Positions 1 to 64,000 of a stretch of DNA of 64,000 bases are shown piece after piece. The notes under the pieces were generated by a model, which was given only the letters and a program-made list of their open reading frames with translations, was not told the origin of the DNA and did not search any database. Both the position numbers and the translations under genes were made by a program. This stretch comes from Escherichia coli (lineage in GTDB: Bacteria; Pseudomonadota; Gammaproteobacteria; Enterobacterales; Enterobacteriaceae): assembly GCF_030384885.1 (NCBI RefSeq), contig NZ_CP128613.1, one strand, 5' to 3'. The stretch's first letter is position 1, and each line of letters starts with the position of its first letter.

Positions 1-289
1 GCAGCACTGAGTCTACCATGGACATTACACGTTCAACTTCACCACCGAAGTCGGCGTGCCCCGGGGTATCAACGATGTTGATACGGTAATCATTCCATTT
101 GATAGCGGTGTTTTTCGCGAGGATGGTAATCCCACGCTCTTTCTCCAAATCGTTGGAGTCCATCACGCGCTCTTGGGTTTCGGCACGAGAGTCGAACGTA
201 CCAGATTGTTGGAGCAGCTTGTCTACCAGGGTGGTTTTACCATGGTCTACGTGCGCGATGATGGCGATATTACGCAATTTTTCGATCAC
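1..289 (-). CDS. typA: GTP-binding protein TypA/BipA, N-terminal portion only (gene continues beyond window start)
   Basis: Reverse complement of 1-289 translates to a translational-GTPase N-terminus ([16 protein letters not shown]... G1 motif, [15 protein letters not shown]3 motif); initiation appears to be GTG at 287-289. The + strand track ORF 56..337 is the antisense frame of this gene. Confidence 0.85.
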
Positions 290-440
290 AACTTTGCCTC
301 AGGCATTAGAAATAGCGCGTTATTGTACACGGATTAATCGCACTACAAAACAGGATCACAAACATCCTCCGCAAACAAGTATTGCAGAGTCCCTTTGTGA
401 TCGCTTTCACGGAGCATAAAAAGGGTTATCCAAAGGTCAT

Positions 441-523
441 TGCACCAATATGGTGCTTAATGTTTCCATTGAAGCACTATATTGGTGCAACATTCACATC
501 ATGGTGCAGCCCTTTTGCACGAT
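441..523. promoter_or_regulatory. NtrC (NRI) enhancer-like binding sites upstream of glnA
   Basis: TGCACCAATATGGTGCT at 441-457 and GCACTATATTGGTGCAA at 473-489 fit the dyad TGCACCA-N3-TGGTGCA; a weaker copy lies at about 501-523. Position upstream of the glnA sigma-54 promoter matches the known architecture. Confidence 0.7.
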
Positions 524-562
524 GTTAAGCATGATAACGCCTTTTAGGGGCAATTTAAAAGT

Positions 563-578
563 TGGCACAGTTTTCGCT
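563..578 (+). promoter_or_regulatory. sigma-54 promoter (glnAp2-like), -24 GG / -12 GC
   Basis: TGGCACAGTTTTCGCT: GG at 564-565 and GC at 576-577 with the canonical 12-nt register, about 85 bp upstream of the glnA ATG. Confidence 0.75.
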
Positions 579-661
579 TTATCTTTTTTACGGCGACACG
601 GCCAAAATAATTGCAGATTTCGTTACCACGACGACCATGACCAATCCAGGAGAGTTAAAGT

Positions 662-2071
662 ATGTCCGCTGAACACGTACTGACGATGCTGAACGAGCAC
701 GAAGTGAAGTTTGTTGATTTGCGCTTCACCGATACCAAAGGTAAAGAACAGCACGTCACTATCCCTGCTCATCAGGTGAATGCTGAATTCTTCGAAGAAG
801 GCAAAATGTTTGACGGCTCCTCGATTGGCGGCTGGAAAGGCATTAACGAATCCGACATGGTGCTGATGCCAGACGCATCCACCGCAGTGATTGACCCGTT
901 CTTCGCCGATTCTACCCTGATTATCCGTTGCGATATCCTTGAACCAGGCACCCTGCAAGGCTATGACCGTGACCCGCGTTCCATCGCGAAGCGCGCTGAA
1001 GATTACCTGCGTTCTACTGGCATTGCCGACACCGTACTGTTCGGGCCAGAACCTGAATTCTTCCTGTTCGATGACATCCGTTTCGGATCTTCTATCTCCG
1101 GTTCCCACGTTGCTATCGACGATATCGAAGGCGCATGGAACTCCTCCACCCAATACGAAGGTGGTAACAAAGGTCACCGTCCGGCAGTGAAAGGCGGTTA
1201 CTTCCCGGTGCCACCAGTAGACTCTGCTCAGGATATTCGTTCTGAAATGTGTCTGGTGATGGAACAGATGGGTCTGGTGGTTGAAGCCCATCACCACGAA
1301 GTAGCGACTGCTGGTCAGAACGAAGTGGCTACCCGCTTCAATACCATGACCAAAAAAGCTGACGAAATTCAGATCTACAAATATGTTGTGCACAACGTGG
1401 CGCACCGCTTCGGTAAAACCGCGACCTTTATGCCAAAACCGATGTTCGGTGATAACGGCTCCGGTATGCACTGCCACATGTCGCTGTCTAAAAACGGCGT
1501 TAACCTGTTCGCAGGCGACAAATACGCAGGTCTGTCTGAGCAGGCGCTGTACTACATTGGCGGCGTAATCAAACACGCTAAAGCGATTAACGCCCTGGCA
1601 AACCCGACCACCAACTCTTATAAGCGTCTGGTCCCGGGCTACGAAGCACCGGTAATGCTGGCTTACTCTGCACGCAACCGTTCTGCGTCTATCCGTATTC
1701 CGGTGGTTTCTTCTCCGAAAGCACGTCGTATCGAAGTCCGTTTCCCGGACCCAGCGGCTAACCCGTACCTGTGCTTTGCTGCCCTGCTGATGGCCGGTCT
1801 TGATGGCATCAAGAACAAGATCCACCCAGGCGAAGCCATGGACAAAAACCTGTATGACCTGCCGCCAGAAGAAGCGAAAGAGATCCCACAGGTTGCAGGC
1901 TCTCTGGAAGAAGCACTGAACGAACTGGATCTGGACCGCGAGTTCCTGAAAGCCGGTGGCGTGTTCACTGACGAAGCCATTGATGCGTACATCGCTCTGC
2001 GTCGCGAAGAAAATGACCGCGTGCGTATGACTCCGCATCCGGTAGAGTTTGAGCTGTACTACAGCGTCTAA
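662..2071 (+). CDS. glnA: glutamine synthetase (type I)
   Basis: 469-aa ORF with SD GGAGAG upstream; sequence recognised as GlnA ([31 protein letters not shown]...). Confidence 0.98.
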
Positions 2072-2131
2072 TAGTTGAAGTTGTACTACCCGGTGCAAAG
2101 AAGGCCGGGATTTAGTTGCCGTGGAAACTTT

Positions 2132-2158
2132 CAGCCCATCTCTGCATGGGCTTTTTTC
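2132..2158 (+). terminator. rho-independent terminator downstream of glnA
   Basis: Stem GCCCAT (2134-2139) / ATGGGC (2146-2151) followed by a T-run (cttttttct). Confidence 0.6.
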
Positions 2159-2245
2159 TCCGTAACTTCTTTGATGCTTCGCGCTTTTTATCCGTAAAAA
2201 GCTATAATGCACTAAAATGGTGCAACCTGTTCAGGAGACTGCTTT

Positions 2246-3295
2246 ATGGCAACAGGCACGCAGCCCGATGCTGGGCAGATCCTCAACTCGCTGATTAACA
2301 GTATTTTGTTAATCGATGACAACCTGGCGATCCATTACGCCAACCCCGCCGCGCAACAACTGCTCGCCCAAAGCTCCCGCAAATTGTTTGGTACACCGTT
2401 ACCGGAACTGTTGAGCTACTTCTCATTAAATATCGAGCTGATGCAAGAAAGTCTGGAGGCGGGGCAAGGTTTTACCGATAACGAAGTGACGCTGGTCATC
2501 GACGGGCGCTCGCATATCCTTTCTGTGACGGCCCAGCGTATGCCGGACGGCATGATCCTGCTGGAGATGGCACCGATGGATAACCAGCGCCGCTTAAGTC
2601 AGGAACAGCTACAGCACGCCCAGCAGGTTGCTGCCCGTGATTTAGTGCGCGGCCTGGCACATGAGATTAAAAATCCGCTTGGCGGTTTACGTGGTGCAGC
2701 GCAGCTGCTCAGCAAAGCATTACCTGACCCGTCACTGCTGGAATATACCAAAGTGATTATTGAACAGGCGGATCGGCTGCGAAATCTGGTCGACCGTCTG
2801 TTGGGGCCGCAACTGCCCGGTACGCGCGTTACCGAAAGTATTCACAAAGTGGCTGAACGCGTGGTGACGCTGGTGTCGATGGAACTGCCGGACAACGTGC
2901 GGTTGATTCGTGATTACGACCCCAGCCTGCCGGAACTGGCGCACGATCCGGATCAAATTGAACAGGTATTGCTGAATATTGTGCGCAATGCGCTACAGGC
3001 GCTGGGGCCGGAAGGTGGTGAAATCATTCTGCGTACCCGCACCGCGTTTCAACTGACCTTACACGGCGAGCGCTATCGGCTGGCGGCGCGGATTGATGTG
3101 GAAGATAACGGGCCAGGCATTCCGCCTCATTTGCAGGATACGCTGTTTTACCCGATGGTCAGCGGCCGCGAAGGTGGCACCGGGCTTGGCTTATCCATCG
3201 CCCGTAATTTGATTGATCAGCATTCAGGCAAAATTGAATTTACCAGTTGGCCAGGTCATACCGAGTTCTCGGTTTACCTGCCTATCAGGAAATAA
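2246..3295 (+). CDS. glnL: nitrogen regulation sensor histidine kinase NtrB (NRII)
   Basis: 349-aa ORF with the histidine kinase H-box ([11 protein letters not shown]) and an ATP-binding G-box; sits between glnA and glnG. Confidence 0.97.
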
Positions 3296-3306
3296 AGGTG
3301 ACGTTT

Positions 3307-4716
3307 ATGCAACGAGGGATAGTCTGGGTAGTCGATGACGATAGTTCCATCCGTTGGGTGCTTGAACGTGCGCTCGCTGGAGCGGGTTTAACCTGTACGA
3401 CATTTGAGAACGGCGCGGAAGTACTGGAGGCGCTGGCGAGCAAAACGCCGGATGTGCTGCTTTCAGATATCCGTATGCCGGGAATGGACGGGCTTGCGCT
3501 GCTCAAGCAGATTAAACAGCGCCATCCGATGCTTCCGGTCATCATTATGACCGCACATTCCGATCTGGATGCTGCCGTCAGCGCCTATCAACAAGGGGCG
3601 TTTGATTATCTGCCCAAACCATTTGATATCGACGAAGCCGTGGCGCTGGTTGAGCGCGCCATCAGCCATTATCAGGAACAGCAGCAACCGCGTAATGTTC
3701 AGCTTAACGGCCCGACGACCGATATCATCGGCGAAGCGCCAGCCATGCAGGACGTGTTCCGGATTATCGGTCGGCTTTCACGTTCTTCTATTAGCGTGCT
3801 GATTAACGGCGAATCCGGCACCGGTAAAGAACTGGTCGCTCATGCCCTGCATCGCCACAGTCCTCGAGCCAAAGCGCCGTTTATCGCGCTGAATATGGCG
3901 GCTATCCCGAAGGATTTGATCGAATCAGAACTGTTCGGTCACGAGAAAGGCGCGTTTACCGGCGCGAATACTATTCGTCAGGGGCGTTTTGAACAGGCCG
4001 ATGGCGGCACGTTATTCCTCGATGAAATTGGCGATATGCCGCTCGATGTACAGACGCGTTTGCTGCGCGTGCTGGCAGACGGTCAGTTTTATCGCGTTGG
4101 CGGCTATGCGCCGGTGAAAGTGGATGTGCGGATTATCGCTGCGACCCATCAGAATCTCGAACAGCGGGTACAGGAAGGCAAGTTCCGTGAGGATTTGTTC
4201 CACCGCCTGAACGTTATCCGCGTTCATCTGCCGCCATTGCGCGAGCGTCGGGAAGATATTCCCCGCCTGGCGCGCCATTTCCTGCAGGTTGCCGCGCGCG
4301 AACTGGGCGTAGAAGCGAAGTTGCTGCATCCGGAAACCGAAGCCGCGCTGACGCGTCTGGCGTGGCCGGGTAACGTACGCCAGCTGGAAAACACCTGTCG
4401 CTGGCTAACGGTGATGGCCGCCGGGCAGGAAGTGTTGATTCAGGATTTGCCTGGCGAACTGTTTGAATCAACCGTAGCGGAAAGCCCTTCGCAATTACAG
4501 CCGGACAGTTGGGCAACGCTGTTAGCGCAGTGGGCAGACAGAGCGCTGCGTTCCGGTCATCAAAACCTGCTTTCCGAAGCGCAGCCTGAGCTTGAGCGGA
4601 CGTTACTGACGACCGCGTTGCGACATACGCAGGGGCATAAACAGGAAGCGGCGCGGCTGCTTGGCTGGGGTCGCAACACACTGACACGTAAGTTAAAAGA
4701 GCTGGGGATGGAGTGA
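3307..4716 (+). CDS. glnG: nitrogen regulation response regulator NtrC (sigma-54 activator)
   Basis: Receiver domain ([18 protein letters not shown]), AAA+ sigma-54 activation domain ([14 protein letters not shown] motif) and C-terminal HTH; start taken at ATG 3307 ([11 protein letters not shown]) rather than the longer track ORF. Confidence 0.97.
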
Positions 4717-4827
4717 TTCACGGCTTGTGTGTAAAGATTGATTATTGAGCGCAAATTGCTGGTATTTTGCGCTTTACTGTTCCGATAAGTTCAGTATGAT
4801 CTTGCCCGGAAAACGGGGAGAGTCATT

Positions 4828-4938
4828 ATGCTGGAATCAATAATTAATCTGGTATCGAGTGGCGCAGTTGACAGCCACACACCGCAAACTGCCGTTGCTG
4901 CCGTGCTGTGTGCTGCGATGATTGGGCTGTTTAGCTGA
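4828..4938 (+). CDS. yshB: small protein YshB-like (36 aa)
   Basis: Short ORF MLESIINLVSSGAVDSHTPQTAVAAVLCAAMIGLFS preceded by GGGGAGAG; matches my recollection of the annotated small protein between glnG and hemN. Not in the ORF track because it is below the length cutoff. Confidence 0.55.
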   Translation: MLESIINLVSSGAVDSHTPQTAVAAVLCAAMIGLFS

Positions 4939-4939
4939 A

Positions 4940-5060
4940 GCTCGTTGTTTATGCCGGATGCGGAGAAAGTCGTAGGCCTGATAAGACGCGACCAGCGTCG
5001 CATCAGGCATCATGCTCAGATGCCGGATGCAGCGTAAACGCCTTATCCGGCCTACAAAAG
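4940..5060. repeat. REP/BIME-type palindromic repeat cluster
   Basis: Repeated GCCGGATGCGG...CGCCTTATCCGGCCTAC and GCCTGATAAGACGCG...CGCATCAGGC units typical of enterobacterial REP elements. Confidence 0.6.
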
Positions 5061-5166
5061 CAATAATTTCAACAGGTTTTCTTAACCAGCGCATCAGGCA
5101 ATCTTGTTCTCAGCACATTGATGGCGCTTTCGTTTTCTACTTTGTAAACGAAGCGCCATTCACCAT

Positions 5167-6540
5167 TTAAATCACCCGTGAGAACTGCTGCATCCGCGCT
5201 TTCTGGCGCAGATAGGTATCAAAGCACATGCAAATGTTGCGGATCAGCAGGCGACCTTTCGCCGTTACCTGAATCCCCTTCTCATCCACATCCACCAGCC
5301 CATCTTTTGCTAACGGGGCAAGCAGCTTGAGATCTTCTGCAAAGTAATCAGCGAAGTGCAAATCCCACTGTTGCTCAATGGGGGCGTAATCCAGACGGAA
5401 GTTGCAGATGAGCGACTTAATCACATCGCGGCGAATACAGTCATCACGCGTTAGCGCAATACCACGCCACAGCGCATTGCCTTGTTCATCCACTTGCTGA
5501 TAGTACTGCTTCAACTCTTTCTGGTTCTGCGCGTAGCAGTCGCCAATCATGCTGATGGCGGAAACGCCCATCCCCAGCAGATCGGTATCGCCCTGAGTGG
5601 TGTAGCCCTGGAAGTTACGATGCAGCACGCCTTCACGCTGGGCCACCGCCAGCTCGTCATCCGGGCGAGCAAAGTGATCCATACCGATAAACTGATAGCC
5701 CGATTGTGTCAGGAAGGCGATGGTTTCCTGCAGGATATCGAGTTTTTGCTGCGGACTCGGCAGGTCAGCATCTTTGATTTTACGCTGAGCAGCAAAAATG
5801 GTCGGCAAATGCGCGTAGTTAAAGACACTCAGGCGATCGGGGTTAAGTTCCGCCACGCGTTTCAGGGTAAAGGCGAAACTCTCCGGCGTCTGTTTCGGCA
5901 GGCCGTAAATCAGGTCGATGTTGGTGGAGGTAAAGCCAATCTCACGCGCATGGTTAAGCAGTGCAAAGATGAAATCTTCATCCTGCTCGCGGTTAACCAG
6001 ACGTTGCACTTCTTTGTTGAAGTCCTGCACGCCCATGCTCAGGCGATTAAAGCCTTCGGCGCGTAAATGATCGAGTACATCCAGTTCGATTTCCCGCGGA
6101 TCGACTTCGATCGAAATCTCCGCATCGGCATTGAACTGGAAGTTTTCGCGCAGCAACTTCATCAGTCGGCTGATTTGCGCTTTGTTCAGATACGTCGGCG
6201 TACCTCCGCCCCAGTGCAATTGGCTGATGTGACGCCCGGCGAACAGCGGTGCACGATGGACGATTTCTTGCTCCAGTGCGTCCAGATACTGATCGGCCTT
6301 GTGCTGCTGGCGAGTCACTATCTTATTGCAACCGCAGAAGTAACAAAGCTTATGGCAGAACGGAATATGTACGTAGAGAGATAATGGACGCTCAGGATAG
6401 CGCGCCACGGCTTGTAAAAACGCCTGTTCGCCGAAGTCTTCTGAAAACTCCAGCGCGGTCGGGTACGAGGTGTATCGTGGCCCGGAATAGTTATATTTCT
6501 GGATCAGGGCCAGATCCCAGTCGATTTGCTGTACAGACAT
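5167..6540 (-). CDS. hemN: oxygen-independent coproporphyrinogen III oxidase (radical SAM)
   Basis: ORF with radical-SAM CxxxCxxC motif (CHKLCYFCGC); start taken at the ATG giving MSVQQIDWDLA. Confidence 0.95.
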   Translation of the reverse strand: MSVQQIDWDLALIQKYNYSGPRYTSYPTALEFSEDFGEQAFLQAVARYPERPLSLYVHIPFCHKLCYFCGCNKIVTRQQHKADQYLDALEQEIVHRAPLFAGRHISQLHWGGGTPTYLNKAQISRLMKLLRENFQFNADAEISIEVDPREIELDVLDHLRAEGFNRLSMGVQDFNKEVQRLVNREQDEDFIFALLNHAREIGFTSTNIDLIYGLPKQTPESFAFTLKRVAELNPDRLSVFNYAHLPTIFAAQRKIKDADLPSPQQKLDILQETIAFLTQSGYQFIGMDHFARPDDELAVAQREGVLHRNFQGYTTQGDTDLLGMGVSAISMIGDCYAQNQKELKQYYQQVDEQGNALWRGIALTRDDCIRRDVIKSLICNFRLDYAPIEQQWDLHFADYFAEDLKLLAPLAKDGLVDVDEKGIQVTAKGRLLIRNICMCFDTYLRQKARMQQFSRVI

Positions 6541-6728
6541 GCTCACTCCTTCCGATGGCGTCTCTGGCGGCTACGGCGTACCGGCGGATGCCCGTTTCGG
6601 GTCATCAGCCGGTTGCGCAGCCACTTTTGTCGCCGCGACAACCGCTGTAGTTTAACGAATAACCACACCAGATAACATATAACCGGAAGGGTTATCAGCA
6701 GAACGGGAAGGCCCACGGCGGCAATCCG

Positions 6729-7238
6729 TTAGTTGCCCCGCAGCAGACGCATCATGTCTTCTTGCTTCTCGTCTTCTTCCTCTTCTTCGTCATCGTCATA
6801 AGAGAGGCCGAGTTTCTGCATCAACTCATCAATACGATCCAGTTTGGCATCCACCCAGGATTGCTCTTCGGCGCTCAGGGTTTCGCCTGCCTCCAGACGT
6901 TCCAGCAGCGCATCCAGACGCTCATCCGTTTCCAGTAACTCCAACTCCGCCTGCGGTGAAAGCATAGGTTTCTCACTCTTCGGTTTGTGCTGTTTGGTGA
7001 CTTTTTCAGTCACGCCCAATGGAATAGGGGTTTTACTGCCAATACGTGGATCTTTCGGTGCGTTCTGGCCTTTGCTGCCTGACGTGGTGTTACCGCCCGC
7101 TGCGCGGCTGCCCGGCGCATGACCACGACGTTTTTTCTGACGCTTACGGTCACGAGCTTCCTGATCCAGCTCCTCGCGTGTTTTTCGACGCGCTTTTGCA
7201 TGACCTTTGCTGCGTGAGTTTGAAGATGATGGTTTCAT
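6729..7238 (-). CDS. yihI: Der GTPase-activating protein YihI
   Basis: 169-aa basic/acidic low-complexity protein ([19 protein letters not shown]...[12 protein letters not shown]); start chosen at MKPSSS inside the longer track ORF. Confidence 0.9.
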
Positions 7239-7305
7239 AATGGTTCGTCTTTTAGCCGTTTTATTCAGTATAGATTTGCGGCGGAATCTAACAGAAAGCA
7301 AGCAA

Positions 7306-7549
7306 AGAAAAAAGGCGACAGATTACTCTGTCGCCTTTTTTCCTGACTCATAACCCTTAACGGGTCTTACAATCCTTGCAGGCCGCCAACACACCCTGTT
7401 TTTCCATTAGCCGGAACAATCCGTGTTGATTCCATTTCCGTTTAATTACGTCTCCGGACGTTTGTCTTCCTGACAATCCTCTGTCTTCGCCTCCTGGCGC
7501 TCCTGACCCTCATCCTGAGTCATTGTTCCTGTTAGCGTCCTCGCTCTAT
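7306..7549 (-). ncRNA. csrC: CsrC small RNA (CsrA-sequestering)
   Basis: Minus-strand sequence begins ATAGAGCGAGGACGCTAACAGGAACAATGACTCAGGATGAGGGTCAGGAGCGCCAGGAGG and carries many GGA/AGGA motifs; ends in a hairpin (AGGCGACAG / CTGTCGCCT, 7313-7336) plus U-run. Lies in the yihI-engB intergenic region. Confidence 0.8.
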
Positions 7550-7819
7550 GGGTGCTACTTTACGCCTTTGCTTTAAACAAACAATCAACCGCCATCAGTA
7601 TTTGCACATTTTCAGAGTTTTATATAAAAGCAATTAACTGATTTATATAGCTTATTTGACATGCATCGCAGAATTTTCTCTGCTATTTCGCATAAAGACT
7701 ATCGGCAATGTCTCACAAAGCGTATGGCTTTTACTTACAACGCTCACGCCGAAAAATCCGCCTTTTATTATGGTTCAGGTATAATCGCCGCAAAGCTTTG
7801 ACTGACGGAGACGACCGCT

Positions 7820-8452
7820 TTGACTAATTTGAATTATCAACAGACGCATTTTGTGATGAGTGCGCCTGATATTCGCCACCTACCTTCCGATACCGGAATT
7901 GAAGTGGCTTTTGCAGGCCGTTCCAACGCAGGTAAATCCAGCGCGCTGAACACGCTGACTAACCAGAAAAGCCTGGCGCGGACCTCAAAAACCCCAGGGC
8001 GCACCCAGCTTATCAACCTGTTTGAAGTGGCTGACGGCAAGCGTCTGGTTGACCTGCCCGGCTATGGCTACGCGGAAGTCCCGGAAGAGATGAAGCGCAA
8101 ATGGCAACGCGCGCTCGGCGAATACCTCGAAAAACGTCAGAGCCTGCAAGGCCTGGTGGTACTCATGGATATTCGCCATCCGTTGAAAGACCTCGATCAG
8201 CAGATGATTGAGTGGGCGGTAGACAGTAATATCGCCGTACTGGTGCTGCTGACCAAAGCGGACAAACTGGCAAGCGGCGCACGTAAAGCACAATTGAATA
8301 TGGTGCGTGAAGCAGTGCTGGCGTTTAACGGTGATGTGCAGGTTGAAACGTTCTCTTCGCTGAAGAAGCAAGGCGTGGACAAGCTGCGGCAGAAACTGGA
8401 TACCTGGTTTAGCGAGATGCAGCCTGTCGAAGAAACGCAGGACGGCGAATAA
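7820..8452 (+). CDS. engB: ribosome biogenesis GTP-binding protein EngB/YsxC (YihA)
   Basis: 210-aa ORF with P-loop GRSNAGKSS and the typical EngB fold; apparent TTG initiation at 7820 (track translation MTNLNYQQ), with an in-frame ATG alternative slightly downstream. Confidence 0.9.
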
Positions 8453-8459
8453 TTTTCTT

Positions 8460-8570
8460 GCCTTAATGCTTGTGCCGGATGTGGCGTATCCGGCCGGTAA
8501 ATTCAATAGATTACGATTCTACCGTTGGCCTGATAAACATGGCGCATCAGGCATTACAGATCTTTTCTTT
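8460..8570. repeat. REP-like palindromic elements
   Basis: GCCGGATGTGGCGTATCCGGCC and GCCTGATAAACATGGCGCATCAGGC units between engB and spf. Confidence 0.5.
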
Positions 8571-8577
8571 CGCCCAA

Positions 8578-8686
8578 TAAAAAACGCCCCAGTCATTACT
8601 GACTGGGGCGGCTAAAATATTCAGCCAAATCCGATTACGTGAAGTAAAAGGTCTGAAAGATAGAACATCTTACCTCTGTACCCTAC
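8578..8686 (-). ncRNA. spf: Spot 42 small RNA
   Basis: Reverse complement reads GTAGGGTACAGAGGTAAGATGTTCTATCTTTCAGACCTTTTACTTCACG...GCCGCCCCAGTCAGTAATGACTGGGGCGTTTTTTA, the Spot 42 sequence with its terminator hairpin. Confidence 0.9.
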
Positions 8687-8833
8687 GCGACTAACTTTAC
8701 TCTTTTTTGTTCAGTTCAGAAAGCATTTTTTGTAATTTTTTTTCAGTTGTTGCATAGGAATTTCTAATAGCCATCACAAAACGTGACAGCTTATGTTGCT
8801 TACTTACGAAAAAAGGGCATGTTCAGGCGAATC

Positions 8834-11620
8834 TTAGTGCGCCTGATCCCAGTTTTCGCCACTCCCCACTTCCACCAGCAACGGCACATCCAGACGGGTA
8901 CAGTTTTCCATCAGTTGATGAATCTGTTTCGCGACGGCATCGACATCATCTTTATGAACTTCAAATACCAGTTCATCGTGTACCTGCATAATCATACGCA
9001 CACGCGGTTGCTCAGCTTGTAACCACGCATCAACGGCAATCATCGCTCGTTTGATAATGTCGGCGGCGGTTCCCTGCATTGGCGCGTTAATGGCTGCACG
9101 TTCAGCCGCTGCACGACGAGCACCATTGCTGGATTTGATATCCGGCAGATACAGACGGCGTCCGTCCAGCGTTTCAACGTAGCCCTGTTCTTTCGCCTGC
9201 GCACGGGTGCGCTCCATATACTCCAGCACGCCTGGGTAGCGTTCGAAGTAAAGGTCCATGTACTTCTGCGCTTCTTTACGTGGAATGTTCAATTGTCGCG
9301 CCAGACCGAAAGCACTCATGCCATAAATCAGACCAAAGTTGATCGCTTTCGCGCTACGACGTTGCTCGCTGGTGACGGTTTCCAGTGGCAAACCAAACAC
9401 TTCTGCCGCCGTAGCCCGGTGGATATCTTTTCCTTCCGCGAATGCGGTCAGCAAGCCTTTGTCACGCGAGAGATGCGCCATAATGCGCAGTTCAATCTGC
9501 GAGTAGTCCGCCGAGACAATCACATAATCCTCTGGCGCAATAAACGCCTGGCGGATACGACGACCTTCTTCGTTACGCACCGGAATGTTTTGCAGGTTAG
9601 GATCGGTTGACGATAAACGTCCCGTTGCGGTTACTGCCTGGTGATAAGAGGTATGTACACGCCCGGTTTTCGGGTTGATCATCAGCGGCAGCTTGTCGGT
9701 GTAGGTCGATTTCAGCTTCGCCAGACCACGATACTCCAGAATCACTTTTGGCAACGGATAGTCCAGCGCCAGTTCTTCCAGTACCTCTTCCGACGTTGAC
9801 GGCGCACCACCCGGCGTTTTCTTCAGCGGTTTAATGCCCTGTTTTTCAAACAGAATGGTTTGTAACTGCTTGGTGGAAGAAAGGTTAAATTCTTCACCTG
9901 CAATTTCATGCGCTTTCTTTTCCAGCTCAGCCAGACGTAGAGTGAGCTCTTCAGAATGATTATGAAGCACTTTCGGATCGATCTTCACACCGTTACGTTC
10001 AATGCGTGAAAGCACCGGCACCAAAGGCATTTCGATATTCTCGAAGACGTTCAACGGCCCTTTGTGTTTTTGCAGATCCGGCCACATTTTCAGATGCAAC
10101 TGCAAGGTGACATCTGCATCTTCGGCGGCGTAACGTCCGGCCTCTTCGAGGGCAATCTGGTTAAAGGTCAGTTGATTTTTGCCTTTACCGGCAATCTCTT
10201 CAAAAGTGATGGTTTTGTGCTTCAACCAACGTTCCGCGAGGCTGTCCATATCGTGACGCCCGGCAACGCTATTGAGAATGTAGGACTCCAGCATGGTATC
10301 AAACGCAATCCCACGTAGTTCAATGCCGTAGTTCGCCAGAATACCGCGATCGTATTTCAGGTTTTGCCCGACCTTCAGCGCCTTTTCATCTTCCAGCAGC
10401 GGTTTTAGCAACTCGAGTGCACGCTCGCGAGAGATTTGATCGGGCGCATCAAGATAATCATGAGCAACTGGAATATATGCCGCTACGCCTGGCTCGATAG
10501 CAAAAGAAAGCCCGACCAGGTTAGCAGAGATGTTATCGAGGCTGTCGGTTTCGGTATCAAATGCAAATACCGGCGCTTTTTCCAGCTTCGCAATCCACGC
10601 TTTCAGTGTTTCTTCATCAAGGATGGTGACGTAGTTGTCATAAGAAATCACCGTTGCCGTCACTTCTGGCGCGTCGTCTGCAACACTGGTTTCCTGCGGC
10701 TTCGCGGCTGGTTTTGCCCCTTTGGCCTGTAACCATTTGCCCGCTTCGACATCAGCAGTCCAGCGTTTGAACTCATACTTTTTGAACAGCCCCAACAACT
10801 CTTCCGCCGCCGGTTGCTGCACTTCCAGTTGTTCACAGGTCAGCTCCAGTTCAACGTCGGTTTTAATCGTCGCCAGCTGGTATGAGAGATAAGCAACTTC
10901 TTTGTTTTGCTCGAGCTTCGCTGCCATTGTTTTCGCGCCACGGAAGCTCAACCCAGCAATTTTTTCTGGCTCGGCATACAGCGTATCCAGTCCGCCAAGA
11001 CCTTGCAGCAATGCCTGCGCGGTTTTTTCACCAACGCCCGGTACGCCAGGGATGTTATCGGAGGAGTCACCCATCAGCGCCAGGAAATCGATGATCAGTT
11101 CTGGCGGCACGCCGTACTTATTCACCACCTCTTCCGGTCCGAGGATGGTATTCGTCATGGTATTGATAAGCGTAATATTTGGCGTCACCAGCTGCGCCAT
11201 ATCTTTATCGCCAGTGCTGATCAGCACCGGACGCCCGGCTTTTTCGGCTTCGCGCGCCAGAGTACCGATAACGTCGTCCGCTTCTACGCCAGAAACCGCC
11301 AGCAGCGGCAGTCCCATCGCTTTGACCATCGCGTGCAGAGGTTCGATTTGTGCTCGCAGATCGTCCGGCATTGGCGGGCGATGTGATTTGTAATGTTCAA
11401 ACAGTTCATCACGAAAGGTTTTTCCCTTGGCGTCAAAGACCACCGCTGCATGCGTCGGTTTATATTGCATGATTAGACTGCGCAGCATGTTGAGGACACC
11501 ATACATCGCACCGGTCGGCTCGCCTGCGCTGTTAGTCAGCGGGGGAAACGCGTGATATGCGCGATAAAGATAAGATGAACCATCTACAAGGATAAGTGGA
11601 TTTTGGGGGATCTGAACCAT
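8834..11620 (-). CDS. polA: DNA polymerase I
   Basis: 928-aa ORF ([25 protein letters not shown]...) with 5'-3' exonuclease, 3'-5' exonuclease and polymerase regions. Confidence 0.98.
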
Positions 11621-11744
11621 AATGTCCGTGCCTGTTTATCAGATTATGGGTAAAGGATGCCACAGACAGGATGAAAACATGAGTTTTTCACCGCTTTTCG
11701 TGAAAATCTTTTGTAGATCTTCTGGATCGCTCGCAAATCGTCAT

Positions 11745-11753
11745 GTGGATAAC
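11745..11753. promoter_or_regulatory. DnaA box in the polA/yihG divergent promoter region
   Basis: TGTGGATAA is the exact reverse complement of the consensus TTATCCACA; a one-mismatch copy (TGTGGATAG) lies near 11886. Confidence 0.5.
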
Positions 11754-11983
11754 TTTGTGCATAAATTATTTACATCACTTTTAATTTATTATCATGCTTT
11801 TTACAGCATGATGTTTGTCTTTGCTTTTCATACAGTTAAATATAAAGCCATCCCTAATAATTGTGATAATGGGATTTTTTCTAATGTGGATAGATATGAA
11901 TTATTTTTCTCCTTAAGGATCATCCGTTATTTGGGGCGTTTTCTGCTAAAATCGGCGCCTTGCGCTTCTTTAGCGCACTGTCT

Positions 11984-12916
11984 ATGGCTAACCTTTTGAA
12001 TAAATTCATTATGACGAGAATACTCGCTGCGATAACCCTTTTGCTGAGTATCGTATTGACCATTTTGGTCACTATTTTTTGCTCCGTCCCGATCATCATT
12101 GCCGGGATTGTAAAACTATTGCTACCTGTGCCAGTCATTTGGCGAAAGGTTTCGCGTTTTTGTGATTTTATGATGTATTGCTGGTGTGAAAGTCTGGCGG
12201 TATTACTGCATCTGAACCCACACCTGCAATGGGAAGTTCACGGGCTGGAAGGGTTAAGTAAGAAGAACTGGTATCTGCTTATTTGTAACCACCGTAGTTG
12301 GGCAGATATTGTCGTACTGTGCGTGCTGTTTCGTAAGCACATTCCGATGAATAAATATTTCCTCAAGCAGCAGCTTGCCTGGGTGCCATTTCTTGGCCTG
12401 GCATGCTGGGCGCTGGATATGCCGTTTATGAAGCGTTATTCCCGCGCTTATTTATTACGTCATCCGGAACGACGTGGTAAAGATGTTGAAACCACCCGGC
12501 GTTCTTGTGAAAAGTTTCGCCTGCACCCCACCACCATTGTCAATTTCGTTGAAGGCTCCCGTTTCACGCAAGAAAAACATCAGCAAACCCACTCCACTTT
12601 TCAAAACTTGTTGCCACCAAAGGCGGCAGGCATTGCGATGGCGCTAAATGTACTGGGTAAACAATTCGATAAACTGCTTAATGTTACGCTGTGTTATCCG
12701 GACAATAACCGTCAGCCGTTCTTCGATATGTTAAGCGGTAAACTGACGCGAATTGTCGTACATGTGGATTTACAGCCTATTGCCGATGATTTACATGGCG
12801 ACTACATCAATGACAAAAGCTTTAAGCGCCATTTTCAGCAATGGCTGAACTCACTGTGGCAGGAAAAAGACCGACTTCTGACGTCGTTGATGTCATCACA
12901 GCGTCAGAATAAGTAA
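11984..12916 (+). CDS. yihG: putative acyltransferase YihG (PlsC family)
   Basis: 310-aa ORF from MANLLNKF; membrane N-terminus and acyltransferase HX4D-like region ([11 protein letters not shown]). Confidence 0.9.
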
Positions 12917-12920
12917 GTTT

Positions 12921-12950
12921 TACTCGCCTCTGAATGAGCAGAGGCGAGTG
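12921..12950. terminator. bidirectional hairpin between convergent yihG and yihF
   Basis: Perfect stem ACTCGCCTCTG / CAGAGGCGAGT with loop AATGAG, flanked by T/A-rich runs on both sides. Confidence 0.6.
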
Positions 12951-12956
12951 AGTATT

Positions 12957-14387
12957 TTAATGAACAAAACGTCCGGCACGAGACATAAATTCTTCTTCGC
13001 TCATTTCCTGTCCGTTAAAAACAACTTTACCCGGTGTATAACGCAGTTGCAGCGAGGCGGTATTGTTGTCAATCGTGATTAACTGAAACATCTGACCTAA
13101 TGTCATCATCCCGCTGATTTGTTTATCAGCCTGCTTTTGCGCTTTTTCCGCATCCATGCCTTCAGATAAATTAAGCTGTTTTGCGGTTTCTGTGACAACA
13201 TTAAGCGGTAACTTCACGTCAAAATTGAGCGATTTAATATCTTTGTTTGTGGATGATGAAGATTTGGCTGGGTCGGCAATACTGATATCCAGATTGGCAT
13301 TTAGTTCGCCGAGTGCGTTCTTCCATCTTACCGGTTGTTTAATGGTCGGCTCACTTTTTTGTAATAACGGTAAATACTCTTTGAACAATGCAGCATTCAC
13401 TTCTTGCAGAGCAACTTCATCGTTTGCTAACTCAGGGTGTGCAGCAAGCTGCTTCTGCATCGCAATGTTATACTGAATGATAAATTGGCGCACCGCTGAG
13501 GGATCAATAGATTCCGCAATCAAGGACCACTCTCCACTACCGAGTTGCTGATTCCCTTTTGTTAACTTATCAAGTTCGTAGGTCAGATTGACATTGATAT
13601 AATCTTTGTCTTTAACGCGATCCAGCCTGGTTTTTGCAACGAAAGCATCGATTTGGGCAACGTCTTCTCCCTGATTGATAATGTTAATCTGATTGAATTT
13701 CGACTCGCTTTCGCCAACCGGAAATTTCTTTTCTTCTAATCGCGTCAGAGAATCAATGGTAAAACTTTTCGCCGTTACTTTGTTCAATGGCGATAATTCC
13801 AGAACAATATCTTCGACTTTGCCTTCAATATCCAGGTTAGACAATGAGCTACCATCACCATTAAAAGTAAACTGGCCTTCACCAAAAGAAAACTTTCCAT
13901 ATTTTGCAGGGGCAACATCTAATGTCGTGGAGAATGAGCCACCAAACGCGAATCGCAATGTCGCTTCCACGGGCGATTTATTTTTTGCGGCGATAAATAG
14001 CGGTTGTGTCAGTTCATTATTCACTAAGTTCACTTTTGCCGCTGCCAGTGCGGGGATGACATTACCACGCATTAACATTGTGATGGGCAACGGACCGTGC
14101 TCAACATCCACATCAAATGCAACTTTCTGGCCTGGCTTGATATTGAGATCGGGTGCACCGTTATCAAATGTCATTTGCATTTGAAAATGAGAATTAAAAA
14201 AGCCTTTGTCAAAGTTTTTATAACTTAACGTCATATCGTAGGCATGTTCACCTTTCTTTTTAGCATCGTTAAAATCTTTAATGAACTTTTCGACACCAGG
14301 CTGAATTTGCGTACCTGTGTACCATGTGCCACCACCCCAGATTACGGCTAACGCAACAATAATACCTGTAGCTGACTTACGTATCAT
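12957..14387 (-). CDS. yihF: DUF945-family periplasmic/membrane protein YihF
   Basis: Long ORF with N-terminal signal/anchor (MIRKSATGIIVALAVIWGGG); start set at MIRKS, 14 codons inside the track ORF. Start position uncertain. Confidence 0.85.
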   Translation of the reverse strand: MIRKSATGIIVALAVIWGGGTWYTGTQIQPGVEKFIKDFNDAKKKGEHAYDMTLSYKNFDKGFFNSHFQMQMTFDNGAPDLNIKPGQKVAFDVDVEHGPLPITMLMRGNVIPALAAAKVNLVNNELTQPLFIAAKNKSPVEATLRFAFGGSFSTTLDVAPAKYGKFSFGEGQFTFNGDGSSLSNLDIEGKVEDIVLELSPLNKVTAKSFTIDSLTRLEEKKFPVGESESKFNQINIINQGEDVAQIDAFVAKTRLDRVKDKDYINVNLTYELDKLTKGNQQLGSGEWSLIAESIDPSAVRQFIIQYNIAMQKQLAAHPELANDEVALQEVNAALFKEYLPLLQKSEPTIKQPVRWKNALGELNANLDISIADPAKSSSSTNKDIKSLNFDVKLPLNVVTETAKQLNLSEGMDAEKAQKQADKQISGMMTLGQMFQLITIDNNTASLQLRYTPGKVVFNGQEMSEEEFMSRAGRFVH

Positions 14388-14493
14388 ATAAATATTCCCT
14401 GATAAAACAGCAAAACTTTGAATATCCACTTATGCTGAAATAATGTCCAGCGGCAGGACGCATTATCAGAATGTATTTATATTTATTAAATAA

Positions 14494-14522
14494 TAAAAAA
14501 AGCCCGTGAATATTCACGGGCT
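14494..14522 (-). terminator. rho-independent terminator downstream of dsbA
   Basis: Stem AGCCCGTGAA / TTCACGGGCT followed on the minus strand by a U-run (A-run 14494-14500 on +). Confidence 0.65.
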
Positions 14523-14541
14523 TTATGTAATTTACATTGAA

Positions 14542-15168
14542 TTATTTTTTCTCGGACAGATATTTCACAGTATCAGCATACTGCTGAACAAAAACATCCA
14601 TATTGCTGGTATCCATACCCTGCGGATTCAGCTGATATTTACCGTTAACAAACATCGCCGGAACGCCACGCAATTGCACGTCGGCTGCGGCTTTTTCCTG
14701 CTGAGCCACCAGAGATTTCACCACGAAGCTGTTCCAGGCCGCGTCGTACTCTTCACCTTTAATACCTGCGTTGATAAATACATCGCGGATATCAGATGCA
14801 GAACGAATGGTCTGGGTTTTCTGTACGCCTTCAAACAGCGGAACAGTCACTTTGTCTTCCACGCCCAGCGCCATCGCCACTGCCCATGCCTGAGTCAGTT
14901 CTTTGCCCAGATCCCCGCCCATGAAGTTGACGTGGTATTTAGTCATTTTCACGCCTTCCGGCAGTTTTTTCTTCACGTTATCAGAAATATGCAGAACTTC
15001 TTCAAACTGATAGCAGTGCGGGCAGAAGAAAGAGAAAAACTCCAGCACTTGCGGCGCGCCAGCTACCGGTTTTTCCAGGGTAGTGTACTGTTTACCATCT
15101 TCATACTGCGCCGCCGATGCGCTAAACGCTAAAACTAAACCAGCCAGCGCCAGCCAAATCTTTTTCAT
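14542..15168 (-). CDS. dsbA: periplasmic thiol:disulfide oxidoreductase DsbA
   Basis: 208-aa ORF with signal peptide and CPHC active site ([12 protein letters not shown]). Confidence 0.97.
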
Positions 15169-15184
15169 GATCTACTCTCTCCGA

Positions 15185-16171
15185 TTAATACATAGGTGTT
15201 AATTGCAAAGGGGGTTCTTGTAGAACTTTTGCCTGTTCTATAAAAGTCGCCGTCTGTCGCAGCCAGTAATCTTCCCCGGTTAACCACGGGAAATTTTTCG
15301 GGAACGCGGGATCAGCCCAACGCCGCATTAGCCAGGCAAGATAATAAACCAAACGCATGGCGCGTAAAGGTTCAATCAGTCCGATTTCAGCGGTATCGAA
15401 CTCGCTAAATTCTTCATAAGCTTCAATAATAGTTTCCAGTTGCATCCGCTGCTCGGATTTATCGCCATTGAGCAACATCCACAAATCCTGAACGGCTGGA
15501 CCATTACGTGCATCATCCAGATCAACGAACATTGGACCATCACGCCAGAGAATATTCCCGGCGTGGCAGTCTCCATGTAGCCGCAGAACGGTGAAATCTT
15601 CCCGCCAATGTGCTGTAACGGCGGCGATCAGCTCATCTGTCGCTTTCAGGAATGCCGCTTTCAACCCGGAAGGTATCAGTGTAGCGTCCTCAAACAGCTT
15701 GCGTGGCTCAATGAGATATTCATTCAGACCGATGGTCGGGCGATGGATAAAAAGCTGTTTGCGCCCCGTCTGGTGCATACGCCCTAAATAACGCCCAACA
15801 GCTTCCATCTGATCGATATTATCAGCTTCGAACTGGCGACCACCGACGCTTGGAAAAACAGCGAAATAAAATCCCTGATGATTCAATAAAGTCTGACCGT
15901 TAAAGGCCACAGGCGCTGCGACCGGAACCTCATCGTTAACCAGCTGCAACGCAAATTGATGTTCTTCGAGGATTTGATCGGCTGTCCAACGTTCAGGGCG
16001 ATAAAATTTGACGACAAAACGTCGACGATCTTCGTCCTGAAATTGATAGACACGGTTTTCATAGCTGTTAAGCGGGGTAAGACCGGAATCCACCCGGATC
16101 CCATGCTCAAACAGAGCGTCCATGATGGTATCCGGGTGTAGTGTCTGGAAAGTAAAAGCGCTGTTGTTCAT
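15185..16171 (-). CDS. srkA: stress response Ser/Thr protein kinase SrkA (YihE/RdoA)
   Basis: 328-aa ORF with eukaryotic-like kinase motifs (HGDCHAGNILW, DLDD). Confidence 0.95.
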   Translation of the reverse strand: MNNSAFTFQTLHPDTIMDALFEHGIRVDSGLTPLNSYENRVYQFQDEDRRRFVVKFYRPERWTADQILEEHQFALQLVNDEVPVAAPVAFNGQTLLNHQGFYFAVFPSVGGRQFEADNIDQMEAVGRYLGRMHQTGRKQLFIHRPTIGLNEYLIEPRKLFEDATLIPSGLKAAFLKATDELIAAVTAHWREDFTVLRLHGDCHAGNILWRDGPMFVDLDDARNGPAVQDLWMLLNGDKSEQRMQLETIIEAYEEFSEFDTAEIGLIEPLRAMRLVYYLAWLMRRWADPAFPKNFPWLTGEDYWLRQTATFIEQAKVLQEPPLQLTPMY

Positions 16172-16247
16172 CCCATCATCCGGAAAACATTACGAATGAT
16201 GAAGGATATCATTTCACGATGATTTTGGTGGCACCGCTTACAAGCTT

Positions 16248-16517
16248 TTACTCTTTAATTACGCCGCGAGCGCGTAACAGCGCCGTTTTGAAATCTTCTT
16301 CATAATCTTTCTGCAAACCCGGGATCACCGCATCTTTCGCGGAATCACGCATTTTCAGGTGATAGATCAGAATGTCATCCGTCAAATCCGCCAGTTCGCC
16401 GTCAAAACCTGACTCTTTCGCCAGTTTCTGCAAAAATTGCAGCAGGTTAAGGTCTGGCTCTTTTTGCCAGGCTGGCTGGAGGAGTTCAATAACTTCATTC
16501 AGACGTTTACATTTCAT
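16248..16517 (-). CDS. yihD: DUF1040 protein YihD
   Basis: 89-aa ORF from [24 protein letters not shown]; start chosen inside the track ORF. Confidence 0.9.
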
Positions 16518-16586
16518 AGTAATGCTCCTTACTCTTGAGACAGACACGTTAGCAGGGTCAATCCCACAATAAAAGAGGCGATATCG

Positions 16587-17168
16587 GTGAATCTGATGAC
16601 GACGATAACAGGCGTTGTGCTGGCGGGCGGTAAAGCCAGACGAATGGGCGGCGTAGATAAAGGATTGCTTGAATTAAACGGCAAACCATTATGGCAACAT
16701 GTCGCTGACGCGCTTATGACGCAGCTCTCTCACGTCGTGGTTAATGCTAATCGTCATCAGGAAATCTATCAGGCAAGCGGTCTGAAAGTGATTGAAGATA
16801 CACTGGCGGATTACCCAGGCCCTCTGGCAGGAATGCTTTCAGTAATGCAGCAGGAAGCGGGGGAGTGGTTTTTGTTTTGCCCATGCGATACGCCTTACAT
16901 TCCCCCTGATTTAGCTGCCCGGCTTAATCATCAGCGCAAAGATGCGCCTGTCGTGTGGGTCCACGACGGTGAACGCGATCACCCGACTATTGCTCTGGTA
17001 AACCGCGCAATTGAGCCTTTATTACTGGAATATCTGCAAGCAGGAGAACGCCGGGTAATGGCATTTATGCGTCTGGCTGGCGGTCATGCGGTTGATTTCA
17101 GCGATCATAAAGAGGCATTTGTGAACGTGAATACGCCAGAGGAGCTTGCCCGATGGCAAGAAAAGTAA
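16587..17168 (+). CDS. mobA: molybdenum cofactor guanylyltransferase MobA
   Basis: ORF with [11 protein letters not shown] nucleotide-binding motif; apparent GTG initiation at 16587. Confidence 0.93.
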
Positions 17169-17680
17169 TGATACCGCTACTCGCCTTTGCCGCGTGGAGT
17201 GGCACTGGAAAAACTACGCTGCTGAAAAAACTGATCCCGGCATTATGCGCCAGAGGGATCCGTCCGGGACTGATTAAGCATACGCATCATGATATGGATG
17301 TTGATAAGCCAGGCAAAGATAGCTATGAACTGCGCAAGGCTGGCGCGGCGCAAACCATCGTTGCCAGCCAGCAACGATGGGCTTTGATGACGGAAACGCC
17401 AGACGAAGAAGAGCTGGGTCTACATTTTCTCGCAAGCCGGATGGATACCTCAAAGCTGGATTTGATTCTGGTCGAAGGGTTTAAGCATGAAGAGATCGCA
17501 AAGATTGTGCTTTTTCGTGAAGGGGCTGGACATCGACCGGAAGAATTAGTGATAGACAGACATGTTATTGCTGTAGCCAGTGATGTGCCGCTTAAGCTTA
17601 ATACCACATTACTGGATATTAATGATGTTGAGGGGCTGGCTGATTTTGTGGTGGAGTGGATGCAAAATCAGGACGGATAA
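17153..17680 (+). CDS. mobB: molybdopterin-guanine dinucleotide biosynthesis adapter MobB
   Basis: 175-aa ORF with P-loop GTGKTTLL; overlaps the mobA 3' end by 16 bp. Confidence 0.93.
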
Positions 17681-17739
17681 GCAAGAGTAGTCTGGATCAG
17701 ACGCGCCAGCGTCGCATCCGACCTTTTTTTCTGCACCAA

Positions 17740-17772
17740 CGCAAAAAGGCCATCCGTCAGGATGGCCTTCTG
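17740..17772 (-). terminator. rRNA operon terminator (T1-like hairpin)
   Basis: Stem AAGGCCATCC / GGATGGCCTT (17746-17769) with a flanking run, immediately downstream of the 5S gene on the minus strand; a second T-rich element at 17714-17733 may also terminate mobB on +. Confidence 0.7.
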
Positions 17773-17781
17773 CTTGATTTG

Positions 17782-17901
17782 ATGCCTGGCAGTTCCCTAC
17801 TCTCGCATGGGGAGACCCCACACTACCATCGGCGCTACGGCGTTTCACTTCTGAGTTCGGCATGGGGTCAGGTGGGACCACCGCGCTAAGGCCGCCAGGC
17901 A
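17782..17901 (-). rRNA. rrfA: 5S ribosomal RNA
   Basis: 120 nt; reverse complement reads TGCCTGGCGGC...GGAACTGCCAGGCAT, the enterobacterial 5S sequence. Confidence 0.97.
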
Positions 17902-17994
17902 AATTCTGTTTCATCAGACCGCTTCTGCGTTCTGATTTAATCTGTATCAGGCTGAAAATCTTCTCTCAATCCGCCAAAACACCTTCGGCGTTGT

Positions 17995-20899
<2,905 letters not shown>

Positions 20900-21082
20900 T
20901 CACAACCCGAAGATGTTTCTTGCGATTCATCATCGTGTTGCGAAAATTTGAGAGACTCACGAACAACTCTCGTTGTTCAGTGTTTCAATTTTCAGCTTGA
21001 TCCAGATTTTTAAAGAGCAAAACTTCGCAGTGAACCTTTGCAGGTACACTCTGAAGTATTTTTTATTTAATCACTACAGAGA

Positions 21083-21158
21083 TGGTGGAGCTATGCGGGA
21101 TCGAACCGCAGACCTCCTGCGTGCAAAGCAGGCGCTCTCCCAGCTGAGCTATAGCCCC
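21083..21158 (-). tRNA. alaT: tRNA-Ala (anticodon UGC)
   Basis: Reverse complement GGGGCTATAGCTCAGCTGGGAGAGCGCCTGCTTTGCACGCAGGAGGTCTGCGGTTCGATCCCGCATAGCTCCACCA, in the 16S-23S spacer. Confidence 0.97.
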
Positions 21159-21200
21159 ATAACATGTAGTTAAAACCTCTTCAAATTTGCGGTGCAAATT

Positions 21201-21277
<77 letters not shown>

Positions 21278-21345
21278 GTAGAGGTTTTACTGCTCATTTT
21301 CATCAGACAATCTGTGTGAGCACTGCAAAGCACAGTTCTTTAAGG

Positions 21346-22887
<1,542 letters not shown>

Positions 22888-23018
22888 AAAAGTTTGATGC
22901 TCAAAGAATTAAACTTCGTAATGAATTACGTGTTCACTCTTGAGACTTGGTATTCATTTTTCGTCTTGCGACGTTAAGAATCCGTATCTTCGAGTGCCCA
23001 CACAGATTGTCTGATAAA

Positions 23019-23031
23019 TTGTTAAAGAGCA
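23019..23031 (-). promoter_or_regulatory. boxA antitermination element in the rRNA leader
   Basis: Reverse complement reads TGCTCTTTAACAA, the rrn boxA consensus, between P2 and the 16S 5' end. Confidence 0.7.
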
Positions 23032-23068
23032 GTGCCGCTTCGCTTTTTCTCAGCGGCGCGGGGTGTGC

Positions 23069-23096
23069 ATAATACGCTTTCCCGCTACAGAGTCAA
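23069..23096 (-). promoter_or_regulatory. rrn P2 promoter
   Basis: Minus-strand -35 TTGACT (23091-23096) and -10 TATTAT (23069-23074) with a 16-bp spacer. Confidence 0.75.
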
Positions 23097-23186
23097 GCAT
23101 TTTTTTGCTTTTCTCTGTCGAGATTCTCAGAAGAACCCCGCTGATCCGGCGGCGTGTTTGCCGTTGTTCCGTGTCAGTGGTGGCGC

Positions 23187-23237
23187 ATTATAGGGAGTTA
23201 TTCCGGCCTGACAAGAGGAAATTTAAAATAATTTTCC
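23187..23237 (-). promoter_or_regulatory. rrn P1 promoter with upstream A/T-rich UP element
   Basis: Minus-strand -35 TTGTCA (23209-23214), 16-bp spacer, -10 TATAAT (23187-23192); matches the rrn P1 core TCTTGTCAGGCCGGAATAACTCCCTATAATGCGCCACCACTG. A/T-rich UP region at 23217-23237. Confidence 0.8.
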
Positions 23238-23263
23238 GACCGCGCATTTTTTACTCTTTATGC

Positions 23264-23809
23264 TTATTTCAGCGTCGGTTTGTCGGTTAAATGGGCGATT
23301 TCTCGGGCGAAATTCGCCACCTGCTGCCAATCGGTATAGACAACTTCTTTGCGCGTATCCGTTTCACCGCCTGACATCTTCATAATCAGCTTGATCATAA
23401 AGCGGTCGTACCAGCGGTAACGTGGATAACGTAGCGCCCCGGCAATGACGGCACAGCGATCGGGACGCCATTGTGAACTCATCAGAAACTTGCGCGCGTA
23501 GCTGTTGGTCTGTGGAGTACGCTTCTCCGGTTTACGCGCCACCAGGTTTACGGAGTAAAAGGCGCTCGGCATCGAATTCAGCCGCGTCGCATGCTTTTTG
23601 ACAAATTCCTGGAACGCAGAGTGGTAGTGACCATAGCGAATAGAAGCACCAATGACCACACGGTCGTAGTTTTCCCACTGTGGTTCTTCAATGCGGTGCA
23701 CATTGGCGACATCCGCCTGGATCCCCAATTCTTTCAGTTCCGAAGCCAGGTAGGCGGCAATCTCGCGCGTTTGTCCGTCCCTTGTTGAGAAAAGAATTAA
23801 TGTTTTCAC
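23264..23809 (-). CDS. hemG: protoporphyrinogen IX dehydrogenase (menaquinone-dependent, flavodoxin-like)
   Basis: 181-aa ORF with flavodoxin-like N-terminus ([18 protein letters not shown]). Confidence 0.95.
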
Positions 23810-23820
23810 GTATTACTCCA

Positions 23821-25272
23821 TCATTCACGCCAGAAAGTCGGGGTAAAGAGCACCAGTAATGTAAAGACCTCGAGACGACCAAACAGCATATTGGCAATCA
23901 GGATCCATTTAGCCACCGGGTTCATACTGGTAAAGTTATCAGCAACCACGCCAAGCCCTGGCCCCAGGTTATTCAATGTCGCAACAACCGAGGCAAAGGC
24001 AGAAAAGTCATCCACCCCCGTGGCGATAATCGCCAGCATACTGACAATAAACACCAATGCATAGGCAGAGAAAAATCCCCAAACAGCTTCGAGGATACGT
24101 TCCGGCAGTGCGCGATTCCCTAGCTTAATGCTATAGACGGCGTTCGGATGCACCAGTCGTTTCAGCTCACGGTTCCCCTGCTTAAACAGCAGCAGAATGC
24201 GGATCACTTTCAGGCCACCGCCCGTAGACCCGGCGCAACCGCCAATAAATGCTGAACATAACAGCAGTACCGGCAAAAAGAGCGGCCAGCGGGCAATGCT
24301 ATCTGTCGTAAACCCGGCGGTTGTCGCCATCGACACCACCTGAAAAAACGCCTGGTTAATTGTCATCAGCGCCGAACTATAGACATTATGAAACCACAGC
24401 ACGAGGGTACAAATAACCACCAGCGTAAACTGTACGCCGATAAACATGCGAAATTCCGGATCGCGCCAATAAACCTTCAGACTACGCCCACTTAACAGCG
24501 AAAAGTGCAGACCGTAGTTACAGCCGGAGATCAGCAGGAAGATAGCAATGATGGTGTTAATAGTCGGGCTGTCGAAATAACCGATACTGGCATCATGTGT
24601 CGAGAAGCCGCCAATAGCGATAGTCGCAAAGCTATGGCCGATGGCATCAAAGGCATCCATTCCGGCAAACCACAACGCCAGCGCACAGGCGACGGTCAGC
24701 AAGACATAAATCAACCACAGGGTTTTCGCCGTTTCCGCAATTCGCGGGCGCATTTTGTTATCTTTCAGCGGGCCGGGCATTTCTGCGCGATAGAGCTGCA
24801 TCCCACCCACGCCGAGGATAGGCAGTATCGCAACCGCCAAAACGATGATCCCCATCCCGCCAAACCATTGCAGCATCTGGCGATAAAAGAGGATTGCGTG
24901 AGGAAGTGTATCCAGTCCCACCAGCGTAGTGGCCCCCGTGGTAGTCAGACCGGAGAAAGATTCAAAAAACGCATCGGTAATCGTGAGGTTTGGGCTTTCC
25001 GAAAAGATAAAAGGGAGCGCACCGACGCTACCCAACACGGTCCAGAACAGCACCACTATCAGAAACCCTTCACGGGATTTCAGTTCGCCCTTTTCTTTAC
25101 GGTTCGGCCACCACAGCATAGAACCAATGGCAAGGGCGACAAAAAAGGTCTGGGTAAAGGCGCGGCCCGCACCATCCCGGTAGATGAGTGCTACCAGCCC
25201 AGGGATAATCATGGTCCCTGAAAATAAGATGACCAGTAGTCCAACAATTCGGGTAATGGCGCGAAAATGCAT
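23821..25272 (-). CDS. trkH: potassium uptake protein TrkH
   Basis: 483-aa polytopic membrane protein, TrkH/KtrB family, 12 bp upstream of hemG. Confidence 0.96.
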   Translation of the reverse strand: MHFRAITRIVGLLVILFSGTMIIPGLVALIYRDGAGRAFTQTFFVALAIGSMLWWPNRKEKGELKSREGFLIVVLFWTVLGSVGALPFIFSESPNLTITDAFFESFSGLTTTGATTLVGLDTLPHAILFYRQMLQWFGGMGIIVLAVAILPILGVGGMQLYRAEMPGPLKDNKMRPRIAETAKTLWLIYVLLTVACALALWFAGMDAFDAIGHSFATIAIGGFSTHDASIGYFDSPTINTIIAIFLLISGCNYGLHFSLLSGRSLKVYWRDPEFRMFIGVQFTLVVICTLVLWFHNVYSSALMTINQAFFQVVSMATTAGFTTDSIARWPLFLPVLLLCSAFIGGCAGSTGGGLKVIRILLLFKQGNRELKRLVHPNAVYSIKLGNRALPERILEAVWGFFSAYALVFIVSMLAIIATGVDDFSAFASVVATLNNLGPGLGVVADNFTSMNPVAKWILIANMLFGRLEVFTLLVLFTPTFWRE

Positions 25273-25310
25273 CTCTGCCGCTTCCTTAGTTCTGCAAAAT
25301 GAAGTGGGGA

Positions 25311-25925
25311 TTATTCTTCAATCGCTAACAATTGCAATGAACCACGGCTAAAATCCGCCAGTTTTGCGGAAAATTCAGCCACTTTCGCCGCCGGAAGCGC
25401 CACCCGCAGCAGAACGAATGCCTGATAATCACTGTTGATAATTTTGCCGCCACACTGCCCCAGCAACGCTTCAATGCCGGTTAACTGACTATATTCACAT
25501 TGCAAAGTATATTCGGTTAATGGCGTCTTGCGTTGGGTCGTTAGCTGGCGCAGTGCCTGATTCACGCCGCCGCCATACGCTTTCACTAACCCACCGGTGC
25601 CCAGCAATATGCCGCCGTAGTAGCGCACCACCACGGCGGTAATTTCCCCGACGCCGCTGCCCATAAGTTGGGCGAGCATCGGTTTACCTGCCGTTCCCGC
25701 CGGTTCCCCGTCATCAGAGAAACCCAGTTGTTGAGAATCATCCGGTGCGCCAGCTACCCACGCCACACAATGGTGGCGAGCATCGGGATGCTCTGCCCGC
25801 ACCGATTCAACAAACGCTTTCGCCGCCTCAACGCCATCGGTATGCGCCAACAGCGTAATGAAGCGGCTCTTTTTGATCTCTTCAACGACCGTGACCGGTG
25901 CCGCAGGGATTAACCAGCTTTCCAT
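25311..25925 (-). CDS. yigZ: IMPACT-family protein YigZ
   Basis: About 204-aa ORF ([22 protein letters not shown]...); start codon overlaps the pepQ stop (TGATG). Confidence 0.9.
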   Translation of the reverse strand: MESWLIPAAPVTVVEEIKKSRFITLLAHTDGVEAAKAFVESVRAEHPDARHHCVAWVAGAPDDSQQLGFSDDGEPAGTAGKPMLAQLMGSGVGEITAVVVRYYGGILLGTGGLVKAYGGGVNQALRQLTTQRKTPLTEYTLQCEYSQLTGIEALLGQCGGKIINSDYQAFVLLRVALPAAKVAEFSAKLADFSRGSLQLLAIEE

Positions 25926-27256
25926 CACGCCAGTTTCAGATCCCGGGTCATGTTTTCCACGTTGTTTTCGTGGATCACCACGTTGTCTTCGATACGAATG
26001 CCACCAAACGGTTTCAGTGCTTCAATTTTCTGCCAGTTGAAGTGTTTGCTGAACTGCCCTTCACGCCACGGCGCCAGCAGCGATTCGATGAAGTAGATAC
26101 CCGGTTCGATGGTTAACACCATGCCCGGCTGGAGAATACGAGTGCAGCGCAGGTACGGATATTTTGCCGGTGCCGCGAGGTGCGTACCGCTATCATCCTG
26201 CATAAAACCAGCGACGTCATGCACCTGCAGGCCCAGCGGATGGCCGATACCATGCGGCATAAACGGTCCGGTAAGATCATTTTCGACCATCGCCTCTTCA
26301 CTCATATCGGTGATGATTTGATGTTTACGCAGCAGTTTGGCGATACGCTGATGGAACTGGATGTGGTAATCCACATAGCTGACGCCTGCTTTCATGGTAG
26401 CGATCAGCGCCAGTTGTTCATCATTTACGTCTTTCACCAACTGTGCATAGTCGTTGTCGCTTTTTGCCGACCAGGTACGAGTCAGGTCAGCCGCATAGCC
26501 GTTATATTCGGCCCCGGCATCCAGCAGGAAGCTGCGCATCTCTTCCGGTGCCTGATGGTCCAGTTTGGTGTAATGCAGTACCGCAGCATGTTCGTTGAGC
26601 GCCACAATGTTGCTGTAAGGCACGTCGGTATCACGATGACCGGTCGCGGTCAGATAGGCAATGTTGATATCGAACTCGCTCATGCCAGAACGGAACGCTT
26701 CTTCTGCCGCGCGATGGCCGTTGACCGCCATTTTCTGCGCTTCACGCATACAGGCCAGTTCGTACTCGGTTTTGAAGGAGCGGTAGTAATGCAGGTAGTC
26801 GATCACCCCTTTCGGGTTGATATTGCTGGCCTCAATACCCAGTTGCAGCGCACGTTCCGGCACCGGACCGATATAACCGATATTGCCGCGCGCAGCTGGC
26901 AACAGGCTACCAATGCCATCGGCTTTCGGCAGCGCGATCACTTCTATATCTTCAGTCCAGAAGGAGTTCGGCAGCGGTTCAACGTTGTGCCAGTAATCAA
27001 CCGGCAGATAGAACCACAGTTTCGGCTTATTCACGCCATCTACCAGCAGCCAGCAGTTTGGCACCTGAGTTACCGGCACCCACGCTTTGAATTGCGGGTT
27101 CACTTTAAACGGATAGGGATGATCGTCGAGAAAAACGTTGAACAGTTCGCCGGAGTGAATAAGTAACGCATCCAGTTTGAAGCGCGCCAGCGCATCGCGA
27201 GTCCGTTCCTGTAAGGTAGCTATATGATTTTTATAGAGCGAGGCCAGTGATTCCAT
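25925..27256 (-). CDS. pepQ: Xaa-Pro dipeptidase (prolidase)
   Basis: 443-aa ORF of the M24 metallopeptidase family with the metal-binding HGxGHxLG region ([13 protein letters not shown]). Confidence 0.96.
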
Positions 27257-27402
27257 TTTTTACCCTTCTGTTTTTTGACCTTAAGTCTCCGCATCTTAGC
27301 ACAACGTTAATACAGAGCGTGATTTCTGCCGAGCGTGATCAGATTGGCATTTCTTTAATCTTTTATTTGCATATTTTTAACACAAAATACACACTTCGTC
27401 CC

Positions 27403-27419
27403 ATCTGGTACGACCAGAT
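27403..27419. promoter_or_regulatory. FadR operator upstream of fadB
   Basis: Perfect 17-bp palindrome ATCTGGTACGACCAGAT about 25 bp upstream of the fadB ATG, resembling the FadR consensus (AACTGGTCNGACCAGTT). Confidence 0.7.
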
Positions 27420-27444
27420 CACCTTGCGGATTCAGGAGACTGAC

Positions 27445-29634
27445 ATGCTTTACAAAGGCGACACCCTGTACCTTGACTGGCTGGAAGATGGCATTGCCGA
27501 ACTGGTATTTGATGCCCCAGGTTCAGTTAATAAACTCGACACTGCGACCGTCGCCAGCCTCGGCGAGGCCATCGGCGTGCTGGAACAGCAATCAGATTTA
27601 AAAGGGCTGCTGCTGCGTTCGAATAAAGCAGCCTTTATCGTCGGTGCTGATATCACCGAATTCTTGTCCCTGTTCCTCGTTCCTGAAGAACAGTTAAGCC
27701 AGTGGCTGCATTTTGCCAATAGCGTGTTTAATCGCCTGGAAGATCTGCCGGTGCCGACCATTGCTGCCGTCAACGGCTATGCGCTGGGCGGTGGCTGCGA
27801 ATGTGTGCTGGCGACCGATTATCGTCTGGCGACGCCAGATCTGCGCATCGGTCTGCCGGAAACCAAACTGGGCATTATGCCGGGCTTTGGCGGTTCTGTA
27901 CGTATGCCACGTATGCTCGGTGCTGATAGTGCGCTGGAAATCATTGCCGCCGGTAAAGATGTCGGCGCGGATCAGGCGCTGAAAATCGGTCTGGTGGATG
28001 GCGTAGTCAAAGCAGAAAAACTGGTTGAAGGCGCGAAGGCGATTTTACGTCAGGCTATTAACGGCGACCTCGACTGGAAAGCGAAACGTCAGCCGAAGCT
28101 GGAACCGCTAAAACTGAGCAAGATTGAAGCCACCATGAGCTTCACCATCGCTAAAGGAATGGTCGCACAAACGGCAGGGAAACATTACCCCGCGCCCATC
28201 ACCGCAGTAAAAACCATTGAAGCGGCTGCCCGTTTTGGTCGTAAAGAAGCATTAAATCTGGAAAACAAAAGTTTTGTCCCGCTGGCGCATACCAACGAAG
28301 CTCGCGCACTGGTCGGCATTTTCCTTAACGATCAATATGTAAAAGGCAAAGCGAAGAAACTCACCAAAGACGTTGAAACCCCAAAACAGGCCGCTGTGCT
28401 GGGCGCAGGCATTATGGGCGGCGGCATTGCTTACCAGTCTGCGTGGAAAGGCGTGCCGGTTGTCATGAAAGATATCAATGACAAGTCGTTAACCCTCGGT
28501 ATGACTGAAGCCGCAAAACTGCTGAACAAGCAGCTTGAGCGCGGCAAGATCGATGGTCTGAAACTGGCTGGCGTGATCTCCACGATTCATCCAACGCTCG
28601 ACTACGCCGGGTTTGATCGCGTGGATATTGTGGTAGAAGCGGTTGTTGAAAACCCGAAAGTGAAAAAAGCCGTGCTGGCAGAAACCGAGCAGAAAGTACG
28701 CCCGGATACCGTGCTGGCGTCTAACACTTCAACCATTCCTATCAGCGAACTGGCCAACGCGCTGGAACGTCCGGAAAACTTCTGCGGGATGCACTTCTTT
28801 AACCCGGTCCACCGAATGCCGTTGGTGGAAATTATTCGCGGTGAGAAAAGCTCCGACGAAACCATCGCGAAAGTTGTCGCATGGGCGAGCAAGATGGGTA
28901 AAACGCCAATTGTGGTTAATGACTGCCCCGGCTTCTTTGTTAACCGCGTGCTGTTCCCCTACTTCGCCGGATTCAGCCAGCTGCTGCGCGACGGCGCGGA
29001 TTTTCGCAAGATCGACAAAGTGATGGAAAAACAGTTCGGCTGGCCGATGGGTCCGGCATACCTGCTGGATGTCGTGGGCATTGATACCGCGCATCACGCC
29101 CAGGCAGTGATGGCAGCAGGTTTCCCGCAGCGGATGCAGAAAGATTATCGCGATGCCATCGACGCACTGTTTGATGCCAACCGTTTTGGTCAGAAAAACG
29201 GCCTCGGTTTCTGGCGTTATAAAGAAGACTGCAAAGGTAAGCCGAAGAAAGAAGAAGATGCCGCCGTTGACGACCTGCTGGCAGAAGTCAGCCAGCCGAA
29301 GCGCGATTTCAGCGAAGAAGAGATTATCGCCCGCATGATGATCCCGATGGTCAACGAAGTGGTGCGTTGTCTGGAGGAAGGCATTATCGCCACTCCGGCA
29401 GAAGCCGATATGGCACTGGTCTACGGCCTGGGCTTCCCTCCGTTCCACGGCGGCGCGTTCCGCTGGCTGGACACCCTCGGTAGCGCAAAATATCTCGATA
29501 TGGCACAGCAATATCAGCACCTCGGCCCGCTGTATGAAGTGCCGGAAGGTCTGCGTAATAAAGCGCGTCATAACGAACCGTACTATCCCCCGGTTGAGCC
29601 AGCCCGTCCGGTTGGCGACCTGAAAACGGCTTAA
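27445..29634 (+). CDS. fadB: fatty acid oxidation complex alpha subunit (enoyl-CoA hydratase / 3-hydroxyacyl-CoA dehydrogenase)
   Basis: 729-aa ORF from [16 protein letters not shown]; crotonase-fold N-terminus and NAD-binding [10 protein letters not shown] motif. Confidence 0.97.
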
Positions 29635-30807
<1,173 letters not shown>

Positions 30808-30814
30808 CCACTTG

Positions 30815-30940
30815 CCGGATGCGGCGTGAATGCCTTATCCGGTCTACCGACCCGGCACTAATGTAGGCCTGATAAGACGCACCAGCGTCGCATCAGGCAT
30901 CGTGCATCGATTGCCGGATGCGACATAGATCTAAATGCCA
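30815..30940. repeat. REP/BIME palindromic repeat cluster
   Basis: GCCGGATGCGGCGTGAATGCCTTATCCGG, GCCTGATAAGACGCACCAGCGTCGCATCAGGC and a further GCCGGATGCGAC unit. Confidence 0.6.
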
Positions 30941-30976
30941 CTGTATCACTGTATAAAGTTTTAGTTGCCGTTCTTC

Positions 30977-31003
30977 CCGCCTGTCAGGGGCGGGTTTTTT
31001 ATA
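30977..31003. terminator. hairpin terminator between convergent fadA and fre
   Basis: Stem CCCGCC...GGCGGG (cccgcctgtcaggggcggg) followed by TTTTTTAT. Confidence 0.55.
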
Positions 31004-31005
31004 TC

Positions 31006-31707
31006 TCAGATAAATGCAAACGCATCGCCAAACAGGCGATCTTCCCGCGCATTACGCTCACTGCAAAACAGGTCACGGGCAATTTTCGCCATCTCAAAAC
31101 GTCCGGCAATATAGATATCATGCTCTGCCAGCGTACCGTGATCCTGCAATACCGCCGTTAACACAGTGCCAGTACGCCCACGCCAGCCCGCTTCCGGTTG
31201 TTCAACCACCGGCACCACTTGCAAACCTGGATGCTTAAGCGAAAGCGCCTCAAGCTCGGAGAGATCATAAAGATGCTGCTCTTCACGCCCGCCCCAGTAA
31301 ATGGTGATATCACGGTTTGGGTTACGCGCCAGCGCCGTCAGCAAAATCGAGCGCGCATAAGAGAAGCCTGTACCGCCCGCAATCAAAATCATCGGACGCT
31401 CTTCATCATCGCGCAGCCACGCTTCTCCGTGGGGAATATCGACCACGATTTGATGATCTTTGAGGATGCGGTCCATGACTGCTTTCGCGTAAAGGTTGAT
31501 TTCAGAAGCGCCAATATGCAGCTCGATAAACTCTTTTTCATCCGGCGTCGAAGCCATTGAGAATGGACGTTTATCGCGCTCATCCATCACCACCATCAAA
31601 TACTGACCAGCACGAAAAGAAAAGGCCGCGTCTGGCACGATGCGGACACGATATACGGTATCGGTGATAGCTTCTACCGAGGTCACTTTACAGCTTAAGG
31701 TTGTCAT
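31006..31707 (-). CDS. fre: NAD(P)H-flavin reductase
   Basis: 233-aa ORF from [21 protein letters not shown]; ferredoxin-NADP reductase-like fold. Confidence 0.93.
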
Positions 31708-31752
31708 GCGCTTTCTCTGTCGGATCGATAAATAGGGCAAAACAAACGCGCA

Positions 31753-33246
31753 TCAGGCGCTTTTACCGTTGTTAAAAATAGCCAGTTCATCCCAGATGGC
31801 GTCAATATGCGCGACAACATCCGGATCTTTTTTGATGGGACGTCCCCATTCACGCTGGGTTTCCCCTGGCCATTTATTCGTGGCATCCAGCCCCATTTTT
31901 GAACCCAGCCCGGAGACAGGCGAGGCAAAATCCAGATAATCAATAGGCGTATTTTCGACCAACACCGTGTCCCGCGCCGGGTCCATACGGGTGGTAATCG
32001 CCCAAATCACATCGTTCCAGTCGCGTGCGTTGACGTCATCATCGCAAACGATCACAAATTTAGTGTACATAAACTGGCGTAAGAACGACCAGACGCCCAT
32101 CATGACGCGCTTCGCGTGTCCGGCGTACTGTTTTTTGATTGTCACTACCGCCAGACGATATGAACAGCCTTCCGGCGGCAGGTAAAAATCGACAATTTCC
32201 GGGAACTGTTTTTGCAGAATCGGCACGAACACTTCGTTCAACGCTACGCCCAGTACCGCGGGTTCATCTGGCGGACGCCCGGTATAGGTGGAATGGTAAA
32301 TCGCATCTTCACGCTGGGTAATATGCGTCACGGTGAATACCGGGAAACTATCGACTTCGTTATAGTAACCGGTGTGGTCGCCATACGGCCCTTCCGGCGC
32401 CGTTTCACCTTGTTCGATATACCCTTCCAGCACAATCTCCGCACTGGCGGGCACTTCAAGGTCATTGGAGATACACTTCACCACTTCGGTCTTGGTGCCG
32501 CGCAGCAATCCGGCAAACGCATATTCTGAAAGTGTATCCGGAACGGGCGTTACCGCACCGAGAATCGTTGCGGGATCAGCACCCAGCGCCACAGAAACCG
32601 GGAAACGTTCGCCCGGATGTGCCGCGCACCACTCCTGATAATCTAGCGCGCCGCCGCGATGCGACAGCCAACGCATAATCAGTTTGTTTTTACCAATCAG
32701 CTGCTGGCGATAAATACCCAGATTCTGCCGTTCTTTATTCGGGCCGCGCGTCACTGTCAGCCCCCAGGTAATCAGCGGCGCGGCATCTTCCGGCCAGCAG
32801 GTCATAATGGGAATGCGATTGAGATCGACGTCATCGCCAGAGACGATTTTTTGTTGGCAGGGCGCACCACGCAGTCGCTTTGTCGGCATGTTCAATACTT
32901 GTTTAAACTGCGGCAGTTTATCAAACAGGTCGCGGAAACCTTTTGGCGGCTCCGGCTCTTTCAGAAAAGCCAATAATTTACCCACTTCACGCAGCGCCGA
33001 AACATCTTCCTGCCCCATGCCCATCGCCACGCGCTTCGGCGTACCGAACAGGTTGCAAAGCACCGGCATTGAGTACCCTTTAGGGTTTTCGAATAACAGC
33101 GCAGGCCCACCTGCACGCAAAGTGCGGTCAGCAATTTCAGTGATTTCCAGATGCGGATCCACCGGGAGAGTGATACGTTTTAGCTCACCCTGCTGTTCAA
33201 GCAGCGTCAGGAAGTCGCGTAAATCGTTATATTTCATGGCATCCAT
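31753..33246 (-). CDS. ubiD: 3-octaprenyl-4-hydroxybenzoate decarboxylase
   Basis: 497-aa ORF ([25 protein letters not shown]...), UbiD family. Confidence 0.96.
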
Positions 33247-33367
33247 TGTAGCCTCTTAATCTGCGCCCATTATACGGCGTTCATCTTTGCGATGCTGTAA
33301 ATTTGTTAAATTAGCGTGAACTCTGACGGTATAACGCAAACCGGGGAATATAATTAACTTAGCGTAA

Positions 33368-34680
<1,313 letters not shown>

Positions 34681-34721
34681 CCTGTACTCCATATGACAAC
34701 CGCCCTGACGGGCGGTTGAAT

Positions 34722-35498
34722 TTATTCTTCAGTTTTTTCGCTTTCTGCTTCAGCGTCGTTTTCCTCTTCCCGGTTTCGACCCTTACCAACGTAAAAGCGT
34801 GAGAAGAAGACACCAATTTCAAACAAGCAGTACATCGGGATCGCCAGCAGCGTTTGCGAGAAGACATCCGGCGGCGTCAGCAACATCCCGACGACGAATG
34901 CGCCAACCAGCACATACGGACGTTTTTTGCGTAAGTCTTCTGGCGAGGTAATCCCCATCCAGCACAGCAACACAATTGCCACCGGCACTTCAAAGGAGAC
35001 ACCAAACGCCATAAACAACGCCATAACGAAGCTTAAATAGCTGGCGATGTCGGTGGATACCTGTACCCCTTCCGGCGCGGTATTGGCAAGGAAGCCAAAT
35101 GCCAGAGGAAAGACCACAAAGTAGGCGAACGCCATGCCGATATAAAACAACAGAGAGCTGGAAACCAGCAGCGGCACCACCAGGCGACGTTCATGCTTAT
35201 ACAGCGCTGGGGCGATAAACGCCCACACCTGATAGAGAATCACCGGCGCTGACAGAATCAGCGACACCATAAAGGTCAGCTTGATCGGCGTAAAGAACGG
35301 TGAGGCCACGTCGGTGGCGATCATCGTTGAACCTTGCGGCAACTGCTTGATCAATGGCGCGGATACCAGGTGATAGATGTCATTGGCGAAATAGACCAGA
35401 CACAGGAATATCACGATCACCGCGATAATGCAGTTCAGCAGACGCTTACGCAGCTCAATCAGGTGCGTGATAAGCGGTTGAGTATCTTCTACAGACAT
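34722..35498 (-). CDS. tatC: twin-arginine translocase subunit TatC
   Basis: 258-aa six-TM protein ([21 protein letters not shown]...). Confidence 0.97.
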
Positions 35499-35500
35499 GT

Positions 35501-36016
35501 TTACGGTTTATCACTCGACGAAGGGGAAGGTGCAGCGGTTTTCGGTTCAGCGTCCGCAGCTGGTTTTACCGCCGGCTCTGGCGTGGTTTCTGGCTTCTGT
35601 TGCGGCGAACTGGCCTGCGTTTGTGCAGCGGCAGGCGTTACGCCTTCATGCGCAGCTTCATTATCTTTCACCACCGGGTTATGGATGGTGTGCGCTTCAT
35701 CGCTCGCCTTTTCAGGATCGTTTGCAACGTAGGAACGCTTCATCGACTCCGCGGCCTGGCGTAGTTCATCCATCGACGCTTTCAGTTCGGGCGTCAGGTT
35801 AGTGAGGCTCGCCTTTTCAACCTTTTTCAGGCTGTCCTGAAACTCCTGGAGTTTTAACTCCTGGGTCAGTTCGTTCTGCACCGTTGTCGCCAGTGAACGC
35901 AACGCGCGAATCCAGCCAGCTACCGTTTTTACCGCCACAGGCAGTCGTTGCGGCCCCAGAACGACGAGGCCGATGATGAACACCAATAGCAGTTCGCTAA
36001 AACCGATATCAAACAC
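35501..36016 (-). CDS. tatB: twin-arginine translocase subunit TatB
   Basis: 171-aa ORF with N-terminal TM helix ([26 protein letters not shown]) and Pro/Ala-rich tail. Confidence 0.96.
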
Positions 36017-36019
36017 GGA

Positions 36020-36289
36020 TTACACCTGCTCTTTATCGTGGCGCTTCGCGTCTTCTGTTTTAGCCTGTTCCTGATTCGTATCCGCCTGCTTATCGGCGAT
36101 AGTTTTCGCAGTAAAATCAGCATCCTGACTGGTTTTATCCTGCTTTGGTTCATCATCGCTCATTGCTTTTTTAAAGCCTTTGATCGACGCACCAAGATCG
36201 GAACCGATGGAGCCGAGCTTTTTGGTGCCAAAAAGCAGTACAACGATGACGGCAATAATCAATAACTGCCAAATACTGATACCACCCAT
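36020..36289 (-). CDS. tatA: twin-arginine translocase subunit TatA
   Basis: 89-aa ORF from [27 protein letters not shown]; start chosen inside the track ORF. Confidence 0.95.
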
Positions 36290-36367
36290 ACATGTTCCTC
36301 TGTGGTAGATGATGATTAAACAAGGCCGCATTATACGTTACACGGCCCGCCTTGAGCGATGAAAAAA

Positions 36368-38610
<2,243 letters not shown>

Positions 38611-38623
38611 TTCCGGTCTCCTG

Positions 38624-39379
38624 TCAGAACTTATAACCACGATGCAGCGCCACAACCCCTGCCGTCAGGTTGTAATAGTCGACACTTTCGAATCCAGCAT
38701 CCTGCATCATAGCTTTCAGGGTGTCCTGATCGGGATGCATGCGGATAGATTCAGCAAGATAACGGTAGCTGTCAGCGTCGTTCGCGACCAGTGAGCCAAT
38801 ACGCGGCAGCACATGGAAGGAGTAAGCGTCATAGGCCTTACTTAACGGCTCGATAATCGGCTTCGAGAACTCAAGCACCAGCAGTCGGCCGCCAGGTTTC
38901 AGAACGCGATACATTGAACGCAGAGCTTTATCTTTGTCAGTGACGTTACGCAGACCAAACGAAATGGTGATGCAATCAAAGGTGTTATCCGGGAACGGCA
39001 GCGCCTCAGCGTTCGCCTGAACATACTCAACGTTGCCAATCACACCAATATTACGCAGCTTCTCGCGGCCCATTTTGAGCATGGATTCATTGATATCAGC
39101 AAGGACCACTTTGCCAGTTTCACCCACCAGGCGGGAGAATTTCGCTGTCAGGTCGCCAGTACCGCCTGCCAGATCCAGCACGGTCTGCCCGCGGCGTACG
39201 CCACTGCAATCAATCGTGAAGCGTTTCCACAAACGATGTATGCCAAAAGACATCAAATCATTCATGACATCGTATTTCGATGCCACGGAATGGAAAACGT
39301 GGGCGACCATATCCGCTTTTTGTTCCTTCGCGACGGTCTGAAAACCAAAGTGCGTCGTTTCTTGTGACTTATCCACCAT
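38624..39379 (-). CDS. ubiE: ubiquinone/menaquinone C-methyltransferase
   Basis: 251-aa ORF with SAM-binding motif ([11 protein letters not shown]). Confidence 0.96.
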
Positions 39380-39473
39380 CTCAATGCCTGCTCATCAAAA
39401 AATTGTTCCAGAAGTGTAACAGATTGGGCGTCGATGCCCTAGATTTCTACCCGGCTTAACTACCCCCAATGGG

Positions 39474-40901
39474 CTAGCGCGACTGCTGATTATATTCATC
39501 ATCGCGTTGATAAGCTTCATCATTCGGCTGCTCCGGTACCGACCGCAGTCGATACTCTTCATCCTGGCTCACCGCTTGTTCAGCCAAATCCGGATTAATC
39601 TCGCGTTTAATTTCTACTCCTAAACCGCGAAACGCTTCTGCCTGCGCCAGCACATTTCCGCGACCTGAAGAGAGTTTTTTCATTGCCTGGCGATAGTTGT
39701 CCTGTGCTTTGTCCAGACTTTGACCAATCGCGGACATATCATCGACAAACAAGCGCATTTTGTCGTACAACTTGCTGGCGCGATCGGCTATTTTCTGGGC
39801 GTTACGACTTTGATGCTCATAGCGCCAGAGGTTGGCGATAGTGCGCAGCGCCACCAGCAGCGTGGTCGGGCTAACCAGCATGATATTGTTTTTCAACGCT
39901 TCGGTGATCAGCTCCGGCTGGCGGTCAAGCGCCAGTAAAAAAGCGGGTTCAACGGGAATAAACATCAGCACGTAATCCAGGGTTCGCAGCCCCGGCAGCT
40001 GTTGATAATCTTTGCGTCCCAGCAAACGGATATGGTTACGCACCGACGCGATATGTTCCTGTAGCGCGCTTTCGCGGGTGTAGTCGTCTTCTGCGTTGAA
40101 ATAGCGTTCATAGGCGACCAGTGTCATTTTTGCGTCGATCACCACATCTTTGCCCTGCGGCAACCGCACGATGACATCCGGCTGCATCCGCGAGCGGGCG
40201 TCATTTTCGATGCTGACCTGGGTTTCATATTCATACCCTTCACGCAGACCGGAAGCCTCCAGCACACGCGTCAATACTACCTCGCCCCAGTTGCCCTGGG
40301 TTTTATTGTCGCCTTTCAGCGCACGCGTCAGGTTGATCGCTTCCTGGGCCATTTGCGCGTTGAGCTGCTGGAGATTGCGTATTTCGTGAGTCAGGGTATG
40401 GCGTTCTTGTGCTTCTTTACCGAAACTGTCCTGAACCTGACGACGAAAACCGTCCAGTTGTTCACGTAGTGGCGACAACAGGCTGTTCAGACTCTGACGG
40501 TTTTGCTCATCAACCCGGCGATTGCTGTGCTCGAAAATACGGTTGGCGAGGTTTTCAAACTGCTCACTGAGGCGCTGTTCGCTGTTGATCATTTGGCGAA
40601 TTTTATCGTCAGCATGTTGCTGTACGGCCTCCATTCGCGTGGTGACTTCACGCAGATCCGCCTCCAGCGAGGTGTTAATGCTTTGCAGACTGCGCACTTC
40701 ATTATTGAGTAACTCGCACTCAGCACGCCAATGTTCGCTTTGGGTAATTTGTTGTTTTGCCGCACTTAACTCCGCGATCATCTCTTCACGTTCAGCGAAT
40801 TGCTCGGCTTTTTGCTGCGCATGCTGATAACTGGCAATCAGCCAGCCAATCGCCACGCTCACCAACGCAATAACTGCGTAAACCATGATTGAGATATCCA
40901 C
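39474..40901 (-). CDS. rmuC: DNA recombination protein RmuC
   Basis: RmuC family with N-terminal TM helix and long coiled-coil; start set at GTG (VDISIMVYAV...) giving about 475 aa, with an ATG alternative 5 codons downstream. Confidence 0.9.
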   Translation of the reverse strand: MDISIMVYAVIALVSVAIGWLIASYQHAQQKAEQFAEREEMIAELSAAKQQITQSEHWRAECELLNNEVRSLQSINTSLEADLREVTTRMEAVQQHADDKIRQMINSEQRLSEQFENLANRIFEHSNRRVDEQNRQSLNSLLSPLREQLDGFRRQVQDSFGKEAQERHTLTHEIRNLQQLNAQMAQEAINLTRALKGDNKTQGNWGEVVLTRVLEASGLREGYEYETQVSIENDARSRMQPDVIVRLPQGKDVVIDAKMTLVAYERYFNAEDDYTRESALQEHIASVRNHIRLLGRKDYQQLPGLRTLDYVLMFIPVEPAFLLALDRQPELITEALKNNIMLVSPTTLLVALRTIANLWRYEHQSRNAQKIADRASKLYDKMRLFVDDMSAIGQSLDKAQDNYRQAMKKLSSGRGNVLAQAEAFRGLGVEIKREINPDLAEQAVSQDEEYRLRSVPEQPNDEAYQRDDEYNQQSR

Positions 40902-41019
40902 AACGCCTCCAGCCTCATTACTTACCCGCACAAAATAGAATTGTGCTGTACAAACGTCCAGTTTGAAAGAAGTTTCCTGCGAGGCGCTACGCAAAACGAT
41001 CCTTAATTTTTATTATTTT

Positions 41020-41055
41020 ATCCCACAATATGAGACGTAGTTTATATTGTGGGAT
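41020..41055. promoter_or_regulatory. perfect inverted repeat, candidate operator upstream of the IclR-family gene
   Basis: ATCCCACAATAT (41020-41031), 12-bp spacer, ATATTGTGGGAT (41044-41055); about 60 bp upstream of the regulator start in the rmuC-divergent intergenic region. Confidence 0.4.
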
Positions 41056-41116
41056 ATATCACCTTTTCCCCACGTCATTATGTGGAACACTTCAGCAATA
41101 TCATCAGGAGAAACGT

Positions 41117-41884
41117 ATGGCAGATACCTCTTCAACCACCGCTGGCGCACAAACGTTATTACGCGGGCTGGCGGTTCTTAATGCTGTTTATAACGGCTGC
41201 CATGACCTGAAAAGTATCGGCGAGTTCACCGGCACGACCCGGAGCACAACCCATCGTTTAGTCACCGTTCTGGTGGAACAACGCTACCTGCGCCACGTCC
41301 CAACGCAGGGCTACCAACTGGGCGCCAAACTGATCGAATTCGGTGCCAGAGCGCTGGAAAGCACCTCGCTGTACGAAATTGCGCTGCCCGTTTTGCAGCG
41401 TCTGGCCCGTTACACCCTGGACACCGTGCATCTGGGGATCGTTGAAGGCGACGAAGTGCTGTATCTGGAGAAGATCAACAGTCAGCGTGGGCTGGAAATG
41501 CGCTCACGCCCAGGCCATCGCATGCCACTGGCAATCACCGGCATCGGCAAGGCATTGATCCTCAACCGAACAGAAGAAGAGTGGCGCACGCTGTTTAAGA
41601 CCTGTGGTGATGAAACAAAACTGGGCACATTTATTCAGAACATGCGTCGTTATGCCGCCAGTGGTTTTGCTTTTGATCTGGAAGAGAACGAGCCGACTAT
41701 CCGTTGCGTTGCAGCGCCGGTTTACAACGCCCGGGATGAAATTGTGGCGGCTATTTCTGTCGCCAGTACCACTACGTATATGTCACTGGCGCGTCTGGAA
41801 GAACTGGCACCTTACGTCAAATCCTGTGCAGAAGAGATATCCGCTGAACTGGGCTGGGGTAAGCACGTCCGCAAAAATAAATAA
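41117..41884 (+). CDS. IclR-family transcriptional regulator
   Basis: 255-aa ORF from MADTSS with SD AGGAGA; N-terminal wHTH (LRGLAVLNAV...IGEFTGTTRSTTHRLVTVLVEQRYL) and C-terminal IclR effector domain pattern. Confidence 0.85.
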   Translation: MADTSSTTAGAQTLLRGLAVLNAVYNGCHDLKSIGEFTGTTRSTTHRLVTVLVEQRYLRHVPTQGYQLGAKLIEFGARALESTSLYEIALPVLQRLARYTLDTVHLGIVEGDEVLYLEKINSQRGLEMRSRPGHRMPLAITGIGKALILNRTEEEWRTLFKTCGDETKLGTFIQNMRRYAASGFAFDLEENEPTIRCVAAPVYNARDEIVAAISVASTTTYMSLARLEELAPYVKSCAEEISAELGWGKHVRKNK

Positions 41885-41907
41885 ACCATGACTAAAGGAA
41901 ACGGCTA

Positions 41908-42912
41908 ATGTCGGGAAACACCTCATTTATTGCCCTGGACTGGGGAACGTCATCGCTTCGGGCATGGCGTTTTGGCGACTCACCAAATCCACAAGAAAAA
42001 CGTGAATTCCCGTGGGGGATCATGAAATTACCCTCCCAGGCAGCAACACGTGAGGACGCTTTCCACGATACGTTTTTACGTGTCTGCGGCGACTGGCTGG
42101 CACAATCCCCATGCCCGATTCTGGCTTGCGGCATGATCGGCAGTGCGCAAGGGTGGCAACCCGCAGCTTATTTACCTTGCCCGGTCACTCTCGAGGGTCT
42201 GGCAAAGCAGTTGACGCCTGTTATCTACCAGCAGCAGACAATGCTGCACATCATTCCCGGCGTGATTAAAGAAGGTGAAATGCCCGAAGTGATGCGTGGC
42301 GAAGAGACACAAATCTTCGGTGCTATCTCGATGGAACCGGCCCTGCAAAACGCGCTCCGCCAGGGTATGCCTGTGCTGATTGGCTTACCTGGCACACATG
42401 CGAAATGGGCGGTAGTTGAAAACAACACCATTACCGATTTTCGAACCTTTATGACAGGCGAGTTATTTGATGTTTTATCCCGCCATTCGATTCTCGGTGC
42501 CACCATGCGTTCGGGAGATGAACCGCACTGGGATGCCTTCGCCCACGGGCTGACAGCGGCACAAGAGCATCATCAGACCGGATTATTATCGACGCTGTTT
42601 TCGACCCGTTCGCGCCTGCTGACCAGTAATCTTACGCCGTCCTCACAGGGGGATTACCTTTCAGGATTACTGATAGGCCATGAATTATGCGGTCTGGCAT
42701 CCAGTTTGCTACGTGATTTACCCGCCACAACACCGATCGCCTTAATCGGTAGCGCCACTCTGAACAGCCGCTATTCACAAGCATTCAGCCACGTTTTTCC
42801 CGACAGACAGCTACACGCCATTCCTAATGCCACTGAACAGGGGTTATGGCGAATCGCCCACGCTGCCGGGCTACTCTCCACCAACGCCAGGGAATGTACT
42901 CATGCCATTTAA
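41908..42912 (+). CDS. 2-dehydro-3-deoxygalactonokinase-like sugar-acid kinase (DgoK family)
   Basis: 334-aa ORF sharing the motifs I recall from DgoK: ALDWGTSSLRAW, MRGEETQ, PGTHAKW, FRTFMTGELF. Confidence 0.85.
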   Translation: MSGNTSFIALDWGTSSLRAWRFGDSPNPQEKREFPWGIMKLPSQAATREDAFHDTFLRVCGDWLAQSPCPILACGMIGSAQGWQPAAYLPCPVTLEGLAKQLTPVIYQQQTMLHIIPGVIKEGEMPEVMRGEETQIFGAISMEPALQNALRQGMPVLIGLPGTHAKWAVVENNTITDFRTFMTGELFDVLSRHSILGATMRSGDEPHWDAFAHGLTAAQEHHQTGLLSTLFSTRSRLLTSNLTPSSQGDYLSGLLIGHELCGLASSLLRDLPATTPIALIGSATLNSRYSQAFSHVFPDRQLHAIPNATEQGLWRIAHAAGLLSTNARECTHAI

Positions 42913-43531
42913 TACGCTTTTGCAAAAAACCGGGTTAGTCGCCATTTTACGCGGCGTGAAACCGGATGAGATTGTCGCCATCGGTGAAAAGCTGTATGCC
43001 GCTGGATTTCGCCTGATTGAGATTCCCATGAACTCGCCGGAGCCGTTGCAAAGTATCAGTTTACTGCGCGACGCCCTGCCTAAGGACTGCCTGGTCGGAG
43101 CCGGAACGGTGCTTTCGGTGGAGCAAGTCGTCGCGGTTAAAGAGGCTGGAGGCCAGATTATCGTAATGCCGCATTGCGATACTGCGGTGATCCGTCGTGC
43201 CCGTGCGCTGGGTATGTATTGTGCGCCTGGCGTCGCTACGCCCACCGAAGCTTTTGCTGCCATTGAACATGGCGCCAATGCCATCAAGCTGTTCCCGGCT
43301 GAACAAATTACGCCTGAAGTCACCAAAGCCTGGCGTGCGGTTATTCCACAATCCGTTCCGATGTTACCGGTTGGCGGTATCACTCCAGACACAATGGCGC
43401 GTTATCTGAGCCACGGCGCAAACGGCTTTGGCCTCGGTTCTGCGCTATATCGCCCCGGCATGACGCCAGAGCAAGTCTATGAAAATGCAGTACTGTTTAT
43501 GAACGCATGGAACAATTTAAATAGCAAATAA
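42902..43531 (+). CDS. 2-dehydro-3-deoxy-6-phosphogalactonate / KDPG-type aldolase (DgoA/Eda family)
   Basis: About 209-aa ORF from MPFNTLLQKTGLVAILRG; class I aldolase TIM-barrel pattern (EIPMNSP, GAGTV, KLFPA, GGIT). Start overlaps the kinase 3' end by 11 bp. Confidence 0.85.
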   Translation: MPFNTLLQKTGLVAILRGVKPDEIVAIGEKLYAAGFRLIEIPMNSPEPLQSISLLRDALPKDCLVGAGTVLSVEQVVAVKEAGGQIIVMPHCDTAVIRRARALGMYCAPGVATPTEAFAAIEHGANAIKLFPAEQITPEVTKAWRAVIPQSVPMLPVGGITPDTMARYLSHGANGFGLGSALYRPGMTPEQVYENAVLFMNAWNNLNSK

Positions 43532-43555
43532 CTGATAAATAAGGATATAAAAGCA

Positions 43556-44530
43556 ATGATAAAACATCTTACCTTACCGAAAAAAATGGCTGCAATGGTA
43601 CTTCTTGCCGGCGCTGCCCTCAGCACTGCGCCTGTGCAGGCGGCCTCCTGGCCAACCAAACAGATCGAGTTAGTCGTACCCTACGCGGCCGGAGGCGGTA
43701 CGGATCTGGTTGCCCGTGCCTTTGCTGATGCCGCCAAAAACCATTTGCCCGTCAGCATCGGGGTTATCAATAAACCTGGCGGTGGCGGCGCTATCGGCCT
43801 GAGTGAAATCGCCGCTGCCCGCCCTAACGGTTACAAAATGGGTTTAGGCACGGTTGAACTGACCACCCTTCCCAGTCTCGGAATGGTGCGTTTTAAAACC
43901 AGCGACTTTAAACCCATTGCCCGTCTGAATGCGGATCCTGCGGCTATCACCGTCCGTGCCGATGCACCGTGGAATAGCTATGAAGAATTTATGACTTACG
44001 CCAAAGCGAATCCCGGAAAAGTACGCATTGGTAACTCAGGCACCGGAGCAATCTGGCATCTGGCGGCAGCTGCACTGGAAGACAAAACGGGCGTGAAGTT
44101 TTCTCATGTCCCATATGACGGCGCAGCCCCTGCCATTACAGGCCTGTTAGGCGGGCATATTGAAGCGGTTTCCGTAAGCCCAGGTGAAGTTATCAATCAT
44201 GTGAAAGGCGGCAAGCTGAAGACACTGGTAGTGATGGCGGATGAACGTATGAAAACCATGCCTGACGTCCCGACGTTAAAAGAGAAAGGCGTTGATCTCT
44301 CCATCGGCACCTGGCGCGGCCTGATTGTGTCGCAAAAAACGCCGCAGGATGTGGTTGATGTTCTGGCTAAGGCCGCAAAAGAGACGGCTGAAGAGCCTGC
44401 ATTCCAGGATGCTCTGCAAAAGTTGAATCTCAACTATGCATGGCTTGATGGTGCCAGCTTCCAGACCCAAATCAACGAACAGGAAAAGTACTTTGACGAG
44501 TTACTAACTCGGCTGGGCTTGAAAAAATAA
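43556..44530 (+). CDS. tripartite tricarboxylate transporter substrate-binding protein (TctC/Bug family)
   Basis: 324-aa ORF with signal peptide (MIKHLTLPKKMAAMVLLAGAALSTAPVQA) and the TctC-type motifs ...VVPYAAGGGTD..., ...NKPGGGGAIG.... Confidence 0.85.
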   Translation: MIKHLTLPKKMAAMVLLAGAALSTAPVQAASWPTKQIELVVPYAAGGGTDLVARAFADAAKNHLPVSIGVINKPGGGGAIGLSEIAAARPNGYKMGLGTVELTTLPSLGMVRFKTSDFKPIARLNADPAAITVRADAPWNSYEEFMTYAKANPGKVRIGNSGTGAIWHLAAAALEDKTGVKFSHVPYDGAAPAITGLLGGHIEAVSVSPGEVINHVKGGKLKTLVVMADERMKTMPDVPTLKEKGVDLSIGTWRGLIVSQKTPQDVVDVLAKAAKETAEEPAFQDALQKLNLNYAWLDGASFQTQINEQEKYFDELLTRLGLKK

Positions 44531-44546
44531 TCCCGAGGTACGGTCG

Positions 44547-45053
44547 ATGAACACAAAACAGTCTGTTGCTCAACTCGCCGTACCGCACCGCAAGCGCTTT
44601 TCATCCACTGTGGTGGTGGCGCTGTTACTTTGTGTGGTTGCTGGCGCGGTGATAATTAATGCCGCTGATTTTCCAGCAACTGCCATTGAAACGGATCCCG
44701 GTGCAAGTGCCTTCCCTACTTTCTATGCCTGCGCTCTGATTGTGCTCGCTGTCTTACTGGTGATACGCGATCTTTTGCTGGCAAAACCAGTCCCTTGCGC
44801 CAACGCACAGGAAAAACCGGCATTCAGGAAAACGGCAACGGGAATTGCGGCAACCGCGTTTTATATTGTGGCGATGAGCTACTGCGGTTATCTCATTACT
44901 ACTCCTGTTTTCCTCATCGTCATTATGACGTTGATGGGCTACAGGCGATGGGTACTCACACCGGGTATTGCGCTGCTGTTAACGGCAATCCTCTGGTTGC
45001 TGTTTGTCGAAGCGTTACAGGTGCCATTGCCTGTCGGCACATTTTTCGAATAA
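44547..45053 (+). CDS. tripartite tricarboxylate transporter small membrane subunit (TctB-like)
   Basis: 168-aa hydrophobic protein with about 4 TM segments, positioned between tctC-like and tctA-like genes. Confidence 0.75.
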   Translation: MNTKQSVAQLAVPHRKRFSSTVVVALLLCVVAGAVIINAADFPATAIETDPGASAFPTFYACALIVLAVLLVIRDLLLAKPVPCANAQEKPAFRKTATGIAATAFYIVAMSYCGYLITTPVFLIVIMTLMGYRRWVLTPGIALLLTAILWLLFVEALQVPLPVGTFFE

Positions 45054-45065
45054 CAGGGGCCTGCA

Positions 45066-46556
45066 ATGTTTGAAAGTGAACTTTTAACTCAGGGGTTTTC
45101 GACATTACTCAGTAATCCTCAGGCGCTGCTGTTTGCCACGTTTGGAGTGATACTGGGTATTATGATTGGCGCTCTGCCTGGCCTGACAGCGACCATGGGT
45201 GTGGCGATTTTGCTGCCTTTCACCTACGGCATGGAGCCTGTTTCTGGCTTGTTGATGATTTGCGGTGTCTTTTTTGGTGGTGTGTATGGTGGTTCTATCA
45301 CCGCAATTTTGCTCAAAATTCCCGGTACGCCTGCCGCCGCTGCCACCGCCATTGACGGTTATGAGTTAACGAAGCAGGGAAAAGCCGGGCTGGCATTAAG
45401 TGCCGCCACGTTCTCTTCTTTTAGCGGTGGAACGCTCAGCATTATCGTATTGATGTTTCTCTCTCCGGTACTTGCCAGTTGGGCGTTGAAATTTAGTGCC
45501 TCGGAGTCCTTCGCCCTGGCAACCTTCGGACTAAGTATTATTGCCAGTATTTCCGGTGAGTCACTGATTAAAGGGCTGATTGCCGGGGTTGGCGGATTAC
45601 TGATCGCAACGATAGGCCTCGATCCGATGGGCGGTTTTCCACGCTTTACGGGCGGGTTTGTGGAACTGATGAATGTGCCATTTATCCCGGTGATGATTGG
45701 TCTGTTTGCTGCTTCAGAAGCGTTCCGTTCTATGGAACAAAATCAGCATATTCGTCAGAGCGCGAACGTGGCTATCGGCAGTCTGTTACTGCCCTGGCAA
45801 ACGCTACGCCGCATCGCATTAACCATTTTGCGCTCATCAGGATTAGGGGTTTTTATCGGCATGATCCCCGGTGCGGGGGCAGATATTGCAGCTTTTGTTG
45901 CCTATAACGAAACTCGTCGTTTCAGTAAGACGCCTGAAAACTTTGGTAAGGGTGAGATTAAGGCGGTGGCCTCCTGTGAGGCAGGCGCGAATGGCTGCAC
46001 CGGTGGCGCATTGTTACCTATGCTGACGTTGGGGATCCCAGGCGATGCGGTAACTGCCATCATGCTGGGCGCGTTAACGTTACAAGGGATGCAGCCAGGC
46101 CCACTGATGTTTACCGACCACGGCGATATGGTTTATACGCTGTTTGTCGGCATGATCTTTTGTTACTTCATGCTGCTAGTTCTTGGACTGCTCTCTTTGA
46201 AAGTCATCGGTAACGTGGTGAAGATCCCCGGCAATATTCTCACGCCGATGATCCTCGCACTTTGTGTGGTCGGGACTTATGCGTTGAACAATAGCCTGTT
46301 TGATGTTGGCATTATGCTGATTGCAGGCGTGGTGGGCTATTTCATGCAAAAAGGGGGGTATCCGGCATCACCCGTAGTGCTGGCATTGATTATGGGGCCA
46401 ATGGCGGAAAGTAATTTTCGCCGTGCGCTGTCGCTTTCTGGTGGGTCACTCGACTTTCTGTATACCCGACCGATAACCCTGGCATTGCTGACACTGGCAG
46501 CCTTTACGCTACTGACGCCAATAATACGCAAAATTATGCGCTTACGGCGTCAGTAA
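45066..46556 (+). CDS. tripartite tricarboxylate transporter large permease (TctA family)
   Basis: 496-aa polytopic membrane protein with Gly-rich TM segments typical of TctA (GALPGLTATMGVAILLPFTYGM, GGSITAILLKIPGTPAAAAT). Confidence 0.9.
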   Translation: MFESELLTQGFSTLLSNPQALLFATFGVILGIMIGALPGLTATMGVAILLPFTYGMEPVSGLLMICGVFFGGVYGGSITAILLKIPGTPAAAATAIDGYELTKQGKAGLALSAATFSSFSGGTLSIIVLMFLSPVLASWALKFSASESFALATFGLSIIASISGESLIKGLIAGVGGLLIATIGLDPMGGFPRFTGGFVELMNVPFIPVMIGLFAASEAFRSMEQNQHIRQSANVAIGSLLLPWQTLRRIALTILRSSGLGVFIGMIPGAGADIAAFVAYNETRRFSKTPENFGKGEIKAVASCEAGANGCTGGALLPMLTLGIPGDAVTAIMLGALTLQGMQPGPLMFTDHGDMVYTLFVGMIFCYFMLLVLGLLSLKVIGNVVKIPGNILTPMILALCVVGTYALNNSLFDVGIMLIAGVVGYFMQKGGYPASPVVLALIMGPMAESNFRRALSLSGGSLDFLYTRPITLALLTLAAFTLLTPIIRKIMRLRRQ

Positions 46557-46589
46557 TTGATATCGCTCCCCGACGTTGGGGAGTATGAG

Positions 46590-46740
46590 ACTGATGACAA
46601 ACGCTAAATTGCCTGATGCGCTGCGCTTATCAGGCCTACCACAGAAATGCAATATATTGAATTTGCATGCTTTTGTAGGCCGGGTAAGGCGATCACGCCG
46701 CATCCGGCATGAACAAAGCACACGTTAACAACAATCGGAA
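46590..46740. repeat. REP/BIME palindromic repeat cluster
   Basis: GCCTGATGCGCTGCGCTTATCAGGCCTAC, TGTAGGCCGGGTAAGGCGATCACGCCGCATCCGGC units between the transporter gene and udp. Confidence 0.55.
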
Positions 46741-46766
46741 TGCTCCCCTAAGCCAGGGAGCTTTTT

Positions 46767-47531
46767 TTATTTCAGCAGACGACGCGCCGCTTCCACCACG
46801 ATTTTCACCGCCTGGCTTTCGGTTTGTTTCATCGTCTCAGCATTCGGGATCTCTTGTTGGGTACGATTGACGATAACGCCCGCCACCATACCGGCACGAA
46901 GGCCCTGGCTTGCACACATGGTCAGCAGGGTTGCAGATTCCATTTCATAGTTCATTACGCCCATCGCCTGCCACTCTTCCATAGAACCTTTAAAGTGACG
47001 GACTACGCGACCAGAGTAAGTATCGTAACGTTCCTGACCCGGGTAGAAGGTATCAGAAGAAGCCGTCACACCAACGTGAGTGGTGGCACCAATTGACTTC
47101 GCCGCTTCAACCAGCGCGGTCGTACATTCGAAATCTGCGACAGCCGGGAACTCCAGCGGAGCGAAGTGCAGGCTCGCGCCATCCAGACGAACAGACGCCG
47201 TGGTCACCAGCACATCGCCGACATTGATATGCGGCTGGATAGCGCCCGTTGTACCGATACGCAGGAAGGTGCGAATGCCCAGCTGTGCCAGCTCTTCAAC
47301 CGCAATAGAGGTAGACGGGCCGCCGATACCGGTAGAGCAGACGATAACAGGTTTACCATCCAGCTCTGCACGCCAGGTGGTGAATTCGCGGTGAGATGCC
47401 AGCTTAACCGGCTTATCCATCAGCGCGGCGATCTTTTCCACACGATCCGGGTCGCCAGGGACGATGGCAAGCGTAGCCCCTTGTAAATCGTTTTTAGTGA
47501 GGCCGAGATGAAAAACATCAGACTTGGACAT
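46767..47531 (-). CDS. udp: uridine phosphorylase
   Basis: 253-aa ORF from [19 protein letters not shown]; PNP/UDP phosphorylase family. Confidence 0.96.
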
Positions 47532-47792
47532 ATACAACTCCTCTGTGAATCGGTTTAGTCAGAAGAAGCAAAAAGACACTTTACCGAAGGGTTTAACATT
47601 TTTTCGTGACACTCATCACCTTGATGCAAATGCGTTGCATAAATTTACCCAGCAAAAGTGATGCGAATCACATAAATCACTCTTCATTCTGCATGACTGC
47701 ATAAAAGATGAGCCGATTCAGGCAATGTGATTTGTTGCATGCTGACTATAGTTAACATTGCGCAACATTTTTATAAGGGTACGGAGAATACC

Positions 47793-48605
47793 ATGGCAAC
47801 AACACAACAATCTGGATTTGCACCTGCTGCATCACCTCTCGCTTCGACCATCGTTCAGACCCCGGATGACGCGATTGTAGCAGGCATCACCTCTATCCCT
47901 TCACAAGGGGATAACATGCCTGCTTACCATGCCAGACCAAAGCAGAGCGATGGCCTACTACCAGTGGTCATTGTAGTGCAGGAAATTTTTGGCGTGCATG
48001 AACATATCCGCGATATTTGTCGCCGTCTGGCGCTGGAGGGGTATCTGGCTATCGCACCTGAACTTTACTTCCGCGAAGGCGATCCGAATGATTTTGCCGA
48101 TATCCCTACGCTGCTTAGCGGTCTGGTAGCAAAAGTGCCTGACTCGCAGGTGCTGGCCGATCTCGATCATGTCGCCAGTTGGGCGTCACGCAACGGCGGC
48201 GATGTTCATCGCTTAATGATCACCGGATTTTGCTGGGGTGGACGTATCACCTGGCTATATGCTGCGCATAACCCGCAACTGAAAGCGGCGGTGGCATGGT
48301 ACGGCAAACTGACAGGCGATAAGTCGCTGAATTCACCGAAACAACCTGTTGATATCGCAACCGATCTTAACGCGCCGGTTCTCGGCTTATATGGTGGTCA
48401 GGATAACAGCATTCCGCAGGAGAGCGTTGAAACCATGCGCCAGGCGCTGCGGGCTGCTAATGCGAAAGCAGAGATTATCGTCTACCCGGATGCCGGGCAT
48501 GCATTCAACGCCGATTATCGCCCGAGCTATCATGCTGAGTCGGCGAAAGATGGCTGGCAGCGTATGCTGGAGTGGTTTAAGCGGTATGGTGGGAAACGGA
48601 ATTAG
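47793..48605 (+). CDS. ysgA: dienelactone hydrolase-family protein YsgA
   Basis: About 270-aa ORF from MATTQQSGF; alpha/beta hydrolase with nucleophile elbow GFCWGG. Confidence 0.9.
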   Translation: MATTQQSGFAPAASPLASTIVQTPDDAIVAGITSIPSQGDNMPAYHARPKQSDGLLPVVIVVQEIFGVHEHIRDICRRLALEGYLAIAPELYFREGDPNDFADIPTLLSGLVAKVPDSQVLADLDHVASWASRNGGDVHRLMITGFCWGGRITWLYAAHNPQLKAAVAWYGKLTGDKSLNSPKQPVDIATDLNAPVLGLYGGQDNSIPQESVETMRQALRAANAKAEIIVYPDAGHAFNADYRPSYHAESAKDGWQRMLEWFKRYGGKRN

Positions 48606-48996
48606 TTTCCTCTTATTCTATATTTGAGATGGTGAGTGAACGAATGCGTTTTGCTGCCATCTCTGTCCCCCAAAAAATAATCAGTATGAATTGATTGGAG
48701 AGCACGACTCCGCTATTTGACCTTAAGAAAGTCGGCAAGTCATAGTCATAAATGAGTCTCTTCACTGGCAGACACCTTAAAGATTTACCATCAACTCCCA
48801 TTCTCAAACAAACATTAATTATTATCAACACATTCACATTAATTATAAATTACCTCAGACCTTCCTGATAAAAAGATATTAAAGTGAAACATTTTGTTTT
48901 TCACATTTTAGTTCATCCCTTTTAGGCGTAAATAAAGGTAAAAAATAACAATACTATTTTTCTTTCACAAAAAAATTAACAAAAGGTTTTTCAAGG

Positions 48997-50145
48997 ATGA
49001 GTGATATTATCTACCTGACCATAACCGGAGAACAACACGGATGTATTTCCTCTCGTTGTGGAACGAGCACATCAATAGGTAATCGCTGGCAGATTGGTCA
49101 TGAAGATGAAATCTTCGCATTCTCGCTCTCTAATAGTATTACGAATACAGGAAAAGGGTCACATTTGCATGGCCTTAGTTTCTGTAAGTTGATTGACAAA
49201 AGCTCCCCGTTACTTATTAACGCTATTAACAATAACGAGCAGTTGTTCATGGAGTTTGACTTCTATCGGATCAATAGATTTGGTCGATGGGAGAAATATT
49301 ACAACATTCAACTCCGCGGCGCGCTCTTATCAGCAATCAATCACCTGTTTACGGAGAACAATCTGGATACAGAAACCATCACTGTCAGTTATGAATATAT
49401 ACTCTCCAGGCATCTGATTGCTAATACTGAATTTAGTTATTTGGCATTTCCCGATAACTACAATCGTCTGTTTATACCACGGCCAAAAACTAAAGATGAT
49501 AATGGCCTCAAAACACTCAATAGTAAAGCTGTTGGCAGACTGCTTGCTGCTGGCGGCATATACAATGGGAATATCGAAGGATTCAGGGAAACAGCAAACA
49601 AGTTGGGGGGAGATGCACCTGCTGGTTACGATCAAGTTATGGATAACAAAGGGTTACTCATCGCTGGTGCTTCAATAGTTGCTGGAGCAGTTCTGGGGAG
49701 AATGAGACTCCCTGATTTGGAATCACTTGAGCATTTCGGAGCCAGAGGAGCAGTATCAGGAAGACCATTTAATCCCGACCTTGCCGGTGGTCCAATAGAA
49801 AATCTGACGACAGATGGCGTAACAATCAACAGGGAAGGTATCGCTATTGTTGAAAAACACATAGCCAGATTTGGTCATGACCCTGTAAATGAAGTGATGA
49901 TCAATAGACTGAAAGACATTGAGAAAGGAAAAATCCCCCCAGAACAAGTAGATCTTAACTTCTATACTCATGAATGTCGGGAATATCAGCGTTACTGTAA
50001 TCTTGGTTGGGAAACAGGACAACCTGATGGTGACGCAGGCTATGCACTCTGGAATCATACGCATACTGCTACTCTAGAAGATTATAAACTTAAGGGAGAA
50101 CTTAATGACTTATACCACCAGGACGCACTTGACTATGATAACTGA
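48997..50145 (+). CDS. Hcp (T6SS tube protein, TssD) fused to a C-terminal extension; candidate evolved-Hcp toxin effector
   Basis: 382-aa ORF. The N-terminal ~160 aa follow the Hcp pattern (ITGEQHG...NRW..GHEDEIFAFS...KLIDKSSPLLINAI...EFDFYRIN) as I recall it; then a Gly-rich linker and a ~130-aa His/Cys-containing C-terminal region. Low GC and AT-rich upstream region. Confidence 0.8.
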   Translation: MSDIIYLTITGEQHGCISSRCGTSTSIGNRWQIGHEDEIFAFSLSNSITNTGKGSHLHGLSFCKLIDKSSPLLINAINNNEQLFMEFDFYRINRFGRWEKYYNIQLRGALLSAINHLFTENNLDTETITVSYEYILSRHLIANTEFSYLAFPDNYNRLFIPRPKTKDDNGLKTLNSKAVGRLLAAGGIYNGNIEGFRETANKLGGDAPAGYDQVMDNKGLLIAGASIVAGAVLGRMRLPDLESLEHFGARGAVSGRPFNPDLAGGPIENLTTDGVTINREGIAIVEKHIARFGHDPVNEVMINRLKDIEKGKIPPEQVDLNFYTHECREYQRYCNLGWETGQPDGDAGYALWNHTHTATLEDYKLKGELNDLYHQDALDYDN

Positions 50146-50380
50146 AACTGAAATTAACATACTGAAAGTTATGGCTGAGAAAGATATAAACTGGAACTGG
50201 ATGAATCTCGATCGCACACTATCTATAAGGCAAATTCCAGGATTCGGTAATGTTGTTAACATTGTTAACAAATTAGCTAACGAGGGTTTGGTTATTATTG
50301 AGGATAGCGGACATAAGTCTATGCCTCACTACCACGTTACTGATAAGGGATACAATCTCGTGAAAAGTGAGAATAAATAA
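50135..50380 (+). CDS. small protein downstream of the Hcp fusion; candidate immunity protein (alternative: small wHTH-like protein)
   Basis: 81-aa ORF (MITETEINILKVMAEKD...), or 91 aa from the upstream ATG at 50105. Its start overlaps the Hcp-fusion stop (ATGATAACTGA), the arrangement seen in toxin/immunity pairs. Confidence 0.5.
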   Translation: MITETEINILKVMAEKDINWNWMNLDRTLSIRQIPGFGNVVNIVNKLANEGLVIIEDSGHKSMPHYHVTDKGYNLVKSENK

Positions 50381-50527
50381 CGTAGCGTTGATTACTGAAC
50401 AAATCGCTCAGGATTATATTTTGCGAAAAAAATGATTCGGTTATTTCTGTGTCTGAACGGCCGCAGATAGCAAAATGGCTTCCGGTGATGGAAGCCATCA
50501 GATTATTGGCAAAGTGCGTGTTGTTCA

Positions 50528-50562
50528 TGCCGGATGCGGCGTGAACGCCTTATCTGGCCAAC
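50528..50562. repeat. REP element
   Basis: GCCGGATGCGGCGTGAACGCCTTATCTGGCC. Confidence 0.5.
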
Positions 50563-50666
50563 TAAATCTTGAAAATTCAATAAATTGAATAAATTATGTA
50601 GACTTGGTATCAGGCAGTTTTGCCTCTTTCATCGTACTGCAATTTACAGTGACTCGTTAATACTCA

Positions 50667-52928
50667 TCACCCCCGACGCAAATTCTGCGCCGCCTGCACC
50701 ATGTTCGCCAGTGCCGCGCGGGTTTCTGGCCAGCCGCGCGTTTTCAGACCACAGTCCGGGTTGACCCACAGACGCTCTGCCGGAATGCGTTTTGCCGCTT
50801 TCTTCAGCAGGGCTTCAATCCATTCCACGCTCGGTACGTTTGGCGAGTGAATGTCATAGACGCCAGGACCGATTTCATTTGGATAATCAAACTCTTCAAA
50901 CGACTCCAGCAACTCCATGTCGGAACGCGAGGTTTCGATTGTGATGACGTCTGCGTCCAGCGCCGCAATCGAATCCATGATGTCGTTGAACTCGCAGTAA
51001 CACATGTGAGTGTGGATTTGCGTGTCATCTTTCGCTACGGCAGCGTTGATACGGAAAGCCTCCACGCCCCACTGGAGATAGGCATCCCAGTCGCTGCGAC
51101 GCAGCGGTAAACCTTCGCGTAGCGCCGGTTCATCAATCTGGATGATGCCAATTCCAGCGGCTTCCAGATCGGCCACTTCATCACGAAGCGCCAGCGCAAT
51201 TTGTTTGGCGATGGTTTCACGGCTGACATCTTCACGCGGGAACGACCAGCAGAGAATGGTCACCGGGCCAGTCAGCATCCCTTTCACCGGTTTGTCGGTC
51301 AGCGATTGCGCATACTTTGCCCACTCCACGGTAATCGGTGCCGGGCGGCTAACGTCACCAATGACAATCGGCGGTTTCACGCAGCGGGAACCGTAGCTCT
51401 GTACCCAACCGTTTTGTGTAAAGACAAAACCGTCGAGGTGCTCACCAAAGTATTCCACCATGTCATTACGCTCGGCCTCACCATGCACCAGCACATCCAG
51501 ACCCAGACGTTCCTGCTCAACAATGGCCTGCTTGATATGTTCTGCAATGCCCGTACGATAGTTGTTGGCGTCGAGATTACCCTTTTTGAAATCCAGACGC
51601 AGGGTACGGATTTCTGTGGTTTGCGGGAAAGAGCCAATCGTGGTGGTCGGCCACGCGGGCAGTTTAAAACGCGCACGCTGGGCTTCAGCACGCACTTCAT
51701 AGACATTCGCACGCTGACTGTCCTGGGCGGTGATCGCCGCCAGACGCTTTTCTACTGCCGGATTATGTACACGAGTAGAGTGACGACGCGCCTGAATCGG
51801 TGCACTCCACTCTGCCAGAGCTGCCGTGTCACCACTGTTCAGCGCATCGCGCAGCAATGCCAGTTCATGGCATTTTTGCAGGGCGAAGGCAAACCAGCTT
51901 TTCACTTCTGCATCAAGACGCGTTTCCACGCTCAGGTCGATAGGGCTGTGCAGCAATGAGCAGGAAGATGCCACCCACAAATCACGTTTGCCGACAATGT
52001 CCTTAATTTGCGCATATTTCTCGGTAAGATCGGCGCGCCAGACGTTACGACCATTGATAAGACCCGCAGACAGCAGCCAGTCAGAAGGCAGACGCTTGTG
52101 CAGTTCAGCAACGTCATCTTTACCATGTACGAGATCGACATGCAGCCCCTGAACAGGCAGCGCAGTAATGGTGTCGAGGTTTGGCGTTACGCCTTCAAAA
52201 TAGGTGGTCAGCAGCAGTTTCACCTGGCCCTGGAGCGCGTCGTAAGCGGGTTTATAGGCGTCCAGCCACGCCTGCGGCAGTTCCAGCACCAGTGCGGGTT
52301 CGTCGATCTGTACCCACTCAATGCCACGTTTTGCCAGTTCTGCCAACACTTGCTGATAAACCGGCAGAATGTCGTTTAGCAGGCTCAGGCGATCAAACTG
52401 TTCACCTTTCACTTTACCCAGCCACAGGTAGGTAACCGGTCCCAGCAGCACGGGCTTGACCTTGTGGCCCAGCGCCAGCGCCTCGTCCACTTCCTCCAGC
52501 AGCTGCGTCCAGGTCAGTTTGAACTGTTGGCCTTTAACGAACTCCGGCACCATGTAGTGATAGTTGGTGTTAAACCATTTGGTCATTTCCGCTGCCGCCG
52601 CAGGTTCGCCAGTCGGCGCACGTCCACGACCAATACGGAACAGGGTGTCGATATCTACCGAACCATCTTTGTTCTGATGACGTGGCGGAACGTTACCCAG
52701 CAGCAGACTGGTGGTCAGTACATGATCGTACCAGGCAAAATCGCCCACCGGCAGCAGGTCGATACCCGCTTGCTTTTGTTGATCCCAGTGACGAGCACGC
52801 AGTTCACGCCCTACCGCCAGCAGTTCTTCACGCGTGGTGTTCCCGGCCCAATAACTCTCTTGCGCTTTTTTCAGCTCGCGACGCAGGCCAACGCGAGGGA
52901 AACCGAGGGTGTGATTCAATATTGTCAT
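50667..52928 (-). CDS. metE: cobalamin-independent methionine synthase
   Basis: 753-aa ORF ([30 protein letters not shown]...). Confidence 0.97.
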
Positions 52929-53163
52929 TTTTCTTCCTCTAATTATATGTAAATCCTATGGATTTTGAATTTAGGGAAGGCGGCAAGTTTATTCATCCCC
53001 GGGAGCTTACTGAAGTAAGTGACCGGGGTGAAGAAACGCAGCCAACGCACCATAAATTTAAAAGACGAAGGATTTTAGCCGTCCAGATGTTTACACATCC
53101 ATAATTGGCGGTTACTGTATATTCCTCAAGCGCAAATTATTCATGCCGAAGTGAAGGACTTTC

Positions 53164-54117
53164 ATGATCGAAGTAAAACACCTGAAAACGCTACAAGCGT
53201 TGCGGAACTGCGGCTCACTCGCAGCCGCTGCGGCGACGTTGCATCAAACGCAATCCGCCCTGTCTCACCAGTTTAGCGATCTGGAACAACGCCTTGGCTT
53301 CCGGCTATTTGTGCGTAAAAGCCAGCCGCTTCGGTTTACACCGCAGGGAGAAATCCTGTTGCAACTGGCGAATCAGGTGCTGCCGCAAATCAGCCAGGCA
53401 CTGCAAGCCTGCAATGAACCGCAGCAGACGCGCCTGCGCATTGCCATTGAGTGCCATAGCTGTATTCAGTGGCTGACGCCCGCGTTAGAAAATTTCCATA
53501 AGAACTGGCCGCAGGTGGAGATGGATTTTAAATCGGGCGTGACGTTTGACCCGCAGCCCGCGTTGCAGCAGGGTGAGCTGGATCTGGTGATGACCTCCGA
53601 TATTCTGCCGCGCAGTGGCCTGCATTATTCGCCGATGTTCGATTATGAAGTGCGTCTGGTGTTGGCACCTGACCATCCACTGGCGACAAAAACGCGAATC
53701 ACGCCGGAAGATCTCGCCAGCGAAACGCTGTTGATTTATCCGGTGCAGCGTAGCCGACTGGATGTCTGGCGGCATTTTCTTCAGCCCGCAGGCGTTAGCC
53801 CGTCACTGAAAAGCGTCGATAACACCTTGTTGTTGATTCAGATGGTTGCCGCGCGGATGGGCATCGCTGCGCTACCGCACTGGGTGGTGGAGAGTTTTGA
53901 ACGCCAGGGTCTGGTGGTCACCAAAACCCTGGGCGAAGGCTTGTGGAGCCGACTGTACGCCGCCGTGCGCGATGGCGAGCAGCGTCAGCCGATTACAGAA
54001 GCGTTTATTCGCTCAGCGCGCAATCACGCCTGCGATCATCTGCCGTTTGTGAAGAGCGCGGAGCGACCCACTTACGATGCACCCACAGTGAGGCCAGGAT
54101 CACCAGCGCGCCTGTAA
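53164..54117 (+). CDS. metR: LysR-family transcriptional regulator MetR
   Basis: 317-aa ORF with N-terminal LysR HTH ([39 protein letters not shown]); divergent from metE. Confidence 0.96.
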
Positions 54118-54904
54118 TAAACGTTGGCCAGTGCGGCTGTTGGTGCCAGATAGCCAGGTTAACCAACAGCCCTGCCGGAACGTGCATATTATTCATAATG
54201 CCCAGCGTTCCGGCGTCCACCTGAGTCGCGCCGTAGTTCCACATAAAGTAGCCAATACCGGAAGCCACCACGCCAAGAAACACCAGAATGCCCCATTGCA
54301 GCGTGGTTTGCGGCATTTTCTGCGCATTTCCCAGCAAGAACCATGCAATCACCGCCACCAGGAACGCGCCAAGATAGAACCACGCAAAGGCGTTATGCTG
54401 CGGCATCGGGCGAGTTTCCATCAGGCGTTTGTAACCCACCATGCCGATGGCAAAAGTGATATTGGAGAGTTGTACCAGTAACAGGCCGGTCCAGAAGTGG
54501 TCGGTGACCTGATCATAGCGAATAATTCCGGCACCAATCACCGCCAACAAGGCGCTAAAAGCATAGCCCCAGCGCAGACGGCGCTTACTCATGATGTCAT
54601 AAATCAGCGTGATGTAGAGCGGAGTCAGTACGGTGAACAGCAACAGCTCGGAGACCGTCAGGTAGAGATAGGCGCGAAAACTCAGCATATACATCACGCC
54701 AAGCTGCATCGCGCCCACCAGCATATACAGGCCAACCGTTTTCAGGCTATTGCCACGGGTACGCAGAAACGGCAGAAACACGAGTGCCGCCAGGCCAACG
54801 CGCACCAGCACTGCAAAATAGCTATCGACGTGCCCCGCAAGGTACTCGCCATAAAAGCTAAAGGAGAAGGCCCACAGAATCGTGGTGATGATAAGTAGCG
54901 CCAC
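54005..54904 (-). CDS. yigM: DMT-family inner membrane transporter YigM (BioP-like)
   Basis: 299-aa ten-TM EamA-type protein; its 3' end overlaps the metR 3' end on the opposite strand. Confidence 0.9.
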
Positions 54905-54979
54905 AATGGAAAACTCTTTGATTAACGAGTATCCATTGTAGCGAAGTATCAGGTTGACAACTGACCAAATAAAGAACGA

Positions 54980-55780
54980 TTACGATAAATAGAGTTTACG
55001 CAGATAATGCGGCACCGCGTCTTCGGCATTAGTACCAATCACTTCCAGCTCCGGATGCAGATCTTTCAGACGCTGGTGCGCACTGCCCATAATGCAGCCT
55101 TTACCTGCCATCGACAGCATTTCGGCGTCGTTCATCCCGTCACCAAAGGCAATACAATCTTTCAGACTGTAGCCCAGTTTCTTCGCCACCGCTTCCAGGG
55201 CATGGCCTTTTGAAACGCCGCCCGCCATCACTTCCAGACAAGTTAGGGTAGAGAAACTGACATTGACGCGATCGCCCCAACGAGCGTTGATTGCCTGTTC
55301 CAGCGGCAGCAGTTGTTCATGAGAATCACAGGTGAAGAACACTTTACTGACGCCTTCCGGATCCAGTAATCCTGGCTCATACAGCGCATACTTGAACACC
55401 GCTTCTTTAAAAAAGCGCATCTCTTCCGGGCGGTGGCGATTCATAAACCATTCGTCGTCGCGATAAACGTTAGTAATGATGTCCGGGTTGTCGTTGACCA
55501 CGCCAAACAGATCGCTGGCAATGTCGCGATCCAGGTTATGAGCAAAAATCAGATTGCCATCCAGATCGTGAACACGCGCGCCATTGGAGGTAATCATGTA
55601 AGACTTAATCTCCAGATTATCGCGAATTTGCCCTACATCAACGTGGTGGCGACCGGTCGCAAACACAAAGTTAATGCCGCGCGCGGTGAGGAGCTTCAGA
55701 GTTTCTTTGGCGTAAGGGGATAACGTATGGTCGGGAGAAAGTAACGTGCCATCTAAATCAGACGCAACAACCTGGTACAT
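54980..55780 (-). CDS. yigL: HAD-family sugar phosphatase YigL
   Basis: 266-aa ORF from MYQVVASDLDGTLL (HAD motif I DxDGT); start chosen inside the longer track ORF. Confidence 0.9.
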   Translation of the reverse strand: MYQVVASDLDGTLLSPDHTLSPYAKETLKLLTARGINFVFATGRHHVDVGQIRDNLEIKSYMITSNGARVHDLDGNLIFAHNLDRDIASDLFGVVNDNPDIITNVYRDDEWFMNRHRPEEMRFFKEAVFKYALYEPGLLDPEGVSKVFFTCDSHEQLLPLEQAINARWGDRVNVSFSTLTCLEVMAGGVSKGHALEAVAKKLGYSLKDCIAFGDGMNDAEMLSMAGKGCIMGSAHQRLKDLHPELEVIGTNAEDAVPHYLRKLYLS

Positions 55781-55787
55781 AAGAAAT

Positions 55788-56810
55788 TTAAACCTCTGTA
55801 GAGCGGTTTCCGCTGGGTGAGTTATGCCTGTTGAAAAAATCAACAATGGCGTGGAGCGCGACTGAGCGCATTGCGTCCTTTTCAAAAAGGATCTCATGGT
55901 ACGCACCTTTAATTACCAGCGGTCGTCCTCCTTCGACAGGATGGCCCGCAGCGGTGCGGAGTTCACAAAAACGGTCGTGCATGCGGTTATCCACCACGCG
56001 TTCCTCTTCAGCCTGCAAGAGAAGCGTTGGCGTGGCGTCATCACCCGCACCGGCTAACACCTGTTCGCCAGCCAGAATACTTTCGCGTACCCAATGGTAG
56101 GTCGGCCCACCGACGCGAATCGTTGGGTCATCAGCATAGAAGCGTAAGTTACGTCGATATCGCTGTCTGCTGTGGGTCAGTACGTTGATAGCAAACGGCA
56201 ACGCGCGCCAGCGCCCGGTGCCTATTGCATAGCCATCACGGAAACGTGGATGTGCTTCGGCCCAGTTAAGGATCTGCCGCGCCATAAATGACGGCATACG
56301 AATCACGATCCCAAACATTGGTGCAGTTAGCGCAATGGCGTCACATACACCTGGATGGCGTTGCAGAAATAACGTGGAGATCGCACCGCCCATCGAATGT
56401 GCCAGTATATAGCGCTTACGCCACGGACCGGGCTGGACCTCCTGTTGCCAGAATGCCGCCAGATCATCAACATAATCATTGAAGCGATTAACATGCCCAA
56501 GATGCGGATCGGCTAACAGGCGACCGGAACGTCCCTGCCCGCGATGGTCGATGATTAAGACATCAAACCCCAAATGGAACAGGTCGTAGGCCAGTTCCGC
56601 ATATTTTACGTAGCTCTCAATACGCCCCGGGCAGATGACTACCACCCGGTCATGGTGCTGTGCGCGAAAACGGACAAAGCGCACCGGAATGTCATCTACA
56701 CCAGTAAACTCTGCTTCATCACGCTGACGCCAGAAATCAGTCAGCGGTCCCATGGTAAAAGCAGCAAACGCGTTTTCTCTTGTTTCCCAGTCTTTTTGCT
56801 GCTGAAACAT
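55788..56810 (-). CDS. pldB: lysophospholipase L2
   Basis: 340-aa alpha/beta hydrolase with GHSMGG nucleophile motif. Confidence 0.95.
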   Translation of the reverse strand: MFQQQKDWETRENAFAAFTMGPLTDFWRQRDEAEFTGVDDIPVRFVRFRAQHHDRVVVICPGRIESYVKYAELAYDLFHLGFDVLIIDHRGQGRSGRLLADPHLGHVNRFNDYVDDLAAFWQQEVQPGPWRKRYILAHSMGGAISTLFLQRHPGVCDAIALTAPMFGIVIRMPSFMARQILNWAEAHPRFRDGYAIGTGRWRALPFAINVLTHSRQRYRRNLRFYADDPTIRVGGPTYHWVRESILAGEQVLAGAGDDATPTLLLQAEEERVVDNRMHDRFCELRTAAGHPVEGGRPLVIKGAYHEILFEKDAMRSVALHAIVDFFNRHNSPSGNRSTEV

Positions 56811-56920
56811 CGGGTAATCTGCCTCTTAAACCACGTAAAATCGTTTTTTTAAGCGTGCCTGACACAACGCTTCGACAGTAGCGTATTGTGGCACAAAAAT
56901 AGACACACCGGGAGTTCATC

Positions 56921-57541
56921 ATGACCTTAGAATGGTGGTTTGCCTACCTGCTAACATCAATCATTTTAAGCCTGTCGCCAGGCTCTGGTGCAATCAACAC
57001 CATGACCACCTCGCTCAACCACGGTTATCGTGGTGCGATGGCGTCTATTGCCGGTTTGCAGACGGGGCTGGCAATACATATTGTGCTGGTTGGCGTGGGT
57101 TTAGGAACGCTATTTTCCCGCTCAGTGATTGCGTTTGAAGTGTTGAAGTGGGCAGGTGCAGCTTATTTGATTTGGCTGGGAATACAGCAGTGGCGCGCCG
57201 CTGGCGCAATTGATCTTAAATCGTTGGCCTCAACCCAATCACGCCGACATTTGTTCCAGCGCGCAGTTTTTGTGAATCTCACCAATCCCAAAAGTATTGT
57301 GTTTCTGGCGGCGCTCTTTCCGCAATTCATCATGCCGCAGCAGCCGCAACTGATGCAGTATATCGTGCTCGGCGTCACCACTATTGTGGTCGATATTATT
57401 GTGATGATCGGTTACGCCACCCTCGCCCAACGGATCGCATTATGGATAAAAGGGCCAAAACAGATGAAGGCGCTGAATAAGATTTTCGGCTCGTTGTTTA
57501 TGCTGGTAGGAGCGTTGTTGGCATCGGCGAGACATGCGTGA
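56921..57541 (+). CDS. rhtB: homoserine/homoserine lactone efflux protein (LysE/RhtB family)
   Basis: 206-aa six-TM ORF ([27 protein letters not shown]). Confidence 0.95.
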
Positions 57542-57549
57542 AAAATAAT

Positions 57550-57590
57550 GTCGGATGCGGCGTAAACGCCTTATCCGACTTACTCTGATG
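57550..57590. repeat. REP element between convergent rhtB and rhtC
   Basis: TGTCGGATGCGGCGTAAACGCCTTATCCGAC palindrome. Confidence 0.5.
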
Positions 57591-57602
57591 ACGCGTCTGG
57601 CA

Positions 57603-58223
57603 TCAACGCGAAATAATCAAATGAATGCCAAATCCGGCAAATAACGCCCCGGCAAAACCATCAATCCACTTCGCCAGACGTTGATAACCACGGCGCATTT
57701 GCGGTAGAGCAAACAGGCTGGCAACCACCGTAAACCACGCCAGCGTTTCGACAATAATCAACGCGAAAATGCCCCAGCGCTCAGTGGTGCCGACGTTCTC
57801 ACCAACAAACAATGAGAATACCGAACCAAAGTAGATAATCGCTTTCGGATTGGCGAGATTAGTCAGTAATCCTTTGAGGAAACTACGCCCGCTTTTCGCC
57901 AGCTCGACCTGTGGCGCAGGCGCAGAAACAGCCTCTTTTTTCAGCGCGCCACGCAGCATCTGGTAACCCATCCAGCAAAGATACAGGCCACCGCCCACCA
58001 TAATCAGCGTATGCAGCCAGGCCATTTTTTCGATAATCAAATGCAGGCCAAGCAACGCGATCCCTGCCCAAACCATTACGCCGCAGGTAATGCCCAGCAC
58101 GCCCATCATCGCCTCTTTACGGGAACGACTGACAGCGGTCTGAGAAACAAAGAAGAAATCGGGACCGGGGCTCATAAGCGCCACAATATGAACCATGGCA
58201 ACGGTGAGGAATAACATCAACAT
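57603..58223 (-). CDS. rhtC: threonine efflux protein (LysE/RhtB family)
   Basis: 206-aa six-TM ORF (MLMLFLTVAMVHIVALMSPGPDFFFV). Confidence 0.95.
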   Translation of the reverse strand: MLMLFLTVAMVHIVALMSPGPDFFFVSQTAVSRSRKEAMMGVLGITCGVMVWAGIALLGLHLIIEKMAWLHTLIMVGGGLYLCWMGYQMLRGALKKEAVSAPAPQVELAKSGRSFLKGLLTNLANPKAIIYFGSVFSLFVGENVGTTERWGIFALIIVETLAWFTVVASLFALPQMRRGYQRLAKWIDGFAGALFAGFGIHLIISR

Positions 58224-58286
58224 ACAATTGACTCGCGGAGAAATCGTTTACGGAGTCTTCATCCTGGCACTTTTTTATGCTGCTGA

Positions 58287-60116
58287 CTACTCTTCGTCAT
58301 CGCCATCGACATGCGCACGGATAAGTGCCATAAACGGTTTGCCAAAGCGTTCCAGCTTGCGCATCCCAACGCCGTTAACGCTGAGCATTTCGCTGGCGGA
58401 GATCGGCATCTGTTCCGCCATCTCAATCAAGGTCGCATCGTTAAACACCACATACGGCGGGACATTACTTTCATCGGCAATCGATTTACGCAGTTTGCGT
58501 AATTTAGCGAACAGTTTACGATCGTAATTGCCGCCGAACGATTTCTGCATCGCCTTCGGTTTAAGCGCCACAATACGCGGCACGGCAAGTTGTAAAGAGG
58601 ATTCGCCGCGCAACACAGGCCGTGCGGCTTCTGTCAGTTGTAATGCCGAATGCTGGGCGATGTTTTGCGTCACCAGACCGAGGTGGATCAACTGGCGGAT
58701 TACGCTCACCCAGTGCTCATGACTTTTATCGCGACCCATGCCGTAGACTTTCAGTTTGTCATGACCATAGTCGCGGATTCGCTGGTTATTGGCGCCGCGA
58801 ATCACTTCCACTACATAGCCCATACCAAAACGCTGATTCACACGACCAATGGTGGAAAGCGCAATCTGCGCATCGGTTGAACCATCGTATTGTTTCGGCG
58901 GATCGAGGCAGATATCGCAGTTCCCGCACGGCTCCTGCCGCCCTTCGCCAAAGTAGTTCAGCAGCACCAGACGACGGCAAGTTTGCGCTTCGGCAAACGC
59001 GCCCATCGCATTGAGTTTATGGCGCTCGATATCCTGCAACTGCCCCTGCGGCTTCTCTTCCAGACAACGGCGCAGCCACGCCATATCAGCCGGATCGTAA
59101 AACAGCATCGCTTCCGCGGGCAGGCCATCACGCCCGGCGCGACCGGTTTCCTGATAATAGGATTCGATATTGCGTGGAATATCAAAGTGAACCACGAAGC
59201 GGACGTTAGGCTTGTTGATGCCCATGCCGAACGCTACCGTCGCCACCACAATTTGCAGGTCATCACGCTGGAATTTTTCCTGCACGTCCGCACGGACATC
59301 GTTTTCAAGCCCGGCGTGATAAGCCGCTGCGCTGATACCCTTGCTTTGCAGACGTGCGGCGGTGTCTTCTACTTTCGCACGACTATTACAGTAAATAATC
59401 CCCGACTTACCGCGTTGTTCCTGCACGTAGCGCATCAACTGATCGAGCGGTTTGAATTTCTCCATCAGCATGTAGCGAATGTTCGGGCGATCAAAACTGC
59501 TGATTTGAATCAGCGGATCGTTCAGCCCCAGCAGGCGCACGATATCCTGCCGCGTGGTGTCGTCGGCGGTGGCGGTTAGCGCCATAAACGGCAGAGTAGG
59601 AAAACGCTGACGCAGCTGACCGAGCGCGGCGTATTCCGGGCGGAAATCGTGCCCCCATTGGGAGATACAGTGCGCTTCATCAACGGCTAATAACACTGGA
59701 TTCCAGTGCGCCAGATGCTCAAGGAAGTTATCCAGCATCAGGCGTTCCGGCGCGATATACAGCAGGCGGATTTGCCCGGTGCGGCAGCCTGTCATTACTT
59801 CAAGCTGCTGCTCGCGGGTTTGCGTCGAGTTAAGGCACGCCGCCGCCACGCCGTTGGCCTGTAGCTGATCCACCTGATCTTTCATCAACGAAATCAGTGG
59901 TGAAACAACCACGGTAAGACCGTTTAGCAGTAAGGCAGGAATTTGATAGCAAAGGGATTTTCCGCCACCAGTGGGCATGACGACCAGGCAATCGCTACCG
60001 GAAAGTACGGTGTCGATAATCTCTTCCTGGCCGGGGCGAAACTGTTGGTAGCCAAAGGTTTCTTGTAAAACCTGTTTAGCCCCGGACTCCAGATTCAACA
60101 CTTCCGCCTGCGCCAC
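58287..60116 (-). CDS. recQ: ATP-dependent DNA helicase RecQ
   Basis: 609-aa ORF with helicase motifs ([16 protein letters not shown]), zinc-binding cluster (CGNCDIC) and C-terminal HRDC region. Confidence 0.97.
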
Positions 60117-60133
60117 ATTAACCCCGATTGCCT

Positions 60134-60165
60134 GAAATAAAAACAGGCGCTATTTTCAGCGCCTG
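60134..60165 (-). terminator. hairpin terminator downstream of pldA
   Basis: Stem CAGGCGC / GCGCCTG with a U-run on the minus strand (A-run at 60137-60145 on +). Confidence 0.5.
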
Positions 60166-60247
60166 CGCGAGAAACTGCAATGCTTTTAGTCTCTGAGAGG
60201 GTAATCCTGGATGCTGGATTCCAGTTTTGCCTTTCAATCAACTCACA

Positions 60248-61117
60248 TTAGAACAAGTCGTTCAGCATAACCCCCACACCCACACGGGTCTGGTTAAAGT
60301 TATAGTCGATGAGCGATTCGCCATAACCGCTGTAAACCTGGGTATAAAGGCGCACATGCCTGGTGATCGGGTAACTTAAGCCTAACTCCGCACCACCGTA
60401 ACCGGTGTTCCAGTTGTACTGTCCTTTCGCACTCAGCACCGCATCACCCAGGTGATAGCCGATTTTAAGCTGGTAGTAACCCATATATTTGGTGATATCT
60501 GGGTTATCGTCAGTATTCCCCACCACATACCACGGCTTCACCTCTACCAGCCAGTTACCGTTTTCTGCCATCAGACGGGTATAAAGGCGGTTCCAGCTGC
60601 GGGAAGTCGGGTCTGAACGCCCGTTAGAGTCGTGGTTATAACCCATCTCCACATCGCGCAGCGTCCAGCCAGCAAAGCGGTAATCTGTGGCAAAACCAAG
60701 GAACAATTGCGGTTCGTAGTTGGTTTCACGAAACGGTGAAGACTCTTCGCTATTGGACAGTTGCCACCAGGATTTTTGCGTGTAAGAAGCTCCCAACACC
60801 GAATTTGGCCCCAATATTCCGCGCCACAGCGGAAATGCCAGGCTCAACTGGAATTTCACTTCATCCTTACGCGCGTTTTCCGCCCAGTCATAACTGGCGA
60901 TCGCTTCTTTGTTCAGATCGCTGGTTTGGGTGTAGATGAGGTAGTTGGTGTCATAAGGATAGAGCGTGAAAGGATTGTCATGCTCCTGCAGCATATTCGC
61001 AATAATACTGCCACGCACCGCAGGCGCGTCATGCACCTCTTTTACCGTTGCCTCTTGCGCATACACTGCCATTGGCAACATAAACACCGGCAACAACCAG
61101 CCCTGCAGAGTCCGCAT
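60248..61117 (-). CDS. pldA: outer membrane phospholipase A
   Basis: 289-aa ORF with signal peptide (MRTLQGWLLPVFMLPMAVYA) and beta-barrel C-terminal Phe. Confidence 0.96.
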   Translation of the reverse strand: MRTLQGWLLPVFMLPMAVYAQEATVKEVHDAPAVRGSIIANMLQEHDNPFTLYPYDTNYLIYTQTSDLNKEAIASYDWAENARKDEVKFQLSLAFPLWRGILGPNSVLGASYTQKSWWQLSNSEESSPFRETNYEPQLFLGFATDYRFAGWTLRDVEMGYNHDSNGRSDPTSRSWNRLYTRLMAENGNWLVEVKPWYVVGNTDDNPDITKYMGYYQLKIGYHLGDAVLSAKGQYNWNTGYGGAELGLSYPITRHVRLYTQVYSGYGESLIDYNFNQTRVGVGVMLNDLF

Positions 61118-61281
61118 CGGTCGTGTTCTCCGTAACGAATTATTGATTAGATGAATATTTTTCTGCGGGCTATTTTACATACTTAACTCCTTTGCCGTTA
61201 GTTATCCCTTCCTAAAGTAGAAACCAACAAAAAAGAAGCATAAAATCAACATTTCATTAACCAATGAAGTGTAAGGATGAT

Positions 61282-61749
61282 ATGTCTGCCGTACTGACCG
61301 CTGAACAAGCCCTGAAATTAGTGGGTGAGATGTTTGTTTATCACATGCCATTTAACCGTGCGTTAGGGATGGAACTGGAGCGTTACGAAAAAGAGTTCGC
61401 ACAGCTGGCCTTTAAAAATCAGCCAATGATGGTGGGTAACTGGGCGCAAAGCATTTTGCACGGCGGGGTCATTGCGTCGGCGCTGGATGTCGCCGCAGGT
61501 CTGGTGTGCGTGGGAAGTACCTTAACCCGCCACGAAACCATCAGTGAAGATGAACTACGCCAGCGGCTATCGCGGATGGGGACCATTGATCTTCGCGTCG
61601 ATTATCTGCGCCCAGGCAGGGGCGAGCGTTTTACTGCTACCAGTAGTCTGTTGCGTGCAGGCAATAAAGTCGCCGTTGCCCGCGTTGAATTACACAATGA
61701 AGATCAGCTTTATATTGCCAGTGCCACCGCCACCTATATGGTAGGTTGA
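61282..61749 (+). CDS. yigI: hotdog-fold thioesterase-like protein YigI
   Basis: 155-aa ORF from [18 protein letters not shown] with SD TAAGGA; PaaI/4HBT-like pattern. Confidence 0.88.
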
Positions 61750-61800
61750 TAACGTAAAAGCAGGTAAACTGCTTTTACCCATAAAAAATGAGTTTTTCCA

Positions 61801-62691
61801 ATGGATATCAAACAAACGCGGCAGGGCGTATTACTCGCTCTTGCCGCTTATTTTATTTGGGGTATTGCGCCAGCGTACTTCAAGCTGATTTACTACGTGC
61901 CCGCCGATGAGATCCTGACGCATCGCGTGATCTGGTCGTTTTTCTTTATGGTGGTGCTGATGAGCATTTGCCGCCAGTGGTCCTATTTAAAAACGCTGAT
62001 TCAGACACCACAGAAAATTTTTATGCTGGCAGTCTCTGCCGTGCTGATTGGTGGCAACTGGCTACTGTTTATCTGGGCGGTGAACAATCACCATATGCTG
62101 GAAGCGAGCCTTGGTTACTTTATTAACCCGCTGGTGAACATTGTGCTGGGGATGATTTTCCTCGGCGAGCGATTCCGCCGGATGCAATGGCTGGCGGTGA
62201 TTCTGGCGATATGTGGTGTATTGGTCCAGCTCTGGACTTTTGGTTCGCTGCCAATCATCGCGCTGGGGCTGGCGTTTAGTTTTGCCTTCTACGGCCTGGT
62301 ACGCAAGAAAATTGCCGTTGAAGCGCAAACCGGCATGTTAATCGAAACCATGTGGCTGCTGCCCGTGGCGGCGATTTACCTGTTTGCTATTGCCGACAGC
62401 TCAACCAGCCATATGGGGCAAAACCCGATGTCGCTGAATTTACTGCTGATCGCCGCCGGTATTGTCACCACCGTGCCACTGTTATGTTTTACCGCAGCAG
62501 CTACACGCTTACGACTCTCAACATTAGGCTTTTTCCAGTACATTGGGCCGACGCTAATGTTCCTGTTGGCAGTGACGTTTTATGGTGAAAAACCGGGAGC
62601 CGATAAGATGGTGACTTTCGCCTTTATTTGGGTAGCGCTGGCAATTTTTGTGATGGATGCGATTTATACGCAGCGTAGAACGTCCAAATAA
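61801..62691 (+). CDS. rarD: DMT-superfamily transporter RarD
   Basis: 296-aa ten-TM EamA-type protein (MDIKQTRQGVLLALAAYFIWGIAPAYFKL). Confidence 0.95.
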   Translation: MDIKQTRQGVLLALAAYFIWGIAPAYFKLIYYVPADEILTHRVIWSFFFMVVLMSICRQWSYLKTLIQTPQKIFMLAVSAVLIGGNWLLFIWAVNNHHMLEASLGYFINPLVNIVLGMIFLGERFRRMQWLAVILAICGVLVQLWTFGSLPIIALGLAFSFAFYGLVRKKIAVEAQTGMLIETMWLLPVAAIYLFAIADSSTSHMGQNPMSLNLLLIAAGIVTTVPLLCFTAAATRLRLSTLGFFQYIGPTLMFLLAVTFYGEKPGADKMVTFAFIWVALAIFVMDAIYTQRRTSK

Positions 62692-62785
62692 AAAATAAAT
62701 ATATTCTGAAAAAATATGCCGACTCTTGCATGAGAGTGGGCATATTGCCATGCTGACAGGAGACTCACACAAGGATGTAAAATTT

Positions 62786-63166
62786 ATGTTGCGTATATTT
62801 ATCCCAACATCTAACGGTAAGATTTCCAGACGTCGTTATATATTTTCATTTATTTTAATAAATTTCATTTTTGCCTTTCTTATTATCTTTTTTAACGATG
62901 GGGACGCAGGTTTTCTTGTTATTGTCTCTACCATCGCACTCCATTATCTCGTCATCAACATGAATTGCCAACGACTCCGTGATAGTGGTTTCATATATAT
63001 AAAAACTTATATTTTTGGTACATTAGCAGTATATATCATCTCTATCATCACAATGATAGCCGAACATTTTGATTGTTCAGGCAATGGTTCGATGATTTTT
63101 TTGATTTGTTATTTTTCCACTTTCAGTATGCTAATGCTTGCACCTACTGATTCATCAAAACAATAG
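62786..63166 (+). CDS. yigG: small inner membrane protein YigG
   Basis: 126-aa hydrophobic ORF from [18 protein letters not shown] with SD AAGGATG; AT-rich codon usage. Confidence 0.8.
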
Positions 63167-63179
63167 TTATGGAGTATTT

Positions 63180-63560
63180 ATGAGTAAGGAATATATGAAC
63201 GATGGTTCATTAAGTGAAAAATGGAAATATCGCTTTAGTTTTTATGATCAACATGGCTTTCCTGGATTCTGGGGGGCAACACCAGAATATAAAGCAGCAT
63301 TTAAAGCATTAAAAGTAAGACAACGATTAACTATTCAAATTAATTTCATTGCTTTCTTCTGTTCCTGGATCTATCTATTTGTTCTGGGTTTATGGAAAAA
63401 AGCAATTATAGTTCTATTACTTTGCATTCTATCTCTATTTGTTGGTGCACTAATTGGCGTTAACATTTTGGGAATTGCCGTAGCAGCCTATGTTGCTGTT
63501 AACACGAACAAATGGTTTTATGAGAAAGAGGTAAAAGGGTTAAATACCTGGAGCCTTTGA
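63180..63560 (+). CDS. yigF: DUF2628 inner membrane protein YigF
   Basis: 126-aa ORF from MSKEYMNDGSLSEKWKYRF with SD GGAG; two predicted TM helices. Confidence 0.8.
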   Translation: MSKEYMNDGSLSEKWKYRFSFYDQHGFPGFWGATPEYKAAFKALKVRQRLTIQINFIAFFCSWIYLFVLGLWKKAIIVLLLCILSLFVGALIGVNILGIAVAAYVAVNTNKWFYEKEVKGLNTWSL

Positions 63561-63602
63561 ATAACTGGTGGCTTAGCCGGGCTAAACCACCACTCTCGTT
63601 TT

Positions 63603-64000
63603 TTACAACCAGTTCTTCCGTTTAAAGTACAGATACGGTGCCAGGCCCGCGAGGATCATAAAGATAATCGCGCCTGGGTAGCCGAAGCTCCACTTCAGTT
63701 CCGGCATAAACTCAAAGTTCATCCCGTAGCTGGAAGCGACCAGCGTCGGTGGCAGGAACACCACGGATACCACCGAGAAGATTTTGATGATGCGGTTCTG
63801 CTCGATATTGATAAAGCCCATCGCCGCCTGCATCAGGAAGTTCACCTTCTGGAACAGGGATTCGTTATGCGGCAGCAGGGATTCGATATCTCGCAGGATT
63901 TCACGCGCCTGCTCCAGTTGCCCACCCGGTAAGCGTGCTTTACGTACCAGGAAGTTGAGCGCGCGCTGGGTATCCATCAGACACAGGCGAACTTTCCAGC
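63603..64000 (-). CDS. corA: magnesium/cobalt transporter CorA, C-terminal portion only (5' end beyond window)
   Basis: Minus-strand frame ends ...[41 protein letters not shown] with the CorA GMN signature and two C-terminal TM helices; open to the window end. Confidence 0.9.

Follow-up and report, generated by a model that had tools for sequence, protein, structure and literature searches.

Pairs of Hcp proteins carrying a C-terminal extension toxin and their immunity proteins (Hcp-ET/ETI) were described in Enterobacteriaceae by Ma et al. (2017, Virulence 8:1189). [quoted passage not shown] The locus analyzed here lies in a window, the whole stretch of DNA under study, of 64,000 nucleotides from E. 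coli. It resembles the Hcp-ET/ETI pairs in that an N-terminal Hcp tube domain is joined to a C-terminal toxin, outside the main T6SS cluster, with a small putative immunity gene directly after it. It differs in two respects, 1) by Pfam the toxin domain matches none of the five classes as these are given in the reviews, and 2) the immunity candidate is a predicted winged helix.

Among the immunity families of polymorphic toxins compiled by Zhang et al. (2012, PMC3482391), Imm-NMB0513/DUF596 is assigned a wHTH fold and has a pair of conserved tryptophans. The present family likewise combines a predicted winged helix with a conserved W-x-W motif (W20, frequency 0.82; W22, frequency 0.87), a resemblance only; the DUF596 Pfam profile matched neither the query nor any of the 45 family members. 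A further parallel is provided by the colicin and pyocin nucleases and their immunity proteins, such as colicin E9-Im9, where closely related toxins and immunity proteins likewise diverge together to form specificity types, and orphan immunity genes build up downstream. Unlike the E9-Im9 pair, the immunity candidate is not a four-helix Im protein and the toxin is not HNH, having no Pfam match, an all-alpha model and no beta-beta-alpha-metal motif. The remaining comparison is with DNA-binding regulators. MarR proteins are about 140 aa long, with N- and C-terminal helices that form a dimer interface around the wHTH, whereas the present protein is far shorter (81 aa). In contrast to PadR/MarR regulators, its family lacks conserved basic residues at the DNA-contacting positions of H3 and the wing, and the context of its gene is that of a toxin-immunity cassette, not of a regulated operon.

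The ysgA-metE island and its two genes

The features of the locus, in window coordinates, are as follows.

48600..50550, no strand assigned (.), low-GC island flanked by ysgA (dienelactone hydrolase) and metE
48997..50145, + strand, Hcp-ET gene (Hcp plus C-terminal toxin; the 'hcp3' of PCN033), 382 aa
49504..49704, + strand, conserved pre-toxin linker (aa 170-217, LNSKAVGRLLAAGGIYNGN...DNKGL) and hydrophobic Gly/Ala-rich segment (aa 218-236)
49720..50142, + strand, C-terminal toxin domain (aa 242-382), all-alpha, six helices, AF2 pLDDT > 93
49861..50142, + strand, variable tip of the toxin (aa 289-382), 63% identity between two E. coli alleles
50105..50107, + strand, alternative in-frame ATG, not the conserved start; SD-like AAGGGAG at 50092-50098
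50135..50145, + strand, overlap ATGATAACTGA, 11 nt, with the small-ORF start within the final codons of the toxin
50135..50380, + strand, small ORF, predicted cytoplasmic winged-helix immunity protein, 81 aa, 246 nt
50267..50341, + strand, C-terminus of H3 through b2 and the wing to b3 (aa 45-69), the half of the small protein that is allele-specific, 44% identity between alleles

The GC content of the island was 0.30-0.45, compared with 0.52-0.58 in the flanks. The island was present, at a query coverage of at least 80%, in 822 of 5,426 complete E. coli genomes, invariably between ysgA and metE, and the small ORF was found in 848 of the same 5,426 (about 1 in 6), including CFT073 (c4753) and PCN033. 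E. coli K-12 lacks the island. A promoter scan of the island gave a background result, 8 sites against 5.9 expected, and the same promoter/terminator scan detected neither an internal promoter at the junction of the toxin and the small ORF nor a terminator downstream of the small ORF. A literature search on winged-helix, MarR or HTH immunity proteins and on the ysgA-metE island returned nothing specific to the present pair.

Residues 6-135 of the larger protein matched Pfam T6SS_HCP (E 7e-14; TIGR03344, 121 bits), and its DNA was 97% identical to tssD of PCN033, which is the 1149-bp hcp3 of Peng (2016). The C-terminal extension of approximately 240 aa ends in a conserved domain common to other toxin architectures. 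An Hcp-ET is defined by an N-terminal Hcp domain and a C-terminal extension toxin, and by its sequence the gene appears to encode such a protein. The linker ahead of the toxin domain recurs in Citrobacter Hcp-ETs, where it precedes three different C-terminal domains, and in plasmid proteins that have no Hcp domain. The 19-residue Kyte-Doolittle maximum of the Hcp-ET was 1.62, at aa 220.

The toxin domain has the invariant residues R15, H47, R50, R63, D78, Y82, E85, R87, E88, R91, W111, N112, H115 and E120 (domain numbering). Neither the single sequence nor a 16-sequence profile matched any entry in Pfam, NCBIfam or the PDB sequences, and a fold search gave no PDB match ranking above the winged-helix matches. 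The model was all-alpha save for one short N-terminal hairpin that bears no conserved histidine. Fragments of the toxin carry the NCBI names 'colicin' and 'HNH endonuclease', which found no support, as there was no profile match, the model was all-alpha and a beta-beta-alpha-metal motif was lacking. Ntox16, Ntox28 and Ntox32 (Zhang et al. 2012) were considered as candidates on the basis of sequence motifs. Some relatives of the toxin bear a Pyocin_S domain.

The preliminary description placed an ATG at 50135, overlapping the stop codon of the Hcp fusion. The sequence bears this out; positions 50130-50145 read t gac tAT GAT AAC TGA, the Hcp-fusion ORF ends in D-Y-D-N-stop and the small ORF, in the +2 frame relative to it, runs from the ATG at 50135 to 50380, an overlap of 11 nt. 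The peptide quoted in that description is indeed the translation of this ORF. An 11-nt overlap was also found in the Citrobacter (L010) and Mangrovibacter (L007) pairs, while the remaining cognate pairs (L013, L019, L021 and L018) have a 4-nt ATGA overlap or abut directly. The alternative in-frame ATG at 50105 also exists and would yield 91 aa, but conservation points to 50135 as the start. The near-universal N-terminus of the homologues is MITETE/MITxxE, and since they open with MITETE the true start is taken to be 50135. The ATG equivalent to 50105 is missing or interrupted by a stop in Mangrovibacter, in E. coli allele 2 (L013) and in the orphan copies, and the sole substitution in the 10-codon extension is silent when read as toxin but changes an amino acid of the extension. 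The upstream start was therefore ruled out on conservation, despite its better Shine-Dalgarno-like sequence (AAGGGAG, 6 nt from the ATG); that for 50135 is just AGGA (50120-50123), 11 nt away.

The sequence comparisons indicate that the small ORF is a real gene under purifying selection. Pairwise dN/dS against the Citrobacter and Mangrovibacter homologues was 0.10-0.22 at dS > 1, which is saturating. Close homologues formed 38 clusters, and a profile search gave 75 matches, nearly all of them stand-alone proteins of 75-105 aa, with conserved start and length; the identical 246-nt gene is annotated by NCBI PGAP in RefSeq genomes. The weak Shine-Dalgarno sequence ahead of 50135 would fit a chance, untranslated ORF of an AT-rich island, but in view of the low dN/dS across genera, the conserved start and length, the many stand-alone homologues and the confident AF2 fold described below, the probability of this explanation is negligible.

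Fold and family of the small protein

The AF2 model of the small protein (pLDDT 90) has the topology H1-b1-H2-H3-b2-wing-b3-H4, and its top structural matches in the PDB were RosR, MarR and PadR (TM about 0.8), all of them DNA-binding regulators. The winged-helix-like fold that had been proposed from the sequence is thus supported by both the model and the structural matches. The protein is predicted with confidence to be a minimal PadR-like winged helix, a bare wHTH with one C-terminal helix. No signal peptide, transmembrane segment or hydrophobic N-terminus was detected (19-residue Kyte-Doolittle maximum, 1.07).

Profile matches to the known families were distant. The query had no significant match to a MarR or PadR model, the best being HTH_45 at E 0.05-0.08, and its best NCBIfam match was Lrs14 with 14 bits against a cut-off of 90. 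Among the 45 family members, one matched MarR_2, merely at E up to 0.1, and five matched Pfam PadR (PF03551), at E up to 1e-3, although the query did not. The family profile matched the PadR structure 4ejo with E 1.9e-5. These profile matches suggest remote homology to PadR rather than membership of that family.

Many family members are labeled 'MarR family transcriptional regulator' by NCBI, and other public records call them hypothetical protein. The MarR label presumably arises because the fold is one normally used by DNA-binding regulators. MarR identity is not supported, in view of the lack of a significant profile match and of a length of 81 aa, instead of about 140, without the dimerization helices.

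Sequence variation in the small protein is greatest in H3 and the wing, which are often acidic. The frequency of lysine or arginine did not exceed 0.29 in H3 or 0.16 in the wing, so that basic residues are not conserved there. The median pI of the family is 6.55. Some alleles retain a PadR-like basic wing, SRPRYRV in allele 2, and DNA binding as a side role is conceivable. Both the fold and the remote homology of the small protein are those of DNA-binding regulators, an observation that counts against an immunity function.

Linkage to the toxin domain and co-divergence

Homologues of the small ORF lie directly after the toxin domain in several unrelated settings. In E. coli and Citrobacter the toxin domain is fused to Hcp, and on the Mangrovibacter and pAF18_1 plasmids it has a non-Hcp N-terminus. 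Other homologues follow the same domain in a PAAR-associated array (L017), after an Rhs-type DPxGL tip (L018, where the annotator missed the small gene) and beside a WXG100_2 gene on a metagenome contig judged to be actinobacterial (L021/22; a broad family profile gave E-values of 1e-10 to 4e-3). In one database ORF, P0159, a toxin tip and the small protein are read as one polypeptide. Searching from the immunity side identified a locus with the toxin domain directly upstream (L023) and another with a remnant of the toxin tip (L025). The gene downstream of the pyocin-S-linked toxin (L019) was missed by the family profile and resembles the family by eye only. No copy of the toxin domain was detectable near the distant members L026 and L027, nor was a toxin found near the plasmid orphan L029; these three neither contradict nor support an immunity function. 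As judged from these neighborhoods, the small gene appears to be linked to the toxin domain and not to the delivery module. Some homologous pairs adjoin plasmid replication or transfer genes, RepA in pAF18_1 and TraI in the Mangrovibacter contig.

Copies that stand apart from an intact toxin gene are common. Citrobacter orphans are located after Imm35, and in about 729 E. coli genomes, CFT073 (c4753) among them, the pair of allele 2 is followed by an orphan. The orphans keep approximately 25 nt of the toxin 3' end ahead of their start codon, and the small gene is intact where the toxin is disrupted by IS elements or frameshifts.

The toxins of the two E. coli alleles are 95-100% identical over aa 1-288 and 63% identical over the last 94 residues (aa 289-382). 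The small proteins of alleles 1 and 2 are 73-82% identical over aa 1-44 and 33-44% over aa 45-81 (44% over aa 45-69). Between these alleles the toxin tip and the half of the small protein that contains H3 and the wing diverge together. The toxin and small protein of the window are, respectively, 80% and 78% identical to the Citrobacter pair, and 77% and 59% identical to those of the other E. coli allele. Across nine pairs, the identity matrices of toxin and small protein gave a Mantel r of 0.89, which was reached by 2 of 5,000 permutations and is confounded by shared phylogeny. In distant pairs the small proteins share 20-30% identity and the toxins 44-57%; on these alignments the small protein has changed more rapidly than the toxin, still under purifying selection (dN/dS 0.1-0.2).

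Function of the small protein

The gene-neighborhood criteria of Zhang et al. (2012) are the operational definition of a polymorphic-toxin or T6SS immunity gene. From its sequence context, the small gene appears to share the features of such genes; it follows the toxin directly, is encoded on the same strand and is tightly coupled to it, and its homologues occur as orphan copies and in poly-immunity arrays. The tight coupling, the linkage across modules, the orphans and the co-divergence together imply that it behaves as a polymorphic-toxin immunity gene. We propose that the product of the ORF at 50135..50380 is most probably the cytoplasmic immunity protein cognate to the C-terminal toxin domain of the adjacent Hcp-ET. 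The preliminary description had suggested an immunity protein of unusual fold or else a small regulator. Immunity is supported by the gene neighborhood; the fold is unusual and yet not unprecedented, since a wHTH fold is also given for Imm-NMB0513/DUF596 (PMC3482391).

In the proposed mechanism, the two genes would be co-transcribed and translationally coupled via the 11-nt overlap, so that every cell making the toxin would also make the antidote. The small protein would neutralize the toxin by direct binding, and its DNA-recognition face (the end of H3, b2, the wing and b3) may have been re-used as an allele-specific toxin-binding surface. A single-chain AF2 fusion (toxin-linker-small protein) gave a pLDDT of 87.5, with both domains confident, and an ambiguous pTM of 0.61. 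When the small protein was modeled alone, its last helix had a pLDDT of about 61, which rose to above 90 in the fusion. As evidence for binding between toxin and small protein, this model is weak. The charge complementarity usual between nucleases and their immunity proteins is absent, because a strongly acidic toxin domain (pI 4.8) is paired with a small protein that is near neutral (pI 6.3).

Three other functions were considered for the small protein. It could be a type II antitoxin-like protein with two functions, neutralizing the toxin and autoregulating the operon promoter through its winged helix. The support for neutralization applies here as it does to immunity, the PadR-like fold has been kept, the wing of the allele-2-type members is basic (RPRYR) and addiction-module behavior would fit the pairs beside RepA and TraI. 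Nevertheless, promoter sites in the island were at the background level, the most variable part of the protein, H3 and the wing, is often acidic and the orphans have no toxin promoter to regulate, which makes the dual function unlikely. That the protein is a PadR/MarR-type DNA-binding regulator of the Hcp-ET operon or of other genes, with no part in neutralizing the toxin, is distinctly improbable. Its winged-helix fold, the structural matches to regulators, the remote PadR homology (4ejo; 5 of 45 members) and the NCBI name are all in keeping with regulation, and the extra C-terminal helix could support dimerization as in small PadR/RosR proteins. On the other hand, the query has no significant MarR or PadR match, the MarR dimerization helices are missing from its 81 aa and no basic residues are conserved in H3 or the wing. 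Nor would a regulator be expected to track one toxin domain through Gram-negative and Gram-positive delivery systems, to occur as promoter-less orphans among immunity genes or to diverge in step with the last 94 residues of the toxin. Overall, the comparative genomics favors immunity over regulation.

Many T6SS effectors require small accessory proteins encoded alongside them, and tight coupling is compatible with a 1:1 partner, so an adaptor or chaperone that stabilizes the Hcp-ET or loads it onto the T6SS, and is not an immunity protein, was also weighed. Such a protein would track the delivery module, but the small gene tracks the toxin domain into T7SS-, Rhs-, pyocin-type and plasmid contexts with unrelated N-termini, and copies with no effector are common; an adaptor role has very little probability.

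If the small protein is an immunity protein, as we prefer, it would be, going by sequence and model, a second example of the winged-helix fold in this role and not a new kind of system. More tentatively, the small ORF could be the first representative of an unnamed family of immunity proteins that arose from PadR-like regulators and whose former DNA-reading face (H3 and the wing) now binds the toxin and is hypervariable and allele-specific. The partner of the small protein would be an all-alpha toxin of no known fold, carried by T6SS (Hcp, PAAR, Rhs), T7SS-type, pyocin-type and plasmid vehicles, and the plasmid pairs adjacent to rep or tra genes would perhaps be addiction modules with an autoregulating winged helix. 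This broader proposal is possible rather than probable.

The public names, MarR regulator for the small gene and 'colicin' or 'HNH endonuclease' for pieces of the toxin, are unsupported here. The pair offers a defined and readily testable handle on the activity of a widespread, uncharacterized toxin domain, and the two natural alleles together with the orphan immunity copy constitute a ready-made specificity system. Reading the locus as an effector-immunity pair also changes the view of the 'orphan Hcp3' of PCN033. The published phenotypes of the hcp3 knockout have been attributed to an Hcp tube protein (PMC4882540). The deletion of the 1149-bp gene also took the toxin domain and the start codon of the candidate immunity gene.

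The island between ysgA and metE

The small ORF lies on an E. coli chromosome in the gene order udp, ysgA, Hcp-toxin fusion, small ORF, metE and metR. The GC content of the two extra genes is 30-45%, compared to 52-58% in the flanks, and the island is carried by 822 of 5,426 complete E. coli genomes. Its features are:

48997-50145: Hcp-toxin fusion (Hcp-ET), 382 aa
aa 1-147 of Hcp-ET: Hcp domain
49504-49704 (aa 170-236 of Hcp-ET): pre-toxin linker (LNSKAVGRLLAAGGIYNGN..GGDAPAGY..DNKGL) and hydrophobic Gly/Ala-rich stretch (LLIAGASIVAGAVLG)
C-terminal 141 aa of Hcp-ET: toxin domain
50135-50380: small ORF, 246 nt, annotated by PGAP

The small ORF is under purifying selection, with a dN/dS of 0.10-0.22 against cognate and orphan (toxin-less) homologues at a dS > 1. 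Its ATG at 50135 sits 11 nt inside the toxin gene, with the overlap (...gac tAT GAT AAC TGA) exactly as first described. The second in-frame ATG at 50105, proposed as an alternative start, was indeed present, but the conservation of the homologues argues that it is not the true start. Nearly all homologues (Citrobacter, Mangrovibacter, Shigella, metagenomes) begin with MITETE or a similar sequence, and the ATG equivalent to 50105 is absent or separated by a stop codon in Mangrovibacter, the second E. coli allele and the orphan copies; the start was therefore assigned to 50135. The 50105 ATG has the better-looking ribosome binding site, a Shine-Dalgarno-like AAGGGAG (50092-50098) 6 nt upstream whose bases also code for K-G-E of the toxin, while before the 50135 start there is no more than AGGA, at a distance of 11 nt. 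E. coli and Citrobacter may make a minor, longer isoform from 50105.

Across the island, the window differed from RefSeq strain 2013C-4282 only in the length of a cytosine run at 49930-49935 within the Hcp-ET gene. The five cytosines in 2013C-4282 account for the RefSeq frameshift flag on its tssD (the Hcp fusion), while the six in the window leave the gene intact; the difference may stem from an error in sequencing or mark a slippage site that switches the gene on and off. In PCN033 and other genomes, a 'hypothetical protein' of 40 aa (WP_001230617) is annotated at the position of ~50422-50544 in the window. This ORF, which overlaps a sequence (gccggatgcggcgtgaacgccttatctggcc) resembling a REP palindrome, is probably not a real gene.

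The toxin domain and its carriers

The toxin domain had no Pfam, NCBIfam or PDB-sequence match, and a PDB fold search gave no match ranked above winged-helix matches. In the predicted model (pLDDT > 93), a short hairpin is followed by six helices, and the invariant residues group on two long helices, FYTHExRExxRY and WNxxHTATLED. The domain is acidic, with a pI of 4.8. Leftover toxin fragments in the ysgA-metE island carry the annotations 'HNH endonuclease' or 'colicin'; both names are unsupported.

In Citrobacter Hcp fusions, the pre-toxin linker precedes three different C-terminal domains, each followed by a different small gene, and the linker and Gly/Ala-rich stretch are also common to plasmid proteins that have no Hcp domain (loci L010, L011, L004, L007 and L028). 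One linker joined to varied C-terminal domains and small genes is the structure of a polymorphic-toxin cassette. The linker/Gly-Ala region seems to be where the cassettes recombine, and the hydrophobic stretch is possibly a membrane-entry helix.

The same linker and toxin domain occur in 342-352-aa plasmid proteins without Hcp, encoded beside traI on a Mangrovibacter contig (L007 3983-5011) and beside repA on pAF18_1 (L028 3949-5007), in which a ~140-aa N-terminal domain with no Pfam match precedes the linker and the toxin domain, and an overlapping small-ORF homologue follows. The toxin domain was also found in a gene of a PAAR-associated array (L017), in an ORF that closely follows an Rhs-type DPxGL tip lying in another reading frame (L018), in Pyocin_S-domain proteins (P0083 and P0084; locus L019), and in the neighbour of a WXG100_2 gene on a contig from a metagenome, judged to be actinobacterial (L021/22). 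In every carrier setting except the pyocin, the next ORF was a detectable small-ORF homologue, with E-values against the broad family profile of 1e-36 to 4e-3, and two of these ORFs lacked a gene call; the 90-aa neighbour in L019 was not detected as a homologue and resembles the family by eye only. On two metagenome contigs the homologue right after the toxin gene had been missed or cut short by gene callers (L017 4698-4934, L018 3363-3620), and in P0159 the toxin tip and the homologue are read as a single product. A search from distant small-ORF homologues found the toxin domain directly upstream in L023, a remnant of the toxin tip next to an IS element in L024/25, and no such toxin in the neighbourhoods of L026 and L027. 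Two unrelated contigs have colicin D-type immunity genes (Pfam Colicin_immun, PF09204) close to the pair (L007 5320-5619, L019 472-744), which suggests mixed immunity islands.

Orphans, alleles and co-divergence

The small gene also persists without its toxin. In Citrobacter, toxin-less homologues lie directly after an Imm35 gene amid other Hcp-ET cassettes, and in several genomes the toxin is frameshifted or cut by IS2, IS3 or IS1 with the small gene intact (L003, L014, L015, L016; ysgA-metE island). The orphan copies keep ~25 nt of the toxin 3' end upstream of the start, a scar of cassette displacement.

There are two alleles in E. coli. Allele 1, the window's type (>= 95% identity), was found in ~118 genomes and allele 2 in ~729, for example AR_0006, APEC IMT5155 and CFT073. 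In allele 2, two small genes stand behind the Hcp fusion: first its own partner, of 85 aa, and next an orphan copy of the allele-1 type with a GTG start and 90-95% DNA identity. Between the two alleles, toxin identity is 95-100% over aa 1-288 and 63% over aa 289-382; for the partners it is 73-82% over aa 1-44 and 33-44% over aa 45-81. The window pair resembles the Citrobacter pair, at 80% identity in the toxin domain and 78% in the small protein, more than it does the other E. coli allele, at 77% and 59%. Toxin and partner identities were correlated over nine pairs (Mantel r = 0.89; 2 of 5,000 permutations gave as high a value), an r that is inflated by shared ancestry.

Fold and function of the small protein

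AlphaFold2 with a 14-sequence alignment (pLDDT 90.1, pTM 0.80) gave the topology H1(4-15), b1, H2(22-31), H3(40-49), b2(53-56), wing, b3(65-68), H4(70-80). The small protein is thus predicted to be a winged helix plus one extra helix, which agrees with the winged-helix-like impression of the preliminary description. The segment that diverges between alleles, aa 45-81, runs from the end of H3 through b2, the wing and b3 to H4. As a single query the protein matched no Pfam or NCBIfam family significantly (top match HTH_45, E 0.05-0.08). A 45-sequence family profile matched a PadR structure (E 1.9e-5); Pfam PadR was matched by 5 of the 45 members, the Pfam immunity families and DUF596 by none. 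By these profiles, the family appears to be a remote offshoot of PadR-like regulators.

Polymorphic-toxin immunity genes are identified by linkage to a toxin domain, orphan copies and co-divergence (Zhang et al. 2012, PMC3482391). Since the small ORF has these features, we conclude that it probably encodes the immunity partner of the toxin domain in Hcp-ET, and the comparative evidence supports the preference originally expressed for this role. The winged-helix fold and PadR kinship leave room for DNA binding, and allele 2 retains a PadR-like RPRYR wing. A role as a regulator alone would leave the linkage, orphan and co-divergence patterns unexplained. By analogy with type II antitoxins, it may have both functions, a reading that fits the plasmid-borne copies beside rep and tra genes; the L007 and L028 plasmid pairs are possibly addiction modules.

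As an immunity protein, it would be translationally coupled to the toxin gene and, having no signal peptide, would act in the cytoplasm, presumably by binding the toxin directly. The H3-wing face is the candidate contact surface because the allele-specific part lies there and conserved basic residues are absent from it. A single-chain fusion model of toxin and small protein had both domains confidently predicted (pLDDT 87.5, pTM 0.61) and says little about an interface.

The pair has the architecture of the Hcp-ET effectors and ETI immunity proteins, for which five toxin classes were described (Ma et al. 2017, via reviews), but the window toxin fits none of the five as those reviews give them. 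Imm-NMB0513/DUF596, which has two conserved tryptophans, is an earlier example of an immunity family with a winged helix (PMC3482391). The small-ORF family shares the fold and has a W-x-W motif; it differs in lacking a DUF596 profile match and in having a toxin partner of a different kind. The pair is probably an effector-immunity system of a known type, in which the toxin is uncharacterised and the fold of the immunity protein somewhat unusual.

The window toxin gene is hcp3 of strain PCN033 (L002 1898-3046), which was knocked out by deleting the whole 1149-bp ORF (PMC4882540). That deletion removes the toxin domain and also costs the immunity gene its first 11 nt, start codon included; the effects on invasion and colonisation that were ascribed to 'Hcp3' may have to be reinterpreted.

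Follow-up and report, generated by a model that had tools for sequence, protein, structure and literature searches.

The metR-bioP overlap of Escherichia coli as a probably ancient tail-to-tail arrangement of two functional genes with C-terminal tails that are very probably mostly passengers

The convergent genes metR and bioP (yigM) of Escherichia coli run into each other's 3′ coding sequence, which raises the question of whether so long an antisense overlap is the ordinary state of this locus or the product of a displaced stop codon, and, if ordinary, what accounts for its constancy. We addressed these questions in a stretch of 64,000 nucleotides from contig NZ_CP128613.1 of the E. coli assembly GCF_030384885.1, hereinafter the window. 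A preliminary description of this DNA had reported a convergent overlap of 113 bp at 54005-54117, which is exact according to the table of open reading frames (ORFs) and recurs in the RefSeq annotations of strains 2013C-4282 and K-12. Likewise, the annotations of these two strains bear out its statement that both ORFs are full length. We posit that this is very probably a true overlap, tail to tail, between two functional genes, one that is old and has been described before, and that its tails are for the most part passengers.

Both metR and bioP are real protein-coding genes, as is evident from Pfam, PDB and RefSeq as well as from the genetic results of Côté et al. 2016 (PMC5120140). MetR displays the features of its class, namely an N-terminal HTH_1 domain (Pfam, aa 5-63, E = 4e-18) followed by a LysR substrate-binding domain (LysR_substrate, aa 86-288, E = 2e-47), with metE as the divergently transcribed neighbor. 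Its matches in the PDB include 5fo5, the DNA-binding domain of E. coli MetR (residues 1-92), and 4ab5, the effector domain of the Neisseria MetR. BioP shows two EamA stretches in Pfam, and its AF2 model (pTM 0.84) has 11 helical elements, in keeping with the two repeats and the approximately ten-helix membrane bundle of the DMT/EamA class; the assignment of biotin transport to BioP/YigM comes from Côté et al. 2016 (PMC5120140). The gene order metE-metR-bioP is common to the Yersinia, Serratia, Pectobacterium, Mixta, Pantoea, Rahnella and Paramixta loci that were inspected. On the far side of bioP, the mechanically called yigL ORF has 308 aa, starting from a GTG at 55906, while the RefSeq version has 266 aa (801 nt, 54980-55780); the upstream extension beyond the RefSeq start is probably not translated. 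The locus in the window also departs somewhat from the common E. coli sequence: over its 2 kb (53000-55000) it is approximately 97.3% identical to most E. coli genomes, with only 16 out of 5425 reaching at least 99% identity and the bulk lying near 97.3%, and the MetR of the window is 100% identical to those of the Escherichia whittamii and Escherichia sp. MOD1 loci. By these measures, the window seems to derive from a divergent lineage of E. coli or of Escherichia.

Table 1. The metR-bioP locus in the window, the anatomy of the overlap, and the state of the locus in other genera
Feature	Coordinates	Strand	Description
metE	50667-52928	-	Divergent from metR; ORF table and RefSeq
metR CDS	53164-54117	+	ATG start; 317 aa; LysR-type regulator of metE/metH; ORF table, Pfam, PDB, RefSeq
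bioP (yigM) CDS	54005-54904	-	GTG start; 299 aa; DMT/EamA-family biotin transporter; ORF table, Pfam, RefSeq
yigL	54980-55780	-	Same strand as bioP, downstream neighbor; RefSeq coordinates mapped onto the window
Antisense CDS overlap, metR/bioP	54005-54117	both	113 bp = 37 codons + 2 nt
bioP stop TAA	54005-54007	-	Antisense of MetR Phe281 (TTT) bases 2-3 and Ile282 (ATT) base 1
Zone A	54008-54051	both	Last helix of the MetR core, aa 282-296 (+), over the BioP C-terminal tail, aa 285-299 (-)
Zone B	54052-54070	both	19 nt, tail over tail: MetR K/R-S/N-A-E-R-P 297-302, BioP W-V-A-P-R-S 279-284
Zone C	54071-54114	both	Last BioP transmembrane helix, aa 264-278 (-), over the MetR C-terminal tail, aa 303-317 (+)
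metR stop TAA (TGA in some species)	54115-54117	+	Antisense of BioP Ile263 bases 2-3 and Thr264 base 1, in the run Phe262-Ile263-Thr264
Second in-frame TAA after the metR stop	54118-54120	+	
Yersinia			113-bp overlap; MetR 317 aa; BioP 299 aa
Rahnella			95-bp overlap; MetR 311 aa; BioP 299 aa
Pectobacterium			95-bp overlap; MetR 311 aa; BioP 299 aa
Dickeya			98-bp overlap; MetR 312 aa; BioP 299 aa
Serratia			32-bp spacer with a terminator-like hairpin (10-bp stem); MetR 316 aa; BioP 287 aa
Mixta			Spacer and inserted small ORF; MetR 307 aa; BioP 282 aa
Pantoea			Spacer and inserted DUF1456 gene; MetR 313 aa; BioP 287 aa
Paramixta			Spacer and inserted DUF1456 gene; MetR 312 aa; BioP 287 aa

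The preliminary description was uncertain as to whether the overlap is the reference arrangement or results from a C-terminal extension of one of the genes. Comparison with K-12, with 80 Enterobacteriaceae species and with Yersinia establishes it as the reference arrangement. In the RefSeq annotation of K-12 MG1655, bioP occupies 4011076..4011975 and metR 4011863..4012816, which again overlap by 113 bp, and strain 2013C-4282, which is 100% identical to the window over 2 kb, has the same CDS coordinates there in RefSeq. The metR-bioP locus as such was found in 5425 of 5426 complete E. coli genomes. Scanning one genome per species yielded 80 Enterobacteriaceae loci, of which 77 have an overlap of exactly 113 bp, with the remaining three at 98, 116 and 116 bp; the 98-bp overlap, from Citrobacter gillenii (locus L027), is shorter because the MetR stop comes earlier, giving a MetR of 312 aa. 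The overlap is thus conserved in orthologous pairs, with neither a lineage-specific frameshift nor a lost stop. In an evolutionary sense, the suspected extension is also partly real, in that both proteins are longer than their non-overlapping orthologues (BioP 299 aa vs 282-287 aa and MetR 317 aa vs 307-316 aa). A stop displaced by a frameshift or a sequencing error, which the preliminary description had named as the refuting outcome, did not emerge upon alignment of the orthologues, which share the same frames and stops in 77 of the 80 species and in Yersinia. More distant BioP homologues from Vibrio and Microbulbifer (about 51% identity, 292-294 aa) do not adjoin metR. In one Dickeya contig (L083 556-1455; Logan SRR11696187; P0123), about 45 aa of BioP, roughly aa 205-250, are out of frame with respect to every other BioP sequence before the frame is regained, which hints at paired indels or at misassembly of the contig. 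A seeming outgroup with 58% identity (L092 and L093; Logan SRR18107612 and SRR18107614) was discarded as an apparent assembly of bisulfite-converted reads: it has 30% GC and a plus strand almost free of C, and its MetR and BioP frames are of the E. coli type after C-to-T conversion and filled with stops. The same artefact also created a separate cluster at 50% identity (P0130).

The MetR core ends at about aa 296 (nt 54051), a boundary based on Pfam, where the LysR_substrate match extends to aa 288, and on the alignment to 4ab5, which extends to aa 296; an AlphaFold model of MetR, built with 11 close orthologues aligned, had a mean pLDDT of 39 and was set aside for locating the core end. The BioP core ends at about aa 278 (nt 54071), with the last EamA stretch reaching aa 275 and the alignments of distant homologues ending at aa 270-285 (these homologues come from a search of representatives, another search having returned only relatives with at least 82% identity). 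Consistent with this, the AF2 model of BioP is confident up to about aa 280, and its pLDDT drops below 50 for aa 286-299. Given that the cores end at these positions, the folded cores of MetR and BioP share no DNA, and each tail of about 15-20 aa is read from the antisense of the core of its partner (Zones A and C in Table 1). Across the overlap the codons face each other such that position 1 is opposite position 1 and position 2 is opposite position 3 of the partner. In the convention used for naming the phases this is phase 1 (length mod 3 = 2), reported in the same source as the most common one among long convergent overlaps.

The substitution pattern changes from one frame to the other within the overlap. 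Per-site entropy was determined over 75 species and is given here for metR codon positions 1/2/3. In 54008-54051 it amounts to 0.08/0.02/0.70, as compared to 0.18/0.08/0.92 in the metR-only region; hence, the variation lies at the metR wobble position, which is position 2 of the codons of the BioP tail. In 54071-54114 it amounts to 0.32/0.97/0.25, as compared to 0.31/1.03/0.13 in the bioP-only region, i.e., the variation lies at the bioP wobble position, which is position 2 of metR. The stretch 54052-54070, in between, has low values at all three positions (0.10/0.22/0.20), with 54058-54070 being almost invariant, and it encodes the nearly fixed residues Ala-Glu-Arg-Pro 299-302 of MetR and Trp-Val-Ala-Pro-Arg 279-283 of BioP. 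At the protein level, the mean pairwise amino acid identity of the MetR tail (303-317) is 0.575 as against 0.935 for its core, and that of the BioP tail (286-299) is 0.717 as against 0.869 for its core, while those tail residues that are invariant are shadows of conserved residues in the partner.

A single observation goes beyond this pattern. The nucleotides 54004-54009, which encode Phe281-Ile282 of MetR as TTT ATT, are invariant in the 75 Enterobacteriaceae species, both wobble bases included. Such invariance is shared by only 5.4% of the metR wobble sites. Of the two bases, 54006 lies in the middle of the bioP stop, and 54009 forms position 2 of the codon for BioP Glu299. At the Ile282 codon the non-overlapping genes have other sequences, ATC in Serratia and GTC in Pantoea. 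Along with the conservation of both frames at 54052-54070, the invariant Glu299 codon is indirect evidence that the two frames may be translated as far as their annotated stops. The alignment hints at weak selection, acting on the far C-terminus of BioP, on the context of its stop or on the nucleotides themselves, and the invariance of 54006 and 54009 is the sole signal that the passenger model does not explain. Two other candidate signals of this kind were not significant: the metR wobble positions over the BioP tail have a lower mean entropy than elsewhere (0.70 vs 0.92), but 9.8% of metR windows of equal length have values as low; and avoidance of GTY at Val296 before a codon starting with A, a combination that would truncate BioP, was seen in 13 of 14 as against 57 of 66 species.

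Taking these observations together, we propose that each frame runs past the end of its own core into the antisense of the partner core and continues up to the first stop it meets there, and that each of these stops is created by conserved codons of the partner, a Phe-Ile pair (TTY ATH). Under this proposal, MetR 303-317 and BioP 285/286-299 would be mostly passengers, which change along with the synonymous changes of the partner, are poorly conserved and can be lost, and constraint from both frames would operate only in the 19 nt between the cores (54052-54070). The overlap would keep a stable length both because conserved codons of the partner fix the two stops and because an indel anywhere within it would shift the frame of both genes. 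The extent of the tails is also unexceptional: stops occur once per 35 codons in the BioP frame over metR and once per 16 codons in the MetR frame over bioP, and tails of 15-20 codons are therefore expected by chance. Moreover, both tails are cut short in some natural alleles. The BioP of L063 and that of P0075 stop at 284 aa, and that of P0076, a Salmonella Gaminara cluster, at 285 aa. In L063, one of the species of the scan, the stop at BioP codon 285 arises from GTC + AGG, both of which are synonymous in MetR; MetR is naturally truncated to 312 aa in L027.

The distribution of the overlap points to its antiquity. Among the loci sampled, from the Enterobacteriaceae, Yersiniaceae, Pectobacteriaceae and Erwiniaceae, it is found in the first three families, and it is probably older than their split. 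Serratia, where the genes are separate, offers a view of how such an overlap might be undone. The tail of its MetR (RDAARPSAGVASVKPLASQP) is similar to the tails that the overlap encodes in Rahnella and Yersinia. In nucleotide sequence, the tail of Serratia metR aligns to Rahnella 3389-3422 (26/34 identical, p<0.001 vs shuffles) and the 3′ end of Serratia bioP aligns to Rahnella 3397-3453 (44/57 identical, p<0.001 vs shuffles). As a result, 26 nt that are present as a single copy in the Rahnella overlap are represented twice in Serratia, once per gene, at 76-77% identity. In a Serratia liquefaciens-type locus (L089 3452-3483), the 32-bp spacer carries a GC-rich hairpin with a 10-bp stem, with AAATAT before it and GTTTATTT after it, and this hairpin is a possible bidirectional terminator. 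The simplest reading of the twice-represented 26 nt is that an overlapping ancestor was resolved by a short duplication and a terminator; the Serratia arrangement thus appears to have arisen by part-duplication of the overlap together with the gain of the hairpin. In the Erwiniaceae, another gene lies between metR and bioP (L094 3551-4027, L096 3537-4016 and L091 3612-3860), exactly at the place of the overlap; it codes for a DUF1456 protein in Pantoea and Paramixta and is an unrelated 82-aa ORF in Mixta. In the commonly accepted phylogeny of the order, the Erwiniaceae group with the Enterobacteriaceae, and if so grouped, their non-overlapping state is probably secondary too. When the tail DNA of these genera was searched for a similar origin by duplication, the signal was marginal in Mixta and not significant in Pantoea and Paramixta.

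The arrangement has direct consequences for transcription. The preliminary description had held that it leaves no room for separate terminators, and indeed no intrinsic-terminator-like site was recovered within 400 nt downstream of either stop. Specifically, a consensus scan identified no intrinsic terminator near 54005-54117 (no sigma-70-terminator-like site), and folding in sliding windows over the 400 nt downstream of each stop uncovered hairpins, none of them followed by a U-tract. Likewise, a shared bidirectional intrinsic terminator, with a GC-rich hairpin between an A-tract and a T-tract, is absent between or just after the stops in E. coli, and no Rfam match was obtained in the region at E<=1. 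C exceeds G in both downstream stretches (C 33-37% and G 21-29% in the first windows), a composition that is compatible with Rho-dependent termination, though no proof of it. As intergenic DNA and intrinsic terminators are both missing, each transcript has to enter the coding region of the partner; either mRNA then carries 113 nt or more of sequence antisense to the other, and the 3′ ends are bound to be complementary. The transcripts probably end by Rho-dependent termination or by collision of polymerases. RNA-seq agrees with the earlier statement that each gene is transcribed through the 3′ coding region of the other: ExcludonFinder 2025 (PMC12288877), which is based on such data, includes bioP-metR in a set of 165 convergent pairs, the criterion being transcript overlap in half or more of 58 MG1655 RNA-seq samples. 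Regulatory antisense interference between metR and bioP, which the preliminary description had also raised as a possibility, is plausible. A literature search for antisense or termination data on yigM found nothing, and none of the papers found measures mutual repression between metR and bioP.

This brings up the best surviving alternative to the passenger reading, namely that the overlap is a functional excludon: selection would keep it for setting metR and bioP expression against each other, through convergent transcription or through RNase III cleavage of the paired 3′ ends, and methionine/SAM regulation would thereby be coupled to biotin uptake. Biotin synthesis consumes SAM (BioA, BioB, BioC), and a metabolic link, which would speak for this proposal, is conceivable. 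It also draws some support from the lack of an intrinsic terminator in E. coli and from the retention of the exact geometry across the Enterobacteriaceae and Yersinia; selection for the overlap as such could also be the reason why precisely 113 bp persist from E. coli to Yersinia. Further, bioP-metR belongs to the E. coli "excludome" of ExcludonFinder (PMC12288877), but overlapping coding sequences satisfy the definition used there trivially. Moreover, the two protein frames fully account for the substitution pattern, and the anchoring of both stops in conserved codons of the partner explains why the length is stable. The genes are also separated in Serratia, with a terminator between them, and in three genera of Erwiniaceae, and hence the overlap is dispensable. 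We consequently regard a functional excludon as unlikely. A fuller version, in which the overlap is a selected regulatory device that renders metR and bioP antagonistic and links the methionine/SAM status sensed by MetJ/MetR to biotin import, and hence has kept the 113-bp geometry, the bioP TAA and the Glu299 codon frozen from E. coli to Yersinia, appears a little less likely still.

Considerably less probable is true dual coding, whereby both tails are functional and purifying selection acts in both frames over the whole 113 bp. Conservation at all three codon positions in both frames is indeed seen in 54052-54070, the metR wobble sites that fall in the BioP Glu299 codon and in the TAA stop do not vary, and the tail lengths are kept in 77 of the 80 species. 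However, the reduction of wobble variation in both frames that dual coding entails is confined to 54052-54070 and is absent across the rest of the overlap, and outside these 19 nt variation at the wobble positions of the partner alters the amino acids of the tails freely. Natural lineages do without the last 14-15 residues of BioP or the last 5 of MetR, the non-overlapping orthologues have different and shorter tails, and aa 286-299 of BioP have a pLDDT below 50 in the AF2 model.

Finally, the notion that the overlap is unreal, with a stop displaced by a frameshift, a sequencing error or misannotation, has next to no probability left: although Pallejà et al. 2008 (PMC2478687) regarded most of the 968 annotated overlaps longer than 60 bp in their survey as misannotations, they allow convergent overlaps as the one class that can be real, K-12 and strain 2013C-4282 have the same coordinates, the frames and stops recur in Yersinia and in 77 of 80 species sequenced independently, the phenotype of the metR deletion indicates that the bioP 3′ region within metR is needed (Côté et al. 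2016, PMC5120140), and the frameshift and sequencing-error variants are refuted by the orthologue comparison with the RefSeq annotation and the 80 species loci.

Thus, the passenger reading of a genuine overlap stands as the best explanation, and the overlap itself, being both annotated and published, is already known and ordinary for this locus. It is identical to that of the K-12 metR/bioP pair (b3828/b3827; Côté et al. 2016, PMC5120140) in its extent, in the lengths of both proteins and in the effect of the metR deletion on bioP; that study noted the substantial overlap of yigM and metR, which explains why the Keio metR deletion behaves as a biotin-transport mutant. In practical terms, deletions or insertions at the 3′ end of metR also damage bioP, and the reverse, and the knockout phenotypes of metR or yigM consequently need to be read with care. 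More generally, the locus offers a clean, well-sampled and textbook-like case of how a long antisense overlap can endure over very long spans of evolution with no true dual coding, with Serratia showing how it can be undone by duplication; a new question is opened only if the antisense transcription proves to be regulatory.

In comparison to other systems, metR-bioP resembles excludons (PMC12288877) in being a convergent pair with necessarily overlapping transcripts that is listed in the E. coli excludome. However, in classical excludons it is long UTRs that overlap, and reciprocal regulation has been demonstrated, while metR-bioP overlaps in its coding sequences and its regulatory effect is putative. 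With convergent pairs that share a bidirectional intrinsic terminator it has in common that two transcripts have to end in a very short space, for which Serratia uses the spacer hairpin, but unlike in such pairs the E. coli genes have neither a spacer nor, within 400 nt of the two stops, a hairpin followed by a U-tract. Long gene overlaps of the convergent kind that are conserved among prokaryotes were reportedly described by Rogozin and colleagues in 2002. A further likeness is to the conserved long convergent overlaps of Pallejà, Harrington and Bork 2008 (PMC2478687), the only class of overlaps longer than 60 bp that they found may be real: as in those, the overlap exceeds 60 bp, joins well-characterized genes that are both extended at the 3′ end, and places wobble bases opposite position 2. 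In contrast to most of their cases, which are kept only in very close species, the metR-bioP overlap has been kept in at least three families of the Enterobacterales.
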